64,000 nucleotides of DNA from an uncultured Candidatus Rokubacteria bacterium (GTDB taxonomy: Bacteria; Methylomirabilota; Methylomirabilia; Rokubacteriales; DASRDR01). The stretch covers positions 1-64,000 of the forward strand of contig CAVPSB010000018.1 in assembly GCA_963708025.1 (NCBI GenBank). Direction: 5' to 3'. Position 1 is the stretch's first letter; every line of letters begins with the position of its first letter. The notes under the pieces were generated by a model, which was given only the letters and a program-made list of their open reading frames with translations, ran no database searches and had not been told where the DNA came from. The position numbers and the translations under genes were made by a program. Below are positions 1-64,000 of the stretch, one piece after another.

Positions 1-87
1 TCCACGCCCGGCATGGCGGCGGTTGCCCGACTCCGCCCCGAGGGTCTTCCTCGGGGCGGTCGCGTCTCCGGCGCCGCCCCTCCCTGA

Positions 88-1032
88 ATGCGCCGCTACG
101 TCGCGCGCCGCCTGATCGCGTTCGCCGCGACCCTCTTCCTGGTGTCGGTCCTGGTCTTCGTGGTGGTGCGGGTGCTGCCCGGGGATCCGGCCCTCCTCAT
201 CATGGGCACCGAGGCCAGCCCGGAAGCGGCCGCGGCGCTGCGGACGGCGATGGGCCTCGACCGCCCGCTTCCCGTCCAGTACGCCGAGTGGGTGCAGCGG
301 GCCCTGCAGGGCGATCTGGGGCGCTCCATCCAGTACGACGTGGCGGTGGGCGCCCTGATCGTGAGCCGGCTCCGGGTGACCCTGCCCCTGACCGTTCTCG
401 CCGCTCTCTTCATGACGGCGGTCGCGCTGCCGCTGGGCCTCTACGCGGCGACGCACCACCGGCGGCTCGGCGACTACGTGGCGATGATCGTCTCCCAGCT
501 CGGGATCGCGGTCCCGTCGTTCTGGGCCGGCCTCCTGCTGATCCTGTTCTTCGCGGTGCGCCTCGGGTGGGTCCAGGCGGGCGGCTTCGCCGGCTGGGAG
601 GCCGGAGTGGGGCCGGCGTTGCGGTCGCTGCTCCTGCCGGCCCTGGCGCTGGGGGTGATCCAGGCCGCGATCCTCACCCGGACCACCCGCGCCGCGGTGC
701 TCGAGGTCCTGCACGCCGAGCACGTGCGGACCGCGCGGGCGAAGGGGCTCCCCGAGCGCACGGTGACGTGGAAGCACGTCTTGCGGAATGCCCTGGTCAC
801 CATCGTCACCATCATGGGGCTCCAGCTCGGCCAGCTCCTGGCCGGCAGCATCGTGCTGGAGAACGTCTTCTACCTGCCCGGCCTGGGGCGCCTCGCGCTC
901 GCCGCCATCAGTGCCCGCGACCTGCCCGTCGTCCAGGGGGTGGGACTCTTCGTCGCCGCCACGATCGTGACTCTGAACTTCGCCGTGGATCTCGTGTATG
1001 GCTGGCTCGATCCCCGCATCCGCTATGAGTAG
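88..1032 (+). CDS. Peptide/nickel ABC transporter permease (DppB/OppB family)
   Basis: PGDPA N-terminal motif, GDLGRS, EAA loop 'RTARAKGL', C-terminal 'DPRIR'. Confidence 0.92.
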   Translation: MRRYVARRLIAFAATLFLVSVLVFVVVRVLPGDPALLIMGTEASPEAAAALRTAMGLDRPLPVQYAEWVQRALQGDLGRSIQYDVAVGALIVSRLRVTLPLTVLAALFMTAVALPLGLYAATHHRRLGDYVAMIVSQLGIAVPSFWAGLLLILFFAVRLGWVQAGGFAGWEAGVGPALRSLLLPALALGVIQAAILTRTTRAAVLEVLHAEHVRTARAKGLPERTVTWKHVLRNALVTIVTIMGLQLGQLLAGSIVLENVFYLPGLGRLALAAISARDLPVVQGVGLFVAATIVTLNFAVDLVYGWLDPRIRYE

Positions 1033-1034
1033 GC

Positions 1035-1426
1035 GGCGGGGCCGATGAGCGTCGCAACGTTCATCCCGGTCGGGACGCGCTCGGCCTGCGGCCTCACGTC
1101 CGTCCCGACCTATGGTCGTCCTCGGTCGTCGCCGATCCTCGGCGTACTGCCCCAATCGGCGATTATCCGGTGCGGGCTGCACCCTCTTTTCCCTCTCCCC
1201 TCTGGGGGAGAGGGTGAGGGTGAGGGGGAAGCCATGCCCTCCTATCAACCTCACCCCGACCCTCTCCCTGGAAGGGAGAGGGAGCGGAGCAGGAGCGGCT
1301 CTCGGACCGCTGATGAAGGTGCTGTATTCGCCGTTTAGGGCTAGGAGTACGCCTGCGGTCGGCGACTCCCTGCGTCGTTCGGACGGCCTTCGGCCTTTGG
1401 GCGCTGCTCGCTCCTCGGCCCCGCCC
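1035..1426. repeat. ~200-bp palindromic intergenic repeat (MITE-like), copy 1, interrupted by a nested insert
   Basis: Ends GGCGGGGCCGAtGAGCG...CGCTCCTCGGCCCCGCC; near-identical to 15518-15717 apart from the insert at 1149-1341. Confidence 0.85.
1149..1341. mobile_element. Nested MITE-like insert with REP-like hairpins
   Basis: Imperfect 14-bp inverted ends GCCCCAATCGGCGA / TCGCCGTTTAGGGC; internal CCCTCTCCC..GGGAGAGGG palindromes; absent from the second copy of the host repeat. Confidence 0.65.
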
Positions 1427-1491
1427 AAAAGTGACGGTCGTGGACTCATGTCCATCGCCAGGACGATTCGGCAGAAAAGTATGGAGGCGGG

Positions 1492-2319
1492 GTGAGTAGG
1501 CGGTGGGGGCGCGCCCTCCGGCACGGCACCCTCGTGCTCGGCACGGCGATGACGGCGGCCATCGTCCTGGTGGCCCTGCTGTCGCTCGTTTACACGCCGC
1601 GCGACCCGCTCCAGATGGACATCGCGGCCCGGCTCCAGCCCCCTTCCGTCGCGCACCCGCTGGGCACCGACCAGTTCGGCCGCGACCTTCTCGCGCGCGT
1701 CATGCGCGGGGCGGCATCATCGCTGCTGGTCGGTGGCATCTCGGTCGGCATCGCCCTGGGCGTCGGGGTGTCGCTCGGGGTGCTGGCCGGCTACGTCGGC
1801 GGCTGGCTCGACGAGGCGCTGATGCGGCTGATGGACGCGCTCTACGGCTTTCCGCCCGTGCTCTCGGCGCTCCTCATCGCGGCCGTGTTCGGTCCCGGCA
1901 TCGCGATGAGCATGGTCGCGGTGGGAGCGGCCTCGACCCCGATCTTCGCCCGGCTGACCCGGGGGAGCTTCCTGGCTCTCCGGGAGCGCGAGTTCGTGGT
2001 GGCCGCCCGGGCCCTCGGTGCCGGCGACGGCGCCATCATCGGCCGTCACATCCTGCCCAACACCCTCTCGCCGCTGATCGTCCAGGCCACCATCACGTTC
2101 CCGGTCGCCATCCTGGCCGAGGCCGCGCTCTCGTACCTCGGGCTCGGGACCCAGCCACCGCAGCCCTCGTGGGGCCTGATGCTCAGGGACGCCCAGAACT
2201 TCCTCGCGCTCTCCCCGTGGTTCGCGCTTTTCCCGGGCTCGGCGATCGCGGTCGCCGTCCTGGGGTTCAACCTCCTCGGCGATGGGTTGCGGGACGTTCT
2301 CGATCCCCGGTCATCGTGA
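1492..2319 (+). CDS. Peptide ABC transporter permease (DppC/OppC family)
   Basis: HPLGTDQFGRD motif, EAA loop, HILPN, LSYLGLG; GGAGG RBS before GTG. Confidence 0.92.
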   Translation: MSRRWGRALRHGTLVLGTAMTAAIVLVALLSLVYTPRDPLQMDIAARLQPPSVAHPLGTDQFGRDLLARVMRGAASSLLVGGISVGIALGVGVSLGVLAGYVGGWLDEALMRLMDALYGFPPVLSALLIAAVFGPGIAMSMVAVGAASTPIFARLTRGSFLALREREFVVAARALGAGDGAIIGRHILPNTLSPLIVQATITFPVAILAEAALSYLGLGTQPPQPSWGLMLRDAQNFLALSPWFALFPGSAIAVAVLGFNLLGDGLRDVLDPRSS

Positions 2320-2487
2320 GGGCGCCATCGGCGGCCGCGCCTCACAGGGAGACATGGCATGACCGTCGGCCTCCTTCTCTACTCGTACAGCCATCCGGCG
2401 CTCGAGCGAGTCGGCATGATGGTCGGAGGACCACGTCGATGTAGAATGGGCGGGCCCGCTGGCGTGGACTCGCGGGGGGAGGGGTCG

Positions 2488-2943
2488 ATGGCCGAGGAGT
2501 GGGCCAAGGTCGTGGCCAAGAAGGTGGAAGGCCGTGTCGCCGAAGAGGCGGAGCGGATCGTGACCCGGCGCAAGCGCTACGATGAGGGCGTCGAGCGGTT
2601 CCGCAAGCAGCTCCTGGATCTCGTCGGCACGGTGAACGCGAACATCGGGACCGAGGCCAACCGCATCCAGGTGATCGTCCTCGACAACGGGCTGCTCCTG
2701 GCCGCGGCCTACAAGCGCCTCGTGAGCGTCGAGGAGATCGGGCCGACCGAAGGGGTCCCGGCCTCGGTCGGGAAGATCGTGCTCGAGCGGGAGGACCGGA
2801 AGGCGGCGACGCCGCCCGAGCCCGAGGAGATCTTCATCACCTCGTCGGGGACCCAGACGACCTTCTACAAGCGGCCCGCGGGCCAGCTCAAGATCATGGG
2901 GGAGCCCGACTTCAAGCAGATGGTCGAGTACTTCGCCGGCTGA
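2488..2943 (+). CDS. Hypothetical protein
   Basis: GGAGG RBS + ATG (MAEEWAKVV); host-like codon usage; no recognised family. Confidence 0.75.
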   Translation: MAEEWAKVVAKKVEGRVAEEAERIVTRRKRYDEGVERFRKQLLDLVGTVNANIGTEANRIQVIVLDNGLLLAAAYKRLVSVEEIGPTEGVPASVGKIVLEREDRKAATPPEPEEIFITSSGTQTTFYKRPAGQLKIMGEPDFKQMVEYFAG

Positions 2944-2985
2944 CCCCGGCTGACCCCAGCTGACCCCAGCTGACCCCAGCTGACC
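2939..2985. repeat. 10-bp tandem repeat (GCTGACCCCR) x4 plus partial
   Basis: Directly visible, overlapping the stop codon at 2943. Confidence 0.85.
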
Positions 2986-3022
2986 AAGGTCCGGGAGGGG
3001 AGCGCAGCCCCCCTCCCGTCGA

Positions 3023-3811
3023 TCAGAGATTCTTGCGCATCTTGAGGAAGAGCTGGCGGGTCCCCGGGTCGTCGAGGTCCGACACCATCACGTAGGCGTA
3101 TTCCCCCTGCTTCCAGTAGACCACGTTGAAGCCGTCGACCTCGCGCATGTAGGGCCGGTACTGCTCGATCTGGACGCGGCGCTCGGTCGGCATCGGCAGA
3201 TCCCGACCGGGGAGCGCGAAGTAGGTCGTGATGAACCAGCCCGGGTCGCGCAGGACCACCGCCGCCGCCTTGCGGTTGGCGATGACGGTCGGCCGTGCCT
3301 GCAAGAGGGTCATTTCCGCGGTGCCCGCGAATGCCCGCGGGAGCTGCACGTCGGTCAGCGAGCGGACCTGGGCGAACACCGAATCCGGGTCCGAGACGTC
3401 GGCGGCGAGGGTGTGGAGCTGGAGGAGGATCCGGGTGTGCTCGGCGACGCCCGCCTGCAGGAGCCGCTCGATCGGATCCTCGACGCGACGCCCGCGGAAC
3501 TCGACCCACGGCGCCAGGACGGCCGCCACCAGGACGGCCGCCAGCGCCGCCGCCACCCAGGGGCGGCGGAGCCAGCCGGCGATTCCACCTCGCTGCGGCC
3601 GATCGAGCAGGCGGACCGCCCGGGCCAGCCCGGCCGGCGCCGGGCTGCGGGGCAGCGTCCGGATGAGGGTGCTGACGGCGTCCGCGCCCTCTCGCAGGCG
3701 CCGGCAGGACGGGCAGCCCCGGAGGTGGGCCTCCATCGCGGCGGCCACCCCGGGGTCCAGCTCGCCCCGGCGATACTCCTCGAGGACGTCCCAGGCGTCG
3801 TGGCAGTCCAC
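3023..3811 (-). CDS. Zinc-binding (ZAS) transmembrane anti-sigma factor
   Basis: N-terminal HLxxCxxC, one TM segment, directly downstream of an ECF sigma. Confidence 0.88.
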   Translation of the reverse strand: MDCHDAWDVLEEYRRGELDPGVAAAMEAHLRGCPSCRRLREGADAVSTLIRTLPRSPAPAGLARAVRLLDRPQRGGIAGWLRRPWVAAALAAVLVAAVLAPWVEFRGRRVEDPIERLLQAGVAEHTRILLQLHTLAADVSDPDSVFAQVRSLTDVQLPRAFAGTAEMTLLQARPTVIANRKAAAVVLRDPGWFITTYFALPGRDLPMPTERRVQIEQYRPYMREVDGFNVVYWKQGEYAYVMVSDLDDPGTRQLFLKMRKNL

Positions 3812-3812
3812 G

Positions 3813-4325
3813 TCAGCCTGCCCGGTAGTCGGCGAGCCGCCGGCGCATCAGACGGCGGGCGCGGAACAGCCGGGACTTCACCGTCCCGACCGGGGTGTCC
3901 ATGATCCGGGCGATGTCGACGAGCGTGAACCCCTCGAGGTCCGAGAGCAGCAGCACCGAGCGGAACTCCTCGGGCAGCTCGGCGACGGCGCGCTCGAGAT
4001 CCACGACGGCGACGGCCGACGGCGCCGGCCCCTCGGCGTCCCAGCCGTCCTCGTAGCCGTCCGCCCCGTTCTTGTCGAGCACCGCCAGCTCGCGCACCTC
4101 GCGTCGATAGAACGTCAGGAAGGTATTCCTCAGTATCTGAAACAACCAGGCCCGCAAATGCGTTCCCGGCTCGAACCGATGCGCGAATCGGAACGCGCGG
4201 AGGTAGGTCTCCTGGACCAGATCCTGGGCGTCGGCCGGTCGCCGGCTCAGGTAGAGGGCGAAGCCGTACAGCGCGTCCAGGTGGACGAGAGCCTGGTCCC
4301 GGAAGTCGGGGGCCGGCTGAGCCAC
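3813..4325 (-). CDS. ECF-family RNA polymerase sigma factor
   Basis: DAQDLVQETYLRA, AWLFQILRN, GTVKSRLFRAR; GTG start inferred. Confidence 0.9.
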   Translation of the reverse strand: MAQPAPDFRDQALVHLDALYGFALYLSRRPADAQDLVQETYLRAFRFAHRFEPGTHLRAWLFQILRNTFLTFYRREVRELAVLDKNGADGYEDGWDAEGPAPSAVAVVDLERAVAELPEEFRSVLLLSDLEGFTLVDIARIMDTPVGTVKSRLFRARRLMRRRLADYRAG

Positions 4326-4420
4326 GTCATCCGCTCCGTTCCGCCACGCTAACAGAAGGTCCGGCGCCAGACAAGGCGCGCCGCTCCTTTTCTCCCGGGG
4401 GAGGCTGCGGACGCGGCTCC

Positions 4421-4957
4421 CTAGGCGCTCGGCGGGCCGTTCTGGAGGGGGTACGGGAAGATGCCGCGGTGGTCCTCGATCTCGTCGAGTAGCTCCTGGA
4501 TCGAGCGATAGAGCACCGGGTGCTCGACCTCGGGGGCGATCTCGGCGAGGGGCGCGAGGACGAACCGACGCTCGTGGAGCAGCAGATGCGGAATCTGCAG
4601 GTCGTGGTCGCTGAGGACCTGGCTGCCGTACAGGAGGATGTCGATGTCGAGGGTCCGCGACTCGTGGACGCCCGACGGCGTCGCGTCCGGAACCCGTCCG
4701 GCGTGGGCCTCGACCTCCTGGAGGAGCCGGAGCAGTCGTCGTGGCGTCAAGTCGGTCTCGATCTCGACGGCACAGTTCAGGTACCAGCGGGCGCGCTCCA
4801 GCCGCTGCTCCGGCCAGGGCTCGGTCTCGTAGACCTGGGAGCACGTCACCACCCGCACCGCGTGGTGGGCGCCGAGCTCCTGGAGCGCCACCTCCAGGTA
4901 CTGGCGCCGATCCCCGAGGTTCGAGCCGAGGGACAGGAACACGCGCGCCATGGCCAT
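4421..4957 (-). CDS. folK: 2-amino-4-hydroxy-6-hydroxymethyldihydropteridine pyrophosphokinase
   Basis: LSLGSNLGDR, RTLDIDIL, IPH...ERRFVLAPLAEI; start overlaps folB stop. Confidence 0.95.
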   Translation of the reverse strand: MAMARVFLSLGSNLGDRRQYLEVALQELGAHHAVRVVTCSQVYETEPWPEQRLERARWYLNCAVEIETDLTPRRLLRLLQEVEAHAGRVPDATPSGVHESRTLDIDILLYGSQVLSDHDLQIPHLLLHERRFVLAPLAEIAPEVEHPVLYRSIQELLDEIEDHRGIFPYPLQNGPPSA

Positions 4958-5343
4958 CAACGGCTCCGCTTCATCTGGACCCCCGGCAGCGCCGCCACGC
5001 CGTCGAGCGGCGGCGTCACCTTGCGGACCCGGACGGTGACCTCGCGGGCCGGGTACTCCCGCAGCAGCGCCTCCGTGAGGAGCCCCGCCAGCCGCTCGAT
5101 CAGCCGGACCCGCTGCTCGGTGGCGAGCCCCACCACCCGCCGGACCACTTGCCCGTAATCGACCGTCGCCCCGAGGTCGTCCGACAGCGCGGCCGGGGTG
5201 AGGTCGAGGGCCAGCTCCACGTCCACCGAAAACCAGGCGCCGACTTCCTGCTCGGCCTCGGTCGCGCCGTGGTGGCCGTAGAAGCGGATGTCCTCGACGA
5301 AAAGTATATCAGACGGCCCGCGGGACGGCCGGACCGGGCTCAT
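4957..5343 (-). CDS. folB: Dihydroneopterin aldolase
   Basis: FYGHHG...EQEVG, TVDYG, LIERLA, VRVRK; adjacent to folK. Confidence 0.93.
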   Translation of the reverse strand: MSPVRPSRGPSDILFVEDIRFYGHHGATEAEQEVGAWFSVDVELALDLTPAALSDDLGATVDYGQVVRRVVGLATEQRVRLIERLAGLLTEALLREYPAREVTVRVRKVTPPLDGVAALPGVQMKRSR

Positions 5344-5362
5344 TGTTCGTTCGTCAGGGGGG

Positions 5363-5637
5363 GAGTCCCAACCACTCCCCCCCTGGACCCCCCGACCTGG
5401 GGGTGACGGGCACTCGCACCGCCGGGCCATCTGCGTCACGAGCCAGGTCGATCCGAGTCCCGACCACTCCCCCCCTGGACCCCCCCACCTGGGGGTGACG
5501 GGAACCCGCATCGCCGGGCCATCTGCGTCACGAGCCAGGTCGATCCGAGTCCCAACCACCGGATCGCCGGGACGCCTCGGTGCGTCCCGCCTCTCCGGCG
5601 GTCGCCCCCTGGACCCGCCCACCTGGGGGTCGCCCGG
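5363..5637. repeat. 92-bp tandem repeat (2 full units + partial) with C/G-run motif
   Basis: Units start at 5363, 5455, 5547; motif CCCCCTGGACCC..ACCTGGGGGT occurs three times. Confidence 0.85.
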
Positions 5638-5659
5638 CCACGGTTCTCCTGGTCAAGCC

Positions 5660-6832
5660 TCAGAGCGCGAGGCGGGCGAGGCGGTCCAGCGCCTCGGCGA
5701 TCCGGGCCTTGTCCACCGTCAGCGCGATCCGGTAGAAGCCCTCGCCGGACGGCCCGAAGCCGACCCCGGGGGTCACGACGACGCCGGCCTCCTGGAGGAG
5801 GCGCGAGGCCCATTTCCGCGAGTCCGAGCCGTCGGGCACCGGCGCCCACACGAAGAAGGTGGCCCGCGGCGGCGTGACCGGGAGGCCGAGCTTGCGGAGG
5901 CCGTCGACGACGAGGTCGCGCCGCTCCTGGTAGATCGCCCGGGCCTGGGCCGCGTAGTCCTGGGGCCCGGTCAGCGCGGCGATCCCCGCCTCCTGGACCG
6001 CCTGGAACACGCCGGAGTCGACGTTGGTCTTGACCTGGCCGAGGCCCTTGATCACCTCGCGGTTGCCCACGACGAAGCCGAGCCGCCAGCCGGTCATCGA
6101 GTACGTCTTCGAGCACGAGTGGAACTCGACGCCGACCTCCTTCGCCCCCGGCGTCTGGAGGAACGAGGGCGGCTCGTAGCCGTCGAACCGCAGCTCCGAG
6201 TACATGGCGTCGTGACAGACGATGACGTCGCGGCGCCGGGCGAACTCCACCACGCGCTCGAAGAACTCGCGGGTGGCGACGGCCGCCGTGGGGTTGTTCG
6301 GGTAGTTGAGGAACAGCATCTTCGCTCGCCGCAGCGACTCGGCCGGGATGGCGTCGAGGTCGGGAAGGAACTGGCGCTCGGCCCGCAGGGGGAGGAAGCA
6401 GGGCTCGCCGCCCGCGAACCAGGTGCCGGCCGCGTAGACCGGATAGCCCGGGTCCGGCACCAGGACGACGTCACCCGGGTTCACGAAGGCCAGCGGGATG
6501 TGAGCGGTTCCTTCCTTCGAGCCGATGAGGGTCAGCACCTCGGTCGCCGGGTCGAGGCTCACGCCGAACCGGTTCTGGTACCAGGCCGCGGCCGCCTGGC
6601 GAAACGTCAGGAGGCCTTCGTAATCCGGGTACCGATGGTTCTTCGGCTCCCGGGCGGCCCGGGCCAGCGCCTCGATGACGTGGGCGGGCGTCGGCAGATC
6701 GGGATCCCCGATTCCGAGGTCGACGAGATCCGCGCCGCGCGCTCGCGCTTCCTTCTTCTGGCGGTCGATCTCGGCGAACAGATACGGGGGCAGCTTCTTG
6801 AGCCGCTCAGCCAGCTCCACGCGAATGCTCAC
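5660..6832 (-). CDS. dapL: LL-diaminopimelate aminotransferase (class I/II PLP)
   Basis: LPPYLFAEID, GIGDPD, NYPNNPT, SKTYSMTGWRLG; within dap cluster. Confidence 0.88.
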   Translation of the reverse strand: MSIRVELAERLKKLPPYLFAEIDRQKKEARARGADLVDLGIGDPDLPTPAHVIEALARAAREPKNHRYPDYEGLLTFRQAAAAWYQNRFGVSLDPATEVLTLIGSKEGTAHIPLAFVNPGDVVLVPDPGYPVYAAGTWFAGGEPCFLPLRAERQFLPDLDAIPAESLRRAKMLFLNYPNNPTAAVATREFFERVVEFARRRDVIVCHDAMYSELRFDGYEPPSFLQTPGAKEVGVEFHSCSKTYSMTGWRLGFVVGNREVIKGLGQVKTNVDSGVFQAVQEAGIAALTGPQDYAAQARAIYQERRDLVVDGLRKLGLPVTPPRATFFVWAPVPDGSDSRKWASRLLQEAGVVVTPGVGFGPSGEGFYRIALTVDKARIAEALDRLARLAL

Positions 6833-6863
6833 GCTCGGCTCCTCTCCGGCGGGTCCGGTATGA

Positions 6864-7664
6864 CTAGATTCCCAGCACGTCGTGCATCGAGTACAGCCCC
6901 GGCCCGGCCCCGGCCACGAAGCGGATGGCGCGGAGCGCGCCCTGGGCGAAGGTGTCGCGGCTGTGGGCGCGGTGGGTCAGCTCGAGCCGCTCGCCGAGCG
7001 TCGAGAACACCACGGTGTGCTCGCCAGCGATGTCGCCGCCGCGCAGCGCGTGGACCCCGATCTCCTTCGCCCCGCGCTCCCCGACGATGCCGTGACGCCC
7101 GTAGACGCCGACCTGCCCGAGGTCGCGCCCGAGCGCCTCGGCGATGACCTCGGCCATCTTCGCCGCGGTGCCGCTGGGAGCGTCCTTCTTCATCCGGTGA
7201 TGGATCTCGGTGATCTCCACGTCGTACTCGTCGCCGAGGGCGCGGGCCATGAGCGCCAGCACGCGGAAGGCCAGGTTCACGCCCACGCTCATGTTCGGCG
7301 AGAACATCACCGCGGTCCGGCCGGCCAGGCGCTTCAGCTCCTCGACCTGGCCCGGGCTGAGCCCGGTGGTGCCGATGACTGCGCGGGCGCCCTGGGCGGC
7401 GGCGACGCGCAGGTGCTCCAGGGTCGCCTCCGGCGTGGTGAACTCGACGAGGACCCGGTCGCGGGTGAGGACGGCGGCGGGATCGGCGGTCACCGGCACG
7501 CCGATCGTCCCTACGCCCGCCAGCTCGCCGGCGTCCCGGCCCAGGGCGGGATGACCGAGCCGCTCCAGCGCGGCGACCACCCGGAGGTCCGCGCTTTCCC
7601 GGGCGAGGGCGATGATGCGGCCACCCATGCGCCCGGCAGCGCCAGCGACAACGAGATCCACCAT
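6864..7664 (-). CDS. dapB: 4-hydroxy-tetrahydrodipicolinate reductase
   Basis: GAAGRMG, EIHHRMKKDAPSGTA, HRAHSRDTFA. Confidence 0.97.
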   Translation of the reverse strand: MVDLVVAGAAGRMGGRIIALARESADLRVVAALERLGHPALGRDAGELAGVGTIGVPVTADPAAVLTRDRVLVEFTTPEATLEHLRVAAAQGARAVIGTTGLSPGQVEELKRLAGRTAVMFSPNMSVGVNLAFRVLALMARALGDEYDVEITEIHHRMKKDAPSGTAAKMAEVIAEALGRDLGQVGVYGRHGIVGERGAKEIGVHALRGGDIAGEHTVVFSTLGERLELTHRAHSRDTFAQGALRAIRFVAGAGPGLYSMHDVLGI

Positions 7665-7709
7665 GGCAAGACCCAGCGGGGAAGGAGGCGCGCGGGGTAT
7701 CGGCCCAGG

Positions 7710-8603
7710 CTAGCCCTTCAAGATGCCGGCTTGGACGAGCACCTTCCGGAGGCGGTCCCGGTTGGCGTCGCTCATCGGGCACATCGGCAGCCGCCACTCG
7801 GCCCGGATCATGCCCACCATCGCCATCGCTTCCTTGATCGGGATGGGGTTCGTCTCCATGAACATCGCCCGGCAGATCGGGAACAGCTTCCAGTGCACCT
7901 CGCGGGCACGCTTCCAGTCGCCGTCGAGGGCGGCGTGGGTGAGCTCGGCCACCTCCCGGGGCAGGAGGTTCGCCAGCACCGAGATGACGCCCTTCCCGCC
8001 CACCGCCATCAGCGGCAGGGTCAGGCTGTCGTCCCCCGAGACCACGCTGAAGTCGGGCCCGCAGGCCAGGATCACCGAGGTCATCTGGTCCAGGCTGCCC
8101 GAGGCCTCTTTCACACCGACGATGTTGGGGATCTGGGCCAGCCGCGCCACCGTGTCGGTCTCGATGTTGACGGCGGTCCGGCTCTGGATGTTGTAGAGGA
8201 TCAGCGGCAGCCCGGGCGCCGCCGCGGCGATCGCCGCGAAGTGCTCGTAGAGGCCCTGCTGGGTCGGCTTGTTGTAGTACGGGGAGACCAGGAGGGCGCC
8301 GTCGGCGCCGGCCTTCGCCGCGTGAACGGTCATGTCGATCGCCTCGGCCGTGGAGTTCGAGCCGGTCCCGGCGATGACGGGAATGCGGCGGGCGGCGGTC
8401 TCGATGACGATCTCGACGACGCGCTTGTGCTCGGCGTGGGAGAGCGTCGGCGACTCGCCGGTCGTCCCGCAGGGGATCAGTCCGTCAGTGCCGTTCTTGA
8501 CGTGGAACTCGACCAGCTCGCGGAGCGCCACCTCGTCGACCGCGCCGTTGCGAAACGGGGTGACCATGGCGACCAGAGAGCCCTGAAAGGTCCGTCGCAT
8601 CAT
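7710..8603 (-). CDS. dapA: 4-hydroxy-tetrahydrodipicolinate synthase
   Basis: GTTGESPTL, PYYNKP, YNI..RT, GVKEASG. Confidence 0.97.
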   Translation of the reverse strand: MMRRTFQGSLVAMVTPFRNGAVDEVALRELVEFHVKNGTDGLIPCGTTGESPTLSHAEHKRVVEIVIETAARRIPVIAGTGSNSTAEAIDMTVHAAKAGADGALLVSPYYNKPTQQGLYEHFAAIAAAAPGLPLILYNIQSRTAVNIETDTVARLAQIPNIVGVKEASGSLDQMTSVILACGPDFSVVSGDDSLTLPLMAVGGKGVISVLANLLPREVAELTHAALDGDWKRAREVHWKLFPICRAMFMETNPIPIKEAMAMVGMIRAEWRLPMCPMSDANRDRLRKVLVQAGILKG

Positions 8604-9868
8604 CCTTCCTCCTTCTCGGTCCACGTGCTCTCGCCGGCGATCATCGCCTCGTAGCTCTCGCGGCGCCGCACGACCTGGAACCGGTCGCCCTGGACCAGCA
8701 CCTCGGCCGCGCGGGGCCGGGCGTTGTAGTTCGACGCCATGACGAAGCCGTAGGCCCCCGCCGACCGGACGGCCAGGAGCTCACCCGCGGCCACCGGCGG
8801 CAGGGGACGCTCCTTGGCCAGGAAGTCGGCCGATTCGCACACCGGACCGACGACGTCCACGACCTCGGGGACCGCCCCCGCGGCCGGCTCGGCGACCGGC
8901 TGGATGTCGTGGTGCGCGTTGTAGAGCGCGGGCCGGATCAGGTCGTTCATCGCCGCGTCTACGATCACGAAGCGCCGCCCGTCGGTCTGCTTACGATAGA
9001 GGACGCGCGTCAGGAGCGCTCCGGCGTTCCCCACGATGGAGCGGCCGGGCTCGAGCAGCACCGTGAGCGAGAGCCGGTCGAGCAGGGGCTTGAGGGCCCG
9101 CACGTAGTCCCCGGGGCCGGGCGGGGTCTCGTCGCGGTACCGGATCCCGAGCCCACCCCCGACGTCGAGGTACCGGAGATGGATGCCCTCCTGGCGGAGA
9201 CCCTCCACCAGGTCGGCCACGCGGCCCAGGGAGTCGGCGATCGGCGTCACCTTGGTGAGCTGCGACCCGATGTGCATGTGCACGCCGACGATCTCGATGC
9301 CGGCCAGCCCGGCCGCCCGGAGGTAGACCTCGCGGGCGTCCCGGTAGGCGATCCCGAACTTCGAGGTCTTGAGCCCGGTGGCGATGTAGGGGTGCGTCTG
9401 GGGATCGATGTCCGGGTTCACGCGGACGCCGATGCGCGCCCGCACGCCCTCGGCCCGCGCGATGCCGTCGATGGCCGCGAGCTCGGCGGCGGACTCCACG
9501 TGGAAGCTGAAAATGTCGGCCTCGAGGCCCTCCCGGATCTCCTCGGCCGTCTTCCCGGGGCCCGCGAACACGATCCGCTGGGGCTCGAACCCGGCGCGCA
9601 GGGCACGGTACAGCTCGCCCCCCGAGGTCACGTCGGCGCCGGCCCCGGCCCGGGCCAGGAGCCCGAGGACCCCGAGGTTCATGTTCGCCTTCACGGCGTA
9701 GCAGGAGAGGTGCGGCAGTTCCGCCAGGGCGCGGTCGTACGCCTCGAAGGCGCTCAGGATGGCGCTGCCCGAGTAGACGTAGGTGGGGGTGCCGACGGCC
9801 TCGGCGATCGCGTCGAGGGGCGTCGCTTCGCAGTGGAGCTGTCCGTCGTGATAGAAGAAGGCGTTCAT
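8600..9868 (-). CDS. lysA: Diaminopimelate decarboxylase
   Basis: YAVKAN, SKFG, HIGSQ, EPGR, GPVCESAD, MASNYN. Confidence 0.97.
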   Translation of the reverse strand: MNAFFYHDGQLHCEATPLDAIAEAVGTPTYVYSGSAILSAFEAYDRALAELPHLSCYAVKANMNLGVLGLLARAGAGADVTSGGELYRALRAGFEPQRIVFAGPGKTAEEIREGLEADIFSFHVESAAELAAIDGIARAEGVRARIGVRVNPDIDPQTHPYIATGLKTSKFGIAYRDAREVYLRAAGLAGIEIVGVHMHIGSQLTKVTPIADSLGRVADLVEGLRQEGIHLRYLDVGGGLGIRYRDETPPGPGDYVRALKPLLDRLSLTVLLEPGRSIVGNAGALLTRVLYRKQTDGRRFVIVDAAMNDLIRPALYNAHHDIQPVAEPAAGAVPEVVDVVGPVCESADFLAKERPLPPVAAGELLAVRSAGAYGFVMASNYNARPRAAEVLVQGDRFQVVRRRESYEAMIAGESTWTEKEEG

Positions 9869-9925
9869 GGCCCAGTTTGGAGCGACGGTAGCATGCGGGT
9901 CACCCCAAATCAAGCCGCGGGCAGG

Positions 9926-11041
9926 TCACGGGACGGCGGCGGAGACCTCCGGCGAGGGCACCGATTCGTTGGCACGCCGCCCGCGGTCCACGGCGGTGAC
10001 GACGTAGTAGTACGTCTGGCCGGGCCGGGCCGTGGTGTCGACGTACGTGGTCGCCGTCTGCAGCTCGGAGGTCAGCGGCTGATGCCCGCGCCCGGCCGTG
10101 GCGCTGCGATAGACCCGGTAGCCGGCCAGGTCGGGGTCGCTCACGCCTTCCCAGGCCAGGCGCACCGTCGCCCCGGCGACCACCGCGACGAGCCCGCGGG
10201 GCTGGGCAGGCGGGGTCTGGTCCTCGGGGGTCGCCGCCACCACGTCGGTCGGCCGGCTGGCCGGGCCGCCCGGCCCCACCTGGGCGCGCACCGAGTAGAA
10301 GTAGGTGGCGTCGTTCTGCACGCCGAGGTCGACGTACGAGGGCGCGGGAATCGGCTCGGGGTTGATCGGGCGTGCCGGGCGGGCGTCGGGCGCGGTGGTG
10401 CGGAAGACGTTGTAGACGAGGTCCCCGGCGGCGGGCGAGCCGTCCTCCAGGGTGCCGGGCGGGGTCCAGGTGAGTCGCACCTCGCGGTCGCCGGCGGCGG
10501 CGGCGAGGGCGACCGGCGCCTTCGGCGGGGCCGTCACCGCGACGGCCACGCGGTTGGACGGCGGGCTCGGCCGGCCCTGGGCATCGACCGCGACCACCAC
10601 GTAGGTGTAGCGCTGCCCGAAGGTCAGGCCCTGGGCGTCGATGTACCGGACCTGGCTGCCGGCGACCTCGACCGTGGGCGCGGCCGGCGGCTCCGCCAGC
10701 ACGATGTTGGCGACGCGGTCGAAACCCGGCACCTCTCCCGGCGGACCGAAGAGGCCGCCAAAGGTCAGGACGGCCGGGCGGGGAGGCGTCGCAGCCTCGC
10801 CCGTCTCGGGGCGTCGGTACACCTCGACCCGCCGCAATTCCTTCACGGGGCTCCGATCCACACGCAGCCGGGGGAGGGTCCACGACAGGCGGACCCCCTC
10901 GCTGGCGACCGTCGCCGAGAGGTCAGCGACCGCGGCCGGCAGCCGCCGCTCCGGCGCCACCGGGGGGCCCTTCCGGCCGCAGGCGGCGAGGGCGAGGGGG
11001 ACCAGCAACAGCGTCAGGGCTGCGCGCGCGAGGATCGTCAC
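9926..11041 (-). CDS. Lipoprotein with LptM/YifL-like N-terminus and fibronectin type III repeats
   Basis: Lipobox LAAC then GRKGPP; repeated LxW...YxVYR...YxD...YxYxVxAV FN3 patterns; GTGA overlap with argH. Confidence 0.85.
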   Translation of the reverse strand: MTILARAALTLLLVPLALAACGRKGPPVAPERRLPAAVADLSATVASEGVRLSWTLPRLRVDRSPVKELRRVEVYRRPETGEAATPPRPAVLTFGGLFGPPGEVPGFDRVANIVLAEPPAAPTVEVAGSQVRYIDAQGLTFGQRYTYVVVAVDAQGRPSPPSNRVAVAVTAPPKAPVALAAAAGDREVRLTWTPPGTLEDGSPAAGDLVYNVFRTTAPDARPARPINPEPIPAPSYVDLGVQNDATYFYSVRAQVGPGGPASRPTDVVAATPEDQTPPAQPRGLVAVVAGATVRLAWEGVSDPDLAGYRVYRSATAGRGHQPLTSELQTATTYVDTTARPGQTYYYVVTAVDRGRRANESVPSPEVSAAVP

Positions 11042-12435
11042 GGCGCTTCCAGCAGGGCGCGGGCTTCTGCCAGCTCCTGGAGCACCGCCTTGGGCCCCGT
11101 GCCGCCGTAGACGTTCCGCGCGGCCAGGGACGCCTCCACGCTCACCGCCTCGCGGAAGTCGAGCTCGAAGAGCGGCGACAGCGCCCGCAGCTCTTCCAGC
11201 GGAAGCTCGTGGAGTCCGACACCCCGGCCGAGGGCCAGGGCGACGGCCTTGCCGACCACCGCGTGAGCCGACCGGAAGGGGAGGCCCTTGCGAACCAGGT
11301 AGTCGGCGAGGTCGGTCGCGGTCGAGTAGCTCTCGCCGGCCAGCGTCCGGAGGCGCTCCGGCCGGAAGCGGAGCGCACGCAGGAAGGGGGCCAGGATGCC
11401 GAGGCACGCCCGCACCGTGTCGGCCGCGTCGAAGAACGCCTCCTTGTCCTCCTGCATGTCGGAGTGGTACGCGAGTGGCAGGCCCTTCATCACCGTCAGC
11501 AGGCGCACCAGGTCGCCGTAGACGCGCCCCGTCTTGCCTCGGATCAGCTCGGCGATGTCCGGGTTCTTCTTCTGCGGCATGATCGACGAGCCGGTCGAGT
11601 AGGCGTCGGGCAGCTCGACGAAGCCGAATTCCGCCGACGCCCACAGGACGATCTCCTCGCAGAGGCGCGACAGGTGCATGGCCAGGATGGCAGCCGCCGC
11701 ACAGAACTCGATGGCGAAGTCGCGGTCGGCGATGGCATCCAGGCTGTTGGGGCTCGGGGCCGCGAAGCCGAGGTCGCGGGCCAGGGCGTGGCGGTCGAGC
11801 GGCACCGTCGTCCCCGCCAGCGCGGCGGCCCCCAGCGGCAGGACGTCCAGGCGCCGCCGGGCGTCGGCGAAGCGCCCCCGATCGCGCTGGAGCATGAAGA
11901 CGTAGGCGAGCAGATGGTGGCCCAGCACGATCGGCTGGGCCCGCTGCAGGTGCGTGTAGCCGGGCATGGGCAACTCGCGGTGGCGCTCGGCCTGCTCGAC
12001 GAGGGCCGCCTGCACCTCACGCAGCGCCGCCTGGATCGCCCCGATCTCCTCCCGGAGCCACAGCCGCATGTCGACGGCGATCTGGTCGTTCCGCGAGCGA
12101 CCGGTGTGGAGCTTCCCGCCGACGGGCCCGATCGTCTCGATGAGCCGCTGCTCGATGTTCATGTGGACGTCTTCCAGCTCGATCCGGAACGGGAAGGCGC
12201 CACTCTCCAGCTCGCCCCGGACCGTGGCCAGGCCGCCCAAGATGGCGTCCAGCTCGGCTTGCGTCAGCACGCCGCTCGTCGCCAGCGCGCGAGCCCACGC
12301 CTCGCTGCCCTGGAGATCGTACGGCCAGAGGCGGTGATCGAACGGCAGCGAGGCGGTGAACGACTGGGCGCCCCGGTCGGCCGCCTCGCCGAACCGCCCG
12401 CTCCGGGCCGCACCCGGCCGCCAGTCCGCCGTCAC
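11038..12435 (-). CDS. argH: Argininosuccinate lyase
   Basis: HTGRSRNDQ, PGYTHLQRAQP, GSSIMPQKKNPD. Confidence 0.97.
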   Translation of the reverse strand: MTADWRPGAARSGRFGEAADRGAQSFTASLPFDHRLWPYDLQGSEAWARALATSGVLTQAELDAILGGLATVRGELESGAFPFRIELEDVHMNIEQRLIETIGPVGGKLHTGRSRNDQIAVDMRLWLREEIGAIQAALREVQAALVEQAERHRELPMPGYTHLQRAQPIVLGHHLLAYVFMLQRDRGRFADARRRLDVLPLGAAALAGTTVPLDRHALARDLGFAAPSPNSLDAIADRDFAIEFCAAAAILAMHLSRLCEEIVLWASAEFGFVELPDAYSTGSSIMPQKKNPDIAELIRGKTGRVYGDLVRLLTVMKGLPLAYHSDMQEDKEAFFDAADTVRACLGILAPFLRALRFRPERLRTLAGESYSTATDLADYLVRKGLPFRSAHAVVGKAVALALGRGVGLHELPLEELRALSPLFELDFREAVSVEASLAARNVYGGTGPKAVLQELAEARALLEAP

Positions 12436-13160
12436 GGCGCGCTCGCCGACGCGGGCACCGAGCCACCGTCGCCCAGCAAGGCGGCGATCTCCGCCATGAT
12501 CCGCGCTGTCACGTCTTCCCGGTCCCGCTGGGTCACCGGCCGGCGTCCGGGGGCGGTGAAGCGGAGCGCCCGGCCGAAGCGCACGCGGATCGGCACACGC
12601 CGCGGGATGTGCCACCGGCGCGCGGCGAGGGCGTGAAAGGTCCCTGTGATCGCGGCCGGCACGACGGGCACCCCGGCCCGGATCGCGACCAGCGCCACCC
12701 CCGGCTGACCGCGGACCAGCCGGCCGTCCCGGCTGAACGGGCCCTCCGGGAAGATGCCGACGACACCGCCGTCTTCCAGCACGCGGAGGGCGCGCCGGAT
12801 CGCGCCGGGATCGGGTCGCGCGAGCTCGATCGGGATCGAGCCCACCTGGCGATGGAAGTAGGGGTGGAACGGCGTCGCCCGGTAGACGCGCGGCATGACG
12901 AGGAAGACGATCTGGCGCGGTAGCGCGGCGCCGAGCACCACGCCGTCCAGGTAGTTGGCGTGGTTCGCCGCGACGAGGAAGGGACCGGAGGTCGGCAGGT
13001 GATCGAGGCCCGACACCTGGAAATGGAAGAAGCGCCGAAGGATCGGCCGGACCACGGAGCGCAGCCCGGCGTACAGGGGGGGCAGGCGATGGAAGACCTC
13101 GGCTGGCTCGACGGAGGCGGAGAGCGTGGCCGACGGCGTCTGCCCGTGGGTCTGACTCAT
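12432..13160 (-). CDS. plsC: 1-acyl-sn-glycerol-3-phosphate acyltransferase family
   Basis: NHxxxxD (NHANYLD) and IFPEG motifs. Confidence 0.8.
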   Translation of the reverse strand: MSQTHGQTPSATLSASVEPAEVFHRLPPLYAGLRSVVRPILRRFFHFQVSGLDHLPTSGPFLVAANHANYLDGVVLGAALPRQIVFLVMPRVYRATPFHPYFHRQVGSIPIELARPDPGAIRRALRVLEDGGVVGIFPEGPFSRDGRLVRGQPGVALVAIRAGVPVVPAAITGTFHALAARRWHIPRRVPIRVRFGRALRFTAPGRRPVTQRDREDVTARIMAEIAALLGDGGSVPASASAP

Positions 13161-13263
13161 CGGGATCGAGTCCACGACGGGTTATAGCACCTGTCAACGC
13201 ATCGACGCAAGGCCGGGCGGCGCTCACGCGTGCGAGACGCCGCCGCATGCCCGGCGGTCGGGC

Positions 13264-14319
13264 TCATGCCCCTCCGCCCCGCCCCCGGGCCTGCCGGTAC
13301 CGGGCCACCGCCTGGTTGTGCTCATCCAGCGTGGCCGAGAAGTGATGGCGGCGGTCGTCGATGGACACGAAGTAGAGGTACGGCACGCTGGCGGGCGCGA
13401 GGGCCGCGTCGATGGACGCGCGCCCGGGGTTGGCGATGGGACCCGGCGGCAGCCCGCGATGGCGGTACGTGTTGAACCGATGGTCCACCTGGAGGTCCTC
13501 CCGCGTCGGGGCTCGTCCATCCTTGCCCACGGCGTAGGCGACGGTCGGATCCGCCTGGAGCGGCATGTCCCGGCGGAGACGGTTCCAGAAGACCCCCGCG
13601 ATCAGCGGCCGCTCGTCGGGGACGACGGCCTCCTTCTCGATGATGGAGGCCAGCGTCACCAGCGCGTGCAGGCTGAGCCCGCGGGCGGAGGCCTGCGCCT
13701 GCACCTCGGGCGTCCCGACCTTCTCGCGGAATCGCTGCACCATCCGGCCGAGGATCTCCTCGACCCGCATGCCCCGGGTGACCTGGTACGTGTCGGGGAA
13801 GAGATAGCCTTCCAGCGAGTCGGCGTCGATGCCGAGGCCCTGGGTGAAGAACGGGTCGGAGGCCACGCGCAGCACGTCGGCCGCCAAGGCGATCCTCTCG
13901 GTCTCGAGCTGCCGCGCCAGCTCCCGGACGGTGAAGCCCTCGGGCAGCACGATCAGGTGTGGCTTGACCTTGCCCGCCTCGATGAGCCGGAGGGTCGTCA
14001 GGAGAGAGGCGCCCTGGGGGATCTCGTACTCGCCGGCCTTCAGGGAGCGGGCGGTGCCACGGAGGACGGCCAGCGTCACGAACCCGAGCCGGCTCCGGAT
14101 CACCTCCGCCTCCGCCAGGATGCGGGCCACGCCGAGGAGTCCCTGCTGCGGCGGGATCTCCACGGTCCGCGGGCCGCCGCGCAGCGTCGGGGGCGGGATG
14201 ATCGCCCGGCCGGCCTCGAAGGCCGCGAGGGCCAGGAGCGCGAGGCCGACCAGCGCGACGACTCGCCTGCGTCGCGGCCGGCGGTCCGCGGCGAGCGGAG
14301 ACGGCGCGTTATCGCCCAT
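13264..14319 (-). CDS. mltG: Endolytic murein transglycosylase
   Basis: LEGYLFPDTY, ASIIEKE, LQADPTV, GLPPGPIANPG; start uncertain. Confidence 0.93.
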   Translation of the reverse strand: MGDNAPSPLAADRRPRRRRVVALVGLALLALAAFEAGRAIIPPPTLRGGPRTVEIPPQQGLLGVARILAEAEVIRSRLGFVTLAVLRGTARSLKAGEYEIPQGASLLTTLRLIEAGKVKPHLIVLPEGFTVRELARQLETERIALAADVLRVASDPFFTQGLGIDADSLEGYLFPDTYQVTRGMRVEEILGRMVQRFREKVGTPEVQAQASARGLSLHALVTLASIIEKEAVVPDERPLIAGVFWNRLRRDMPLQADPTVAYAVGKDGRAPTREDLQVDHRFNTYRHRGLPPGPIANPGRASIDAALAPASVPYLYFVSIDDRRHHFSATLDEHNQAVARYRQARGRGGGA

Positions 14320-14400
14320 GGCGGACGGCGACCCGGCAACCCGGGGAACGCCCGGGGCCGAACGGCCGATCACGTGGCCGGTCGGTTGAAATCACGTTTG

Positions 14401-14430
14401 ATTCTAGGAGGCTCCGGGGGTGGCTGTCAA
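14401..14430 (-). promoter_or_regulatory. sigma70-like promoter for mltG operon
   Basis: Minus strand TTGACA-N18-TAGAAT. Confidence 0.55.
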
Positions 14431-14461
14431 CCGAGCTCTTTCCTCCCGGCATCTCGAGGGC

Positions 14462-14467
14462 TATAAT
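14462..14467 (+). promoter_or_regulatory. -10 box upstream of rpoA copy
   Basis: Perfect TATAAT in a very GC-rich context, 57 nt before the ATG; -35 weak. Confidence 0.45.
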
Positions 14468-14523
14468 CTAGGTTCGTCTTCGCGTTCGACTCGTTTCGAC
14501 CCTTCTGTACAGATGGAGGCCGC

Positions 14524-15516
14524 ATGACGACGGTTCAGCTCCCGCGCAAGCACGAGTGGCAGGACCTCGAGGCCGAGCACGGCCGGTTCGTTGTCGAGCC
14601 CTTCGAGCCGGGCTTCGGTCTCACGATCGGCAACGCGTTCCGCCGGGTCCTCCTCTCGTCGATCGAGGGCGCCGCGCCCACCTGGGTCAAGATCGAGAAC
14701 GTCCTCCACGAGTTCTCCTTCCTGCCCGGCATGGTCGACGACACCCTCGACGTGTTGAACAACATCCGCAAGGTCGTGTTCAAGCTCCACGGGGAGCGGA
14801 GCCGGCTCATCCAGCTCCGGGCGACGGGCCCCGGCGAGGTCAAGGCCTCCGATTTCCAGACGGACGCCGACATCGAGGTGCTGAACGGGGATCGGCATCT
14901 GGCCACGCTGGACCGCGAGTCCGTGCTCGCGATGGAAGTGCAGGTCGAGAAGGGGCGGGGCTACGTCCCGGCCGAGAAGCGCGAGCTGGAGGGCCTGCCG
15001 GTCAACGCGCTGGTCCTGGACGCGGACTTCTCCCCGGTCCAGCGGGTCAATTTCCAGGTCGAGCCGTCGAAGCGGCACCCGGGGGCGGAGCGGCTCGTCC
15101 TCGAGATCTGGACGAACGGCAGCGTCACGCCGGAGGACGCGGTCGGCGAGGCCGCGCTGATCCTGGAGGACCACTTCAACCTGCTCAGCCGCTTCCCGCA
15201 GGGCGTGGAGCCGGAGGAAGAGGCGCCGATCGAGACCGAGAAGGTCGAGCTGAACGAGAACCTCTTCCGGAGCGTGGACGAGCTGGAGCTGTCAGTCCGC
15301 GCGTACAACTGTCTGAAGACCGCGAACATTCGGACCATCGCCGACCTGGTCCAGAAGAGCGAGGCCGAGCTCCTGAAGACCAAGAACTTCGGGAAGAAGT
15401 CCCTCAACGAGATCAAGGCGATTCTCGGGGAGATGGGGCTCTCGCTCGGCATGCGGCTCGATCCCGCCGAGCTCGAGCGGCTCAGGGCCCAGCGCGAGCG
15501 CGCCTTCGAGGCGTAG
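14524..15516 (+). CDS. rpoA: RNA polymerase alpha subunit (orphan copy)
   Basis: [33 protein letters not shown], alpha-[15 protein letters not shown]...[11 protein letters not shown]. Confidence 0.95.
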
Positions 15517-15517
15517 G

Positions 15518-15717
15518 GGGCGGGGCCGAGGAGCGTCGCAACGTTCATCTCGGTCGGGACGCACTCGGCCTGGCGGCCTCGCGTCCGTCCCGACCTATGG
15601 TCGTCCTCGGTCGTCGCCGATCCTCGGCGTACTCGGAGTACGCCTGCGGTCGGCGACTCCCTGCGTCCATCGGACGGCCTTCGGCCTGTGGGCGCTGCTC
15701 GCTCCTCGGCCCCGCCC
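15518..15717. repeat. ~200-bp palindromic intergenic repeat (MITE-like), copy 2, uninterrupted
   Basis: Terminal inverted repeats GGGCGGGGCCGAGGAGCG/CGCTCCTCGGCCCCGCCC; central hairpin GGCGTACTC-GGAGTACGCC. Confidence 0.85.
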
Positions 15718-15781
15718 GCGACAGGCCTGACCCTTCTGCTACTCCTGACGCGTCGAGGAACGTAGCAGGCTCCTCGACTAG

Positions 15782-18115
15782 TCAGGGCGCGCCGCGTAGC
15801 AGGATCTCCTCGACCTGGGCGGGTCGAGCCCAGCGGCGTAGCGTGAGCCGCTCGGCGTCGCTCGTCACCTCCACCGCGCCGTCGGCGTCGGTGCGGTAGA
15901 GCACGGCGCCGGCGTCCGCCAGCCGGGCCAGCGCACCGGGGCTCGGATGGCCGAACGGGTTGCGGGCCCCGGCGGAGATCAGCGCGGCGCGCGGCGCGAC
16001 CGCAGCCAGGAAGGCCGGCGACGAGGCAAAGCGGCTGCCGTGGTGCCCCACCTTGAGGATGGGCGCGCCCAGCGGGAGCCCATCCGCCAGGAGCGACCGC
16101 TCGGCGACCGCCTCGGCATCGCCCGTCAGGAGCACCGCCGCCAGCCCCCACTCGACTTTCAGGACGAGCGAGGCATTGTTCTCGTCCGAGGACCAGCGGC
16201 CGTCGGCCGGGCCCGGCGGGTGGAGCGCGGTGACGAGCAGCGGGCCGAGCCAGAGCCGGTCGCCGCGGGCCAGCACCCGGCGGGGGACGCCGGATTCCAC
16301 GATGGGGCGCTGCCACTCGGCGTCCTCCGTCCCGGCCGGCACCCAGACGGCGTCGATCGGGAGGCCGTCGAGGAGACTTCGGAGGCCCCCGGCGTGATCC
16401 GGATCGCCGTGGGTCAGGACGAGCGCGCTGAGGCGCGCCACCCCGAGCCGCCGGAGCACGGGCAGGACGACGCGCTCCCCGCGGTCCGAGCGGCCCGGGC
16501 CACCCCCGCCGGTGTCCACGAGCATCGCCCGGCCGTCCGGTCCCTGGACGAGGATGGCGTCGCCCTGCCCGACGTCCAGCACGAGGACGTGAAGGCGCCC
16601 ATCCGGCAGGAAACCCGCCGCGGTCGCGACGACGGCCAGCCCCGCCAGCCCCGCCACGCAGAGCCGGCGGCAGAGGGTGGAGGCGCGCGGGACGAGCAGG
16701 AGGGCCCCGGCCACGGCGACGAGAGCGACGGCCGGCGGCGTCGGTGCGTGGATCATCGCGCCCGGGAGCGCGGCGCAGCCCCGCACCACGAGGCGAAGGC
16801 CCAGCAGCAGCGCCCACAGGCTCTGGAAGAGGAGGTGGGCCAGGCGCTCCCAGGCGGCGGCGAGGGCGACCGCCAGGAGGCCGAGCGTCGTCAGGGCCGC
16901 GGCCAGCGGCACCACGAGCAGGTTCGCCACCACGCCGATCAGCGAGAGCTGGTTCCAGGAGAGGAGCATGAGGGGGCTCACCGCGAGCTGGGCGCCGCCC
17001 GACACCGCCACCGCCGTCGCGACCACGGGCGGCCAGCGGGCTGGGAGCGCCCGCCGGATCGGCGGGCCGAGGCCGAGGATCCCGGCGGTGGCGGCGAACG
17101 ACAGCTGCAGTCCCGCATCGCCGAGGGCGCCGGGCTCCCAGGCGAGCAGCACGAGCAGCGCGGCCGCCAGGCTGTTCCAGGCGCCGCTCTCGCGGCCGAG
17201 GAGTTGTCCGCCGAGCACGAGGCCGGCCATCACCGTCGCCCGCAGCACCGAGGCCTGACCGCCGACCACCGCCGCGAAGCCGAGCAGGGTCGCGAGGGCC
17301 GCGGCGGCCGCGAGCCGCGCGGGCACCCGGAGGACGCGCAGCGCGACGAGCGTGGCGCCGGCGACCAGCCCCACGTTGAAGCCGGAAATGGCGAGGATGT
17401 GAAAGACCCCGGCGGCGCGGAAGTCCCCGACGAGGGTCGGCGGGAGCTGCCGGCGCTCGCCGATGAGGAGGCCCTCGAAGAGGGCGGCCGAGACCGGCGG
17501 GAGGTGTCGCTGCACCAGCTGGTGGACCCAGGCCCGCACGGCGAGCCACCAGGGCGCCCCGCCCGGGGCCAGGTGCTCCACCGATGCGCTGCGGCCGACA
17601 GCGATGAAGTGGGGTCCGCTCCGGTCGTGACCGAGGCCGGGTCCGCTGCCGGGATTGCGGAGCGGCCGCGCCTCGGCGAGCTCGACGGTGACGGCGATCC
17701 GATCGAGGGGGCTCAGCGGCGGGGCCGGGCCGTAAAGCAGCAGCGTGAGCTGGCCCCGAGCCGCCCGCTGCCCGGTCGCGTCGGCCGCCGTCTCCAGGAG
17801 CAGGGGGACCCGCGTCCGCGGGCCCTCCGGCTCGGGGTCACCGGTCACCAGTCCGGCCAGCCGTGTCGGGCCGCCTCGCAGGCCCTCCAGCGGCGGCCAC
17901 GGGTCGGGGAGGGCCACGCGCGCCCAGCCGGCCAGCGCGACGAGCACGAGCAGGCTCGCGCTCGCGGCCCCGAGCGCTCCGCGACGGATCGCGAGAGCGG
18001 CCGACCCGGCCAGGCCGAGCGCCGCCGCGAGCACCCACCCCGGCGGCGTGACCTCGAGCCCGAGCCACACGCCAGCGGCGAAGGCCAGCGCCAGGGGGAC
18101 GAGCGGCGCGCTCAC
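15782..18115 (-). CDS. comEC: DNA uptake protein ComEC/Rec2
   Basis: HILAISGFNV competence domain, DVGQGD and THGDPDHAGG beta-lactamase fold, KVGHHGS. Confidence 0.95.
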   Translation of the reverse strand: MSAPLVPLALAFAAGVWLGLEVTPPGWVLAAALGLAGSAALAIRRGALGAASASLLVLVALAGWARVALPDPWPPLEGLRGGPTRLAGLVTGDPEPEGPRTRVPLLLETAADATGQRAARGQLTLLLYGPAPPLSPLDRIAVTVELAEARPLRNPGSGPGLGHDRSGPHFIAVGRSASVEHLAPGGAPWWLAVRAWVHQLVQRHLPPVSAALFEGLLIGERRQLPPTLVGDFRAAGVFHILAISGFNVGLVAGATLVALRVLRVPARLAAAAALATLLGFAAVVGGQASVLRATVMAGLVLGGQLLGRESGAWNSLAAALLVLLAWEPGALGDAGLQLSFAATAGILGLGPPIRRALPARWPPVVATAVAVSGGAQLAVSPLMLLSWNQLSLIGVVANLLVVPLAAALTTLGLLAVALAAAWERLAHLLFQSLWALLLGLRLVVRGCAALPGAMIHAPTPPAVALVAVAGALLLVPRASTLCRRLCVAGLAGLAVVATAAGFLPDGRLHVLVLDVGQGDAILVQGPDGRAMLVDTGGGGPGRSDRGERVVLPVLRRLGVARLSALVLTHGDPDHAGGLRSLLDGLPIDAVWVPAGTEDAEWQRPIVESGVPRRVLARGDRLWLGPLLVTALHPPGPADGRWSSDENNASLVLKVEWGLAAVLLTGDAEAVAERSLLADGLPLGAPILKVGHHGSRFASSPAFLAAVAPRAALISAGARNPFGHPSPGALARLADAGAVLYRTDADGAVEVTSDAERLTLRRWARPAQVEEILLRGAP

Positions 18116-18735
18116 GGCGGCGTCCCCACGGGGTCGGGCGCCGAGCTCTGGCGGGAGGCTTCGCCGGCGACGTGAATCAGTGGCCGGAGGCGCCTGGCCC
18201 GGCGGGCCCCGAGCCCCGGAACGCTCGCGAAGTCGTCGAACGACGGGAAGCGTCCCCCGAGGTTGTCCCGGCGGGCCAGGATGCGCGCCGCCAGCCGCGC
18301 GCCGATCCCGGGCAGCCGGGTGAGGTCGTCCACCGTGGCGTGATCGAGATCGACCGGCCGCTCGGCGCTCGGTGGCGCTGTCCCGGGGGACCGCGGCTCA
18401 CCGCGCGCCTCGCGCTCCGCGCCCGGGGAGCGCCGGGGACGCGACGGCCGCGGGGCGGGTGGCACGAGCGGCGCCGGTGCCCGCGGCCGCGCGGGTCCCG
18501 CGACGACGGCGACCCGCAATGGCTCGGACTCCAGCCGGTCGAGGAGGGCCGGCGCGCGCCGATGCCACGCCTCGATCGCCAGCCCACCCAGCAGGCTGCC
18601 GGCGAGAAGGCCGACCACGACCAGCTCCTGCCGCCGGTAGGTGAGCGAGGCCAGGGCCGACGCCAGCCGGGCTCGGACCGCCTGCCACGCCCGCTCGAGC
18701 CATCGTGCGGATCGCATCGGCCCGGGCTCTCGCAT
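18112..18735 (-). CDS. comEA: ComEA-family helix-hairpin-helix DNA-binding protein
   Basis: N-terminal TM; DLxxA...LPGIG..LA.RI...VPGLG; upstream of comEC. Confidence 0.85.
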   Translation of the reverse strand: MREPGPMRSARWLERAWQAVRARLASALASLTYRRQELVVVGLLAGSLLGGLAIEAWHRRAPALLDRLESEPLRVAVVAGPARPRAPAPLVPPAPRPSRPRRSPGAEREARGEPRSPGTAPPSAERPVDLDHATVDDLTRLPGIGARLAARILARRDNLGGRFPSFDDFASVPGLGARRARRLRPLIHVAGEASRQSSAPDPVGTPP

Positions 18736-18828
18736 CGCGCGTGCCAGCCCCGGACGACGGCCAGATCACGCGGGCGCGCTCCTCCCCTGTCTCCAGGAGG
18801 AGACGGGGTGGATCGGAACGGAGACGGA

Positions 18829-19992
18829 TCAGGCGAAGGAAGCGGGTATGCGCCGGGGGAGCCGGCGGAGGACGACGACCGACCAGCCCGCCGCGAGCCC
18901 GGCGGTGAGCAGATAGGGCGCCGCGGGGCTGACCGTCTCCGCGACGTGACCCCCGAGGAGGCCGGCGAGGATGAACGAGAGCCCGCACGAGCCCTCAAAC
19001 AGGCCCATCGCCACCCCCCGGTCGGCCGGCGCGACGTGGTCGGCGACGAGGCCGACGCAGGTGGGCGCGCAGGCCCCGGCGGCGAGGCCGAGACCGACGG
19101 TCCCGAGCGCCAGGGCTGCCGTGCCCCACGGCGCCGCGACGAGGACCGCGCCCACCGCACTCGTCAGGAGCGCCGTGACGAGGACCACCGCCCGCCCCCA
19201 GCGGTCCGAGAGCCGGCCCGCGCCGAGCGACGCGGCGAAGCGCGCCACCCAGTACGACGACACCAGGAGGCCGATGCCCGAGGGCGGCAGCCCGCGGTCC
19301 GCGGCGTAGGCGGGGAGGAAGGCCAGCACGCTCCCGAGCCCGAACACGTAGGTGAAGCCGGTGCCGTAGGCCAGGAGTCGCACGCTCCGGCCGTCACGGC
19401 CCTCGAGGGCATCCGGCCGCGTCGCCGCCGCCTGGGCGTGGCCCTCCGGTCGGCGGCCTCCCGGCATGGCCAGGACCAGCCCGAGCGTGACCGCCGACGT
19501 CCCCAGGTATAGGGCGAAGGGTGTCCGCAGCCCGGCGACCTCGATCACGTAGCCGGCCGCCGCGGTGCCGATTACGAACGCCGCCGCGTAGGCCCCGTAG
19601 CCCACCCCCATCGCGCTTCCCGCGCGCCGGCCGAACTCCTCGGCGACCCAGGCCTGGATCGCCGGCCAGAACCCCGCCCAGCCGGCCGCCTCGAGGAGCT
19701 TCCCCGCGACGAGGCCCGAGACGCCGGTGGCGGCGAGGTAGCAGGCGGCGGCAGTCCCGACGCCGAGCGCCGCGACGAGGAGGAGCGTCCGCCGGCCGAA
19801 GCGGTCGGACGCGCGGCCCAGCGGGATCGTCAGCGCCGCGTAGGCGAGGCCGTGGGCGGCGCCGATCAGGCCGAGGTCCCGGTAGTCGGCGCCGAGGGTC
19901 CGGGCGTAGAGTGGCAGGCCGGGCGTGATGAGGCCGCCGCCCAGGTTGAAGACGAGCGTGATGAGGCCGAGACGGACCAGCGAAGCGGACAC
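18829..19992 (-). CDS. MFS transporter
   Basis: Multiple TM segments; GRASDRFGRR and GRLSDRWGR motif A. Confidence 0.9.
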   Translation of the reverse strand: MSASLVRLGLITLVFNLGGGLITPGLPLYARTLGADYRDLGLIGAAHGLAYAALTIPLGRASDRFGRRTLLLVAALGVGTAAACYLAATGVSGLVAGKLLEAAGWAGFWPAIQAWVAEEFGRRAGSAMGVGYGAYAAAFVIGTAAAGYVIEVAGLRTPFALYLGTSAVTLGLVLAMPGGRRPEGHAQAAATRPDALEGRDGRSVRLLAYGTGFTYVFGLGSVLAFLPAYAADRGLPPSGIGLLVSSYWVARFAASLGAGRLSDRWGRAVVLVTALLTSAVGAVLVAAPWGTAALALGTVGLGLAAGACAPTCVGLVADHVAPADRGVAMGLFEGSCGLSFILAGLLGGHVAETVSPAAPYLLTAGLAAGWSVVVLRRLPRRIPASFA

Positions 19993-20017
19993 GGGCGTCG
20001 CGGGTGAGGCGGGCCGG

Positions 20018-21139
20018 CTACGGCGCCAGCGCGGCGCGGGTGATGCGGTTCGCCGGGCCTTCGCGGTTGTACCACTCGGCCTCCAGGAAGGCGTCGTTGA
20101 TCCGCTCGAGCGGGAAGGTGTGCGAGACGAGCCGATCGAAGGGGTACCGGGTGCGGCTCCGCTGCAGGAACTCGAGCGCGCGGGGGATCACCCACGGGTC
20201 GTACATGACGACGCCCACGATGCGCTTCGACCCCCAGACGAGCGTCGAGGGGTCGAGCTCCACCGTGCGGCCCCGGCTGATGCAGCCGATCTCGAGGTAG
20301 GTGCCGCCGTGGCGCAGCATCTCGATCCCCTCCGGTACCACCGGCGGGAAGCCGACGAAGTCACACGCCACGTCGGCGCCGCGCCCGCCGGTCCAGTCGC
20401 GGACCTGCTTCACGCGCGCCTTGCGATCGGGCGTCTCGGTGAGGCTCACCGTGTGGTCGGCGCCGAAGGCCCGGGCCAGCTCGAGCCGCTCGGCGACCTG
20501 ATCGACGACGATGATCGTCGCCGCGCCCATGTCGCGCGCGACCGCGGTGGCCTGGATGCCCAGCCCGCCGGCGCCCTGGATCACGACGCTGTCGCCGAAG
20601 CGCAGGCCGGCCTGCGTGAGCCCGTAGAGGACCTGGGACAGCGCGCAGTTGACCGGCGAGACGAGGGCGTCCGGCAGCTCGTCGGGCACGCGGAAGCAGA
20701 AGCCGCCCGGCCGGAGGTAGTAGTACTCGGCGAAGGCGCCGACCCAGTGCGGGAACTCGCCGGGCCCCGTCGCCCGCCCGACCTTGGTCGGGCAGGCCGC
20801 CCGCTGGCCCTGGAGGCAGACGTAGCAGCGGCCGCACGGATAGAAGTAGCTGAAGGCGAGCCGGTCCCCCTCGCGGAGCGGGCGCCCGAGCGAGTCGGTC
20901 GCGACGCCGGACCCCAGCGCGGCCACCCGGCCGGTCATCTCGTGGCCGAAGATCCAGCCGTCGGGCGGGAGCGCCAGCGGGGCGTCGCCCCGCCAGAAGT
21001 GGAGGTCGGAGCCGCAGATGTTGGCGAGGGTGACGCGGATCAGCACCGCGCCCGGCTCGAGCGTCGGCAGCGGCAGCTCCTGGATCTGGAACGGCTTGCC
21101 GGGTCCGAAGAAAACGGCAGCCTTGCCGGTCTGAGCCAT
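20018..21139 (-). CDS. Zinc-dependent alcohol dehydrogenase (MDR family)
   Basis: CGSDLH, GHE, CxxCxxC, GAGGLG. Confidence 0.92.
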   Translation of the reverse strand: MAQTGKAAVFFGPGKPFQIQELPLPTLEPGAVLIRVTLANICGSDLHFWRGDAPLALPPDGWIFGHEMTGRVAALGSGVATDSLGRPLREGDRLAFSYFYPCGRCYVCLQGQRAACPTKVGRATGPGEFPHWVGAFAEYYYLRPGGFCFRVPDELPDALVSPVNCALSQVLYGLTQAGLRFGDSVVIQGAGGLGIQATAVARDMGAATIIVVDQVAERLELARAFGADHTVSLTETPDRKARVKQVRDWTGGRGADVACDFVGFPPVVPEGIEMLRHGGTYLEIGCISRGRTVELDPSTLVWGSKRIVGVVMYDPWVIPRALEFLQRSRTRYPFDRLVSHTFPLERINDAFLEAEWYNREGPANRITRAALAP

Positions 21140-21472
21140 GCGTGGACGACCTCCTGGCGGCGGGGTTCGCGTACGCGCGCGGGTCATGCTAGCACGCACC
21201 CGGAGGCGGTTCAAACGCGCGAGGCGCCGGCCCGGCGGGCCGCCGTCCGGCCGGCGTCGTCCCAGGGCAGCCCGCGTTGCCTCCGGGTCGCGCCACCCGG
21301 TCACATCATCGATCCGGGCGGAGGACACCCGATGCGAGCGGATCGACCGCTCGCGGGGCGGCCATGCCACGCCCCGTGGGACGAGCGAGACCGGGGCCCC
21401 CGGGAGGCACGCTCCCTGCAACGCGGCCACCTGACCGTGCGGTCCCACGCCACGTTGCCGGGATCCGACGGG

Positions 21473-21933
21473 CATCGGCTCCTGCTCGCGACCACCTCCG
21501 CCGGCGGCCTCCGCGTCAGCGAGGTCGTCGCCCTCAAGGTCGCCGACCTCGACGCCGACCGCATGACCATCCACATCAGTCAGGGCAAGGGTGGCCAGGA
21601 CCGCTACGTGCCGCTCTCCCAGCGGCTGCTGCAGGACTGGCGCGCGTACTGGTGCATCCGGCCCCCGCACGTCTGGCTCTTCGCCAACCGCCAGGGCACG
21701 CGCCCGATCGACATCACCGTCGCCCAGAAGCTCTACACGATGGCGAAGCTCCGCGCCGGCATTGCCAAGCAGGGCGGCATTCACGCGCTTCGTCACGCCG
21801 GAATCTGCCGACGGTACAGGCACTGCTGGGCCACCGCCACCTCTCTACCACTGCGCGCTATTTGCACCTGACACCCGGCCGCGTGCTCGCGACCGGCTCG
21901 CCCTTGGATCTGCCCGAGCCGCCCGGCGCCTGA
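21473..21933 (+). pseudogene. Tyrosine recombinase of IS91-associated type (N-terminally deleted, frameshifted)
   Basis: GLRVSE, GKGGQDR, HALRH, then a shifted frame QALLGHRHLSTTARY; lacks the IntI-specific insertion. Confidence 0.88.
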
Positions 21934-21936
21934 GTC

Positions 21937-22452
21937 GTGGCCCCGGCGTCGGCCGCCCCCGCGGGCGTCGGCGCTGAGCGAGCACACCGGGTCGAACTGG
22001 CCGACATCGTCCGCGCCCACGGCGCGGTGTATCAGTACGCCCACCCGCTGTGCCACGCCCAGCGCCGCGCTCTGCGCGCCATTGCGACGTGCCGCACGGC
22101 CGCGCTCGGCGGCCATCGCGCCGTCTGCACCGCCTGCGGCGCCGAGCGGATCACCTACAACTCCTGTCGGAATCGCCACTGCCCGAAATGCCAGCGAGTG
22201 GCCACCGAGCGCTGGCTCGCCGCGCGCCGCCGCGAGATCCTGCCGATTCCCTACTTCCACGTCGTCTTCACACTCCCCCACGCGCTCAACCCGCTGGCGC
22301 AAAGTCACCCGCGGCTGATTTATCGCCTGCTCTTTCAGAGCGCGGCCTCCACGCTGCTGCGCTTCGGTCGCGATCCGCGTCACCTCGGTGGCGACCTCGG
22401 CGTGACCGCCGTGCTCCACACCTGGGGCCAGACGCTCACGCAGCATGTGCAC
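21937..22452 (+). pseudogene. IS91-like (Y2/HUH) transposase, internally deleted
   Basis: ELADI, CRTAALGGH, YNSCRNRHCPKCQ zinc domain, YFHVVFTLP, HTWGQ..HVH, then abrupt loss of homology. Confidence 0.9.
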
Positions 22453-22515
22453 GTTGCTTCTAGCCACGCCGTCCCCGCGATACAATCCCCGTACGTCATG
22501 CGCGCGAGGGGTTTA

Positions 22516-22575
22516 GTCCAACTGGTTTTATCCGCCATGCTCGACGCACGACGGACAAAAGCCTGAACGTTATGC
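22516..22575 (+). other. attC-like recombination site at the end of the IS91-like unit
   Basis: RYYYAAC (GTCCAAC) ... inner inverted repeat TTTTATCCG/CGGACAAAA ... GTTRRRY-like core GTTATGC. Confidence 0.6.
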
Positions 22576-22673
22576 GGCATTCGACGCCGCGCGGCGTATC
22601 CTGTGTGATGGCTGCTATGGCCAGAAGCCGGCATTGGCTGCCGCTGCGGATTGACCGGCCAGGTCACCAAAGG

Positions 22674-23711
22674 ATGCCCGGCGCGATAAGAACCGCTTGC
22701 CTGGTGCTCCCGTTGTTGTTGACGCCCTCGCTCGCGGAGGCGAACGGGAAGGATATCGTTCTCGCCGACAGCCGGAGCGATGAGATAAGGAAAGGGACAG
22801 TCATCGGAAGTAAGGGCCGACATTTGAACGCCGATGACAGCATACGCGATCTCCTCGGCCACCCAGCCTTCGCCGGTTTCGCGAGGCTGCTTTTGCCGTG
22901 GGATGGTCGTCGCTATGACCAAGCCATGCGCCTGAGCGATATCGGTTCGCTCCTGCCGTATCACAGCCACGTGGATCCTAAGACGGTGGTGGGCGCACTC
23001 AATCGCATGATCGACGATGTGAATAGCGGTCACGCCGTGTTCTACCCGTTCTACAGCGAAGAACAGAAGCAGAAGCAACCCGCACGCGAAAATACAGGTT
23101 TGTTCTTCTTCCGCGGAAAGCCCAGTGCTCCCTTCGCCGTGATATCCCCCGGCGGCGGCTTCTCCTATGTCGGCTCCGTCCACGAAGGGTTTCCCTATGC
23201 CACCGAGATCAGCGCCAGGGGCTACAACGCTTTCGTGCTGCGATATCGCGCAGGCTATGGCGGCGCAGTCGCCACCGAGGATCTAGCTGCAGCCATCTCC
23301 TACATCTTCCGCAACGCGAAGGCGCTCGGCGTCAGCATCCGGGACTACTCCCTTTGGGGAAGCTCGGCCGGCGCAAGGATGGCGGCTGCCATCGGTTCGC
23401 ACGGCGTTGCCGCCCATGGCGGCGACATGCTTCCAAAACCGTCAGCTGTCGTGATGGCCTACACAGCCCATTCAGATTACTCGTCCGCTGAGCCTCCGAC
23501 CTTCGTCGTGGTCGGCGAACAGGACGCAATCGCGCCGCCGTCGTCGATGGAAAGACGAATTGCGGCCCTGCGCAGCGCAGGAATAGAGGTGGAGTACCAT
23601 AAGTATAGAAATCTCGGTCATGGCTTCGGGCCAGGAACCGGGACCAGCGCCGAAGGCTGGATCGCGGACGCCGTTCGGTTCTGGGAAAAGTTCATCACCC
23701 AACGGAACTGA
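22674..23711 (+). CDS. Secreted alpha/beta hydrolase (esterase-like), integron-type cassette gene
   Basis: Signal peptide, PGGGF, GSSAG nucleophile elbow, D and HGFG; visibly lower GC than flanks; start uncertain. Confidence 0.85.
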   Translation: MPGAIRTACLVLPLLLTPSLAEANGKDIVLADSRSDEIRKGTVIGSKGRHLNADDSIRDLLGHPAFAGFARLLLPWDGRRYDQAMRLSDIGSLLPYHSHVDPKTVVGALNRMIDDVNSGHAVFYPFYSEEQKQKQPARENTGLFFFRGKPSAPFAVISPGGGFSYVGSVHEGFPYATEISARGYNAFVLRYRAGYGGAVATEDLAAAISYIFRNAKALGVSIRDYSLWGSSAGARMAAAIGSHGVAAHGGDMLPKPSAVVMAYTAHSDYSSAEPPTFVVVGEQDAIAPPSSMERRIAALRSAGIEVEYHKYRNLGHGFGPGTGTSAEGWIADAVRFWEKFITQRN

Positions 23712-23871
23712 TGCGCCGGATGCCCCGCTGCTCCGTCTGTCCACGCGGCTATTCAACCGCTTCCAATGCCGGTGGCGTCGACTCGCATCTGCGTGTCGCG
23801 TCCTTCCCCAAGCAAAACATGTCTGCTTTGGGCGAAAGTGGATAACCAGTGGCTGCCTCAACCAAAATGCC

Positions 23872-23949
23872 GCATAACTTCCGCATGCACCTGACCGGCT
23901 CCAGCGGGCTTCGCCCGCTTCCGCCGGCAGGTGATGCGGGGCGTTATGC
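23872..23949 (+). other. Integron attC site (78 bp)
   Basis: R'' GCATAAC; L'' ATGCACCTG pairing with L' CAGGTGAT via extrahelical base; central hairpin GCGGGC-TTC-GCCCGC; R' GTTATGC. Confidence 0.88.
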
Positions 23950-23984
23950 CGGACTCGCGAGCAACGAGGAGCAGCGGCGCTGTC

Positions 23985-24185
23985 ATGGCACTCACGCATT
24001 GGGACCGCAGTCGGTGCCTTGACGATCTCGACCCGCCGGCATAGGGAAAGCCGACGTTCAACTCGTACCTCGTCACGACTTGTCACCGCCTACGCCGGAA
24101 GCCGATCGGGGAGTTCTCGACCGAGGACCTCCGCATCATGATCGGCCAGTCGATCTCGCTTGAGTTCCTCGTGCCGCTCGCCTTA
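23985..24185 (+). pseudogene. CdiI-like contact-dependent inhibition immunity protein (second cassette; nonsense codon, truncated)
   Basis: MALTHWDRSRCLDDLDPPA*GKPTFNSYLVTTCHRLRRKPIGEFSTEDLRIMIGQSISLEFLVPLA; TAG at 24042 where Trp is expected. Confidence 0.7.
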
Positions 24186-24231
24186 GTTCCTTCCGGATCG
24201 GGCTGCCCGGGTCATATCATCGAGTCTCGTG

Positions 24232-25605
24232 ATGAGCGGTCACGGTCTCCGTCGGTGGATCCTGGCGGCCATGCTCGTCGCCGGCGCGGCGCTCTGGTGG
24301 AGCCACGCGCCGGCGCCTCCCCGGGCGGGCGGCCCGCTGACTCACGAGGCCTACGTCTGGCAGCGGGTGTGGACGCCGCCCGTCGTCGAGGCCGTCCGGG
24401 CGCACGCCGTCGCCTTCGCGCGCCTGGTGGTGCTCGGGGCCGAGGTGTGGTGGCACCCGGGGCCCGGCGGAGCGCGGGTGCCCGAGGTGACCCGCGTGCC
24501 CCTCCGGGGCGACGTCCTCGGTGCCCTCCACCGCGAGGGCTTCCCCATCGGCCTCGCGCTGCGCATCGGTCCTCACCCGGGACCGTTCGCGGCCGACGAC
24601 GCGGGCGGGCGATTGCTTCGCGAGACCGCGATCGCCCTGGTGACCGACGCGCGGGACCAGGGCCTCGACCCGGCCGAGCTCCAGCTCGACTTCGACGCGG
24701 CGGAGTCGCAGCTCGAGGGCTACCGGGTCTGGGTGGAGTCGATCCGCCACGCGCTGCGCGGCCCCGGCGCCCCGGCGGTGCCGGTGACCCTGACCGCCCT
24801 GCCGAGCTGGCTCCCCCACGCCGCCTTCACGCGCCTCGCCCGCGCCAGCGACGGCTTCGTGCTCCAGGTCCACTCCCTCGATCGGCCGGCGCGCGCCGAT
24901 GCCCCGCTCGTGCTCGCGGACCCGGCGGCCGCGCGGCGCTGGGTCGAGCAAGCCGCCCGCGCCGGCGTTCCCTTCCGGGTCGCGCTGCCGACACACGGGT
25001 ATCGCCTGGCCTTCGACGGGCGCGGCCGCTTCCTGGGCGCCGCCGCCGAGCAAGGCCGGATCCTGGCGTCGCCTGGCAGCGGCGCCCGGGTGCGGGAGCT
25101 CCGGGCCGACCCGGATGCAATGGCGGCGCTCGTCCGGGCGTGGACCGACGGCGCCGTGGCCCGGCCGGCCCTGCTGCAGGGAATCCTCTGGTACCGGCTG
25201 CCGACGCCCGACGACGAGCTGAACTGGCGCTGGCCGACGCTGGCCGCCGTGATGCAGGGCCGGGCGCCGCGCGGGGTGCTGGCGGCGCGGGCGCGCGCCG
25301 TCGTACCGGGGCTGGTCGAGATCGAGGTCGTGAACACCGGCGACGCTGACGTTGCCCTGGACGCGCCCGACCTGGCGGTCGTCGCGCGGTGGAGCGCCGC
25401 GGCCTCCGACGGACCGGCCCCGCGGGTGATCGCGATGGACGCCGTCGGCGGCTTCGACGCGCGCCAGGGTATGGGCTCGGTGCGGCTCACCCCGACGGCC
25501 ACCGGACGCGCCTCTCGCCTCGGCCCCGGCGAACAGCGCCTCGTCTCCTGGATTCGCTTCTCCATTCCGGCCCGCGTGAGCGCCGATGTCGAGCCGCCCC
25601 GCTAG
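24232..25605 (+). CDS. DUF3142-like exported protein
   Basis: AYVWQRVW, LQLDFD, TALPSW, FVLQVH, VALPT, WYRLP..DELNW. Confidence 0.78.
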   Translation: MSGHGLRRWILAAMLVAGAALWWSHAPAPPRAGGPLTHEAYVWQRVWTPPVVEAVRAHAVAFARLVVLGAEVWWHPGPGGARVPEVTRVPLRGDVLGALHREGFPIGLALRIGPHPGPFAADDAGGRLLRETAIALVTDARDQGLDPAELQLDFDAAESQLEGYRVWVESIRHALRGPGAPAVPVTLTALPSWLPHAAFTRLARASDGFVLQVHSLDRPARADAPLVLADPAAARRWVEQAARAGVPFRVALPTHGYRLAFDGRGRFLGAAAEQGRILASPGSGARVRELRADPDAMAALVRAWTDGAVARPALLQGILWYRLPTPDDELNWRWPTLAAVMQGRAPRGVLAARARAVVPGLVEIEVVNTGDADVALDAPDLAVVARWSAAASDGPAPRVIAMDAVGGFDARQGMGSVRLTPTATGRASRLGPGEQRLVSWIRFSIPARVSADVEPPR

Positions 25606-27682
25606 CGTCCGCGTGCTCGCGGCCTGGGGGCTGGGCGTGGCCACGGCGCTCGCCGTCGGCATCGCGCTGGCCTGTGGGCCTTTTCTCGAGCCGCGGCTCT
25701 TCTTCCATTCCGACGACGTCGTGATCGCGGCGCCCCGGATGGTCTTCGAGAAGGAGGTCGAGCGGCTCAAACCGGTCGGCCCACCTGTGTTCGTCCCGCC
25801 GGCGCTCCCCGGTGACCAGCGGGGGCAGACCCTGTGGGCCGATGTCGGCGACCTCGAGGAGGCGCTGGATCGCGCCGGCGTCGTCACGTTGACACGGGAC
25901 GGGCTGCTGGCCGCCTACAAGGCGGCCCGGGGACGACTCTTCCAGGTCGAGGGGAAGAAGGCGTCGGACGCCGGGCCGGTGCCGCCAGACATCCCGCCGG
26001 AGTTCGCCGACTACCTGCGCGGCGCGATGGCGTATCACGCGAGGCGGCCCGACGAGGCCCGTCAGGCCTGGCAGGCGGTCCTCGCACGGCCTCCGGAGGA
26101 GCGCCGCGCCCGCTCGACCTGGGCGGCGTTCATGCTCGGGCGGAGCCTGCTCGAGACGGACGCGGGGGAGGCGGTGGGCTGGTTCCGTCGGGTCCGCGAG
26201 CTGGCCGGCGCCGGCTTCGCCGACAGCCTGGGACTCGCCGCGGCGAGCATCGGCTGGGAGGCGCGGGCCGAGCTGCGGCGCGGCGAGTACGAGCGCGCGA
26301 TCGAGCTCTACCTGATCCAGCTCGCGGCCGGGGACGCGACGGCCTCCCTGTCCCTCGAGCTGACCGCTCGGCGGATCGTCGCCGCGGGCACGCTCGCCCG
26401 CGTCGCGAGGCACCCCCAGGCCCGGCGCGTGGTCACCGCCTACGTCCTCTCGCGGCGCGAGCCGGTCCTCTACCCCGGCGGCTGGGTCGCGCGCCTCGCC
26501 GGCGACTGGCTCGCCGCGCTCGAGCAGACGCAGAGCGCCGACGTGGCGGATGCCGATCGGCTGGCGGCCGTCGCCTACCAGGGCGGAGACCTGGCGCAGA
26601 CGGCCCGTTGGTTGGCCCTCGCCCCCACCGACTCGCCGATCGCCCAGTGGCTGCAGGCCAAGCTGCTGCTGCGTGGCGGGAAGCTCGATGAGGCGGCGGC
26701 GCGCCTCGCGCAGGCGAGTCGGAGCTTCCCGCTCGTCACGGGGCGCTTCCTCCTCGACGACGACTGGTACGTCATGTACGACTACTACGGCGAATCCCGC
26801 ACGGCATCCCTGGCGATCCGGCTCGAGGCCGGCATCCTCCACCTGACCCGCCGCCAGTACGCCGAGGCGCTCGATGCGCTGCTCCGCGCGCGCTTCTGGA
26901 CCGACGCCGCGTACGTCGCCGAGCGCGTCCTGACACCGGACGAGCTGGTCGCGTACGTCGATCGCGAGTGGCCACCGTCCGCCGTGCAGGAGCCGCCGGC
27001 CCAGGAGAGGAGGTTGTGGGACGGGAACCGGCCGCCCGAACGCCTCGGCGCCCACCTCCGCCATCTCCTGGCCCGCCGCCTCGCCCGGCTCGGGCGCTTT
27101 GCCGAGGGCCGCAAGTACATGCCCGCACGCTTCCGGCCCGACCTCGACGCCTACGTGGCGGCGCTCGAGGCGGGACACGACCGGCGCCGCCCCGCGGACG
27201 GCTCGGGCAGCCGCGCGCTCGCGCTGTGGCAGGCGGCGCGGCTCGCGCGGGGGCGCGGCATGGAGCTGTTCGGGATGGAGCTGTCGCCGGACGCCTACGT
27301 GTACGACGGCGACCTCGAGATCGAGGCCGGCTTGGAGGAGACCAGCGGCCGGGCCAAGGGCCCGCTCACGGGCGCCAGTGCCGACGAGCAGCTCCGCGCC
27401 GCGCGGCATCGCCTGCACCCCGAGCGCCGATTCCACTATCGGTTCCTCGCGGCCGACCTCGCCTGGCAGGCCGCCGCCCTCATGCCGAATCAGGATCCCC
27501 GGACGGCGAAGGTCCTCTGGACCGCGGGCTCGTGGCTGAAGGAGCGGGCACCGAGGGACGCCGACCGCTTCTACAAGGCGCTCGTCCGGCGCTGCGGCAG
27601 CACGCCGCTCGGACACGAGGCGGACCGGCTCCGCTGGTTCCCCGCCGTCGATCCGACGGACGGCGCGAAGCCCGAGCCCTGA
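25586..27682 (+). CDS. Large exported helical-repeat (TPR-like) hypothetical protein
   Basis: Signal peptide ending ACGP; Ala/Leu-rich helical repeats; overlaps the DUF3142-like gene. Confidence 0.75.
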   Translation: MSSRPASVRVLAAWGLGVATALAVGIALACGPFLEPRLFFHSDDVVIAAPRMVFEKEVERLKPVGPPVFVPPALPGDQRGQTLWADVGDLEEALDRAGVVTLTRDGLLAAYKAARGRLFQVEGKKASDAGPVPPDIPPEFADYLRGAMAYHARRPDEARQAWQAVLARPPEERRARSTWAAFMLGRSLLETDAGEAVGWFRRVRELAGAGFADSLGLAAASIGWEARAELRRGEYERAIELYLIQLAAGDATASLSLELTARRIVAAGTLARVARHPQARRVVTAYVLSRREPVLYPGGWVARLAGDWLAALEQTQSADVADADRLAAVAYQGGDLAQTARWLALAPTDSPIAQWLQAKLLLRGGKLDEAAARLAQASRSFPLVTGRFLLDDDWYVMYDYYGESRTASLAIRLEAGILHLTRRQYAEALDALLRARFWTDAAYVAERVLTPDELVAYVDREWPPSAVQEPPAQERRLWDGNRPPERLGAHLRHLLARRLARLGRFAEGRKYMPARFRPDLDAYVAALEAGHDRRRPADGSGSRALALWQAARLARGRGMELFGMELSPDAYVYDGDLEIEAGLEETSGRAKGPLTGASADEQLRAARHRLHPERRFHYRFLAADLAWQAAALMPNQDPRTAKVLWTAGSWLKERAPRDADRFYKALVRRCGSTPLGHEADRLRWFPAVDPTDGAKPEP

Positions 27683-27787
27683 CCGGGCCCGAGGTTCGTC
27701 ACCGGCGCCGGATCGGCGTTGCGGCGGCCCCGAAGCCGGGATATCCTGGCGCGCGGCGGTCGGGCTCCGGCCGCGGGAGGCACACGC

Positions 27788-28294
27788 GTGGGCTACGTCG
27801 AGCGGCACCTTCTGCCGAACGAGCGGGTTCTCTACAAGACGCGGCTCCACTGGATCCTCTTCGCGAAGCCGGCGCTGCTCGTCCTGGTCGGCCTGGTCCT
27901 TGCCGCGGTCCTCTGGCGGGTCCAGAATCCGCCCTGGCTCTGGTACGTCGGGCTCGTGGTCCTCGTGGCGGGCCTGGTCTGGAGCCTGGTCCACGTCGTC
28001 GAGCTGCTGACCTCCGAGTTCGCCGTCACCACCACGCGGCTCATCTTCAAGGTGGGCCTCATCGCGCGGTACACGACGGAGCTGCTGCTCTCGAAGGTGG
28101 AGTCGGTCGGCGTCACCCAGGGGCTCCTGGGCCGCATCCTGCGCTACGGCGACCTCACGGTGACCGGGACCGGGGGGGCCCGCGAGGTCTTCCGCCGCGT
28201 CGGGGACCCGATCGGCTTCCGGAACCACGTCCAGCACGCCTCCGTGCTCCGGGAAGGCGGCGAGGCCGGCGGCGTCCCGCCGGCGCCCCGCTGA
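27788..28294 (+). CDS. Membrane protein with bacterial PH domain
   Basis: Two TMs then EFAVTTTRLIFKVG...Q.LLGRILRYGDL; GGGAGG RBS + GTG. Confidence 0.85.
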   Translation: MGYVERHLLPNERVLYKTRLHWILFAKPALLVLVGLVLAAVLWRVQNPPWLWYVGLVVLVAGLVWSLVHVVELLTSEFAVTTTRLIFKVGLIARYTTELLLSKVESVGVTQGLLGRILRYGDLTVTGTGGAREVFRRVGDPIGFRNHVQHASVLREGGEAGGVPPAPR

Positions 28295-28432
28295 GCGAGG
28301 CGCACGCCGAAGTATCGCGGGGTCTGCGGCGGTCGGTGCTCAGTGAGGAGCAGCGTCCGAGCGCCGGCTTCGCCGGCGCAACCGAGGGGGGGTTTCGGGG
28401 GGGGGGGCTTCCGAGACCCCCCCCCGAAGAAA
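28295..28432. repeat. G/C-run palindromic intergenic element between convergent genes
   Basis: GCGCCGGC-TTC-GCCGGCGC hairpin and TTCGGGGGGGG...CCCCCCCCGAA stem. Confidence 0.5.
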
Positions 28433-28954
28433 CTAGCGCGGGGCCGGCGTGACGGCCGCCGCGCCGGCGAACTGGCGATCGAACCATTCGCCGTAGCGGG
28501 CGATGAGGGCGGGGTCGTCGAGGAAGAGCGCGTTCTCGAGATTCCGCTTCTCGGCCGCGTCGGTCCAGTTGTACGAGCCGGTGACGAGCAGCCGGCCATC
28601 GAAGATGGCGAACTTCTGGTGCATGACCCCGCGGCCACGGAAGATGCGGACGTCAACCCCGGCCGATTGGAGCACGGGAATCGTCGAGCGCTTGCCGCGC
28701 GCCTGGCGGCCGTCGGCGATGATGCGGACCACGACGCCGCGGTCCCGGGCGCGGATGAGGGCCATGGCCAGCTGGGCCGAGGTGAAGTCGAAGATCGCGA
28801 TGTCGATGGAGGCGGCCGCCCCGTCCACCTGCTCGACGAGTGCGGTCAGCGCGCCGTCGAAGTACACCTGCGGCGCCGCCGAAGCGGCCGCCGGCCAGAG
28901 CCCCAGGGCGCACGCCAGGAGCAGGGGTGTGGCGCGAAGCCGGTCGTAGGCCGT
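28433..28954 (-). CDS. Secreted phospholipase D/Nuc-family protein (single HKD)
   Basis: MHQKFAIFD...TGSYNWT..A..RNLEN; in-frame signal peptide upstream of the tracked GTG; apparent ACG start. Confidence 0.85.
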   Translation of the reverse strand, partial: TAYDRLRATPLLLACALGLWPAAASAAPQVYFDGALTALVEQVDGAAASIDIAIFDFTSAQLAMALIRARDRGVVVRIIADGRQARGKRSTIPVLQSAGVDVRIFRGRGVMHQKFAIFDGRLLVTGSYNWTDAAEKRNLENALFLDDPALIARYGEWFDRQFAGAAAVTPAPR

Positions 28955-29038
28955 GGTCGAAACCCTCCCGTCGGGCAGTGTATCGTGGAGGTACGGGGGG
29001 CGTCATCAAATGGATACAGGGGGTGGGCCCTGAACCCC

Positions 29039-30250
29039 ATGTCGGAGGAGGGCGCGGTGGACCGGGATGCGGGGGGACCGCTGGAGGGGCTCCGGGTGCT
29101 GGACCTCACCGCGCACATGGCGGGACCCTTCTGCACGATGATCCTGGCCGACATGGGCGCGGAGGTGATCAAGATCGAGCGGCCCGGCATGGGGGACTCG
29201 TCGCGGGCGATGGGCGACGGGAGCGAGCGGAACCCCTACTTCCGGTACATCAACCGGAACAAGAAGAGCCTCACGCTCGACTACAAGACGCCCCGGGGCC
29301 GGGAGGTGTTCCTGGCGCTGGTGACCCGGATGGACGTGCTGGTGGAGAACTACCGCCCCACCGTCATGCCGCGCGCCGGCCTCGGCTGGGACGTGCTGCG
29401 CCAGCACCACCCGGGGCTCGTCTACGCCCAGCTCTCCGGCTTCGGCTACGATGGCCCCTATCGCGAGAAGGGCGGGTTCGACCTGATCGCGCAGGGCATG
29501 GGTGGGATCATGCACGTGACCGGCGAGCCCGACGGGCCGCCCACCTCGGTGGGGCTGCCGATCTGCGACCTGGGCACCGGGATGTGGGCCGTCCAGGGGA
29601 TCCTGGCCGCCCTTCACCAGAAGAGCCGCACCGGCCGCGGCCAGCTCGTCGAGTGCTCGCTCCTCGAGACGGCGGTCGGCTTCAGCTCCTGGACCAGCGC
29701 CGGCTGGCTCGCCGACCGCCGGGAGCCGACCCGCCAGGGCTCCCGGCACCGGCAGAACGCCCCCTACCAGCGCTTCGCCACCCGGGACGGCTACATCATG
29801 ATCGGGGCGGCCAACCAGGCCATGTGGCAGCGGTGTGCCCGCGTCCTTGGCCAGGAGGGGTGGCTCGACGACCCCCGGTTTCGGACGACCCCCGAGCGCA
29901 TCCGGAACCGCGCCGCCCTCGAGGCGGAGATGGAGGCGGTCCTGACCACGCGCTCCACCGAGGAATGGGTGAAGGCGCTGGACGAGGCCGGGATCCCCTG
30001 CGGCCCGGTGTACACCTACGCCCAGCTCTTCGAGGATCCTCAGATCCGGCACCGGCAGATGGTGGTGCACGCCGAGGATCCCGAGCTGGGCCGGGTGCCT
30101 CACATCCGGACGCCGATCCGGATGTCAGGCAGCGGCGTGGCGGTGCGCCGGGTCGCGCCGAAGCTCGGCGAGCACACGGCGGAGGTGCTCGGCGCCCTCG
30201 GCCACTCGGCCGCCGACATCGAAGCGCTCCGGAGTGACCGGGTGGTCTGA
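29039..30250 (+). CDS. CoA-transferase family III (CaiB/BaiF)
   Basis: LEGLRVLDL, AGPF...LADMGAEVIKIE, NRNKKSLTLD, ENYRP. Confidence 0.93.
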   Translation: MSEEGAVDRDAGGPLEGLRVLDLTAHMAGPFCTMILADMGAEVIKIERPGMGDSSRAMGDGSERNPYFRYINRNKKSLTLDYKTPRGREVFLALVTRMDVLVENYRPTVMPRAGLGWDVLRQHHPGLVYAQLSGFGYDGPYREKGGFDLIAQGMGGIMHVTGEPDGPPTSVGLPICDLGTGMWAVQGILAALHQKSRTGRGQLVECSLLETAVGFSSWTSAGWLADRREPTRQGSRHRQNAPYQRFATRDGYIMIGAANQAMWQRCARVLGQEGWLDDPRFRTTPERIRNRAALEAEMEAVLTTRSTEEWVKALDEAGIPCGPVYTYAQLFEDPQIRHRQMVVHAEDPELGRVPHIRTPIRMSGSGVAVRRVAPKLGEHTAEVLGALGHSAADIEALRSDRVV

Positions 30251-30430
30251 GAGTGCGTGAAGCAATGGGTCCTCCGACTCCCCCCTCCCCCCAGTGGGTG
30301 GGGGAGGGGCTTGGGGGGGTGGGCGGGAGGTCCCGAACTGATGAGGGCCCCGGGCGGGCACTGCCGACGGCTCGTTCTCATCGTCCTCTCATCTCGACCG
30401 GGTAGGCTGGCTGGGCCAAGGAGGGTCACG

Positions 30431-31589
30431 ATGAGACGCATCGTCCGAGTGGGGTCGTTCCTGGCCGTGCTGGCGTGCGCGGGCGCGACGACGGGGCTGG
30501 CGCCCGGCGCGATGTACGATCAGCTCCCCACCTTCACCGAGGCGCTGAACACCATCTACCAGAGCTATGTCGAACGAGCTGCCGGCCGGGAAGCTCTTCG
30601 ACAGTGCCATCGTCGGAGCCTTGCGGGGCGTGGACCCGGAGGCGGGATTCCTGACCGCCCAGGAGCATCGGGACTTCCAGTCCCGCGCCGCGACGGAGCG
30701 GGCCGACACCGGCCTCGCCATCACCCGGCGTGGTGACCACGTCGTCGTCGTGGCGGCCCGGAAGGACAGTCCGGCCGAGCGCGCCGGGCTCGAGCCGGGG
30801 GACGGCGTGCTCAAGCTCGACGGGCTCGACGCGAACGACCTCCAGCTCTGGCAGGCGATCGATCGCCTGCGCGGGCCGGCCGGGAGCGCCGTCACGCTGA
30901 CCGTCAGGCGCGAGGGCTGGCCGGAGCCACGGCAGCTCGACATCGCTCGAGCCGCGCGCGAGGGGTCCTCGGTCGGGCTGCGCGACCTCGGCGCCGGGAT
31001 CGCCCACCTCCGGGTCCGGTGGTTCGACGACGCGACCGCGGGCGAGATCGTCGCCGCCCTCCGGCCGGTCCCGGGCGCGAAGGTCAGCGGGCTGGTGCTC
31101 GACCTCCGGGACACCGCCGAGGGACCGCTGCCGCCGGCCCTCGAGCTCCTCGGACTGTTCCTCCCGAAGGACCGGCTCGCCGTGGTGCTGGACGGCCGGC
31201 CGCCCGCGGGACCCCGCCGGCTCCTCACCCGGGGGCCGGCATCGTATCGAGACGTCCCGCTGGTCCTGCTGGTGGATCGGGGGAGCGCCGCCGCGGCCGA
31301 GGTGGTGGCGGGCGCGCTCCAGGATTCGAGCCGGGCCGCCGTCGTCGGCACCCGGACGTCCGGGCAGGGCTCCGTCCAGTCGCTCATCCCGCTGCCGGAC
31401 GGGTCGGCGGTCTGGCTCACCACCGCCCGGTACGTCACCCCGAAGGGGACCGCCATCGGCGGTAAGGGCATCGCGCCGGATGTCGTCGTCAACGCGCCAG
31501 GAGGCACCGACGCGGACCCCCAGCTCGAGCGCGCGGTCCAGATCCTGAAGGGCGCGAAGATCATCGGCCAGCACCGGGACGGCTCGTAA
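30431..31589 (+). CDS. S41 (CtpA-like) PDZ protease homologue, frameshifted near 30575, catalytic residues substituted
   Basis: Signal peptide, PDZ SPAERAGL, LVLDLR, TTARYVTP.G..I..KGI.PD. Confidence 0.8.
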
Positions 31590-31690
31590 CCGGGACGACG
31601 GTCCCCGACGTCGGGCCGCGGGCGGACGGCCGGGGATGATCCAGGCGAGAGCGTCCGATCGCACCGCCCGCGAGCCGACCGGAGGTGACC

Positions 31691-32212
31691 ATGAACGGAG
31701 AGGACGAGCGCGAGAAGCTCCGGAGCTACCTGGCGGCGCAGTCCGCCAAGCTATCGGCGGCGGACATCCGGCGGCGGGTGGACGAGGCCGCCGTCGAGTT
31801 CTTCGCGGCGGTGGGGCCGGCCACCGACGCGACCGCCCGCACCGCCCCGGCGGCGGGTGAGTGGAGCGTGGCCGAGATCGTCGATCACGTCGCGGTGACG
31901 CTCGACGACGTGACCCGGATCGTGCGCGCGCTGTCGGATGGGCGGCGGCCGGCGGGCCCAATGGCGAGCCACGACCCCGCGAGCGCCGCGACCCCATACC
32001 CCGAGCTCGTCGCGCGCCTCCGGAGGAGCCACGCGGCGGCGCTCGAGCTCCTGGGCACGCTCGACGGCGAGCCGCACATCGACCTGCGCGTCCCGGACGG
32101 TGACTTCGGCGAGCTCAACTGGAAGGGCTACGCGCTCATCCTCCGCCTCCACTACAAGGACCACGCGCAGCAGGCCCGGAAGGCGCTGGAGACCCTCGCC
32201 GGCCGCCACTGA
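31691..32212 (+). CDS. DinB/YfiT-family protein
   Basis: EWSVAEIVDHV and C-terminal HxxDH. Confidence 0.8.
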   Translation: MNGEDEREKLRSYLAAQSAKLSAADIRRRVDEAAVEFFAAVGPATDATARTAPAAGEWSVAEIVDHVAVTLDDVTRIVRALSDGRRPAGPMASHDPASAATPYPELVARLRRSHAAALELLGTLDGEPHIDLRVPDGDFGELNWKGYALILRLHYKDHAQQARKALETLAGRH

Positions 32213-32436
32213 GCCCCACGAGACCGTCCCGATCCCGACACTACGGGCTCAGGCAAACGGGTGCCCGAACATGGCCCCGTCTCGGGCGTCCCGACCCCCT
32301 TGCCCCTCGCCGCCGGGTGCGGTATGGTCCCAGTCTATCTGCGTGCAGACCCTGCGGGAACACGTGGGGCGGGCGACGCGATGCCACGAAGGTCGGCTGG
32401 GACCGCCTACACCCACTGACGAGGAGGGAGCACACC

Positions 32437-33423
32437 ATGAAGCGAACCACAGCCCTGCTGGTATGCACTCTTTTGGTGCTGGCTTCAGGGCCGGCCTGGG
32501 CCCAGCAGATCATGCTGAGAATGGGTCATGACCAGCCCGTCGGCAGCATGTACGACGAAGGCCACACCATGTTCAAGAAGCTGGTCGAGGAGCGCAGCAG
32601 TGGCCGCATCAAGGCATCCGTATTTCCCGCCGCGCAGCTTGGCTCCGAGGTCGCCATGGTCGAAGGCCTGCGCCTGGGCTCGATCGACGTCATCTGCGCC
32701 AATGCGCCCAACGCGGCGGCCTTCGTGCCGGAGCTCGGCCTCTTCAGCGTCGCCTACTTGTTCAAGGACATTCCGCACTTCGAGCGGGTGGTGAACGACC
32801 CGCAGTTCGCCAAGCGGGTCGACGAGATCATCGCGAGCAAGAGCCTCGGCATCAAGCGCATCGGCTTCTACGCGGCCGGTGTACGTAACATCTACAGCCG
32901 CAAAGGGTCGGTCGCCGGCCCGGACGACCTCAAAGGGGTGAAGATCCGGGTGCAGAACAACCCGATCGAGGTCAAGGTGTGGAAGACCTTCGGCGCGATC
33001 CCGACGCCGATGAACTTTGGCGAGGTCTACCAGGCGCTGCAGTCGGGCGTGCTCGACGCCGCCGAGAACGGCCTCGCGGTGATCGAGTCGAACAAGCACT
33101 ACGAAGCGGCCAAGTACATCTCCCAGACCGAGCACCAGCGCAACCTCTCCGCCCTGTACATCAACGAGAAGAAGCTGGCCAGCATGCCCGCCGACCTGCA
33201 GAAGATCGTGCTGGACGCGGCGCTCGAGGCCTCCACCCACGAGCGCAAGAAGGACGCCGAGCTCGTCGCCGCCGCCGCCGACCGTTTGAAGTCCAAGGGC
33301 GCCACCCTCACCACCCCGGACAAGGCGAGGTTCATCGCCTTGATCGCGCCGATCCAGGACGAGGTGGCGAACGAGCTGAAGACCACCGATCTGCTGCAGA
33401 TCGTCCGCAGCCACGCGAAGTAG
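32437..33423 (+). CDS. dctP: TRAP transporter substrate-binding protein
   Basis: Signal peptide, FPAAQLG, DLKGVKIRV, EVYQALQSGVLDAAEN. Confidence 0.93.
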   Translation: MKRTTALLVCTLLVLASGPAWAQQIMLRMGHDQPVGSMYDEGHTMFKKLVEERSSGRIKASVFPAAQLGSEVAMVEGLRLGSIDVICANAPNAAAFVPELGLFSVAYLFKDIPHFERVVNDPQFAKRVDEIIASKSLGIKRIGFYAAGVRNIYSRKGSVAGPDDLKGVKIRVQNNPIEVKVWKTFGAIPTPMNFGEVYQALQSGVLDAAENGLAVIESNKHYEAAKYISQTEHQRNLSALYINEKKLASMPADLQKIVLDAALEASTHERKKDAELVAAAADRLKSKGATLTTPDKARFIALIAPIQDEVANELKTTDLLQIVRSHAK

Positions 33424-33438
33424 CACCCGGCTCGGCGC

Positions 33439-33963
33439 GTGGAGAGACTCTTCGACCGGCTCGAGCGCTGGCTCGAGCCGGTCCTCGCCGCGCTGCTGAC
33501 GTTCATCACGATCGGGGTCTTCATCCAGGTCGTCCTGCGCTACGTGTTCGCGATGTCATTCCTGTGGGGCGAGGAGCTGTCCCTGTTCGCCTTCATCTGG
33601 TGCATCTTCCTCGGCACGGCCATCTGCTCCTCGCGCCACACCCATTTCAGCTTCGACATGTTCTCCGAGATCCTGCGCGGCCGTGCGGCGGGGGTGCAGC
33701 GGCTGATCGTTGATCTGTGCGTGCTCGCGGTCACCGTCGTGATCGTGGTCACGGGCTGGCAGTTTTCCACGCTCAGCCTGGCGCGCCTGTCCCCGGCGCT
33801 GGGCATCACGCTCTTCGTGCCGACGATCGTCATCCCGGTGAGCGGCGTCCTGATGTCGCTCGTGTGCCTCATGGACATCGTGCGCGATTGCCGTCAGATC
33901 GCGACCGGCGAGCGCCCCGGCGGCGCCTCGGGCGCCCGGCCCCCGATCGACTTCTCGGCATGA
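33439..33963 (+). CDS. dctQ: TRAP transporter small permease
   Basis: QVVLRYVF...WGEEL, 4 TMs. Confidence 0.92.
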   Translation: MERLFDRLERWLEPVLAALLTFITIGVFIQVVLRYVFAMSFLWGEELSLFAFIWCIFLGTAICSSRHTHFSFDMFSEILRGRAAGVQRLIVDLCVLAVTVVIVVTGWQFSTLSLARLSPALGITLFVPTIVIPVSGVLMSLVCLMDIVRDCRQIATGERPGGASGARPPIDFSA

Positions 33964-35258
33964 TGCATCCGCTCACTTTGCTGCTCGTGTCGATGTCGCT
34001 GCTGATGATCATCGGCGTCCCGGTCTCGTTCTCCCTGATCCTGTGCTCGCTGCTGGTCATCTGGGTGGCGGACTTGCCGCTGACGGTCGCGGTCCAGCAG
34101 ATGTTCACGGGTGTCAACGCGTTCACGCTGCTCGCGCTGCCGTTCTTCTTCCTCGCCGGCAACGTGATGACCGAGGGCGGCATCTCGGAGCGCCTGGTCA
34201 AGCTGGCGATGGCGCTGGTGGGCCATCTACGCGGTGGACTGGCGCACGTGAACGTCGTGGTCGGCATGTTCCTCTCGGGAATCTCCGGCAGCAGCACCGC
34301 CGACGCGGCCGCCATCGGCTCGATCTTCCACCAGGCGATGACGCGACGCGGATACGACGAGCGCTTTGCCGTGTGCTTGACCGCTTGCACCGCGACCATG
34401 GGCGCGGTCATTCCGCCGTCGATCCTGATGGTGATCTACGGCGCGACCGCCGGCGTCTCGATCGGGGCCTTGCTGATCGGCGGAATCCTGCCGGGAGTCC
34501 TGATGGGCCTCAGCTTGATGGTGCAGTCGCATTTCTTCGCGGTGAAGTACGGCTTTCCACGCGAGCATCCGAAGTTTCTCGGCTTGGCCGCCATCTGGGA
34601 CGGCATCAAGACCGCGGCGTGGCCGCTTGGCGTGCCCGTCATCATCGTCGTCGGCATGGTCGGCGGCGTCTTCACGCCAACCGAATCGGCATCGATCGCC
34701 GCGGTGTATTCCCTGTTCGTGACGCTCGTGGTCTTCCGCAGCCTGCGGCTGGGTCAGCTGAAGAAGCTCTTCGCCGAGACCACGATCCAGTTCTCGCAGG
34801 TGCTGTTCTGCCTCGGCGGAGCGTCGATCTTCGGCTGGCTGCTCGCGTTCTACCAGGTACCGGACATGGTGACCAGCTTCATCATGGGCTTCACGCGCGA
34901 CCCGATCGCCATCATGATCCTGATCGTCGTCGCGAACGTGCTGCTGGGGACGTTCATGGATGCCTTGCCGGCGATCCTCATCTTCGTTCCGATCATCCAC
35001 CCGCTCGCGGTCGCGGTCGGGATCCATCCGGTGCACCTGGGCGTCATCGTGGTGATGACGCAATCCTTCGGTCTGCTCACGCCGCCGCTCGGCATGGTCG
35101 CGATGACCGCCTGCGCGGTGGCGGGCGTGCCGATGGTGAAGATCCAGATGCTGCTCCACCTCATGATGATCCCACTGCTCATCGTCATCGTGCTGTGCGC
35201 GCTCGCCCCCTGGACCGTGCTCCTTCTCCCCCGGCTCCTGGTACCGAACTGGCTGTGA
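33960..35258 (+). CDS. dctM: TRAP transporter large permease
   Basis: LALPFF, GGLAHVNV, SGSSTADAA, IPPSI, FTPTE, TPPLG. Confidence 0.95.
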   Translation: MMHPLTLLLVSMSLLMIIGVPVSFSLILCSLLVIWVADLPLTVAVQQMFTGVNAFTLLALPFFFLAGNVMTEGGISERLVKLAMALVGHLRGGLAHVNVVVGMFLSGISGSSTADAAAIGSIFHQAMTRRGYDERFAVCLTACTATMGAVIPPSILMVIYGATAGVSIGALLIGGILPGVLMGLSLMVQSHFFAVKYGFPREHPKFLGLAAIWDGIKTAAWPLGVPVIIVVGMVGGVFTPTESASIAAVYSLFVTLVVFRSLRLGQLKKLFAETTIQFSQVLFCLGGASIFGWLLAFYQVPDMVTSFIMGFTRDPIAIMILIVVANVLLGTFMDALPAILIFVPIIHPLAVAVGIHPVHLGVIVVMTQSFGLLTPPLGMVAMTACAVAGVPMVKIQMLLHLMMIPLLIVIVLCALAPWTVLLLPRLLVPNWL

Positions 35259-35303
35259 ACGCCCGCATGGTTCGGGCGGCGGACGGGCAAGGCGCCCGGG
35301 ACG

Positions 35304-35332
35304 TTGACAGCCGCCGCCTAACCCCGTAATTT
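35304..35332 (+). promoter_or_regulatory. sigma70 promoter of the interrupted tRNA-Val
   Basis: TTGACA-N17-TAATTT, 10 nt upstream of the tRNA 5' end. Confidence 0.8.
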
Positions 35333-35342
35333 ACGTAGGCAC

Positions 35343-35381
35343 GGGCGGATAGCTCAGCGGGGAGAGCGCAGCCCTTACAAG
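35343..35381 (+). pseudogene. 5' half of tRNA-Val(TAC) (left att junction)
   Basis: Identical to 60584-60622, ending just after the anticodon loop CTTACAA. Confidence 0.92.
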
Positions 35382-35400
35382 CCTGGCCGGCGAACCGGAG

Positions 35401-35440
35401 CCCCTCGGTAAGTTCATGGCTTACCGAGGGGTTTTTGTTT
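35401..35440 (+). terminator. Rho-independent terminator
   Basis: CCCCTCGGTAAG-N7-CTTACCGAGGGG followed by TTTTTGTTT. Confidence 0.8.
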
Positions 35441-35487
35441 CGCGCGTTGGCTGGTGGGGGCTGGATTTGGGCCGGTTATGGGCCGTG

Positions 35488-35511
35488 ACGGGCATAGTTT
35501 CGGGCATAGTC
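35488..35511 (+). other. Putative integrase arm-type site (CGGGCATAGT x2)
   Basis: 24-bp identity to 60508-60531. Confidence 0.7.
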
Positions 35512-35608
35512 GGAAGGGCGAAATCACCAGCCGGAGAGGGGAACGGGCCAGAGGAGACGCAGTCGACCCGTGGGTGCTAGAGTATGTCGTAATCCCTCGG
35601 AGCCGTTC

Positions 35609-35815
35609 ATGACGCTGACCATTGAGATCGAGCGGGAAGAGGACGGGCGCTGGATCGGCGAGGTGCCGGAGCTATCCGGTGTCCTCTGCTACGGCGGAAC
35701 CCGGGACGAGGCCATCGCGCGCGTCCAGGCCCTCGCTCTCCGAGTCATCGCCGAACGCTTGGAGCACGGAGAGGCGCCCGCCGAACTGCTGACCGTCTCG
35801 TTCGAAGCGGCGTGA
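35609..35815 (+). CDS. hicB: HicB-family antitoxin
   Basis: IEREEDGRWIGEVPEL.GV..YG.T.DEA. Confidence 0.85.
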   Translation: MTLTIEIEREEDGRWIGEVPELSGVLCYGGTRDEAIARVQALALRVIAERLEHGEAPAELLTVSFEAA

Positions 35816-35960
35816 GCCGCTGGCCCTCGGCCAAGGCGCGGCGGGTCCTGGCCACTCTCCTCCGGATCGGCTGGTCCGTGAAGAGGCAATCGGGCTCCCA
35901 CCGAACCCTGGGGCGCGAAGGCTGGCCCGACTTCGTCTTCGCGTTTCACGACGACGAGAG
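35812..35960 (+). pseudogene. hicA: HicA-family toxin, 3'-truncated
   Basis: LLRIGW..KRQSGSH..L...FAFHD, then homology stops. Confidence 0.78.
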
Positions 35961-36393
35961 ATCCGGACGTTGTTGGGCCACGTCAGCCCGCAGGACGAGG
36001 AGCGAATTGTCGAGGACGAACTCAACGGCTGTCCGCACAGCGCGCTGGCGGCGATCAGGTGCCCGCCGGGGAGCGGCTTGCGGAGCCGCGCCACCGCCAC
36101 CTGGGTCGCGACGGCCGTCATCGCCGCCAGGGCCAGGAGCACCCAGCAGCAGGCTGGACTGGCCCGATCGCGATGGCCCGACGAGCGCCCGGGCCTCCGC
36201 CGCGCTCCAGGGTGAGCGACACATCACTGAGGATCGTCGCCGTCGGGCGCCCGGACACGGCCGGGTACCGAGCGGAAAGTGCTCCACCTCGAACAGCGGC
36301 CGGCAGCCGCTCCCCCGGGGGTCGCGGTCGAGGTTCACGCCACCGGCCGCCTCGTGCACGCGCATGTCGGCTCGTCGCGTGCCCCGGACCGCG

Positions 36394-36744
36394 CTACTTG
36401 AGCCCCAGCTTCGTGATGCGGCTGCGTAACGTCGAGGGCGGGAGTCCGAGGATCGCCGCCGCGCCGCCTTTGCCGGCGATCTGGCCGCCGGTGTGGCGCA
36501 GCACCTCCTGGATGTACTGCCGCTCCATGTCATCGAGCGAGATCAGCTCGGGGGCGGCGGCCTCGCCGGGGGCCGCGGCCGGCCCGCCGGCCTGGCCGGC
36601 GCCCGGTGCGCACTCGGCGGAGAGCTCGATGGTCAGCACCTCGCTCTCGGCGAGGAGGACCGCCCGCTCGATGGTGTGCTCGAGCTTCCGCACGTTGCCG
36701 GGCCAGTCGTATCGGAGCATCTCCTCCATCGAGGCGCCGCCCAC
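36394..36744 (-). pseudogene. C-terminal fragment of sigma54-dependent activator (NtrC/FhlA-like)
   Basis: YDWPGNVR.LE..IERA and Fis-type HTH GAAAILGL..STLRSR. Confidence 0.8.
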
Positions 36745-36789
36745 GTGGCCTGGCAGACGGCCGGACGCCCCGGCGAGGCGGCGCCGTTA

Positions 36790-37401
36790 GTCACGACGTT
36801 CCTCGCGCGGGTCCAGGCCGCCTACCCCCCCGCCGACGCGCTTCGGCAGAAGTTCGACTTCTGGTGGACCTACACGCTACGCCTGGCGGGCGGCGAGCGG
36901 GTCGAGCTCGCTGGCCTCGCCGAGGCCGAGCGGGCGCGCCGCGCCGCCGATGCGGCGTACCGCGCCGAGGTCGAGGCCCGGGTCGCGGAGGCCCTCGAGC
37001 GGAGCCTCGCCGGCTTCCGCGCCCAAGTGGCCGAGGCCTGCTAGGCCGTCCTCGCCCACCTCGGGTCCGGTCGGCCGGTGCGGGAGGGCGCCCTCGAGCG
37101 ACTCCGGCGGACGATCCGGCGGTTCCGGGCTCTCAACGTGGTGGAGGACGACGGGCTCGAGCGGCAACTGGCGACGTTCGAGCAGGCGTGCTTGGACGGA
37201 CTCGACGCCGCCGCGGTGAGCCAGGCGCCCGACCTGCGGGCGACGCTGGCCGCGGGGCTCGAGGCCGCGACCGCCGAGCTCCCGCGGAGCGGGCTGACGG
37301 GCCGCGCCCTCCGACGGTTCGATATCGAGGACGAGGTCGGGGACGGGACAGGCGATCCCGGGCGGATCGGGGCCACCACGGATGCGTCCACCGCGGCGTG
37401 A
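36790..37401 (+). pseudogene. Fragment of mobile-element hypothetical protein (DUF3150-like)
   Basis: AYPPADALRQKF motif; in-frame TAG at 37042; no N-terminus. Confidence 0.4.
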
Positions 37402-37598
37402 GCGCGAGGGAGGGGCGGGGACACGCCCGCCTCAGGATGCTCGGGTTACGCCGTTCGATCGAGCGTTCGGACAGCCACCAAGTCGTTGTCCGCGACGCGG
37501 CGGACGTCAGTGAGGCGGAGCGTCACGAGCGCCTGGGTCCTCCCGGACGCCGTCACGAACTCCAGTTCGAGACCATCCGGCTCCGAGGGAGTGACCGA

Positions 37599-38860
37599 TT
37601 GACACCGACGCTCGACGAGACCCTGGTCGCGCTCCACCCGAGCCAGCGCACGGCCGTGACTCACCCGATGCGCCCCCTGCTGCTCGCGTGTGGCCCTGGC
37701 AGCGGCAAGACACGCATCCTGACCCACCGGATCCGGTGGCTGATCGACCACGAAGGGCTGGACTCCACGCGATTCTCGCGCTCACCTTCTCCCGTGCGGC
37801 GGCGGACGAGCTGCGCAGTCGGGTCGGGCAAGCGCTTGGCCCACGCGCCCGGGCGCTCTGGACGGGGACGTTCCACGGGTCACGCCTTCGAGCACACGTA
37901 CCCGGGCGGCACGGTATTCACCGTCGGCCGGAACTATCGCTCCACACCCCAGATCGTGACGACGGCGGCGCGGCTGATCGCGCACAACCGCACCCGCCGG
38001 CCGAAGCCGCTCGCGGCGGTGCGGCCGGCGGGGCCGGTTCCCACGGTCCTCACATGGCCCGACGACCGGGCGGAAGCCGAGGGGCTGGCCGCCGCGTGCA
38101 CCGAGTGGCTGGTCCCCCGATCGCTGTCCTCGCGCGGGTGACCGCGTGCCTGGGGCCGATCGCGCGCGCCTGCGCGGCCCGCGGGCTCACCGTCCGCGTG
38201 CTCATGGATCGGCCCCAGGCCGAGCGCGCCGCCGTGCGCGACCTGCTGGCCGTCTGTCGCGTGCTCGTCAACCCTGCCGACTGGCCGGCCTGGGAGCGGA
38301 TCCTGTGCGGACTCCGCTGCGGGATCGGGACGAGGACCGTGGCGACGCTGCGCGCCCGCGCCGCCAGCGTGGGGCTCGCCGCCGCGCTGACCGAGGCCGC
38401 GCGAACCCGTCCACGGCTGGCCGCGGTCCTCCAGCAGCTCGCGATCTGGCGCACCGCGCCGGCCCCGGTCAGCCAGCTCCTCGAGACGCTGGCGCGGGAG
38501 ATCCACGGCCATCGCCCGGACGAGAGCCCGGAGGCCGCGGAGGCAGCCCGCGATGCCCGGGATCGTCGCGCCGAGGATATGGCCGCGCTGGTCGCCCTCG
38601 CGCGGCGGTGGGAAGCGGCCGGCGGCGAGAGCCTGGGCGAGTTCCTCGACACGGTCGTGCTGAGCGACGAGGACGCCGGGGCCCCGGCCGCGACGCAGGT
38701 GCTCGGCCTCACGCTGCACGCGGCCAAGGGCCTCGAGTTCGACACCGTGGTCATCGTCGGCGTCGAGGAGGGGCTGTTGCCTCACTACCGCCATGCGGTC
38801 CCCGAGGAGCTCGTCGAGGAGCGCCGACTCTGCTACGTCGGAATGACCCGGGCGCGTGGC
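37599..38860 (+). pseudogene. UvrD/PcrA-like SF1 helicase (frameshifts, internal deletion)
   Basis: [43 protein letters not shown] spread over several frames. Confidence 0.85.
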
Positions 38861-39203
38861 GCCTCAAGCAATACCTCGAGAGCCGGGATCCGCTGGCGTA
38901 CGACGAGCTCGAGGTGGGGTTCTTCCCGACGACCGGCCGCTACGACGCGAGGGAAATCGCTCGCGTGGTCGCGGCGGCGGGGGGAGACCCCTGGCCTTTG
39001 TTCTCGGTGGACTCGCGCTCACTCAGAGCGCTCTTCAAGCGGCAGCCCGTCCTCGAGGCCGCCCTGGCCCCGGTGCACACGCCGACCCCGCCATGGTTCG
39101 GGCATCGGAAGGCGAAGACAGGGGGAGCGACGGGGAAGCTCGATCATTCCGCCGCTCGATCAGCTCGCTTGCCTCGTCACCTAGGATGCCGAGGGAGCTG
39201 CGG

Positions 39204-41135
39204 TCAGGCGTTCGGACCGGGCGTGCCGCCGTCCGGGTCGGGGCGGTCCGACTCCTGCTGCGCTACCAGCGCGGCGGTGACCACCAGGGCCATTTCCGCG
39301 ACGGTGGATGCCTCCAGGAGCGCCAGGGTAGGCGCCTCGACGCCGAGGATCTGCCTGACCCGGGAGACCAGTCGCCCGGCCGCCAGCGAATCCCCGCCGA
39401 TCTCCGAGAACCGATCCCGCACGCCCACCCGCTCCAAACCGAGCACGTCCGCCCAGAGTCCCGCCACCAGCACCTCCACGGGCGACTGCGGCTCCAGGTA
39501 TGGCGCCTCCAGTTCCGGACGTTCGCGCGGCGGCGTGGGGAGCGCGCGCCGATCGATCTTGCCGGTTCGAGTCCGCGGCAAGCTGTCAACGATCACGATC
39601 ACGGCCGGGACCATCCAGGCCGGCAAGCGGGCCGCCACGTGGGCGCGAAGCGCGGTCACTGAGGGCCCCGGCCGTGCCGAAGGGCGCACGTACGCCACGA
39701 GCCGCGATCCGCCGCCGCTATCCCACGCGACCACCGCGGCCTCGTGTACCCCGGCGACCTCGCCCAGCGCGAACTCGATCTCCAGAGGCTCGATCCGGTA
39801 TCCCCGAATCTTGATCTGCTCGTCCTGCCGCCCGCGAAGCACCAGGCACCCGTCGGCTTCGATGGCGCCGACATCGCCCGTTCGGTAGATCCGCGCGCCG
39901 CCCCCTCGGAAGTCGGGCTGGAAGGCACCGGCCGTCAGGTCGGGTCTCCGCCAGTAGCCCGGGGAGAGAAACGCGCTCCGGACCGCGATCTCACCCTCCC
40001 GTGCGGACGCCGACACGCACCCCTCGTCGTCCAGCACCAGGAGCTCGGTGCCGGGCACCGCGTACCCCGCCGGCACCATCGCGGACGCCAGGATCGTGGT
40101 GCCGTCGATGAAGTACTGGCTGACGCGGCCCGTCTCCGAGATCGACAGGCCGACACTCAGCACCGCATCCGGCGCCAGGTGCCGCTGGAACCCCTCGACG
40201 TCGCGGCGAAAGATCGGCTCGCTTCCCACCCGCACCAGCCGGAGCGCCGGGAAGCGGGTCGTGCCGTCGAGGGTCCCGATGAATTCTCGAAAGAGGCTCG
40301 CCCCGGCGCTCAGTACGGTGATCCCGTGCTCGGACAGCCACGGCGTCAGGCGCCCGAGTCCCTCCCGGCGCGGGTCGTACGGGAAGAGCGACGCCCCGTT
40401 GAGCACGCTTCCGAAGAGATGCCAGACGGACCCGTTCCCGCTCGGGTGAATGAGCTGGGAGAGGCGGTCCTCGGCACACAGGTGGTGCGTGTTCGTGTAC
40501 TCCCGGATGCCGTGCATCACCATGCGGTGCGTGTACAGGATCCCCTTCGGGGTGCCCGTCGAGCCCGATGTGTAGACCACGTACGCCGGGCGCTCCGGCG
40601 CAATAGCGCCCCTCGGGGAGCCGGGGTCGTCCCCGACGGCGAGCGGAGCGAGGTCGATCGTCGGCATCCCGTCCGCCACCTGGGCGGCGAGGGTCGCGTG
40701 ATCGGTGTCGGTCACGAGAAGCCCGGCGGCGGCGCCGTGCAGCATGTCGGCGATCCGCGCCGGCGGCAGCGACGGATCCAGGACCATGTAGAAGCCGCCC
40801 GCCTTCAGCACCCCCAGCACGGCCCCGGAGAGCGCGGCATCGTTCGCGAGGAGCACCGCGACCGGGACCGCGACGGGGGCTCGATCGCGGACTGCCCGGG
40901 CAACCCGATTCGCCAGCGCGTCCAACTCCCGGTACGTGAGCCGGGACCGGCCGCTGCAGACCGCGACTCGAGGCCCGTGCCGCGCGACCATCGTCTCGAA
41001 GCGATCGACGATCGAGACTTCCGCGTCCGTGTCGGCGAACTCGGTGAACGGGGCGCCGGGGTGGATGCACCGGGCGTGGATCGCCCGCTGCGCCGGCGGG
41101 AGATAGGCCGCGTGAGCGTCACAGCGAACCGGCAT
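39204..41135 (-). CDS. Stand-alone NRPS-like adenylation-thiolation didomain
   Basis: YTSGSTGTPKG, YRTGD, KIRGYRIE, TGKIDR, PCP motif GGDSL. Confidence 0.9.
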   Translation of the reverse strand: MPVRCDAHAAYLPPAQRAIHARCIHPGAPFTEFADTDAEVSIVDRFETMVARHGPRVAVCSGRSRLTYRELDALANRVARAVRDRAPVAVPVAVLLANDAALSGAVLGVLKAGGFYMVLDPSLPPARIADMLHGAAAGLLVTDTDHATLAAQVADGMPTIDLAPLAVGDDPGSPRGAIAPERPAYVVYTSGSTGTPKGILYTHRMVMHGIREYTNTHHLCAEDRLSQLIHPSGNGSVWHLFGSVLNGASLFPYDPRREGLGRLTPWLSEHGITVLSAGASLFREFIGTLDGTTRFPALRLVRVGSEPIFRRDVEGFQRHLAPDAVLSVGLSISETGRVSQYFIDGTTILASAMVPAGYAVPGTELLVLDDEGCVSASAREGEIAVRSAFLSPGYWRRPDLTAGAFQPDFRGGGARIYRTGDVGAIEADGCLVLRGRQDEQIKIRGYRIEPLEIEFALGEVAGVHEAAVVAWDSGGGSRLVAYVRPSARPGPSVTALRAHVAARLPAWMVPAVIVIVDSLPRTRTGKIDRRALPTPPRERPELEAPYLEPQSPVEVLVAGLWADVLGLERVGVRDRFSEIGGDSLAAGRLVSRVRQILGVEAPTLALLEASTVAEMALVVTAALVAQQESDRPDPDGGTPGPNA

Positions 41136-41439
41136 GTCCGTCACTGGTCCGGGCGGCGGACGAGGTCGCCACCTCGGCCGGCCGCGTTGCCGGTGGTGTC
41201 CGGCGTGAAGGAGCCGCGCCGTGCACGTTTTCTGGCCCCCTTCCCCCGGCCGGTCATCCCGCTCGCTCCGTGCCCACCGTGCCCAGACTGTATCGCACCG
41301 CCGTCTTGCCCGGCAAGGGCGCCGGCATCGCGGGGATGGGGACCGGAACCCGTTGCTGACCGGACACGGGCGCGCTCGACCCTCGGACATCGCCGTCGCC
41401 GTGAAGTGGCTCCATGCCGCGTGCGCGATGCTTTGTGCG

Positions 41440-41617
41440 ATGCCGCCATTGCGGCCTCAACGAGGGCCGTCCGCAGGTGCACGTTGCCTTTGCGGACGCC
41501 CGCGCGCTTGCGCTTACCGGCGCTCTCGTTATTGTCGGGACACACACCCGCCCACGCCGCGGCGTGCGGGGCGCGGCGAAACACGGTCATGTCCGTCCCC
41601 AATTCGGCCACGATCAC
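41440..41617 (-). pseudogene. IS110-family transposase fragment
   Basis: IVAELG.DM..F...AWAGVCP.NNESAGK...GN.HLR.ALVEAA. Confidence 0.8.
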
Positions 41618-41639
41618 CGCCGCGACGACCCGGCCGGCA

Positions 41640-42099
41640 GACGCTCTACCTGGTCACGCTCGGCTTCGCCGCGGGGTCGATCGCCGTCATGGGCTTCGTC
41701 TGCGAGGCGACGGAGGTGGGCCGGGCCTTCCGGGCGATCCGGGAGGACGAGGTGCTGGCCGAGAGCCTCGGGATCAACACGACCGGGTACAAGCTCCTGG
41801 CGTTCGCGCTCAGCTCGGCGTTCGCCGGGCTGGCCGGCACGCTCTATGCCTACGACGTCCAGCTCGTCAGCCCGTCGGTGGCGTCGGCGGCGATGACCTC
41901 CCTCGTCATCGGCATGGCCGTGTTCGGCGGCCTGGGGACGATCTGGGGGCCGGTCCTGGGCGCACTCCTGCTCTTCTCGGTCAGCGAGGGCCTGCGGTTC
42001 GTCGGCGTGGTCTATAATCTCGTCGCGGTCGGCCTGGTGATCGTGCTCTTCGTGATCTTCCTCCCGCGGGGCCTGGCCGGTCTGAGGCCCGTAGCATGA
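41640..42099 (+). pseudogene. Branched-chain amino acid ABC permease (LivM-like) C-terminal fragment
   Basis: GRAFRAIREDE..AESLGIN...YKL.AF; GGLGTIWGP. Confidence 0.8.
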
Positions 42100-42109
42100 G
42101 CGTGACCGA

Positions 42110-42930
42110 AGCGTTGAGTGCCCCGGAGACGAGGTGTCGCGGCGGGCTGTTCTCTCAGCGCGGCCGTGCGGGGATCGCGCAGGCGCAGGATCGACACGGC
42201 CGCCTGGACGAGCAACCAGCGCATCCGGGTATTGCCCGCCTTGGTGATCCGGCCGCGCCGTTGGCTCTCCCCCGAGCTCAGCTCCCTCGGGACGAGGCCG
42301 AGATACGCCTCCACCTCATGTGCCCGGCGAAAGCGCTGCGCGTCATCGATCGTGGCCACGAAGGCCGCCGCCGTGACCGGCCCCACGCTGGGGATGGTCT
42401 GCAAGCGCTGCACGCGCGTATCCGGGCGCGTGACGTGCTCGATCACCGCGTCCGAGTGGGCGAGCTGCTGATCGACGAGCCGCATCACCGCCAGCAAGGG
42501 CGCCACCTCCGAGAGCAGGCGGCCCGGCGGCGACAGCGCCATCACCCGCCGACTGAGAGTCTCCGCACTCCCCGTGGGCACGCGCCAGCCGTGCCGGCGC
42601 AGCAACGCCCGGGTCAGGGCGATGTATCCGGTGCGCGTCCGGACCACGGCATCGCGCACCGCCAAGCGGCCCCGGACATGCCGCTGCGCGTCGGACAGCC
42701 GATGGGCGGGGCGATACGCGCCGAGCAGACAGGCCTCCTGTAGCGCCCGGGCATCCCGCCGATCGGTCTTGACCTTCCGGGTCCGCGTGGCATACATCGG
42801 CGCGAAGTTCGGGTCCGCCACCACGACCTCGTGGCCCAAGGCCTCGAGGCACCGCGCCACCCATTCACTCTCCGTCGAGGCTTCGACGAGGATCCGGGCT
42901 CGCGGCCGGCCGCCCAACACCGCCGCGAAC
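42110..42930 (-). pseudogene. IS110-family transposase lacking both termini
   Basis: EAST, KTDRRDA, IPSVGP.TA, YLGLVP...SSG, ITKAGN. Confidence 0.88.
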
Positions 42931-43081
42931 GGCTGGGGCCTAAGGCGGCCACGCGCCATTTGGGATCCCATCACCGCGGTGCTCCCTCGATAAATGACGG
43001 ATCCCGGGGCGGCGGCGCATTCAGCGCATGCCACGCAGCCCCCTGGACCGCCTACCACGGTGTGTCCCACCACCGGAGGAC

Positions 43082-43342
43082 CTAACCGACCCAGGGCCTG
43101 AAGACATGGTCCCGGTGCAAGAACGTCGCGCGCCAGCCCTCGGGATCACTGGTGAGAGCCAGGTCGTAGCCGTGGCGGACCATGCCGGTGGTGATCGCGC
43201 CGATGCCCGTCCATGTATTCAGCCAGCGCCGGAGCGCGTGAAGGGCGGGCGGGACTGGCTCCGGTATGCGGACCAGCCTGAAGCCTAACAGTGGAGAAGG
43301 GTCGGTATTTCCATCCGGTTGGGAATGGCCTCCGCCGTCCAT
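43082..43342 (-). CDS. Hypothetical protein or fragment
   Basis: Protein-like stretch LRRWLNTWTGIG.I..GM...GYDL.LT...GWRATF; termini uncertain. Confidence 0.35.
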   Translation of the reverse strand: MDGGGHSQPDGNTDPSPLLGFRLVRIPEPVPPALHALRRWLNTWTGIGAITTGMVRHGYDLALTSDPEGWRATFLHRDHVFRPWVG

Positions 43343-43679
43343 GCCCAGGTCAGCCGGCTGCTCGCGGCCGTCCTCACGGCCGGCGACGGCGCGATCGCGA
43401 CCGAGGGCCAGCTCGACGCGCTGCTGGAGTCCGTGGTGGCGCGCGTCGTGGCGCGCAGCAGCGGGCTGCGCGCAACACGTTCACTGCGGATTCGAGGTGT
43501 CAACCAAGGACCAACCCTTGCTCGTGCTCAAGCCGACCGGTACAGAACGCTCTATCCGGACCGGAAGTCCTGGGAGCTGACCAAGCTTTGAGTCCCGTCC
43601 GTTGACACGAGGGTCGACGCCAGTCTATCATCCCGTCCGCCCCACCCGCCCGCCGCCGCGGGCGCGGGTCGGAGCCGCG

Positions 43680-44186
43680 ATGACGGTCGCCAAGATCTTC
43701 CCGCTCCACGATCTCGCCCGGAGGCTGGAGGCCTCGCGGCGAGCCGGCCTCAAGATCGTCCAGTGCCACGGGTGCTTCGACCTGATGCACATCGGGCACA
43801 TCCGGCACCTCCAGGCCGCGCGCGCGATGGGTGACCTGCTGGTCGTAACGGTGACGGCCGACGCCCACGTGGCCAAGGGCGAGGGCCGGCCCGCCTTCAC
43901 CGAGGCCCTGCGGGCCGAGGCGCTCGCGGCACTGGTCTGCGTCGACCTCGTGGCCATCAGTCCCTGGCCCACGGCGGTGGAAGCGATTCAGCTGCTCAGG
44001 CCGGACTACTACGTCAAGGGGCAGGCCGGAGAGGAACCCACTCGGCGCAGCGCCCGACTCCAGCAGGAGATCGCGACGGTCCGCGAGCTGGGCGGCGACG
44101 TGCGCTTCACCCACGAGGCCGAATTCTCCTCCACCGCGCTGCTTGACGCGCATTTCCGCGGGCCCGACGACCGGGCCTCGGCGTGA
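43680..44186 (+). CDS. Cytidylyl/adenylyltransferase (HldE/RfaE-II-like)
   Basis: HGCFDLMHIGH (HIGH), KG.GRP, YVKG, FSST. Confidence 0.88.
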   Translation: MTVAKIFPLHDLARRLEASRRAGLKIVQCHGCFDLMHIGHIRHLQAARAMGDLLVVTVTADAHVAKGEGRPAFTEALRAEALAALVCVDLVAISPWPTAVEAIQLLRPDYYVKGQAGEEPTRRSARLQQEIATVRELGGDVRFTHEAEFSSTALLDAHFRGPDDRASA

Positions 44187-45250
44187 CGGGGCTTCCGGGC
44201 GGTCGCGCGCCGGGCGATCCCGGGGCGCGCCGCTTCCTCGAGGGCTTCCGGGCGCGGCACGCCGCCGGCGTGGTGCGCGACGCGCTGGCCGCGCTCCGGA
44301 CGCTCAAGGTTCTCGTCATCGGCGAGGCGATCATCGACGAGTACCGCTACTGCGTGCCCCTGGGCAAGGCGCCCAAGGAGCCGGCCATCTCCTCGAAGCA
44401 CGTCCGGCTCGAACGTCACGCGGGCGGGGCCCTGGCGTGCGCGAACCACGTGGCCGGGTTCTGCGGCGCGGTCGACCTGGTGACCGGCCTCGGCGCCGCC
44501 GACCCTCAGGAGGCGTTCATCCGCGGCCGGCTCAAACCGAACGTCAGGCCGCGGTTCTTCGTCCGCGAGGGCGCCCCGACCATCACCAAGCGCCGTTACG
44601 TCACGGAGCCGCGGCTTCTCAAGCTGTTCGAGGTCGCCGAGATGGATGACACGCCCCTGCCCGCCGCCCTCGAGAACCAGATGCTCGCGCATCTCGAGGC
44701 GGCGCTGCCCGCGTACGACCTCGTCATCGTCGCCGACTATGGCCACGGCTTCCTCGGTCCGCGCACCGTGGACCTGCTCGCCGCGCGTGCCCGGTACCTG
44801 GCGGTGAACACGCAGGCCAATCCCGGGAACCTCGGCTTCCACGTGATCACGCGGTATCCGCGCGCCGACTACCTGTGCATCGACGAGGGCGAGGCCCGGC
44901 TCGCCACGCGCGACCGCTGGAGCCCGGTGGCGGTGCTGGCCAGCGCGCTGCGGGCGCGCGTCAAGTGCTCCGCGATGTCCGTGACCCTGGCTCACGAGGG
45001 GGTACTGGTGTCGGGTCCGGATGGGACCGCGTGGGAGGTGCCCGCGCTCACGCGCGACGTCGTGGACCGGATGGGGGCGGGGGACGCGTACCTGGCGGTC
45101 TCATCCCCGTGCGCGGCCGCCAGGCTGCCCCTGGAGGTGGTGGCGCTGCTGGGCAGCGCGGCGGGCGCTCTGGCGGTGCGGATCGTCGGCAATCGCTCGG
45201 CCGTCGAGCCTGCCGCCGTCGAGCGCCTCCTCGCCGAGCTGCTGCCCTGA
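44183..45250 (+). CDS. PfkB-family sugar kinase (HldE/RfaE-I-like)
   Basis: VLVIGE.IIDEY, DYGHG, DRMGAGD. Confidence 0.88.
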   Translation: MTGLPGGRAPGDPGARRFLEGFRARHAAGVVRDALAALRTLKVLVIGEAIIDEYRYCVPLGKAPKEPAISSKHVRLERHAGGALACANHVAGFCGAVDLVTGLGAADPQEAFIRGRLKPNVRPRFFVREGAPTITKRRYVTEPRLLKLFEVAEMDDTPLPAALENQMLAHLEAALPAYDLVIVADYGHGFLGPRTVDLLAARARYLAVNTQANPGNLGFHVITRYPRADYLCIDEGEARLATRDRWSPVAVLASALRARVKCSAMSVTLAHEGVLVSGPDGTAWEVPALTRDVVDRMGAGDAYLAVSSPCAAARLPLEVVALLGSAAGALAVRIVGNRSAVEPAAVERLLAELLP

Positions 45251-45269
45251 GACCGCGCGAGGAGCATGC

Positions 45270-46226
45270 ATGCCGCACGTGAGCGTCGCGATCTCGACCT
45301 GGAACCGGGCCCACCTCGTGGGCCGGGCCATCCGGAGCGCCCTGGCCCAGACGTTCGAGGATTTCGAGCTGCTCGTCGTCGACGACGGGTTGACCGACGC
45401 CACACCCGAGGTGCTGGCGGGCGTGGACGATGGGCGTCTTCGCCGGGTCCGGCACGAGCGGAACTACGGGGTCAGCCGCACGCGGAACACCGCGCTCGGG
45501 CTGGCTCGGGGCGAGTGGCTGGCCTACCTCGACGACGACAACGAGTGGGCACCGGACTACCTCGAGCGACAGCTCGCCTTCGCGGCGTCGCGGCCCGGGG
45601 CCGGCGTGGCGTACTGTCGCGCGCGCCAGCGCCACGCGCCGTCCGGCTCGGAGGTCGAGCGCGGCGAGCTGAGGCAGGGTCGGGTGTTCTGCGACCTGGT
45701 AGAGGGATGGAACCCGTTCGTGTCGAGCGCGCTGATCCGCCGGGCGGTTCTGCTCGAGGCCGGCGGGTTCGACGAGCGGCTGCGCGCCTCGGAGGACCAC
45801 GACCTCTGGATGCGCCTGGCGCAGCGCACGGAATTCGCCGGTGCGAGCGACGCGCTCCTGATCCGCCACGTGCGCCATGGCCCCCAGCTTACCTACAACC
45901 CCGAGTTCCATGCTCGGGACACCGCCATCCTCGCCGGGAAGTGGCGGGACGCCATCACGGTGGCGTGCGGGCGCCGGGCCTATCGGCGCTGGCAGCTGTG
46001 GCTGGTGCTGTGGGCGGAGCGGTGCCGCGTGGAGCGCGCGGCGGAGCGCGGCGGGGGGGAGCGCGTCGCCGCCGCGCGCTCGGCCGGACGGCTGCTCCGG
46101 CTCTTCCCCGAGTCGGCGCCGCACGTGGCCGAGGCGCTTGGCGTGGCGATCCTCGGCTCGCGGAGCCGGCTCAGCTGGTATCGCTACCGCGCGCGCAAGG
46201 CCCTGGGCCTGTCCGCGACTCGCTGA
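45270..46226 (+). CDS. Family 2 glycosyltransferase
   Basis: TWNRA, VVDDG, RN.AL..A.GEW.AYLDDD, EDHDLW. Confidence 0.9.
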   Translation: MPHVSVAISTWNRAHLVGRAIRSALAQTFEDFELLVVDDGLTDATPEVLAGVDDGRLRRVRHERNYGVSRTRNTALGLARGEWLAYLDDDNEWAPDYLERQLAFAASRPGAGVAYCRARQRHAPSGSEVERGELRQGRVFCDLVEGWNPFVSSALIRRAVLLEAGGFDERLRASEDHDLWMRLAQRTEFAGASDALLIRHVRHGPQLTYNPEFHARDTAILAGKWRDAITVACGRRAYRRWQLWLVLWAERCRVERAAERGGGERVAAARSAGRLLRLFPESAPHVAEALGVAILGSRSRLSWYRYRARKALGLSATR

Positions 46227-47170
46227 GCGGTCCCCGCGCCCGGACATGACCACCGAGGTCCGCGTCGCGCTGATCGGCTACGGCCTGGCCGGCGCGGTCT
46301 TCCCACGCACCCACGATCGCGGCCACGGCGGCGCGCGTCGTCGATCGAGTTTCAGGCGCCGGGTGGGGTAGCGTGGGACCTGAGGAGTCGAACGAGGCGG
46401 TGAGCGGTCGGGACGTCATCACGTGGCTGGTCGGCTTCATGGTGGTCGGCGTGATCGTCTGGTCGGTCACCGCGTGGGTCTCCGGCCGCCAGCGCCCGTG
46501 ACGCTGGAGGGTCAGCTCAAGGCCGCAGCCGAGGCGGGGGCAGCGGGTCATGGCGCCACCGGCCGCTGGCCGACCCGCCAGCCTTGATCGCGCGGGTGGT
46601 CAAGCTGGACCACGCCGTCTGGTGGCCGCGTCGCGAAGCCGCCAGAGACTACGACGCCTTGCCCTTCGAGGCGGGAGAGACGCACCATAGCCCGCGCGAT
46701 GCGGCACCACCACCAACGCAGCAGCCGCGCAGCTAACTGCCCGGGTTTTCGACGCTTCCGGTTGGCATAGCGGTTGCTCGTCTCGTAGTGGGGCCCGGCG
46801 ACCAGCACGACTGGTTCCCTGAGGGCGCCGTGGACCTTCGTTGCGCAGGAGGTAGGAGGTCGGGATGAGCAGGGTTTCGCCGAACGAGTCATCCTCTCAA
46901 TGGTCACCATCCTGGGAGTCTCGCTGGTCGGGAGCGGGTGGGCCCCAAGTGATCATGTTCAGATCGGACGATCGACACTGGTGGGCCACATTCATCCGCT
47001 GGCTTGCGACCGGATTCGCCTGAGTGGGTCATGGGTTCGAGCCGCCACGCCCGGCGGCCGTCGCCCGCCGTCGCAAACCATCACCTTTGCGCCAGCACAG
47101 GGGGTCTGGCCGGAGGGGGCGTTTGGCGGGGAGTTGAGGGCCTGCCTGCCGCGAGGATTTGCGACGGCCC

Positions 47171-47443
47171 CTACCGAACGGCCAGGGCCCGACTCACGGC
47201 ACTGGGATGGACGTGGAGCGCCCGGGCGACCGCCCGGAGCGAGAGCCCCCCGCTGAGCAGCTGACGCGCGGCATCTGCCGCCACATGGTAGCGGCGCGGA
47301 CGGCCGAGCCTCCGGCGCTGTGCTCGTGCTCGTCGGATCCCAGCCACCACCCGCTCACGGATCAGATCCCGCTCGAACTCCGCGATAGCCGCCAGCACGT
47401 GGAAGAGCAGGCGGCCGGCCGGGGTCGTCGTGTCGATGGTCAT
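47171..47443 (-). pseudogene. Serine recombinase (resolvase) C-terminal fragment
   Basis: IDTTTPAGRL.F....IAEFERDLIRER...GRP plus HTH; catalytic N-terminus missing. Confidence 0.85.
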
Positions 47444-47881
47444 GGTCCCTTGCCTCCGAGAAGGCGTCGTCAGGGAATAAGTGACCGGTTCCAAGGGCCA
47501 AGCGGATAGACTGCGAGTGCCGATTCTCGGCCTCCCCGGACACGCTGGACTCAGATGATTCGTTCACTTATTTCCTGACACCGCCTTAGGTCCCGTCACT
47601 CTGGCCAGCGGTACCACAGGACGTGCGCGCCTCGCCTGCGGGTTCACCGTGAGCTCCTCCGGACCATGGCCCGACGCTACCGCCGGAAGGCTGAACGCAA
47701 GTTGGCGGTCGAGCGGCCGGGTCTCTCCTAGCCTCGTCCACATTTCGGCCCTCCTGCTCGAGTCCGGCCCGCCAAAGTAGGCCGGCCGCCTCCCCGGCCT
47801 CGTCGGCCAACATTTCCCCTCGTAACACTACCGCGTTCGCCGTTCTCGCCGTGCCACTCTACGCGCACACGGAGGGGAACA

Positions 47882-48064
47882 ATGATGCAGACAAAGACAT
47901 GGACCCAGCTCTACACCGTGCGCGAGATTGCCCAGGCGACGCGGCTCAGCGAGCGCGCGATCCGTATCGCCATCGCGGACGGCCGCCTCCGGGTTCTGCG
48001 GCCTGGGGGGCTGCGCCGCGTGCGGGTCAGCGAGCAGGAGCTCCAGCGGTTCATCAAGGCGTAG
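47882..48064 (+). CDS. Excisionase-like HTH DNA-binding protein
   Basis: GGAGG RBS; LYTVREIA....S.R.IR..I..GRL...RV...EL.RF. Confidence 0.8.
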   Translation: MMQTKTWTQLYTVREIAQATRLSERAIRIAIADGRLRVLRPGGLRRVRVSEQELQRFIKA

Positions 48065-48198
48065 CCATGAGGGGTCGCATGATCTGGCGCGTGCTCGCGG
48101 CCCTCGGCCTGCTCCTGCTGGCGGCGCTCGGCGGCGTAGGGCGCGTGCGGGGCAGGGCGTGAGCCCCGATCCCTCGCCCGGCACGGTCCGACGCGATC

Positions 48199-48435
48199 CT
48201 AGGGGCCGGAACGGCGCGCTGGCCGGAGTCTGGAGGAGCGCCGCGTGGCGGAGACGACGATGTGAGCGGTCCGCGTCGAGTCGCCGGCCTGATCCCAGGC
48301 CACGGTCACGAACTGGCCGACCTCGAGGCCCATCAGCAGCCCCAGGGCATCGAGTTGGTAGGTGATCCTCGCGACCCGGATGGTTTGCGCCGCGACGTCG
48401 ATCGCCTCGAGGGTGCCGATGGTCAAGCCGTGCAT
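48199..48435 (-). CDS. Small hypothetical protein
   Basis: Beta-rich G.LEAID.....I....Y.....GL.VG..V.V pattern. Confidence 0.45.
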   Translation of the reverse strand: MHGLTIGTLEAIDVAAQTIRVARITYQLDALGLLMGLEVGQFVTVAWDQAGDSTRTAHIVVSATRRSSRLRPARRSGP

Positions 48436-48558
48436 GATGGGAGCCTCACGGCCCGCCCGTGAGGAAGAAAGCCCAGCGCCAGGCCGAGGGGGATCAGCCC
48501 CCCGATGATCGCGGCGGCTTCGTGGAGAGTCTGCCATCCCATCCCGTTGACGAGTGGG

Positions 48559-48780
48559 TCAGGCGGCGGCGGCTTCGGGGTTGCCTCGTGTGTCGGTTCG
48601 CTGGAGCTCTTGGAGGGCCAGCTTCAGCTCCAGTTGGGCTCGTTCGATGTCACCGCCCGCTTCCCGGGCACACGACCGAGCCGCGCCGGCCAGGTAAATG
48701 ACGCGATTCAGACTGCCCTCGGCGTTGCGAAGCGCCTCGATCGCGCGAACGATGCGAGCGGCCGTGGCCGTCGTGTTCAT
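48559..48780 (-). CDS. Small helical hypothetical protein
   Basis: GGAGG RBS + ATG (MNTTATAA). Confidence 0.5.
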   Translation of the reverse strand: MNTTATAARIVRAIEALRNAEGSLNRVIYLAGAARSCAREAGGDIERAQLELKLALQELQRTDTRGNPEAAAA

Positions 48781-49252
48781 GAGGCCCTCCCCTGTGTGGC
48801 TCCAGTGAGCGACGAGACGACCCGAGCCGGAAGAGAGCCGCGTGGGAGGCGCTCGGGTTCCAAGGGAGAATCGGGCTCCCCCGGAGATCGCCCCCCACGC
48901 GGACCCGGCCTTGTGGAACGCAAGCGGCATGCCCAGCCGCCCCGTTGCTCGGAACGTTGTTGGAGTGGGCCGCCGGGCCAGGGCTTTTCCGGGCCGGCGA
49001 GGGCGGTGCCCGCCGGGATCCCCTGTGCACGTCGTTGCTGACAGTGACCAATCCGGCGGTCAGGGACTTGAAAGGCGGCGGTCGTTCCGACACCCCGGTG
49101 GGCGGCTCACCTCCGGCGCGGTTGGGGAGCCGTAAGCGGCCCGTAGGCGGGCTTTCCAGGCTGGAGGTGCGCCGGCTCGCTCTGACGGCCATTCAGTTGG
49201 GCCAGCGCGGCCGGGCGGCGCTCCGGGGGCGGGCCAATGGGGCGGCCGGGCG

Positions 49253-50290
49253 GTGAGAGCGCGGACGGCCCCCCGGGCCGAGACGCGAGAGAGCGTCGCC
49301 CGATTCTTTGATGCGCTCTTCGCTAGCGCTCGCGGGCTGATAGAGCTGCGCGCCTTCCCGAGCAAGTCGCGGCTGTTCGCCCCACTCGACGCACCGGAAC
49401 GCCTTCTCGACTTCCTCGCTGAGCGCGTGCCCGGCGAGGACGTGTACTTCGGGGTCGCGGCGCGGAAGGATGCGACCAGCGGGGCACTGGAGAACTGCAC
49501 CACGCTCGGCGCGATCTTCACCGACATCGACTTCAAGATGACCCCCGAGGCCGAGGCCCGGCGCCGGCTGGCCGAGTTCCCGCTCGCCCCAACGCTCATC
49601 GTCCGGTCCGGGCACGGCCTGCATGCCTACTACTGCCTCCGCGAACCGCTCGACCTCACAGCCGACGCGGCTCGCGCCCGCGCGATCCTGGTCGGCCTGG
49701 CGGCGGCCCTCGGAGGCGATCGGAGCGCGGCCGAGCCCGCCAGGATTCTCCGCGTGCCCGGCACCGTGAACCGAAAGGCGGAGCCGGTTCCCGTGGCGCT
49801 CGAGTTGTGCGAGCCGACGCGGCGCTACAACCCGTCGGAGCTGGAGGAGTGGCTTCCTGCGCTCGAGACAGCACGCGGGAACGGGTTTCATGCCGAGCCC
49901 GCCGTCGGCGTAGGAGAGCGGCACCTCTACCTGTATCGACTCGCCCGATCGCTGAAGTACAAGGGCCTGGGTCTGGCGGTTGTCCTGGCGGCGACCCGGG
50001 CCGAGAACGCGGAGCACTGCGCGCCGCCCTTGCCGGATGGCGAAGTCGAGCGACAGGTACAGAGCGCGTTCGCCCAGGCGGACCGCCCCGGGTTCGAGCC
50101 GCGGGACATCCGTGTGGAGACGGACAGAACCCCGGCGGGGCCGGCGGCCGCCGGGCCGGAGTGGCCGGTGCTGGCGCCAGAGGCGCTCCACGGACCGGCC
50201 GGGCGCATCGTGGAGGCCATCGCGCCGCGCTCCGAGGCTGACCCGGTCGCGATTCTTCTGCACACCCTCGTCGGGGCCGGGAGTCTCCTG
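49253..50290 (+). CDS. RepB-type primase with PriCT-like domain (5' part of a broken primase-helicase gene)
   Basis: DVYFGV, DID, SGHGLHAYY, RILRVPGT.N.K, G.RH..L...N...C.PPL...EV. Confidence 0.8.
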
Positions 50291-50822
50291 GGGCGCGGAC
50301 AGCGCCAGCCTTGCGTTGCTCGCCGACGAGCCGCGCGGCGTCGTCACCACGGCCCGCGACCTCGGACGGATGACCCGCGATCCCGAGGCCGCCGCCGCCT
50401 GGCGGGATGTCTACGCCGACCTCTCCCGGGAGCGCGACGGGCTGGTGGGCGCCCTCCTCGGCCGCGCCGAGGCCCAGACCCTCCGGCTGTCCGTGCTCTA
50501 TGCCGTGCTCGATCAGTCCCCGGCGATCCGGCTCCCTCATCTGCAAGCCGCCCTGGCCGTGTGGGCCTACGCGGAGGCCAGCGTGCTCTACCTCTTCGGC
50601 GGCCGGCTTGGACACCCCATCGCCGACGCGATCCTCGACGCCCTCCGGCGAGCCGGCCGGCTCACCCGCACCGAGATCCGCGACCTCTTCGGTCGGCACA
50701 AGGACGCCGCGCAGCTCGAGGAGGCCCTCAGCATGCTTGAGCGCGCCGGCCTCGCGCGACCGGACAAGCGACTGACCGGAGGCCGGCCGGAAGAGTCCTG
50801 GGAGGCAGTACGGACTACGTAG
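50290..50822 (+). pseudogene. DUF3987-like helicase C-terminal fragment
   Basis: RAEAQTLRL...YA.LD....I...HL.AA.A.W.Y; winged-helix tail TGGRP.E.W; central part deleted. Confidence 0.6.
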
Positions 50823-50933
50823 CCCGGGCCGCGGAGGCCGCCAGGCGCTGGCGTGAGGCCCAAGGGCTCCCGCCGGCGGGCTCCGCCCTTCCGTCGCTTT
50901 CGTCTCTTCCGTCGCCTACACAAAGCAGCGGAA

Positions 50934-51363
50934 TAAGAACGACGAAGGCCGCGTCGTCTACCTGACCCCGGAGCTCCGGACCCTCCTCGAGGCCCAGCTC
51001 GAGCGGATCCGTGCGGTCGAGCGGCGGACCGGCCGCATCATCCCCTTCCTGTTTCCCTACCTCAGCGGACCGCGGCGCCTCGGCCAGCGCCGACGTGACT
51101 ACCGGAAGGCCTGGGAGGCGGCGTGCACGTCCGCGGGCGTCGCTGGTCGGGTCCGCCACGACTTCCGCCGGACCGCAGTCCGCAACCTGGTCAACGCTGG
51201 TGTGCCAGAGCGGGTGGCCATGACGATCACCGGGCACAAGAGCCGAGCCGTGTTCGACCGCTACCACATCGTGAGCCCGGGCGACCTCCAGGAGGCCATG
51301 CGAAAGCTCGCGGGCACGTTTCCGGGCACGTTGGCCCCCGCGATTGGCCCCCGCGAAGGTTGA
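50934..51363 (+). pseudogene. Tyrosine integrase C-terminal fragment (paralogue of 59730-60570)
   Basis: KNDEGRVVYLTPEL...RHDFRRTAVRN...TGHKSRAVFDRYHIV; carries its own GGGCACGTT x2 repeat. Confidence 0.88.
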
Positions 51364-51476
51364 CCGTCTCGTTCGAAGCGGCGTGAGCCGCTGGCCCTCG
51401 ACCAAGGCGCGCCGCGTCCTGGCCGCTCTGCTCCGGATCGGCTGGTCCGTGAGGAGGCAATCGGACTCCCACCGAA
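51361..51476 (+). pseudogene. Second copy of the hicB 3'/hicA 5' junction
   Basis: Near-identical to ~35790-35905. Confidence 0.8.
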
Positions 51477-51570
51477 GCACACCCGGGAAGGGTGACGTCA
51501 CGGGAACCCGTTTGATACGGGGAGGGAGCCTGGCGGGCCTCGCCGAGGCCGCCGCCGGGACGGCCCGCCG

Positions 51571-51936
51571 CTACTCGATGGGCAAAGCACGACGCCGGAT
51601 GTGCCGCCGATCGACGACGACGATCGACCCCTCGAGGTCCAGCGCCGGAGTCTGCGTCAACACGCGATCGAGCAGGCCGAGCATCTCGGCATCCGAAAAC
51701 GCGCCCCCGCGGAACAAGATGATGCCAGGGCGGCTGGCCCCGTGGAGCGCCAGAAGCCGAGGGTAGTCGAGATCTGCAGTGATGATGACTCGCTCTTCAC
51801 GCCGCGCCACGTCGAGAAGCTGGGTGTCGGCGGCTCGAGCCAGACCGATCTCGTCGGCGTGGACCGCGTCATGACCGGTGGCCCGCAGATGCCTGACGGT
51901 CAGGGGCGTGACCGGCATGTTGACCAGGAACTTCAA
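51571..51936 (-). CDS. PIN-like toxin (DUF5615/VapC45-like)
   Basis: KFLVNM......L...GHDA.H....D....A..E.RVIIT.DLDY. Confidence 0.85.
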   Translation of the reverse strand: MKFLVNMPVTPLTVRHLRATGHDAVHADEIGLARAADTQLLDVARREERVIITADLDYPRLLALHGASRPGIILFRGGAFSDAEMLGLLDRVLTQTPALDLEGSIVVVDRRHIRRRALPIE

Positions 51937-52157
51937 CCGGTCAGCTCGATAATCTCGTCTTCCGCCAGGCTCGCGGCATATCGCAGAGCCTCGTCAATGT
52001 CGGCCGCTTCGAGATACGGATAGGCGCGAAGGATCTCCTCGCGGCTCTGGCCGCTGGCCAGCAACCCGAGCAGACGTGAGACGGGGAAGCGCAGATCCCG
52101 GATGCAGGGCTTCCCGGTGCAGACATCAGGGCGCGCCGTGATCCGCGTGAACGTCAT
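51933..52157 (-). CDS. DUF433 antitoxin
   Basis: RIT..P.V..GKPCIR..R.PV...L...G....EI...YP.L...DI..AL.YA. Confidence 0.9.
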   Translation of the reverse strand: MTFTRITARPDVCTGKPCIRDLRFPVSRLLGLLASGQSREEILRAYPYLEAADIDEALRYAASLAEDEIIELTG

Positions 52158-52304
52158 GTTCCCTCGGGCTCCTAGTGTACCTTGAAACGCGGCCATGCGT
52201 TCACAAGGCTTGGCTTCTCGGCGCGCGTCGTCCAGGCGCACGAGCCCGAGCTCCTCGGAAGCGATGCTCGTCTGGCCGGGTCGAATCGATGAATCACGAG
52301 AACG

Positions 52305-53030
52305 GAACGTAGGAAATGCTAGCGACGTTTTTCTCGCCCTCTCCCTGGCCCCGCATCCCCTCGCTCTCGCCTTGGCCCCCGCAGCCCGACTGGAGCGCCG
52401 CGCCGGCCCGCGCGGCAAGGGCGTTCGGAGGTCGGAGCGGTGGCGCGGAAGCCGCCCGGCGGGGTCGGCAGGCGGACAGGGGAGGGGCCGGGCGGGGGGG
52501 CCGGCGGATCGGGGGGCGCGCGGGTCAGGCGGCGGGGACGGCGTGGCCCGGCGGCGGCTGGGCGGCGAGCCCCAGCGCCGCCAGCAGCCGCCCCACCGCG
52601 TGGGGCTCCGTCACCGCCCCGAGGACCCGGCGCGGGCCCCCGCACCGCTCACACACCAGCACCTGGATGGCGAACACTCGGCGGAGGAGCCGAGCCCAGG
52701 TCCACCGCCCCGGTGACCGCGCGCCTGCGTCCGCGCCAGGGTCGTCAGGGGTGGGCCGCACCACGATCGCGGATCGCCATTGGGCACGCGGGGCGAGGAG
52801 TCCATGGTAGGCGAGCAATGGCCGGCGCGGCGGGGGCACGAGGGCGGCCAAACGCTCCAACCACTCCAGCGGGTCCAGGAGCAGCGCCGTCGCCCCATCG
52901 CTCCACGGACGTCTGAACTCGTAGAGCAACTGCCCGTCCGAGCTCTCCGTCAGGCACTCGAGTGCCAGGGGCGGGCGCAGGATGGAGCGGCACACCGTCT
53001 CCAGTTGATCCCGGCGGCGCGCCGGCACGG
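52305..53030 (-). mobile_element. IS91/ISCR-like element remnant 1: transposase C-terminus plus ori end
   Basis: 52525-53028 encodes RPPLA..L...R.WSDG.T...PLE.L.RLAALVP.PR.....YHG..AP...WA.LL.RVF...C..CGG; ends ...GCATTTCCTAC-GTTC. Confidence 0.85.
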
Positions 53031-53356
53031 CCAGCCCCTCCGTTGGGGTCGGCGGCCACCCAGGTTGCCCGCACCTGCACCTCGGGGCGGAAGCTGCGCT
53101 CCCACAGGAGGATCCCGGCGGAGCTGAATTTCCGGGTCAGCACGACGCCGTTCACGTAGGTGTCGCCGACGGAATAGACGTTCTCGAAGCGGTCGATGTT
53201 CATCATCCTGCCGCCGAAATTCGGGGCGGTCGCTTCCCAGACGACCTCCACCGCGGGCGTCGAGGTTTGCGCCAGCGCGCCTGGCGTTACGGCAACGAGA
53301 AGCAGCAGGGAGCACAGAACGCCGCGGAGAGCGGTGGTTGCGGAACGAGGTTTCAT
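53030..53356 (-). pseudogene. Secreted beta-propeller-like protein, N-terminal fragment fused to the IS91 remnant
   Basis: Signal peptide, D...NVY.VG...K.SS.G..LW repeat; truncated at the IS junction. Confidence 0.55.
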
Positions 53357-53486
53357 GGAGTCACCTTTCTTCCCCCGCCCATTTTGGGGGTTATGAGGCG
53401 TGGCACCTGAGACTAATCGTCGCGCAACGCGATGATTGGGCGTTTGATCCCTGTCAACCTGTCGACGGATATCTGCGGTACAAGTC

Positions 53487-54621
53487 CTAAAGGATTTTCT
53501 CGCCGAACCTGCGCAAGGCGTTCTCGGACAAGGTGAGGCCAAGCCCAGGCTGTTCCTTGAGCCTGAGCATCCCATTCCTGATTGCGGGCGGATCCTCGAA
53601 CAGCTCCGCCTGCAGCGGGTCGCGCTCGGGGTCGGTGAACGACTCGACGATGAGTCCGGCCGGGCTCGCGGCGACGATGTGCGCGTGGATGAAGCAGTCG
53701 TGGTGCGGGGCCACGTGCACGTGGTTGAGCTCGCACAGCGCGGCGAGCTTGCGGCCCTCGGTGAAGCCGCCCATCATGGTGCAGTCGAACTGCAGGATCT
53801 GGATCGCCTCTTCCTCGAGAAGCGCGCGGCAGGCGTAGCTCGTGAGCTCGCTCTCGCCCGCCGAAAGCGGGATGCGCGTCTTCTGCGCGAGGAGCTTGAG
53901 CTCCCTGCGGTCGTCGGCCCAGCGCACCGGCTCTTCGAGCCAGCGCGGGCGCGAGCGGCTCGAGCAGGCGCGCGCCTTCGATGGCGGTGGCGAGGTCCCA
54001 GCCCCGGTTCACGTCGATCATCAGGTCCTTGTCCGCGCCGATGACCTCGCGCACCAGGGCAAGACGCTCCATGTCCTCGGCGAGCGGGGCGCCGCCGGCC
54101 TTGGCCTTGAATCCGGTGTGTCCCTGCGACTTGAGCATCTGCATCTCGTCGCGCAGCTCCGACAGCGTCTTGCCGTCGCGGTAGTAGGCGCAGGTGACGT
54201 AGCACGGGACTTCGCTGCGGTAGCCGCCGAAAAGGCGATAGAGCGGCAGCTTCGCCACCTTTCCGACGAGGTCCCAGCAGGCGATGTCCACGGCGGCGGA
54301 AATGCGGATGATGGCTTCGCGCGACCAGTCTTTCTCGCTCGCACGTCGCTGCCACGTAAGCGCGAACAGCTTCTGGTAGATCTGCTCGGGGGCGAGCGGA
54401 TCCATGCCGACGACGAGCTCGGCGATGCCGCTGCGGAAGGCGGCGATCGCCGCCTCGATCGGCGTATAGCTCGTGGCGATGCCGATGCCCTCGAGCCCTT
54501 CGTCGGTCTGCATGCGCACGAGGATTTCGTTGGCGCGCGGGACGATGAAATGGCTGACCCAGTGCGGGCGATCCTCCCGCGGCGCGCGCAGGATGTACAC
54601 CTGTAGGCCGGCGATCTTCAC
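53487..54621 (-). CDS. Mandelate racemase/enolase-superfamily enzyme (frameshift near 53950)
   Basis: AVDIA.WD..GK...PLY.L.GG, KxK, DVN, W.EEP, GES, APHH across two frames. Confidence 0.88.
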
Positions 54622-54631
54622 GCGTTCTCCT

Positions 54632-55511
54632 TTAGAGTAGTCGCTGTTGCCGACGGCTGTACGCCATGCGGCCCGCCACGTACGTGGCCTTCACCGCGCG
54701 GTCGTCGCCCATCGTCATCTGGATGAACAGCGCCTCCTCGATGTCGCTGCAGGAGCGCATCCGGTACTCGATGACCGGGGTCGACTTGAGGTCGAGCACG
54801 ACCAGATCCGCTTCCATGCCGGGCGCGATGCTGCCGATCCGGTCCTCGAGGTAAAGGGACTGCGCGCCGCCGCGCGTCGCGCGGTAGAACGCATGCCCGG
54901 CGGAGAGAGGATTGCCGTTCAGCTGCGCGGCCTTGTAGGCCCCGTTGAGCGTCTGCAGCATCGAGAACGAGGTGCCTGCGCCCAGGTCGGTGCCGAGGCC
55001 CACGCGCACCGGACGCTCGGGCTTCTTCGCGTTCTTGAGGTTGAACAGACCGCTGCCAAGGAACGCGTTCGACGTGGGGCAGTGCGCGAGCGCGGTGCCG
55101 GTCTCGTGGCAGCGCGCGAGCTCGGCCTCGGTGAGCCAGATGCCATGGCCGAAGATCGCGCGGGGGCCGAGCTGCTGGTAGTGGTCGTACGTGTCGAGAT
55201 AGCCCTTGCGCTGCGGGTACAGCTGCTTCACCCAGGCGACCTCGCCTCGGTTCTCGGAGACATGCGACTGCAGGTAGGTGCCGGGGTGCTCGCGCCACAG
55301 CGCGCCGGCGAGCTCCATCTGCTCGGGCGTGCTGGTGGGCGCGAAGCGCGGCGTCACGCTATAGAGCGCGCGGCCCCTGCCGTGCCATTTGCGGATCAGC
55401 GCCTTCGCTTCGTCGTAGCCCTTCCTCGCCGTGTCGGTGAGCGCGGCCGGGGCGTTGCGGTCCATCAGGACCTTGCCGGCGACCGTGCGCATGCCGAGCG
55501 CCTCGGCTTCC
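54632..55511 (-). pseudogene. guaD: Guanine deaminase, 5'-truncated by an IS91 ori end
   Basis: GKVLMDRNAP, VTPRFAP, QSHVSEN, HCPTSN.FLGSG, GTDLGAG, GDDR. Confidence 0.88.
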
Positions 55512-55715
55512 GAACGTAGGAAATGCTAGCGACGTTTTTCTCGCCCTCTCCCTGGCCCCGCATCCCCTCGCTCTCGCCTTGGCCCCCGCAGCCCGACTGT
55601 AGCGCCGCGCCGGCCCGCGCGGCAAGGGCGTCGGGAGGTCGGAGAGGTGGCGCGGAAGCCGCCCCGCGGGGTCGGCAGGCAGACGGGGGAGGGGCCGCGC
55701 GGGGGGGCCGGCGGA
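55512..55715 (-). mobile_element. IS91/ISCR-like ori end remnant 2
   Basis: ~200 bp near-identical to 52305-52508. Confidence 0.85.
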
Positions 55716-55776
55716 GCGACGATAGTGCGATCGTCGGCGCCGGCCCCGGAGCCGGACGCCAGCGAGGGAGACGGCG

Positions 55777-56837
55777 ATGGAGCAGACGCTCGACAAGCAG
55801 CGGACACAGGAGTTCGCCCGGAAGCTCTTCGGGCTCTACACGAGCGGCATCCTCACCCTGATGGTGGACATCGGCCACAAGACGGGTCTCTTCGAGGCGG
55901 TGGCGTGCGGCCGGGGGACCAGCCGGGAGATCGCCGAGCGTGCGGGGCTCGAGGAGCGCTACGTGCGCGAGTGGCTCGGGGCGATGGCGACGGGCGGCAT
56001 CGTCGAGTACGCGGCGGCGTCGCGGACGTTCACGCTGCCGCCCGAGCACGCCGTCTGCCTGACCGGCACCTCGAGCCGTAACCTCGCCGCCGGCAGCCAG
56101 GGCCTCCTGATGCTCGCCAAGCGTCTGCCCCGGGTCGTCGAGTGCTTTCGCCGGGGCGGCGGCGTCCCCTACTCCGAGTTCCGGCCGGACTTCACCGAGG
56201 CGATGGACGCCTCCTGGCGTCTCCTCTACGACGGGCTCCTGATCAAGGGCTTCCTGCCGGCCGCCAAGGAGCTGCCCGAGCGGCTACAGGCCGGCATCCG
56301 GGCTCTGGACCTCGGCTGCGGGACCGGGCACGCGATCAACCTCATGGCCCGCGAGTATCCCCGCTCCACCTTCGTCGGCTATGACCTCGGCGAGGATGCG
56401 ATCACCCGCGCCCGGGCCGAGGCCCAATCGCTGGGACTCGGGAACGCTCGCTTCGAGGTCCGGGACGTGGGGCGGTTGCCCGCCGAGCCGAAGTTCGATC
56501 TGATCACGTCCTTCGACGCCATCCACGACCAGCGCGATCCGGCGGCGGTTCTCCGCTGTGCGGCGGACGCCCTCGCCCCCGACGGGGTTTACCTCATGGT
56601 CGAGCCGAAGGCCTCGAGCAACCTCGAGGAGAACATCGGTAACCCCTTCGCCCCCTACCTCTACGGGATGAGCGTGCTCCACTGCATGACGTGTCCCTCG
56701 CCGAGGGCGGGGCGGGGCTCGGGACGGCGTGGGGCGCAGAGACGGCGCGCCGGATGCTGGAGGAGGCCGGCTTCACGTCCATCGCCGTGGTGGACGCGCC
56801 CGGTCCCCAGAACAGCATCTACATCTGTCGCCGCTGA
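55777..56837 (+). CDS. Class I SAM methyltransferase with N-terminal wHTH (frameshift near 56690)
   Basis: ERYVREWL, LDLGCGTG, FDAIHD, SVLHCMT; C-terminus in a shifted frame. Confidence 0.85.
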
Positions 56838-56838
56838 G

Positions 56839-58495
56839 CTAGCCCGGGGCCGCGCGCTTGCGCGCCTCCTCCTGGTGGCGGAGCTCGACCCGGCGGATCT
56901 TGCCGCTGATGGTCTTCGGCAGCTCGCGCACGAACTCGATCTCGCGCGGGTACTTGTAGGGCGCCGTCACCCGCTTGACGTGCTCTTGCAGTTCCTCGGC
57001 GAGCCGGGGCGATGGGTCGTGGCCCGGGGCCAGGATCACGAAGGCCTTCACGACGCTGCCGCGCATGGGGTCGGGGCTGGCCACCACGGCGGCCTCGGCC
57101 ACGGCCGGATGCTCGACCAGGGCCGACTCCACCTCGAAGGGTCCGATGCGGTAGCCGGCGCTGATGATCACGTCGTCGGCCCGCCCGACGAACCAGAAGT
57201 AGCCGTCGGCGTCGCACCGGGCCCGGTCGCCGGTGACGTACCAGTCGCCGCGGAAGCAGCCGGCCGTGGCCTCCGGGTTCCGCCAGTACTCGCGAAAGAG
57301 CCCCACCGGACGCTCGGGCTTCGACGCGCACGGCGATGTCGCCCTCGGCATCGGGCGCCGCCGCGCGGCCCTCGTGGTCGATCACCGCGACGTCGAAGCC
57401 CGGCATCGGCTTGCCCATCGAGCCCGGCTTGACGGGCAGGCAGCGATAGTTGCCGACGAGCAGCACGGTCTCGGTCTGACCGTAGCCGTCGTAGATCGTC
57501 AGCCCGGTGCCCTTCTTCCACGCCTCGATGACCTCAGGGTTGAGCGGCTCGCCGGCGCCGACGCAGTGGCGGAGCTTCGGCAGCCGGAAGTGGCGGAGGT
57601 CCTCCAGCACCATCATGCGATAGGCGGTGGGAGGCGCGCAGAAGGTGGTCACCCCGTGCCGCTCGAGGAGGGTGAGGCAGCGCTTGGCGTCGAACTTTCC
57701 CCGATCGTCCACGATCAGGAGGGCGGCGCCCATGCGCCAGGGGCCGAAGAGGTTGCTGTAGGCCGCCTTGGCCCAGCCGGTGTCGGAGAGGTTCCAGTGC
57801 AGATCGCTGGCCGAGAGGTCGAGCCAGTACTTTCCCGTGAGCCGGTGGGCGAGGCCGTAGGACGCTTGCGTGTGGAGCACCATCTTGGGCCCGGCCGTCG
57901 TGCCCGAGGTGAAGTAGACCATCAGGGGGTCGTCGCTCCGCGTCTTCTCGAGCACGATCTGGGAGGGGGCCGCCCCCATGGTCGCGTCGAAGCTCTCCCA
58001 GCCCGCGCGGGTGCCGCCCACGAGCAGGAGGCGCTCGAGCGTCGGGCACTGGGCGCGGGCTCGCTCGACGGTCTCGGCGCTCTCGGGGGTGGTGATCGCC
58101 AGCTTCACGCTGGCGCTCTTCACACGGTAGGCGATGTCCTTCACCGTGAGCAGCGTGGTCCCGGGCATGGGGACGGCCCCGAGCTTGATGAGCCCGAGCA
58201 GGATGACGTGCCACTCGGGCAGGCGCGGCATGATGACGAGCACGCCGTCGCCCTTCTTGATGCCGAGCGCGCGGAGGACGTTGGCGCAGCGGTTCGACGC
58301 GTCGCGGAAGTAGCCGAAGCTGAGCCGGCGCTCCTCGCCGTCCTGGCCCACCCAGAGCATGGCCAGCTGGCCGGGATCCTCGCCGGCCCAGCGATCCACC
58401 ACGTCCTGGGCGAAGTTGAAGCGCTCCGAAACTTCCAGGCGGCAGACGCGTCGCTCGTGCTCGTAGTCGGTCATGTTCGGCGGCGGGTTTGCCAT
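56839..58495 (-). CDS. Medium-chain acyl-CoA synthetase (frameshift near 57325)
   Basis: FTSGTT..PK, YGQTE, TGD, GRADDVI...[19 protein letters not shown]. Confidence 0.9.
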
Positions 58496-58610
58496 CACCG
58501 TCCTCCTGCGGGCCGCGGCCCGCTTTCGACGACCGCCCATCCGATCCGGCGGGGCTCACCGCGGCCCGCCCTGCGCGCCGATGGTCCGCTGTACGGGGTT
58601 CGGGAGCTGA

Positions 58611-58924
58611 TCACTCGAGAAGCACGTCGGCACGACCCAGGATGGAAGGGGGAATGGAGAGACCGATGGCGCGTGCGCTTCTCAGGTTCACGACCAGCTC
58701 GAAGCGTGTCGGCTGCTCGATGGGCAGGTCCGCGGGCTTGGCGCCCTTGAGAATCTTGTCGACGAAGGAGGCCGTCCGATAGAACTGGTCCTGGAGGTTC
58801 GACCCGTACGACATGAGCCCGCCCGCTTCGACCGCTTCCCTGAACCCGTATATCGCCGGCAGTCGCTGCTTCGTCGCGAACTCCAGGATCTTCGCCCGGT
58901 TGCGGCCGGTGACGAGAACGACGA
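58611..58924 (-). pseudogene. ABC substrate-binding protein C-terminal fragment
   Basis: GGLMSYG...VDKILKGAKPADLPIEQPTRFELVVNL..A.AIG. Confidence 0.88.
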
Positions 58925-59377
58925 GAACGTAGGAAATGCTAGGAACCTAGGAAATGCTAGCGACGTTTTTCTCGCCCTCTTCCTGGCCCCGCATCCCCTC
59001 GCTCTCGCCTTGGCCCCCGCAGCGCGACTGTAGCGCCGCGCCGGCCCGCGCGGCAAGGGCGTCGGGAGGTCGGAGCGGTGGCGCGGAAGCCGCCCCGCGG
59101 GGTCGGCAGGCAGGCGGGGGAGGGGCCGGGCGGGGGGGCCGGCGGATCGGGGGGCGCGCGGGTCAGGCGGCGGGGACGGCGTGGCCCGGCGGCGGCTGGG
59201 CGGCGAGCCCCAGCGCCGCCAGCAGCCGCCCCACCGCGTGGGGCTCCGTCACCGCCCCGAGGACCCGGCGCGGGCCCCCGCACCGCTCACACACCAGCAC
59301 CTGGATGGCGAACACTCGGCGGAGGAGCCGAGCCCAGGTCCACCGCCCCGGTGACCGCGCGCCTGCGTCCGCGCCAG
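58925..59377 (-). mobile_element. IS91/ISCR-like remnant 3 (ori end with duplicated terminus)
   Basis: ~435 bp near-identical to 52305-52739; 18-bp terminal duplication. Confidence 0.85.
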
Positions 59378-59585
59378 CCGAGCCCTTCCCGCCGCGGATC
59401 TTGATCGGCGGCACCACCAGCAGGAACTCGTAGACGCCCGCCGCCGCCAGCCCCTCCAGCCGGAAGTTCTCGATGATGAAGATCCCGTGGTCGGCGATCA
59501 GCAGCATGTGGACCGGGAAGACCTGGAATACCGGCGTGAAGACGACGGGCGGCCGCTTCTCGAAGGTCAGGGTGTCGGGGGCTAG
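59378..59585 (-). pseudogene. Cyclase/kynurenine formamidase-family C-terminal fragment
   Basis: PVH..L....GI.IIEN..LE.LA...YEF.....P.K..G..GS; in frame with the IS91 tail. Confidence 0.75.
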
Positions 59586-59729
59586 CCAACACAATGCCCC
59601 TTCTCAGCCATGGGCCCCCGGGCGGGGGCCGGCCGGCTGGGACGACATCGCGGTGGGCGTGACGGCCCCGCTGGTGGCACTCGCCCTGGGCGGCCTGCGT
59701 CGACAGGCTCCGGTGGGTCCGCGGCACTA

Positions 59730-60570
59730 CCGCGTGAAGCACCTCGAGCGGTTCTTTGCCGGACGGCGCGTCGCGAGTCTCGGCCAGGCTGAGGTGGATG
59801 CCTACATCCTGGCGCGACACCGGCGGGGCGCGGCCGCCGGGACGATTCGCCGCGAGCTCGGCACGTTGGTCAAGATGCTGAGGCTGGCGTACACGGCCGG
59901 GAAGCTGGTCAGGCTGCCGGTGCTCGAGAAGCCCAAAGAGGGGGCCCCGCGCGAAGGGTTCTTCGAGCGCGAGCAGTACGAGGCGGTGCGGCAGCACCTC
60001 CCGGCCGATCTCCAGCTGGCGACGGCCATCGCCTACACCTACGGCTGGCGGACGCAGAGCGAGGTCCTCATCCTCGAGCGCCGTCAGCTGGATCTGGAGG
60101 CGGGCACGCTCCGGCTGGACCCGGGACAGACGAAAAACGACGACGGTCGCCTCGTCTATCTCACCCCCGAGTTGAAGACGCTCCTGGGCGCGCAACTCGA
60201 GCGGATCCGAGTGGTGGAGCGGCGAGCCGGGCGCATCATCCCGTATCTGTTTCCCTATCTGGGTGGCGCGCACCGCCTCGGTCAGCGTCGGCGGGACTAT
60301 CGGAAGGCGTGGGTCACGGCGTGCGAGAAGGCCGGGGTGGTGGGGCGCGTCCGCCACGACTTCCGGCGGACCGCCGTCCGCAACATGGTGAACCGCGGGG
60401 TGGCCGAGCGGGTCGCCATGACGATCACGGGCCACAAGACGCGCAGCGTGTTCGATCGCTACCACATCGTGAGCCCGCGCGAGCTCGAGGACGCGGCCCG
60501 GCGGCTCACGGGCATAGTTTCGGGCATAGTCCGGGCGGCGGACGTTGACAGCCGCCGCCTGACCCCGTAA
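59730..60570 (+). pseudogene. Island tyrosine integrase, 5'-truncated
   Basis: GWR..E, TKN, RHDFRRT, TGHKT...FDRY; N-terminal part replaced by unrelated DNA. Confidence 0.88.
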
Positions 60571-60573
60571 TTT
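60545..60573 (+). promoter_or_regulatory. sigma70 promoter of intact tRNA-Val, embedded in the integrase 3' end
   Basis: TTGACA-N17-TAATTT; the integrase TAA stop (60568-60570) is the first half of the -10 box. Confidence 0.82.
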
Positions 60574-60583
60574 ACTTAGGCAC

Positions 60584-60659
60584 GGGCGGATAGCTCAGCG
60601 GGGAGAGCGCAGCCCTTACAAGGCTGAGGTCGCAGGTTCGAGCCCTGCTCCGCCTACCA
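60584..60659 (+). tRNA. tRNA-Val (TAC)
   Basis: 76-nt cloverleaf: GGGCGGA/TCCGCCT acceptor, CAGCC-CTTACAA-GGCTG anticodon arm, GCAGG-TTCGAGC-CCTGC T arm, encoded CCA. Confidence 0.97.
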
Positions 60660-60889
60660 GCGAATCTCCTGCTCTTGCGCGGCTACGGCGCTCACACCAT
60701 GCGCCCACACCTATCGCTCGAGAGCAGGAGTTCGCAGCCCCGAGCCATCGAGCCCCCACCATGTGGTCTGCCCCCGTCTCCCCTTGCGGCCCTTCACGTC
60801 TTCGCAGCGAAGATGCCGCGTCCGGCCCTGGACGGTTAGACCCAGCGTGAAGCCACCGCGACACTGGTGCCGATGAGGTTTCCAACCGG

Positions 60890-61024
60890 ACGGGCCGCGC
60901 GCGTCCAGGAGTTACTGACCGCGAAGTGTTCGGCGCTGGAGGCGCTGGCGAAGCGCCTTATGGAGAAGGAGGTCGTGAGCCGCGAGGCGCTGGGCTCACT
61001 GCTGAGCGGAACCCACCCCCGATA
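60890..61024 (+). pseudogene. Possible FtsH C-terminal remnant
   Basis: LEALAKRLMEKEVV.RE.L resembles the FtsH tail; short and frameshifted. Confidence 0.35.
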
Positions 61025-61575
61025 GCCGTCGTCTGCTCCTCCTGAGGCCCCCTGAGGGTCCTGCCCCGCCCTCCGCCTCAGGAGAATGGTGCAGACGGAT
61101 CATTGCGAGGTCCGTCCACTGCGCGAAGATAGGCGTAAGACGAGCCCGCAACTGGCCGGAAGGCGAGGGGGACGCGATGGGGGCCGAGACAGCGACTAGC
61201 TAGGCCAGCCGAAAGGTGTCCGTTCCTGGTGCCCGTGATGGCCGACGGGCTCTGGCTGCGCCCCACGAGCGCATATTGCCGGCGGCCGAATGGCCGCGTG
61301 CGGGTGCCCGCGGTGTTGACGGTCGACTGCATCTGCACGACGCGGGCGCATCTGGTTTGTGCCGGGTACCTCGAGACGTCGGACCAGGCCGCGGCGGCGA
61401 GCGCCGCCTGACCCGCAGTGGGACGTCCCGGCGCCAGTGGGCATCGGCTCCTGATGCCCCGGCGTTGACAGTGCCCGCGCGTGCAAGCTCACGCGAGTGC
61501 CGGCATGAGCGGCGCGCATAGCCGGCCCGACTTCCGCATGGGTTCAAGACAGTCGAGCACCTCATTGGGTCAGGC

Positions 61576-64000
61576 TCATCCGTCTGAACGCTCTTCCTCA
61601 CGCGCCCGGGACTTCTCGCTGTCGCCGCGTGAGCCAAGCGTCACGACGAGGCCGAGCGGCAGGAGCGCGAGCAGCGCACCGGCCACGGCCAGCGTCCAAT
61701 CTCCGAAGTGCAGCGGCTCGAGGTGAAGGACGCCCGCGAGCGGCGGCGTCTGCACGAGGACGATCGCGGACGCGACGGTGGCGGCCGACACTAACCAGGC
61801 GGCGGCCGTGCGGAGCCGGCTCAGCGCCGCCGTCAGGAAGCCACTGGCCAGCGCGAGCGTCACCAGCGCCGCCGCCCGTCCGTGCTCCACACCACCGGGC
61901 TCGCTCGCGCTCCGCACGTATGCCAGGATCACCGCCACGGCGATGATCCCGCCGGTCATCGCGATCAGAAGCCAGTCGCCCCCCCGAAACAGGATCGCCC
62001 GCTGCGGCGCCGCCGCTCGCTGGAGCGGGCCAGCGGGCAATTCCTGGAACACGAGCAATGCCGAGGGATGGATGATCAGCTCGACCCAGACGATGTGCAC
62101 CGGCAGGTAGAGCAGCGGGTAGCCGAGCAGAGGAATCGCGAGCGCGGAGACGACGAAGGGCGCATGAATCATCAGGAGATACTGGAAGCTCGTTCTGAGG
62201 TTCGCGAAGAGCTGGCGGCCCTCGCTGATGGCCCGGACGATCGTGCGGAAGTTGTCGTCGAGCAGCACGATCGCCGCCACCTCGCGGGCGCTCCGCGTGC
62301 CACGCTCGCCCATCGCGATGCCGACGTCGGCCGCCTGGAGCGCCGGCACGTCGTTCACCCCGTCGCCGGTCACCGCCACGATCTCGCCGGCCTCTTGGAG
62401 GCCTCGAACGAGCGTCAGCTTCTGGGACGGCGTGGCCCGGGCGATCACGTCGACGCGCTTGAGCTGCTCCAGCTCGCCGCGGGCCGCAAGGTGCTCCATC
62501 TCGTCGCCGGTCACGACGCGCGGCACCGCCCCGCCGAGCCCGATCTCTCGGGCCACCGCGCGCGCCGTCAGCGGATGGTCGCCCGTCACCATGACGACAC
62601 GAATCCCGGCCGCGTGGCATGTGCGGACGGCTTCGGCCACGCCCTCGCGGACCGGATCCTCGAAGGCCAGCAGGCCGGCCAGCCGAAACCCCGCCGTCGG
62701 CTCCTCTCCCGGGCCGGCTCCGGTCTCCACGGGCCGCCAGGCACAGGCGATGACCTTGTGCCCCTCCTCGGCGAGGGCGGCCACCCGATCCAGCACGCGA
62801 GAGCGCTCGGTCTCGACGGCATCGCACATGCCGACGATCGTCTCCGCCGCGCCCTTGGTCACGGCGATGACCGCGCCATCCCCTCGCGAACGATCGCCGT
62901 CTCACGCTTCCGGCTCTCGGTGAACGGGAAGACGGCCAGACGCTCGACGCCCTCCCGGCAGATCTCGATCCGTCCGGCTTCGGCGATGACGGCGAGGTCG
63001 AGCGGATCGCCACTCTCGGCGCGGGAGGCGAGCGCCGCCAGCCGAAGCAGGGCCGCGTCGTCGACGCCGCCCGCGGATCGGAGATGCGTCAGGCGGAGCC
63101 GGCCTTCGGTGATCGTGCCGGTCTTGTCCGAGCAGATGGTCGTGACGCGCCCGATGTTCTCCACGGACACCGCTCGTCGCACCAGCGCCTGGCGTCTCGC
63201 GAGCCGGTAGACGCCCACGCCGAGGAAGAAGGTGAAGACGACGGGGAACTCCTCCGGCATCGCCGCGACGGCGAGCGTCACGGCGCTCACCAGCGCATCG
63301 AGCCAGCCGTAACCCTGGCGGAGGCGGACCCCGGCCAGGATCAGACAGATGACCGCGGCAATGGCGAGAAGCAGCCCGACGAGGTTCTTGATGGCCTCTG
63401 GAGCGGCGTGAGCGCCCGCCGGCCTCGGACGGCCGACTGGACGATCTCACCGTAGAGAGTCTCGGCGCCCGGTGAAGACGACGCGCAGCAGGGCCTCGCC
63501 CGTCAGCAGGCGCGTTCCCGCGAACCCCCAGTGCAGCGTCTCGACCAACGGTTCGTCCCCCGGGCCGACAGGCTCCTGCAGGGGGCGCTTCGGGACGGGG
63601 TATGCCTCGCCGGTCAACGTCGACTCGTCGGCCTGAAGCTCGGATCCGGCGACGACGAGGCCGTCGGCCGGAAAGGGCTGGCCCGACGCGACGACCGCCA
63701 GGTCCCCCGGCACCAACTCCAGCGCGCTCAATTCGACGCGGCTACCGTCACGCACGACCATTGCCCTCGCGGCGAGGCGGGTCCTGAGTCCCTCGGCGGA
63801 GGCCTGACTTCGCCAGTGGAGGAAGGCGTCCATCCCGACGAGTGGTAGGAGAGCGACGAGCAGGGTCAGGGCTTCTGCGAAGTCCCCGATCCCAGCATAG
63901 AGCAGACTCGTCGCACCCAGGAACCAGAGCATCGGATCCTTCGCGGTGTCACGAGCGAGCTCCCGCCAGCGGGCAGGCGGCGCTTCGACGATCGCGTTGG
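61576..64000 (-). CDS. Cation-transporting P-type ATPase (several frameshifts; 5' end outside window)
   Basis: DESTLTGE, PEE, CSDKTGT, KGA, DP.R, TGD, GDGVND; frame breaks near 62860, 63400, 63460. Confidence 0.9.

Follow-up and report, generated by a model that had tools for sequence, protein, structure and literature searches.

Positions 21471 to 24185 of the window (the whole analyzed stretch of 64,000 nucleotides) very probably represent part of a decayed integron cassette array that lacks an integrase (CALIN), headed by a dead copy of a 2.5-kb IS91-family element; elements of this type are built like a cassette and, in the host's order, sit at attI and attC crossover points (Table 1). 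The element remnant (21471 to 22568) also encodes a tyrosine recombinase, and its damage is apparent from the alignment to the intact relative L026. The recombinase begins at about residue 120 of 281, i.e., about 119 N-terminal residues are gone, and it is frameshifted by a 28-nt deletion at 21796/21797; Pfam detects only a 25-residue piece. Of the transposase, the first 173 residues or so are kept, which match Zn_Tnp_IS91 (E 4e-32) and positions 1 to 19 of Y2_Tnp, and the remainder was taken out by an 890-nt deletion at 22454/22455, on both sides of which the window matches the L026 element. All parts described in the sequence-only reading are present, including the order of a recombinase followed by an IS91-like transposase, but both genes are broken, and this copy therefore has no activity today. 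The left part of the element is gone, whereas the 113-nt right end is kept. An origin of the latter from an unrelated cassette upstream, of which the IS would have left the tail, was also considered and ruled out, since the same 113 nt form the 3' end of intact elements.

Table 1 Positions of the features at the cassette locus of the window
Feature	Position	Strand	Description and basis
Lineage-specific stretch	21260..27770	.	Element remnant, cassettes, DUF3142 gene, 698-aa TPR-like gene; tblastx and sequence comparison with L017, L019, L021, L023; Pfam
Flanking repeat, copy 1	21296..21312	+	CCCGGTCACATCATCGA; read from sequence
Tyrosine recombinase remnant	21471..21933	+	Catalytic domain only; 84% identity to L026 3878-4368; Pfam Phage_integrase fragment
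IS91-family transposase gene, 5' part	21937..22454	+	Zinc-binding domain and start of HUH/Y2 domain; Pfam PF14319 E 4e-32; alignment to L026 4372-4889
Element right end (oriIS side)	22456..22568	+	88-93% identical to element 3' ends in other genomes; pair counts
RYYYAAC-type box GTCCAAC	22516-22522	+	Part of right end
Stem arms, 15-bp stem	22526-22540 and 22546-22560	+	Part of right end
Spacer	22561-22568	+	GCCTGAAC; part of right end
GTTATGC heptamer after right end	22569-22575	+	Read from sequence
Complete gene cassette	22570..23943	+	Limits at G|TT; ORF 22572-23711, alpha/beta hydrolase, 379 aa; Pfam Abhydrolase_3, Peptidase_S9, BD-FAE
Canonical attC of hydrolase cassette	23872..23949	+	R'' GCATAAC and R' GTTATGC; bottom-strand 3' arm with two bulged bases
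Second cassette, cut near 24185	23944..24185	+	CdiI_3 immunity-gene fragment 24057-24185; Pfam PF18616 E 4e-14, profile positions 14-55 of 95
Flanking repeat, copy 2	24206..24223	+	CCCGGGTCATATCATCGA; directly before DUF3142 gene; read from sequence

The complete cassette with a canonical attC that had been read downstream of the element is real. Its attC folds far better than shuffles (z, -6.5) and scores 53.6 bits on the plus strand (E 4e-11) and 17.3 bits on the minus strand with a local covariance model, which was built from 14 training sites, some of them from these very loci, this attC being outside the training set; its R'' box is the exact complement of the GTTATGC at 22569. A 97% identical copy of 22566 to 23946 with the same limits is located on another contig (C31:270950-272330). 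The second cassette indeed starts at the next GTT, and no attC was found downstream of its CdiI-type fragment by the local model. An Rfam scan of 21000 to 24600 matched no attC family, its sole hit, to Xoo5 at the attC, staying below the threshold (18.2 bits versus 50).

The locus lies in a lineage-specific stretch. Four relatives without it (L017, L019, L021, and L023) have an alcohol-dehydrogenase-like gene followed within about 165 nt by a gene matching the one that starts at 27788, according to tblastx and sequence comparison. An imperfect repeat pair encloses the element remnant and the cassettes; both copies are similar to the promoter region preceding the downstream gene in the relatives. 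The locus lacks intI and hence does not unite intI, attI, and cassettes as a complete integron would. The genome as a whole does encode integron parts, so that a scenario set in genomes lacking intI, as envisaged by the sequence-only reading, does not apply here: an intI gene with one frameshift is located on contig C24 (97846-98792), an intI fragment is located on C26, and the local model detected 17 attC matches in 8.17 Mb, eight of them on C24 and seven of these within about 5 kb downstream of intI. A second decayed copy of the element, with CTCACGC instead of GTT after its right end, is present on C15, and both decayed copies, on C18 and C15, head attC-bearing DNA at loci without intI.

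The identity of the element follows from intact relatives. The transposase of L026 (P0001, 404 aa) matches NF033538 with 446.9 bits (cut-off, 125) as well as PF14319 and PF04986, and its N-terminal zinc-binding domain and Y2 HUH domain place it in the IS91 family; the score of 30.7 bits against the ISCR clade Ia profile NF052416 (cut-off, 925) places it outside ISCR. The 281-aa recombinase has TIGR02249 as its best NCBIfam match, but with 182.8 bits it stays below the cut-off of 265, and the alignment falls into two stretches (profile positions 6-174, then a second one) that skip the IntI insertion. It is thus not an IntI, in agreement with the sequence-only reading, which had noticed the missing insertion; the genuine segment (ALARKYP..WQWVFP..RRHHLHE) is present in P0003 and on C24. 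The available text of a preprint likewise describes IS91 recombinases as the closest kin of IntI that lack its insertion (10.1101/542381). In 73 of 78 loci, which come from many phyla, the recombinase and IS91 transposase genes lie next to each other. Several IS91 members with an upstream tyrosine-recombinase gene are listed in ISfinder. Relatives also occur in Clostridia and on rhizobial plasmids, and their flanks include ATT, ACT, or ATA, which indicates that the wider family is independent of integrons.

The right end of the element

The hairpin at 22516 to 22575 is the conserved right end of the element itself and, judged by the local model, not a canonical attC. It is bounded by an RYYYAAC and a GTTRRRY box, and the homology between copies stops at the GTT, i.e., at the G|TT crossover point of a cassette. 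On its own, the hairpin of the window folds no better than shuffled sequences (z of -1.29 for the bottom strand and +0.27 for the top strand), and it is taken as real on the basis of its conservation among copies. It was found in 24 of 183 genomes of the host's order. In 22 aligned right ends, the bottom strand has 97.9% of its stem cells paired, with four pairs that change on both sides, a result reached by 5 of 500 shuffles. The G.T wobbles form on the bottom strand only, one G.T pair being kept in 20 of the 22 copies, and the bottom strand is the more stable one in 27 of 34 right ends. The right end presumably resembles published oriIS sequences.

The attC-like appearance noted in the sequence-only reading therefore holds for the boxes, the 15-bp stem, and the conservation, but not for the features that define a canonical attC. 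In an attC, two or three extrahelical bases protrude from the bottom strand's 3' arm, and the genuine sites of this genome have two, whereas the stem of the right end has none and instead leaves five nucleotides unpaired, on the 5' side of that strand. Scoring both sites with an attC covariance model, as had been suggested, here the local one, separated them clearly: in comparison to the attC of the hydrolase cassette, 22516 to 22575 obtained 6.2 bits (plus strand) and 7.1 bits (minus strand; E 2.4-3.8 in 7 kb). Even the best right ends elsewhere score 21.8 to 25.3 bits, versus 34 to 74 bits for attC matches outside the training set. A right end without bulges may not be accepted as a site by IntI.

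An ordinary cassette cluster that lies by chance beside an unrelated broken IS, with 22516 to 22575 as the attC of a lost upstream cassette, would account for the broken genes and for a hairpin that folds no better than shuffles. We regard this as highly improbable, since the 113 nt that precede the cassette also form the 3' terminus of the L026 element, which is intact, and of more than 20 other copies, and the GTT junction of the right end recurs with different cassettes.

Positions and orientation of related elements

In the host's order, the element takes the positions of cassettes, i.e., the crossover point of attI or of attC, in the same orientation as the cassettes. Twenty-five of 28 right ends are followed by GTT, mostly GTTRRRY (seven times GTTAGGC and five times GTTCGGC), and for 15 of the 28 the next 1.5 kb downstream contain an attC-model match in the same strand orientation, while no match was found for the other 13 in the 0.4 to 1.5 kb of downstream sequence searched. 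Among 23 left ends with flanking sequence, 7 adjoin an attC whose R' box is the GTTGAAC of the element, 5 are located about 200 to 245 nt after an intI gene in the same orientation, and 4 further ones have the sequence that is found directly before the intI-side element in L154 and L168; as the copies within the order are related, the counts for both ends overstate independence. Similar positions are seen outside the order, where the element splits an attC in L091 (R'' GTCTAAC on the left, GTTAGAC on the right) and lies downstream of an intI remnant at a distance of about 85 nt in L100 and of an intI gene at a distance of 1.4 kb in L078. All attC matches beside element ends are on the strand of the element, and none of the examined attC-flanked copies has the element in opposite orientation at the R'' side, though that strand reads GTTRRRY as well.

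The covariance model was used in place of a strict heptamer search, in which a downstream R'' complementary to the flanking heptamer was found for 10 of the 28 right ends, some of them doubtful, with 2 upstream and 6 reverse-strand matches as controls. The R'' of the left attC matches the right flank in L091 and does so neither in L029/L028 nor in L032; in arrays, R' belongs to the next cassette, so this comparison cannot separate an insertion from a later capture.

The element starts with (G)TTGAAC, and its left end consists of GTTG followed by a small palindrome (ACCGC..GCGGT) that resembles terIS. Together with the long right-end hairpin and the GTT flanks, this fits the IS91 family, whose members have two unlike ends with subterminal palindromes, do not duplicate their target, and share a tetranucleotide of the GTTN type between terIS and target (PMC13181058). 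The left heptamer agrees with the complement of the right-end box at six or seven of seven positions in 17 of 21 elements, and compensatory forms exist, e.g., GTTCAAT together with ATTGAAC. Tandem copies, with periods of 2,600 (L049) and 2,633 (L063), display the right-left junction directly and hint, if only indirectly, at circular intermediates of rolling-circle transposition. As the right-end box is matched by its inverted complement in the first heptamer, the junction of a circle or tandem forms a complete attC-like site.

The survey of homologs thus bears out the view that a mobile element with an attC-like end resides in integron arrays, which the sequence-only reading had offered as one of its options: the 3' end is a conserved, foldable hairpin with variable cassettes after it, in 15 of 28 cases with a downstream attC, and left ends adjoin an attC or follow intI. 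Neither a lack of downstream attCs and cassettes nor an unconserved, unfoldable 22516 to 22575, both named there as refutations, was observed. Its other option, a platform for cassette capture, appears quite unlikely to us. The element would land anywhere and its right end would then receive cassettes via IntI in trans or via its own recombinase, seeding clusters away from the integron, as at the window locus and on C15. The lineage-specific insertion at the window locus, the attC-bearing DNA behind the decayed copies at intI-less loci (C18 and C15), and the fact that one hydrolase cassette follows an ordinary array site on C31 and the element's right end in the window are consistent with such a capture. 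However, an element inserting upstream of an existing cassette leaves identical junctions, the original left flank of the window copy was lost with its left part, and the relatives have an attC or intI upstream too, which places them inside arrays rather than at their foundation.

Mobility of the element and relation to known systems

We lean slightly toward a tyrosine-recombinase step in the placement of the element at its sites. The element would leave as a circle, probably of the bottom strand, freed by the HUH enzyme, and a tyrosine recombinase, be it the IntI of the host or the IntI-like enzyme of the element, would then recombine the folded circle junction at G|TT. The poor score of the right end in the local attC model and its lack of bulged bases speak against this explanation.

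Possible, though rather unlikely, is that the HUH transposase sets the position alone. As in IS801/IS1294, it would cleave GTTN at terIS and target and prefer targets that resemble oriIS, i.e., a hairpin, a short spacer, and GTT, as provided by a folded attC, while the recombinase would have another task, e.g., the resolution of rolling-circle tandem multimers. Such an account agrees with the terIS-like left end, the tandem arrays in L049 and L063, and the relatives in hosts and contexts without attC matches. A GTT at both limits needs no recombinase, since IS91-family elements without one already use GTTC or CTTG targets, with a matching terIS tetranucleotide and oriIS palindromes, according to the accessible part of the source (PMC13181058). 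It does not fit as easily that RRRY after GTT is far more common than a 4-nt rule demands, that the opposite orientation at the R'' side is missing, and that five elements occupy the attI position behind intI. attI is not a hairpin site.

Rolling-circle transposition yields single-stranded DNA, the dependence of integron cassettes on IntI is generally taken to be complete, and the origin of attC and IntI is an open question. Against this background, the recombinase-dependent reading can be extended to an admittedly speculative and improbable scenario of self-propelled cassettes: the HUH enzyme would peel off a bottom-strand circle, its junction would fold into a bulge-free proto-attC, and an IntI-like recombinase without the bulge-reading insertion would integrate it at G|TT. 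IntI and attC would then share ancestry with, or derive from, a rolling-circle IS, and ordinary cassettes would be nonautonomous passengers. Irrespective of that, the closest relatives of IntI are carried inside a rolling-circle element whose joined ends make an attC-like hairpin and which sits, oriented like a cassette, at the crossover points of attI and attC, a concrete and testable system for the origin of folded single-strand recombination sites.

Like a gene cassette, the element has G|TT limits, a 3' hairpin that opens with an RYYYAAC box, and first bases complementary to this box, and it is located at attI or behind an attC, pointing the same way as the array. It differs in its size of 2.5 kb, its own mobility genes, the bulge-free hairpin with the unpaired spacer on the other arm, the low attC-model score, and the relatives outside integrons. 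With IS91 insertion sequences that have an upstream recombinase gene it shares the gene pair and its order, ends that differ from each other, and a GTTN at either limit, whereas the window copy is dead and the published accounts searched give no attI/attC position or orientation rule. No statement of this rule or of the attC-like junction was found in the searchable literature, in which the IS91-like ISShvi3 of a Shewanella integron is the sole such element beside an attC.

Mobile elements specialized on integron attCs are known from the IS1111-attC group and the group IIC-attC introns, according to the consulted part of the literature (PMC9229058). The attC specialization and the fixed site and orientation are shared by our element, which in contrast sits at the cassette boundary itself, leaves the cassette limits intact, and also uses the attI position. 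The enzymes differ as well, as IS1111-attC elements use a DEDD transposase and group IIC-attC introns a reverse transcriptase. The element represents a third type of integron colonizer. ISCR1, an IS91-related rolling-circle element, is tied to integrons in the accessible parts of two reports (PMC8876359, PMC13393415), but it is located past the 3' conserved segment and lacks a recombinase gene, whereas the present element is found at the cassette boundary together with a recombinase, and its transposase is remote from the ISCR profile (30.7 versus 925 bits).

With respect to CALINs, ISs were reported in or near 12% of them, as far as the source was accessible (PMC4889954). The window locus resembles a CALIN in having cassettes and an attC without intI, the intI gene being located on another contig, but it retains a single attC and is headed by an element end instead of an attC. 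The element may seed or break cassette arrays and thereby produce CALINs. Genome annotation is affected, too: a recombinase of this type may pass for an unusual integron integrase, and the ends of its element for attC sites, and one example of the gene pair is annotated at NCBI as 'tyrosine-type recombinase/integrase' and 'IS91 family transposase'.

Dead element copy and cassettes in the window

The window (contig C18, 1-64000) belongs to a genome of 8.17 Mb with a G+C content of 71% (49 contigs; completeness, 99.7%; contamination, 8.2%). Its element copy aligns in two blocks, 84% and 93% identical, with two stretches of locus L026 (G021:C11) in a related genome, the second lying 890 nt further on. 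Both stretches are part of one unit encoding a 281-aa tyrosine recombinase (P0002) and a 404-aa transposase (P0001). The latter is an IS91-family transposase (NF033538, 446.9 bits) with the domains Zn_Tnp_IS91 and Y2_Tnp, and the former contains Phage_int_SAM_4 and Phage_integrase. The top NCBIfam match of P0002 was the integron-integrase model (182.8 bits, under the cut-off of 265), with a two-part alignment that leaves out the IntI-specific segment, which bears out the earlier claim of a recombinase lacking the IntI insertion. In the window, the recombinase begins at about residue 120 and carries a 28-nt deletion, while nothing is left of the transposase beyond about residue 173 due to an 890-nt deletion. 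The copy in the window is dead, a remnant at the head of a small cassette fragment. A second decayed copy in the same genome is reduced to its final ~530 nt, which include the right end; the next heptamer is CTCACGC, not GTT, and a weak attC match (22.4 bits) follows after ~115 nt.

The complete cassette codes for an alpha/beta hydrolase. Since a 97% identical copy with the same limits is present within another cassette array on contig C31, the cassette is a discrete unit, and the limits proposed from the sequence alone were exact. Its attC folds with a z score of -6.5 and, on the bottom strand, shows two bulged bases in the 3' arm; it scored 53.6 bits on the plus and 17.3 bits on the minus strand with R1, a local covariance model from 14 attC sites of related loci whose training set did not include it. 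The following cassette contains a CdiI_3 fragment, and the R1 search found no attC for it.

In four relatives, the dehydrogenase-like gene is followed within ~165 nt by the counterpart of the gene starting at 27788; this near adjacency indicates that the intervening part of the window is lineage specific. An imperfect 17- to 18-nt repeat, similar to the local promoter region, flanks the element-plus-cassette piece. The lineage-specific 6.5-kb stretch that holds the cassettes also includes a DUF3142 gene together with a 698-aa gene showing weak TPR-like signals, yet the G+C content of these two genes is host-like (75 to 80%).

Features of the window and of other loci in the same and a related genome
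Feature	Location	Remark
Lineage-specific stretch	21260-27770	
Flanking repeat	21296-21312 / 24206-24223	
Element copy	21471-22568	
First block aligned with L026	21471-22454	84% identity
28-nt deletion	21796/21797	recombinase
Lowered G+C content	22400-24200	~75% to ~60%
890-nt deletion	22454/22455	transposase
Second block aligned with L026	22456-22572	93% identity
Right-end hairpin	22516-22575	
Stretch with complete cassette	22566-23946	copy at C31:270950-272330
attC	23872-23949	
Second cassette	23944 to ~24185	cut near its end
DUF3142 and 698-aa genes	24229-27682	
Second element copy	G000:C15:236775-237500	L031 3775-4500
Integron	G000:C24:88610-98792	L037
intI fragment	G000:C26:74294-74669	
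intI beside intact element	L026 1608-3167	G021

Right-end hairpin and positions of element ends

The sequence-only reading, whose observation as a whole proved real, had regarded the right-end hairpin as attC-like. With R1 this site reached 6 to 7 bits, i.e., noise level, and by itself it folds no better than shuffled sequences. It is nevertheless conserved and foldable, as that reading demanded: the right-end search in 183 genomes of the order yielded 33 matches in 24 genomes, and stem pairing on the bottom strand amounts to 97.9% in 22 aligned copies. Both-side changes were found at four stem pairs of these copies (equalled by 5 of 500 shuffles), and one G.T pair, a mismatch on the top strand, is kept in 20 of the 22. 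In the wider family, the stem sequences are wholly different, but the hairpin always follows a GGTTTAGTYCAAC box. The bottom strand is more stable in 27/34 right ends (13/18 in a diverse set and 14/16 in the order, whose copies are related). Judged from this conservation, the hairpin is the element's right end.

GTT directly follows the right end in 25/28 copies of the order, an attC-model match on the same strand is located no more than 1.5 kb downstream in 15/28, and the sequence past the flanking heptamer differs in each locus, which agrees with the expectation of variable downstream cassettes. No attC-model match was found for the other 13 in the available 0.4 to 1.5 kb; for scale, the entire genome harboring the window contains 17 matches at E <=0.001. 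The heptamers are mainly GTTRRRY (GTTAGGC in seven and GTTCGGC in five cases; also GTTAGCC, GTTATCC, GTTGGAC, GTTGGGC, and others), and the three exceptions are GCTAGGC, TTTAGGC, and CTCACGC.

All 24 distinct left ends open with GTTGAACTAAACCGCT, and the flank was available for 23. Seven adjoin an attC with the element's GTTGAAC as R' (L029, L148, L152, L157, L162, L164, and L167), and five are located ~200 to 245 nt past an intI of the same orientation (L146, L150, L154, L158, and L168). In four others (L147, L156, L159, and L161), none with an intI within 1.5 kb, the flank carries the conserved sequence located between intI and element in L154 and L168 (..ATACGCAGACCAGCCTATCC..GCCGAATTCTA), which may represent an attI carried with the element or a remnant after intI loss. 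The other seven fall into none of these classes; among them, L169 repeats the L154 flank. Every attC match beside an element end is on the element's strand. With the strand fixed by R1 and by the cassette genes, the element comes after the L' arm and contributes the R' box. Some counts include three genomes flagged as unpublished (G038, G045, and G176), without which 23/26 right ends have GTT and 14/26 a downstream attC, while six left ends adjoin an attC and three follow intI.

In L122 (G178:C154), two heptamers come after the right end, GTTGAAC and then GTTGGGC. The former is identical with the first heptamer of the element itself, which places a solo left-end heptamer between right end and next cassette, possibly as a trace of a junction or excision. 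Partial right-end hairpins without GTCCAAC box and transposase gene each precede a GTT/TTT-AGGC-type cassette start in L133, L134, L137, and L143 and look like leftover ends persisting in arrays.

Element junction and proposed transfer

The first heptamer is the inverted complement of the right-end box at 6 to 7 of 7 positions in 17/21 elements, a match partly built into the search patterns; paired variants exist (GTTCAAT with ATTGAAC three times, GTTCACC with AGTGAAC). In head-to-tail tandem copies (L049, periods of 2,599 to 2,600; L063, period of 2,633), the right end is joined straight to the left end (..C ATTGAACTAAACC). Given this complementarity and these joins, a circle or tandem junction carries a complete attC-like site.

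IS91-family elements are described as having GTTC or CTTG targets, a target-like tetranucleotide at terIS, and palindromes at oriIS and as forming single- and double-stranded circles (PMC13181058), and IS91-linked recombinases as clustering with IntI without its insertion (10.1101/542381). The HUH enzyme may release a circle, expected to be the bottom strand from the polarity of rolling-circle nicking, whose folded junction would be exchanged at G↓TT with attI or an attC. Given the GTTN habit of the IS91 family, the transposase could also be the site-choosing enzyme. The occupied attI position, RRRY after GTT, and the single orientation point to a tyrosine recombinase step, presumably by IntI or the element's own enzyme. 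Our literature search found no statement of a position rule at attI/attC for such elements. The element type is an IS91-family variant behaving like an integron cassette.

Integrons and distant relatives

The integron of the genome harboring the window, with eight attC matches on its contig, has an intI that is co-oriented with its cassettes, not divergent, and split into two reading frames by one frameshift close to the IntI insertion; the end of the contig lies 81 nt past intI. The co-oriented layout also occurs in L026, L078, L100, L154, L158, and L168. On contig C26, a fragment whose match to the integron-integrase model is confined to the first 71 positions, with a 54-bit attC match 70 nt later, may mark a second, decayed integron. 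In G021, the intI beside the intact element is missing internal parts, including the region surrounding the first catalytic arginine, and still has the IntI-specific segment and the C terminus.

A transposase scan with one genome per species identified 601 confirmed relatives, and 78 loci were kept. The recombinase gene is directly upstream of the transposase in 73 of them, and three of the remaining five start too near a contig end to judge its presence. Further relatives occur in Clostridia, on plasmids of rhizobia (417 plasmid records), and in other settings, where R1, a lineage-specific model, detected no attC matches; the flanks of these relatives include ATT, ACT, or ATA. Among loci outside the order, the element in L091 interrupts an attC (R'' GTCTAAC left, GTTAGAC right), those in L100 and L078 lie ~85 nt past an intI remnant and 1.4 kb past intI, respectively, and attC matches are located downstream of the element in L047 and L059.

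Follow-up and report, generated by a model that had tools for sequence, protein, structure and literature searches.

The window analysed here is the opening 64 kb of a 624-kb contig from a metagenome-assembled genome (MAG) of a soil Rokubacteria bacterium (8.17 Mb, 71% G+C). It contains a single tRNA gene, tRNA-Val(TAC), and ARAGORN found no second Val-TAC gene among its 50 calls for the whole genome, which include several over-long and doubtful ones. The tRNA gene lies 13 nt past the stop codon of an integrase gene on the same strand, with no terminator in between. Far to the left, a second copy of the tRNA 5′ half and of its upstream region follows a short vestige of an integrase tail, which itself begins 8 nt after the stop codon of a DctM gene (Table 1). 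The roughly 25 kb between the two copies is a mosaic that includes IS110 transposases, gene fragments (UvrD-like, sigma-54-activator, AMP-ligase, and ABC), a resolvase fragment, an HTH_17 gene, a RepB-primase-like ORF, and a weak HicB/HicA pair.

Table 1. Features of the tRNA-Val island and its left flank, with positions in the 64-kb window.
Feature	Position	Strand	Remarks
DctM-type TRAP transporter permease gene (left host flank)	33717..35258	+	Pfam DctM, E 7.5e-105
Vestige of older integrase tail beside attL	35267..35298	+	32 nt, read against the right-hand sequence
attL repeat copy	35299..35385	+	TTGACA (35304-35309)-N17-TAATTT (35327-35332) and tRNA-Val nt 1-43
P′-arm hairpin and TTTTTGTTT	35401..35440	+	Perfect 12-bp stem (35401-35412/35420-35431), 7-nt loop
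P′-arm tandem repeat, GGGCATAGT x2, 12-nt period	35488..35511	+	Candidate arm-type integrase sites
Second, paralogous integrase, C-terminal half	50857..51363	+	Pfam Phage_integrase, E 1.4e-9; tblastn
Integrase ORF, 365 aa as listed	59473..60570	+	Pfam PF00589, residues 174-331
P-arm tandem repeat, GGGCATAGT x2	60508..60531	+	Within the integrase tail, codons T-G-I-V-S-G-I-V
attR repeat copy	60540..60626	+	Probably element-borne as far as the anticodon loop
Promoter-like TTGACA-N17-TAATTT	60545..60573	+	TTGACA 60545-60550, TAATTT 60568-60573; ends 10 nt before tRNA nt 1
Functional tRNA-Val(UAC)	60584..60659	+	ARAGORN; anticodon loop 60615-60621, the probable crossover

The integrase carries a Phage_integrase domain (PF00589) above the cut-off (E 1.4e-11), and its catalytic residues R113, K141, H215, R218, H241, and Y250 are invariant (alignment A1). 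Homology to the rest of its clade begins near 59728, and compared with full-length clade integrases of ~380 aa the window copy is without the N-terminal ~95–115 residues, which comprise the arm-binding part and part of the core-binding part; the original prediction had rightly taken the 5′ end of this gene to be deleted. The N-terminal domain of the clade occurs nowhere on this contig, and the only one in the genome lies on contig C44, in the sole full-length clade integrase of this genome, that of the tRNA-Arg element. The N-terminal arm-binding and core-binding part is required for attP-dependent integration, and with no arm-binding domain in its integrase the island has very likely lost its mobility. 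The second, paralogous integrase shares 74% amino acid identity with the main copy and comes with a separate set of tandem GGGCACGTT repeats and a TTGAC, past which the sequence jumps to a copy of 35790–35905 (repeats D2 and D3). This stretch may be what remains of the deleted inner junction of a two-member tandem array.

The two copies of the direct repeat are identical at 84 of 87 positions (97%), and each begins 44 nt ahead of the tRNA and runs through the 3′ strand of the anticodon stem, whose last base is tRNA nt 43. When an 84-nt pattern of the repeat was typed in, it had two matches with 3 mismatches, and two or more matches occurred in 0/100 shuffles. A repeat that includes the –35/–10 region and the tRNA 5′ half had been described from the sequence, with the intact tRNA at the integrase end, and both points are borne out, although the length is 87 bp and not the 83 bp first given. 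One mismatch in the left copy, at 35382, falls in the 3′ stem strand, and ARAGORN called no tRNA at this copy. Directly to its left, the vestige GTTCGGGCGGCGGACG matches GTCCGGGCGGCGGACG at 60530–60545, and its frame, run on into the repeat, reads M-V-R-A-A-D, an 18-nt insert, and V-D-S-R-R-L-T-P-stop. The presence of an integrase-tail vestige left of attL indicates that the site had hosted such an element before.

Short tandem repeats flank the duplicated region on its outer sides. Just left of the right-hand copy, the integrase tail contains the unit GGGCATAGT-TTC-GGGCATAGT, and the same 24 nt (24/24 identical) recur ~100 nt right of the left-hand copy. These repeats are candidate arm-type sites on both arms of a reconstructed attP. 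Both arms carry such repeats in all four elements examined (tRNA-Val here, tRNA-Arg, L039/L070, and L044/L075), and the tandem repeat starts 71–76 nt upstream of the tRNA in 24/45 co-directional loci of the clade, as read from the locus table. In addition, directly 3′ of the displaced tRNA half lies a hairpin followed by a U-run, a predicted structure that resembles an intrinsic terminator. The fold of 35343–35450 has a free energy of –53.7 kcal/mol (z –3.75), equally stable folds occurred in 0/200 shuffles, and the promoter/terminator scan made no call at the hairpin. At L075, the displaced Val(CAC) half likewise has a hairpin and a U-run after it, and arm repeats come next.

The same layout recurs across the integrase clade, which occurs in Rokubacteria and Acidobacteria. 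Each locus was scored by the tRNA adjoining the integrase stop, as co-directional when the tRNA 5′ end is at the stop and as convergent (the classical layout) when the tRNA 3′ end is there. Among 37 loci in species-representative genomes, 11 are co-directional (stop at –9 to +32 nt relative to the start of the tRNA), 9 are convergent, one of them (L063) on the basis of where the match ends, and 17 have no adjacent tRNA. Among 80 metagenome loci, kept out of 546 relatives, the corresponding numbers are 30 (stop at –38 to +83 nt on the same scale), 17, and 23, with 10 having too little downstream DNA. Within this genome alone, the clade is found at seven places, four of which are co-directional (Val, Arg-CCT, Lys-UUU, and Sec), one convergent (Asp), and two without an adjacent tRNA. 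The original prediction had proposed a survey of the clade, and the recurrence of the layout is in its favour. Moreover, the same tRNA can be entered from both sides. tRNA-Val(TAC) is co-directional at L077–L080 and convergent at L083 and L088, and tRNA-Arg(TCT) is co-directional at L085, L089, and L092 and convergent at L090 and L093; the integrases that enter the same tRNA in both orientations are each ~62–70% identical to that of the window. In a tree of 18 full-length or near full-length integrases, a small sample from which the frameshifted L044 and short fragments were left out, orientation changed at least 2–3 times on well-supported branches.

The promoter-like stretch overlaps the last nine codons of the integrase, stop included. 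As noticed at the outset, the codons D-V-D-S-R-R-L-T-P-stop spell TTGACA-N17-TAATTT, so that the TAA stop (60568–60570) provides the leading three bases of TAATTT. Because TAATTT shares just 3/6 positions with TATAAT, a consensus scan for promoters left the site uncalled. Among 13 aligned tRNA-Val upstream regions, of which 11 come from relatives and two from this genome, the motif TTGA(C/A)N-N17/18-TAnnnT is seen by eye in 11, the exceptions being relatives G012, which has CTGACA, and G018, which has no motif. The element copy starts at –39, within the range of host tRNA promoters (–39 to –50, found by regex at 10/50 ARAGORN calls), which agrees with the predicted placement of the –35 and –10 boxes. 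A strict promoter regex that had to end 3–20 nt upstream of the tRNA matched 10/45 co-directional loci versus 0/45 when the search interval was shifted 60 nt upstream, and 0.04 matches are expected by chance per shuffled set. The Acidobacteria members have no TTGAC upstream of the tRNA. The host copy displaced at L044/L075 has an upstream sequence unlike that of the element copy, yet both spell TTGAC-N17-TAGATT. When the loci are lined up by their tRNA starts, 29–32/45 of them share G-C-A-C at –4 to –1, which would fit a transcription start 1–3 nt before the mature end.

Relatives in which the integrase has decayed further retain this stretch. Where the integrase is down to 41 aa or less, as in G013, only the promoter-like stretch remains upstream of the single-copy tRNA. 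Upstream of tRNA-Val, G012 (92 aa) and G013 (41 aa, E 1e-12) have clear integrase remnants, the matches are weak for G009 (E 0.26) and for G002 (E 0.077), the latter located at a contig start, and at the protein level none was found upstream of tRNA-Val in seven further relatives (G004, G008, G010, G011, G014, G016, and G018). The notion of a fossil integrase tail in most relatives was dropped, as the tail is clear only in G012 and G013. From its conservation and position, the embedded motif is likely the promoter of the tRNA gene.

Part of this conservation may serve recombination and not transcription. The best-conserved positions of the 45 loci, A at –21 (39/45) and A at –22 (28/45), are located inside the promoter spacer, where sigma-70 does not need them, and the A/T-rich block at –23 to –10 resembles an IHF-type site, whose consensus is YAANNNNTTGATW. 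At ≤2 mismatches, this consensus occurs in 16/45 loci compared to 3.2 expected, and 11 of the 16 matches start at –23 or –22. The block is also midway between the arm repeats (~–66) and the core (~+35), and integrase-free host tRNA promoters have, by eye, no TAA at that place. The block could accordingly be chiefly an attP bending site, with the promoter look as a secondary or dual use, although the tRNA cannot do without a promoter and nowhere else is there space for it, the Rokubacteria members conserve the –35 TTGAC, and bending and promoter roles are compatible. Bending as the chief role is considered unlikely, albeit a reading that deserves some weight.

Another view is that the tRNA is made mainly by read-through of the integrase or upstream DNA and cut from the transcript, with TTGACA/TAATTT being incidental or minor. 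The two genes are co-directional and separated by a terminator-free gap of 13 nt, the –10 box is weak, and a 196-nt contig from a soil metatranscriptome covers 60467–60659, from the integrase tail to the end of the tRNA, with 6 differences. If this contig represents RNA, it would derive from read-through out of the integrase rather than from a start at the embedded promoter; it hints weakly at read-through, as RNA libraries can contain DNA and contigs cannot reveal transcript starts. In no sequencing run did the share of words sampled from the stretch exceed 0.32, and the uncovered parts are uninformative. On the other hand, the integrase here has neither its 5′ end nor any promoter of its own, and in relatives it is down to 41 aa or less, yet this is the sole tRNA-Val(UAC) of the genome. 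The motif is also positionally fixed and conserved across diverged copies, and a tRNA supplied mainly by read-through appears quite improbable.

The position of the crossover can be deduced from the extent of the duplicated block in different elements of the clade. In four elements, the identity block ends 0–5 nt past the anticodon loop, whereas the upstream end varies relative to tRNA nt 1, from –44 (tRNA-Val here) to –4 (tRNA-Arg(CCT) of this genome), –1 (tRNA-Val(CAC) of another Rokubacteria MAG), and 0 (tRNA-Ser of a Vicinamibacterales chromosome). Because the end near the anticodon loop is constant across elements, the crossover is placed there, and therefore the integrase tail, the promoter-like stretch, and tRNA nt 1–~38 would be element DNA. 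This supports the central claim of the original prediction, namely that the island, integrated upstream of the tRNA with a crossover at the anticodon loop, supplies the tRNA 5′ half together with its upstream region. The island has the displaced 5′ part upstream and its own 5′ part beside the integrase, and this 5′-fragment geometry is also found at tRNA-Arg and tRNA-Lys in this genome and at L039 and L044. Displaced 5′ fragments confirm integration at the Arg and Lys genes here, at the Ser gene (31-kb island), and at the Val-CAC gene (2.4-kb island); a displaced fragment was sought at L051 and none was found.

The empty attB site was searched for in 40 relatives, among which DctM is never beside tRNA-Val and no island-free copy of the locus was found. 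The match to the DctM region ends at the stop codon in five relatives (G008, G010, G012, G015, and G020) and 8 nt beyond it in G018, in each case without a tRNA behind it, and the flanks of tRNA-Val in the 40 relatives map to other contigs of this genome. In G011, tRNA-Val has no integrase, a divergent gene starts ~60 nt upstream, and the neighbourhood is different. As no syntenic empty site was found among these relatives, attB is deduced from the internal logic of the locus only. The unpublished genome G038 contributes one row to the tallies of this search, and none of the claims made here depends on it.

Taken jointly, these observations are best explained if 35386–60583 is the decayed remnant of one or two tandem elements that integrated in reversed orientation into tRNA-Val(UAC), to which we assign a probability of roughly 80%; the structural interpretation of the island is well supported. 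That the repeat is instead an assembly artefact or a plain segmental duplication and no att pair is hardly credible, even in a MAG with an estimated contamination of 8.18%, since the flanks of the two copies are unique, the copies differ at 3 positions, and the contig is 624 kb long, observations that rule against the assembly duplication named in the original prediction as its refutation; moreover, the repeat breaks off precisely at the anticodon stem and has arm-type repeats on each outer side, the same geometry is found in other genomes, and contigs of soil DNA join the integrase tail and the tRNA 5′ half in one piece (X1 record 4).

Under the reversed integration favoured here, the attP of the element would have consisted, in order, of the integrase 3′ tail with two arm-type repeats, the promoter-like –35/–10 stretch, tRNA nt 1–38, a terminator-like hairpin, and two further arm-type repeats. 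Recombination in the anticodon loop of tRNA-Val(UAC) would move the promoter and 5′ half that were there before to attL, 25 kb further upstream, and leave a working tRNA-Val whose promoter region and 5′ half are element DNA. The embedded motif would then drive the tRNA from a start 1–3 nt before the mature 5′ end, and the hairpin would stop transcripts from the displaced promoter or from the episomal one.

Two parts of the original prediction concerning the integrase 3′ end are not supported. A conserved C-terminal ‘VD-x5-6-stop’ motif had been proposed, but integrase tails diverge completely beyond the conserved helix that follows the catalytic tyrosine, and the stop falls in three different frames, which places the conservation at the DNA level. 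In the first frame the stop is at about –22 and ends 20–21 nt before the tRNA, in the second it lies in the –10 box, 12–14 nt before the tRNA, and in the third it is the TAG of tRNA nt 7–9, ending 9 nt inside the tRNA. The stops cluster at A/T-rich signals because DNA with 71% G+C closes its frames first there. It had also been suggested that the promoter explains why the 3′ end of the integrase survives. However, C-terminal-only fragments adjoin tRNA genes at four convergent loci (L052, L057, L060, and L063) as well as at four co-directional ones (L051, L056, L061, and L055, the last being that of G012). Because such stubs persist in both orientations, the promoter is not needed to explain survival, for which proximity to an essential gene is enough; the promoter adds ~45 nt that cannot be lost.

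Elements of reversed polarity have a history in the literature. Zhao and Williams, in 2002 (J Bacteriol 184:859), reportedly described a bacterial element in reverse orientation and thereby gave the first account of a 5′ fragment. The same work is among the sources cited where recombination distal to the 5′ end is called ‘considerably less frequent,’ in the relevant section of a later article (PMC6563490). The Islander survey, in the portion of its text that deals with fragment types, lists 159 of 3919 islands with a 5′ tDNA fragment versus 3760 with a 3′ fragment (PMC4383910). The arrangement had been regarded as a departure from the established rule, yet going by these passages it does not represent a new principle, and the island is a further case of a known, rare class. 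What is new here is the presence of arm repeats in the integrase tail and on the other attP arm, the hairpin, the clade-wide layout, and entry from either side. The Islander signature, as given in the same portion of text, consists of an intact tDNA, a cognate end fragment in the same orientation, and an integrase between them, within 2–200 kb (PMC4383910). The locus has all of these, with the intact tRNA beside the integrase gene, the fragment (35343–35385, + strand) upstream in the same orientation, and ~25 kb in total, and it shares with the Islander 5′ class the anticodon-centred crossover and the tyrosine integrase. Unlike that minority class, the reversed layout is the commoner one in this clade (30 co-directional versus 17 convergent of 80 metagenome loci), and close relatives within the clade differ in the orientation in which they use one and the same tRNA. 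No paper on a both-orientation integrase clade or on Rokubacteria islands came up in a limited search of open-access text.

Other systems share single features with this island. Islands specific to dusA, according to the part of the article that treats their insertion, enter the 5′ end of the target gene, replace it, and bring putative –35/–10 boxes (Farrugia et al., 2015; PMC4482086), and on that account they are similar in replacing both the 5′ end and the putative promoter of the target. They differ in having a protein-coding target, an integrase of another family, and no tRNA half. The integrases of Mx8 and SSV extend across attP, as stated in passing in the Islander text (PMC4383910), and attP likewise overlaps the integrase ORF here. 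Unlike in Mx8 and SSV, only the P arm is overlapped (arm repeats and promoter-like stretch), the stop at 60568–60570 preceding the crossover at 60615–60621, and in relatives the stop reaches no further than tRNA nt 7–9. As the ORF stops 45 nt before the crossover, integration neither alters nor splits the integrase. An attP of the lambda type has arm-type sites on both arms, sites for bending proteins, and a core at the overlap region. The arrangement reconstructed here appears similar, with putative arm-type repeats in tandem ~100 nt on either side of the core and an A/T-rich block midway. The integrase has no close named relative in the phage collection searched, its best matches (D3 and P22-like) reaching only ~26% identity.

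In the usual account, elements carry the 3′ part of the tRNA gene so that the host promoter is left where it was. A clade that more often adopts the reverse solution implies that this rule is a tendency and no mechanical limit, and the clade supplies matched pairs of att sites with which the determinants of orientation can be tested. For island-finding software and for the mining of integrases and att sites, attP must in such cases be defined so as to cover the integrase tail. Hosts, for their part, can have essential single-copy tRNA genes whose expression signals are second-hand DNA of mobile elements.

The 3′ side of the tRNA gene appears to be occupied as well. A 45-nt copy of its 3′ part (nt 30–74), 96% identical, is located outside the window at contig positions 72297–72341, where no tRNA was called. 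The 11.6 kb in between (60660–72296) contain P-type ATPase pseudogenes, a two-component system, and cytochromes, and an integrase was sought in this interval and none was found. A 3′ fragment of this kind is what a classical island on the right would leave, and if such an island is present, the working tRNA-Val consists of two element-borne halves. These observations can be combined with the clade-wide data into one broader reading, which we regard as tentative and as falling slightly short of an even chance. In this scenario, the attP core would have flipped repeatedly relative to the arms, which would let close relatives approach one anticodon loop from opposite sides. Reversed members would carry the arm sites, the bending-site/–10 block, the tRNA 5′ half, and the terminator as a compact module that acts as recombination scaffold and tRNA promoter at once. 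Serial turnover of such elements would have replaced the native promoters of several single-copy tRNA genes, and tRNA-Val would owe its 5′ half to the left island and its 3′ half to the classical island on the right. The same double occupancy is seen at the tRNA-Ser gene of the Vicinamibacterales chromosome.

The best-conserved feature of the block lying 23 to 10 nucleotides upstream of the tRNA (window 60561-60574) is a TAA at -23 to -21, as judged from the 45 co-directional loci, at which an integrase of the same clade ends against the 5' end of a same-strand tRNA gene. An A occupies position -21 in 39 of these loci, and the TAA is missing from host tRNA promoters that have no integrase. Taken together, the TAA and the -10 element resemble an IHF-type consensus.

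Elsewhere in this genome, the clade's only full-length integrase adjoins tRNA-Arg(CCT) on its upstream side (C44:6698-8254), and a separate contig carries the displaced 5' half of this tRNA together with the matching tandem repeat of the P'-arm, the attP arm beyond the displaced half (C19:340736-340909). The tRNA-Arg(CCT) element may still be mobile. Tandem GGGC(A/G)-type motifs with a 12-nt period, followed by TTGAC, occur at C48:4665-4734 and C48:23544-23613, upstream of tRNA-Arg(TCT) and tRNA-Leu(TAG). Neither of these motif sites retains an integrase, and both may be what remains of such an element at additional tRNA genes.

A contig from run X15, an RNA library, joins the 5' half of tRNA-Val to P'-arm-like sequence at the anticodon loop, and this half is accompanied by a native-looking promoter, TTGACC-N17-GAGAAT. 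This contig, from a metatranscriptome library, represents an attL-type junction from a related strain.

To the right of tRNA-Val, a displaced 3' fragment of the gene lies at C18:72297-72341. Two sets of pseudogene pieces of P-type ATPases occupy the interval between the two, along with a two-component system and cytochromes, and an integrase is absent from it.

Repeats, transposase genes and the interval right of tRNA-Val (window positions unless marked C18)
Feature	Position	Remarks
Non-coding-looking element (~200-400 nt), two copies	1029-1426; 15513-15717	93-98% identical, 14.4 kb apart
92-nt unit, repeated twice head to tail	5363-5546	95% identity
IS110-family transposase gene and second fragment of one	41144-43145	inside island
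300-nt repeat, three copies	52304-52603; 55511-55810; 58942-59241	76-97% identical
tRNA-Val to 3' fragment (locus L005)	C18:60660-72341	11.6 kb; window 60660-64000 and beyond

One of the three 300-nt repeat copies is adjoined by a Y2-transposase fragment. The rightmost copy (58942-59241), immediately upstream of the truncated integrase, is a possible trace of the event by which that gene lost its 5' end.
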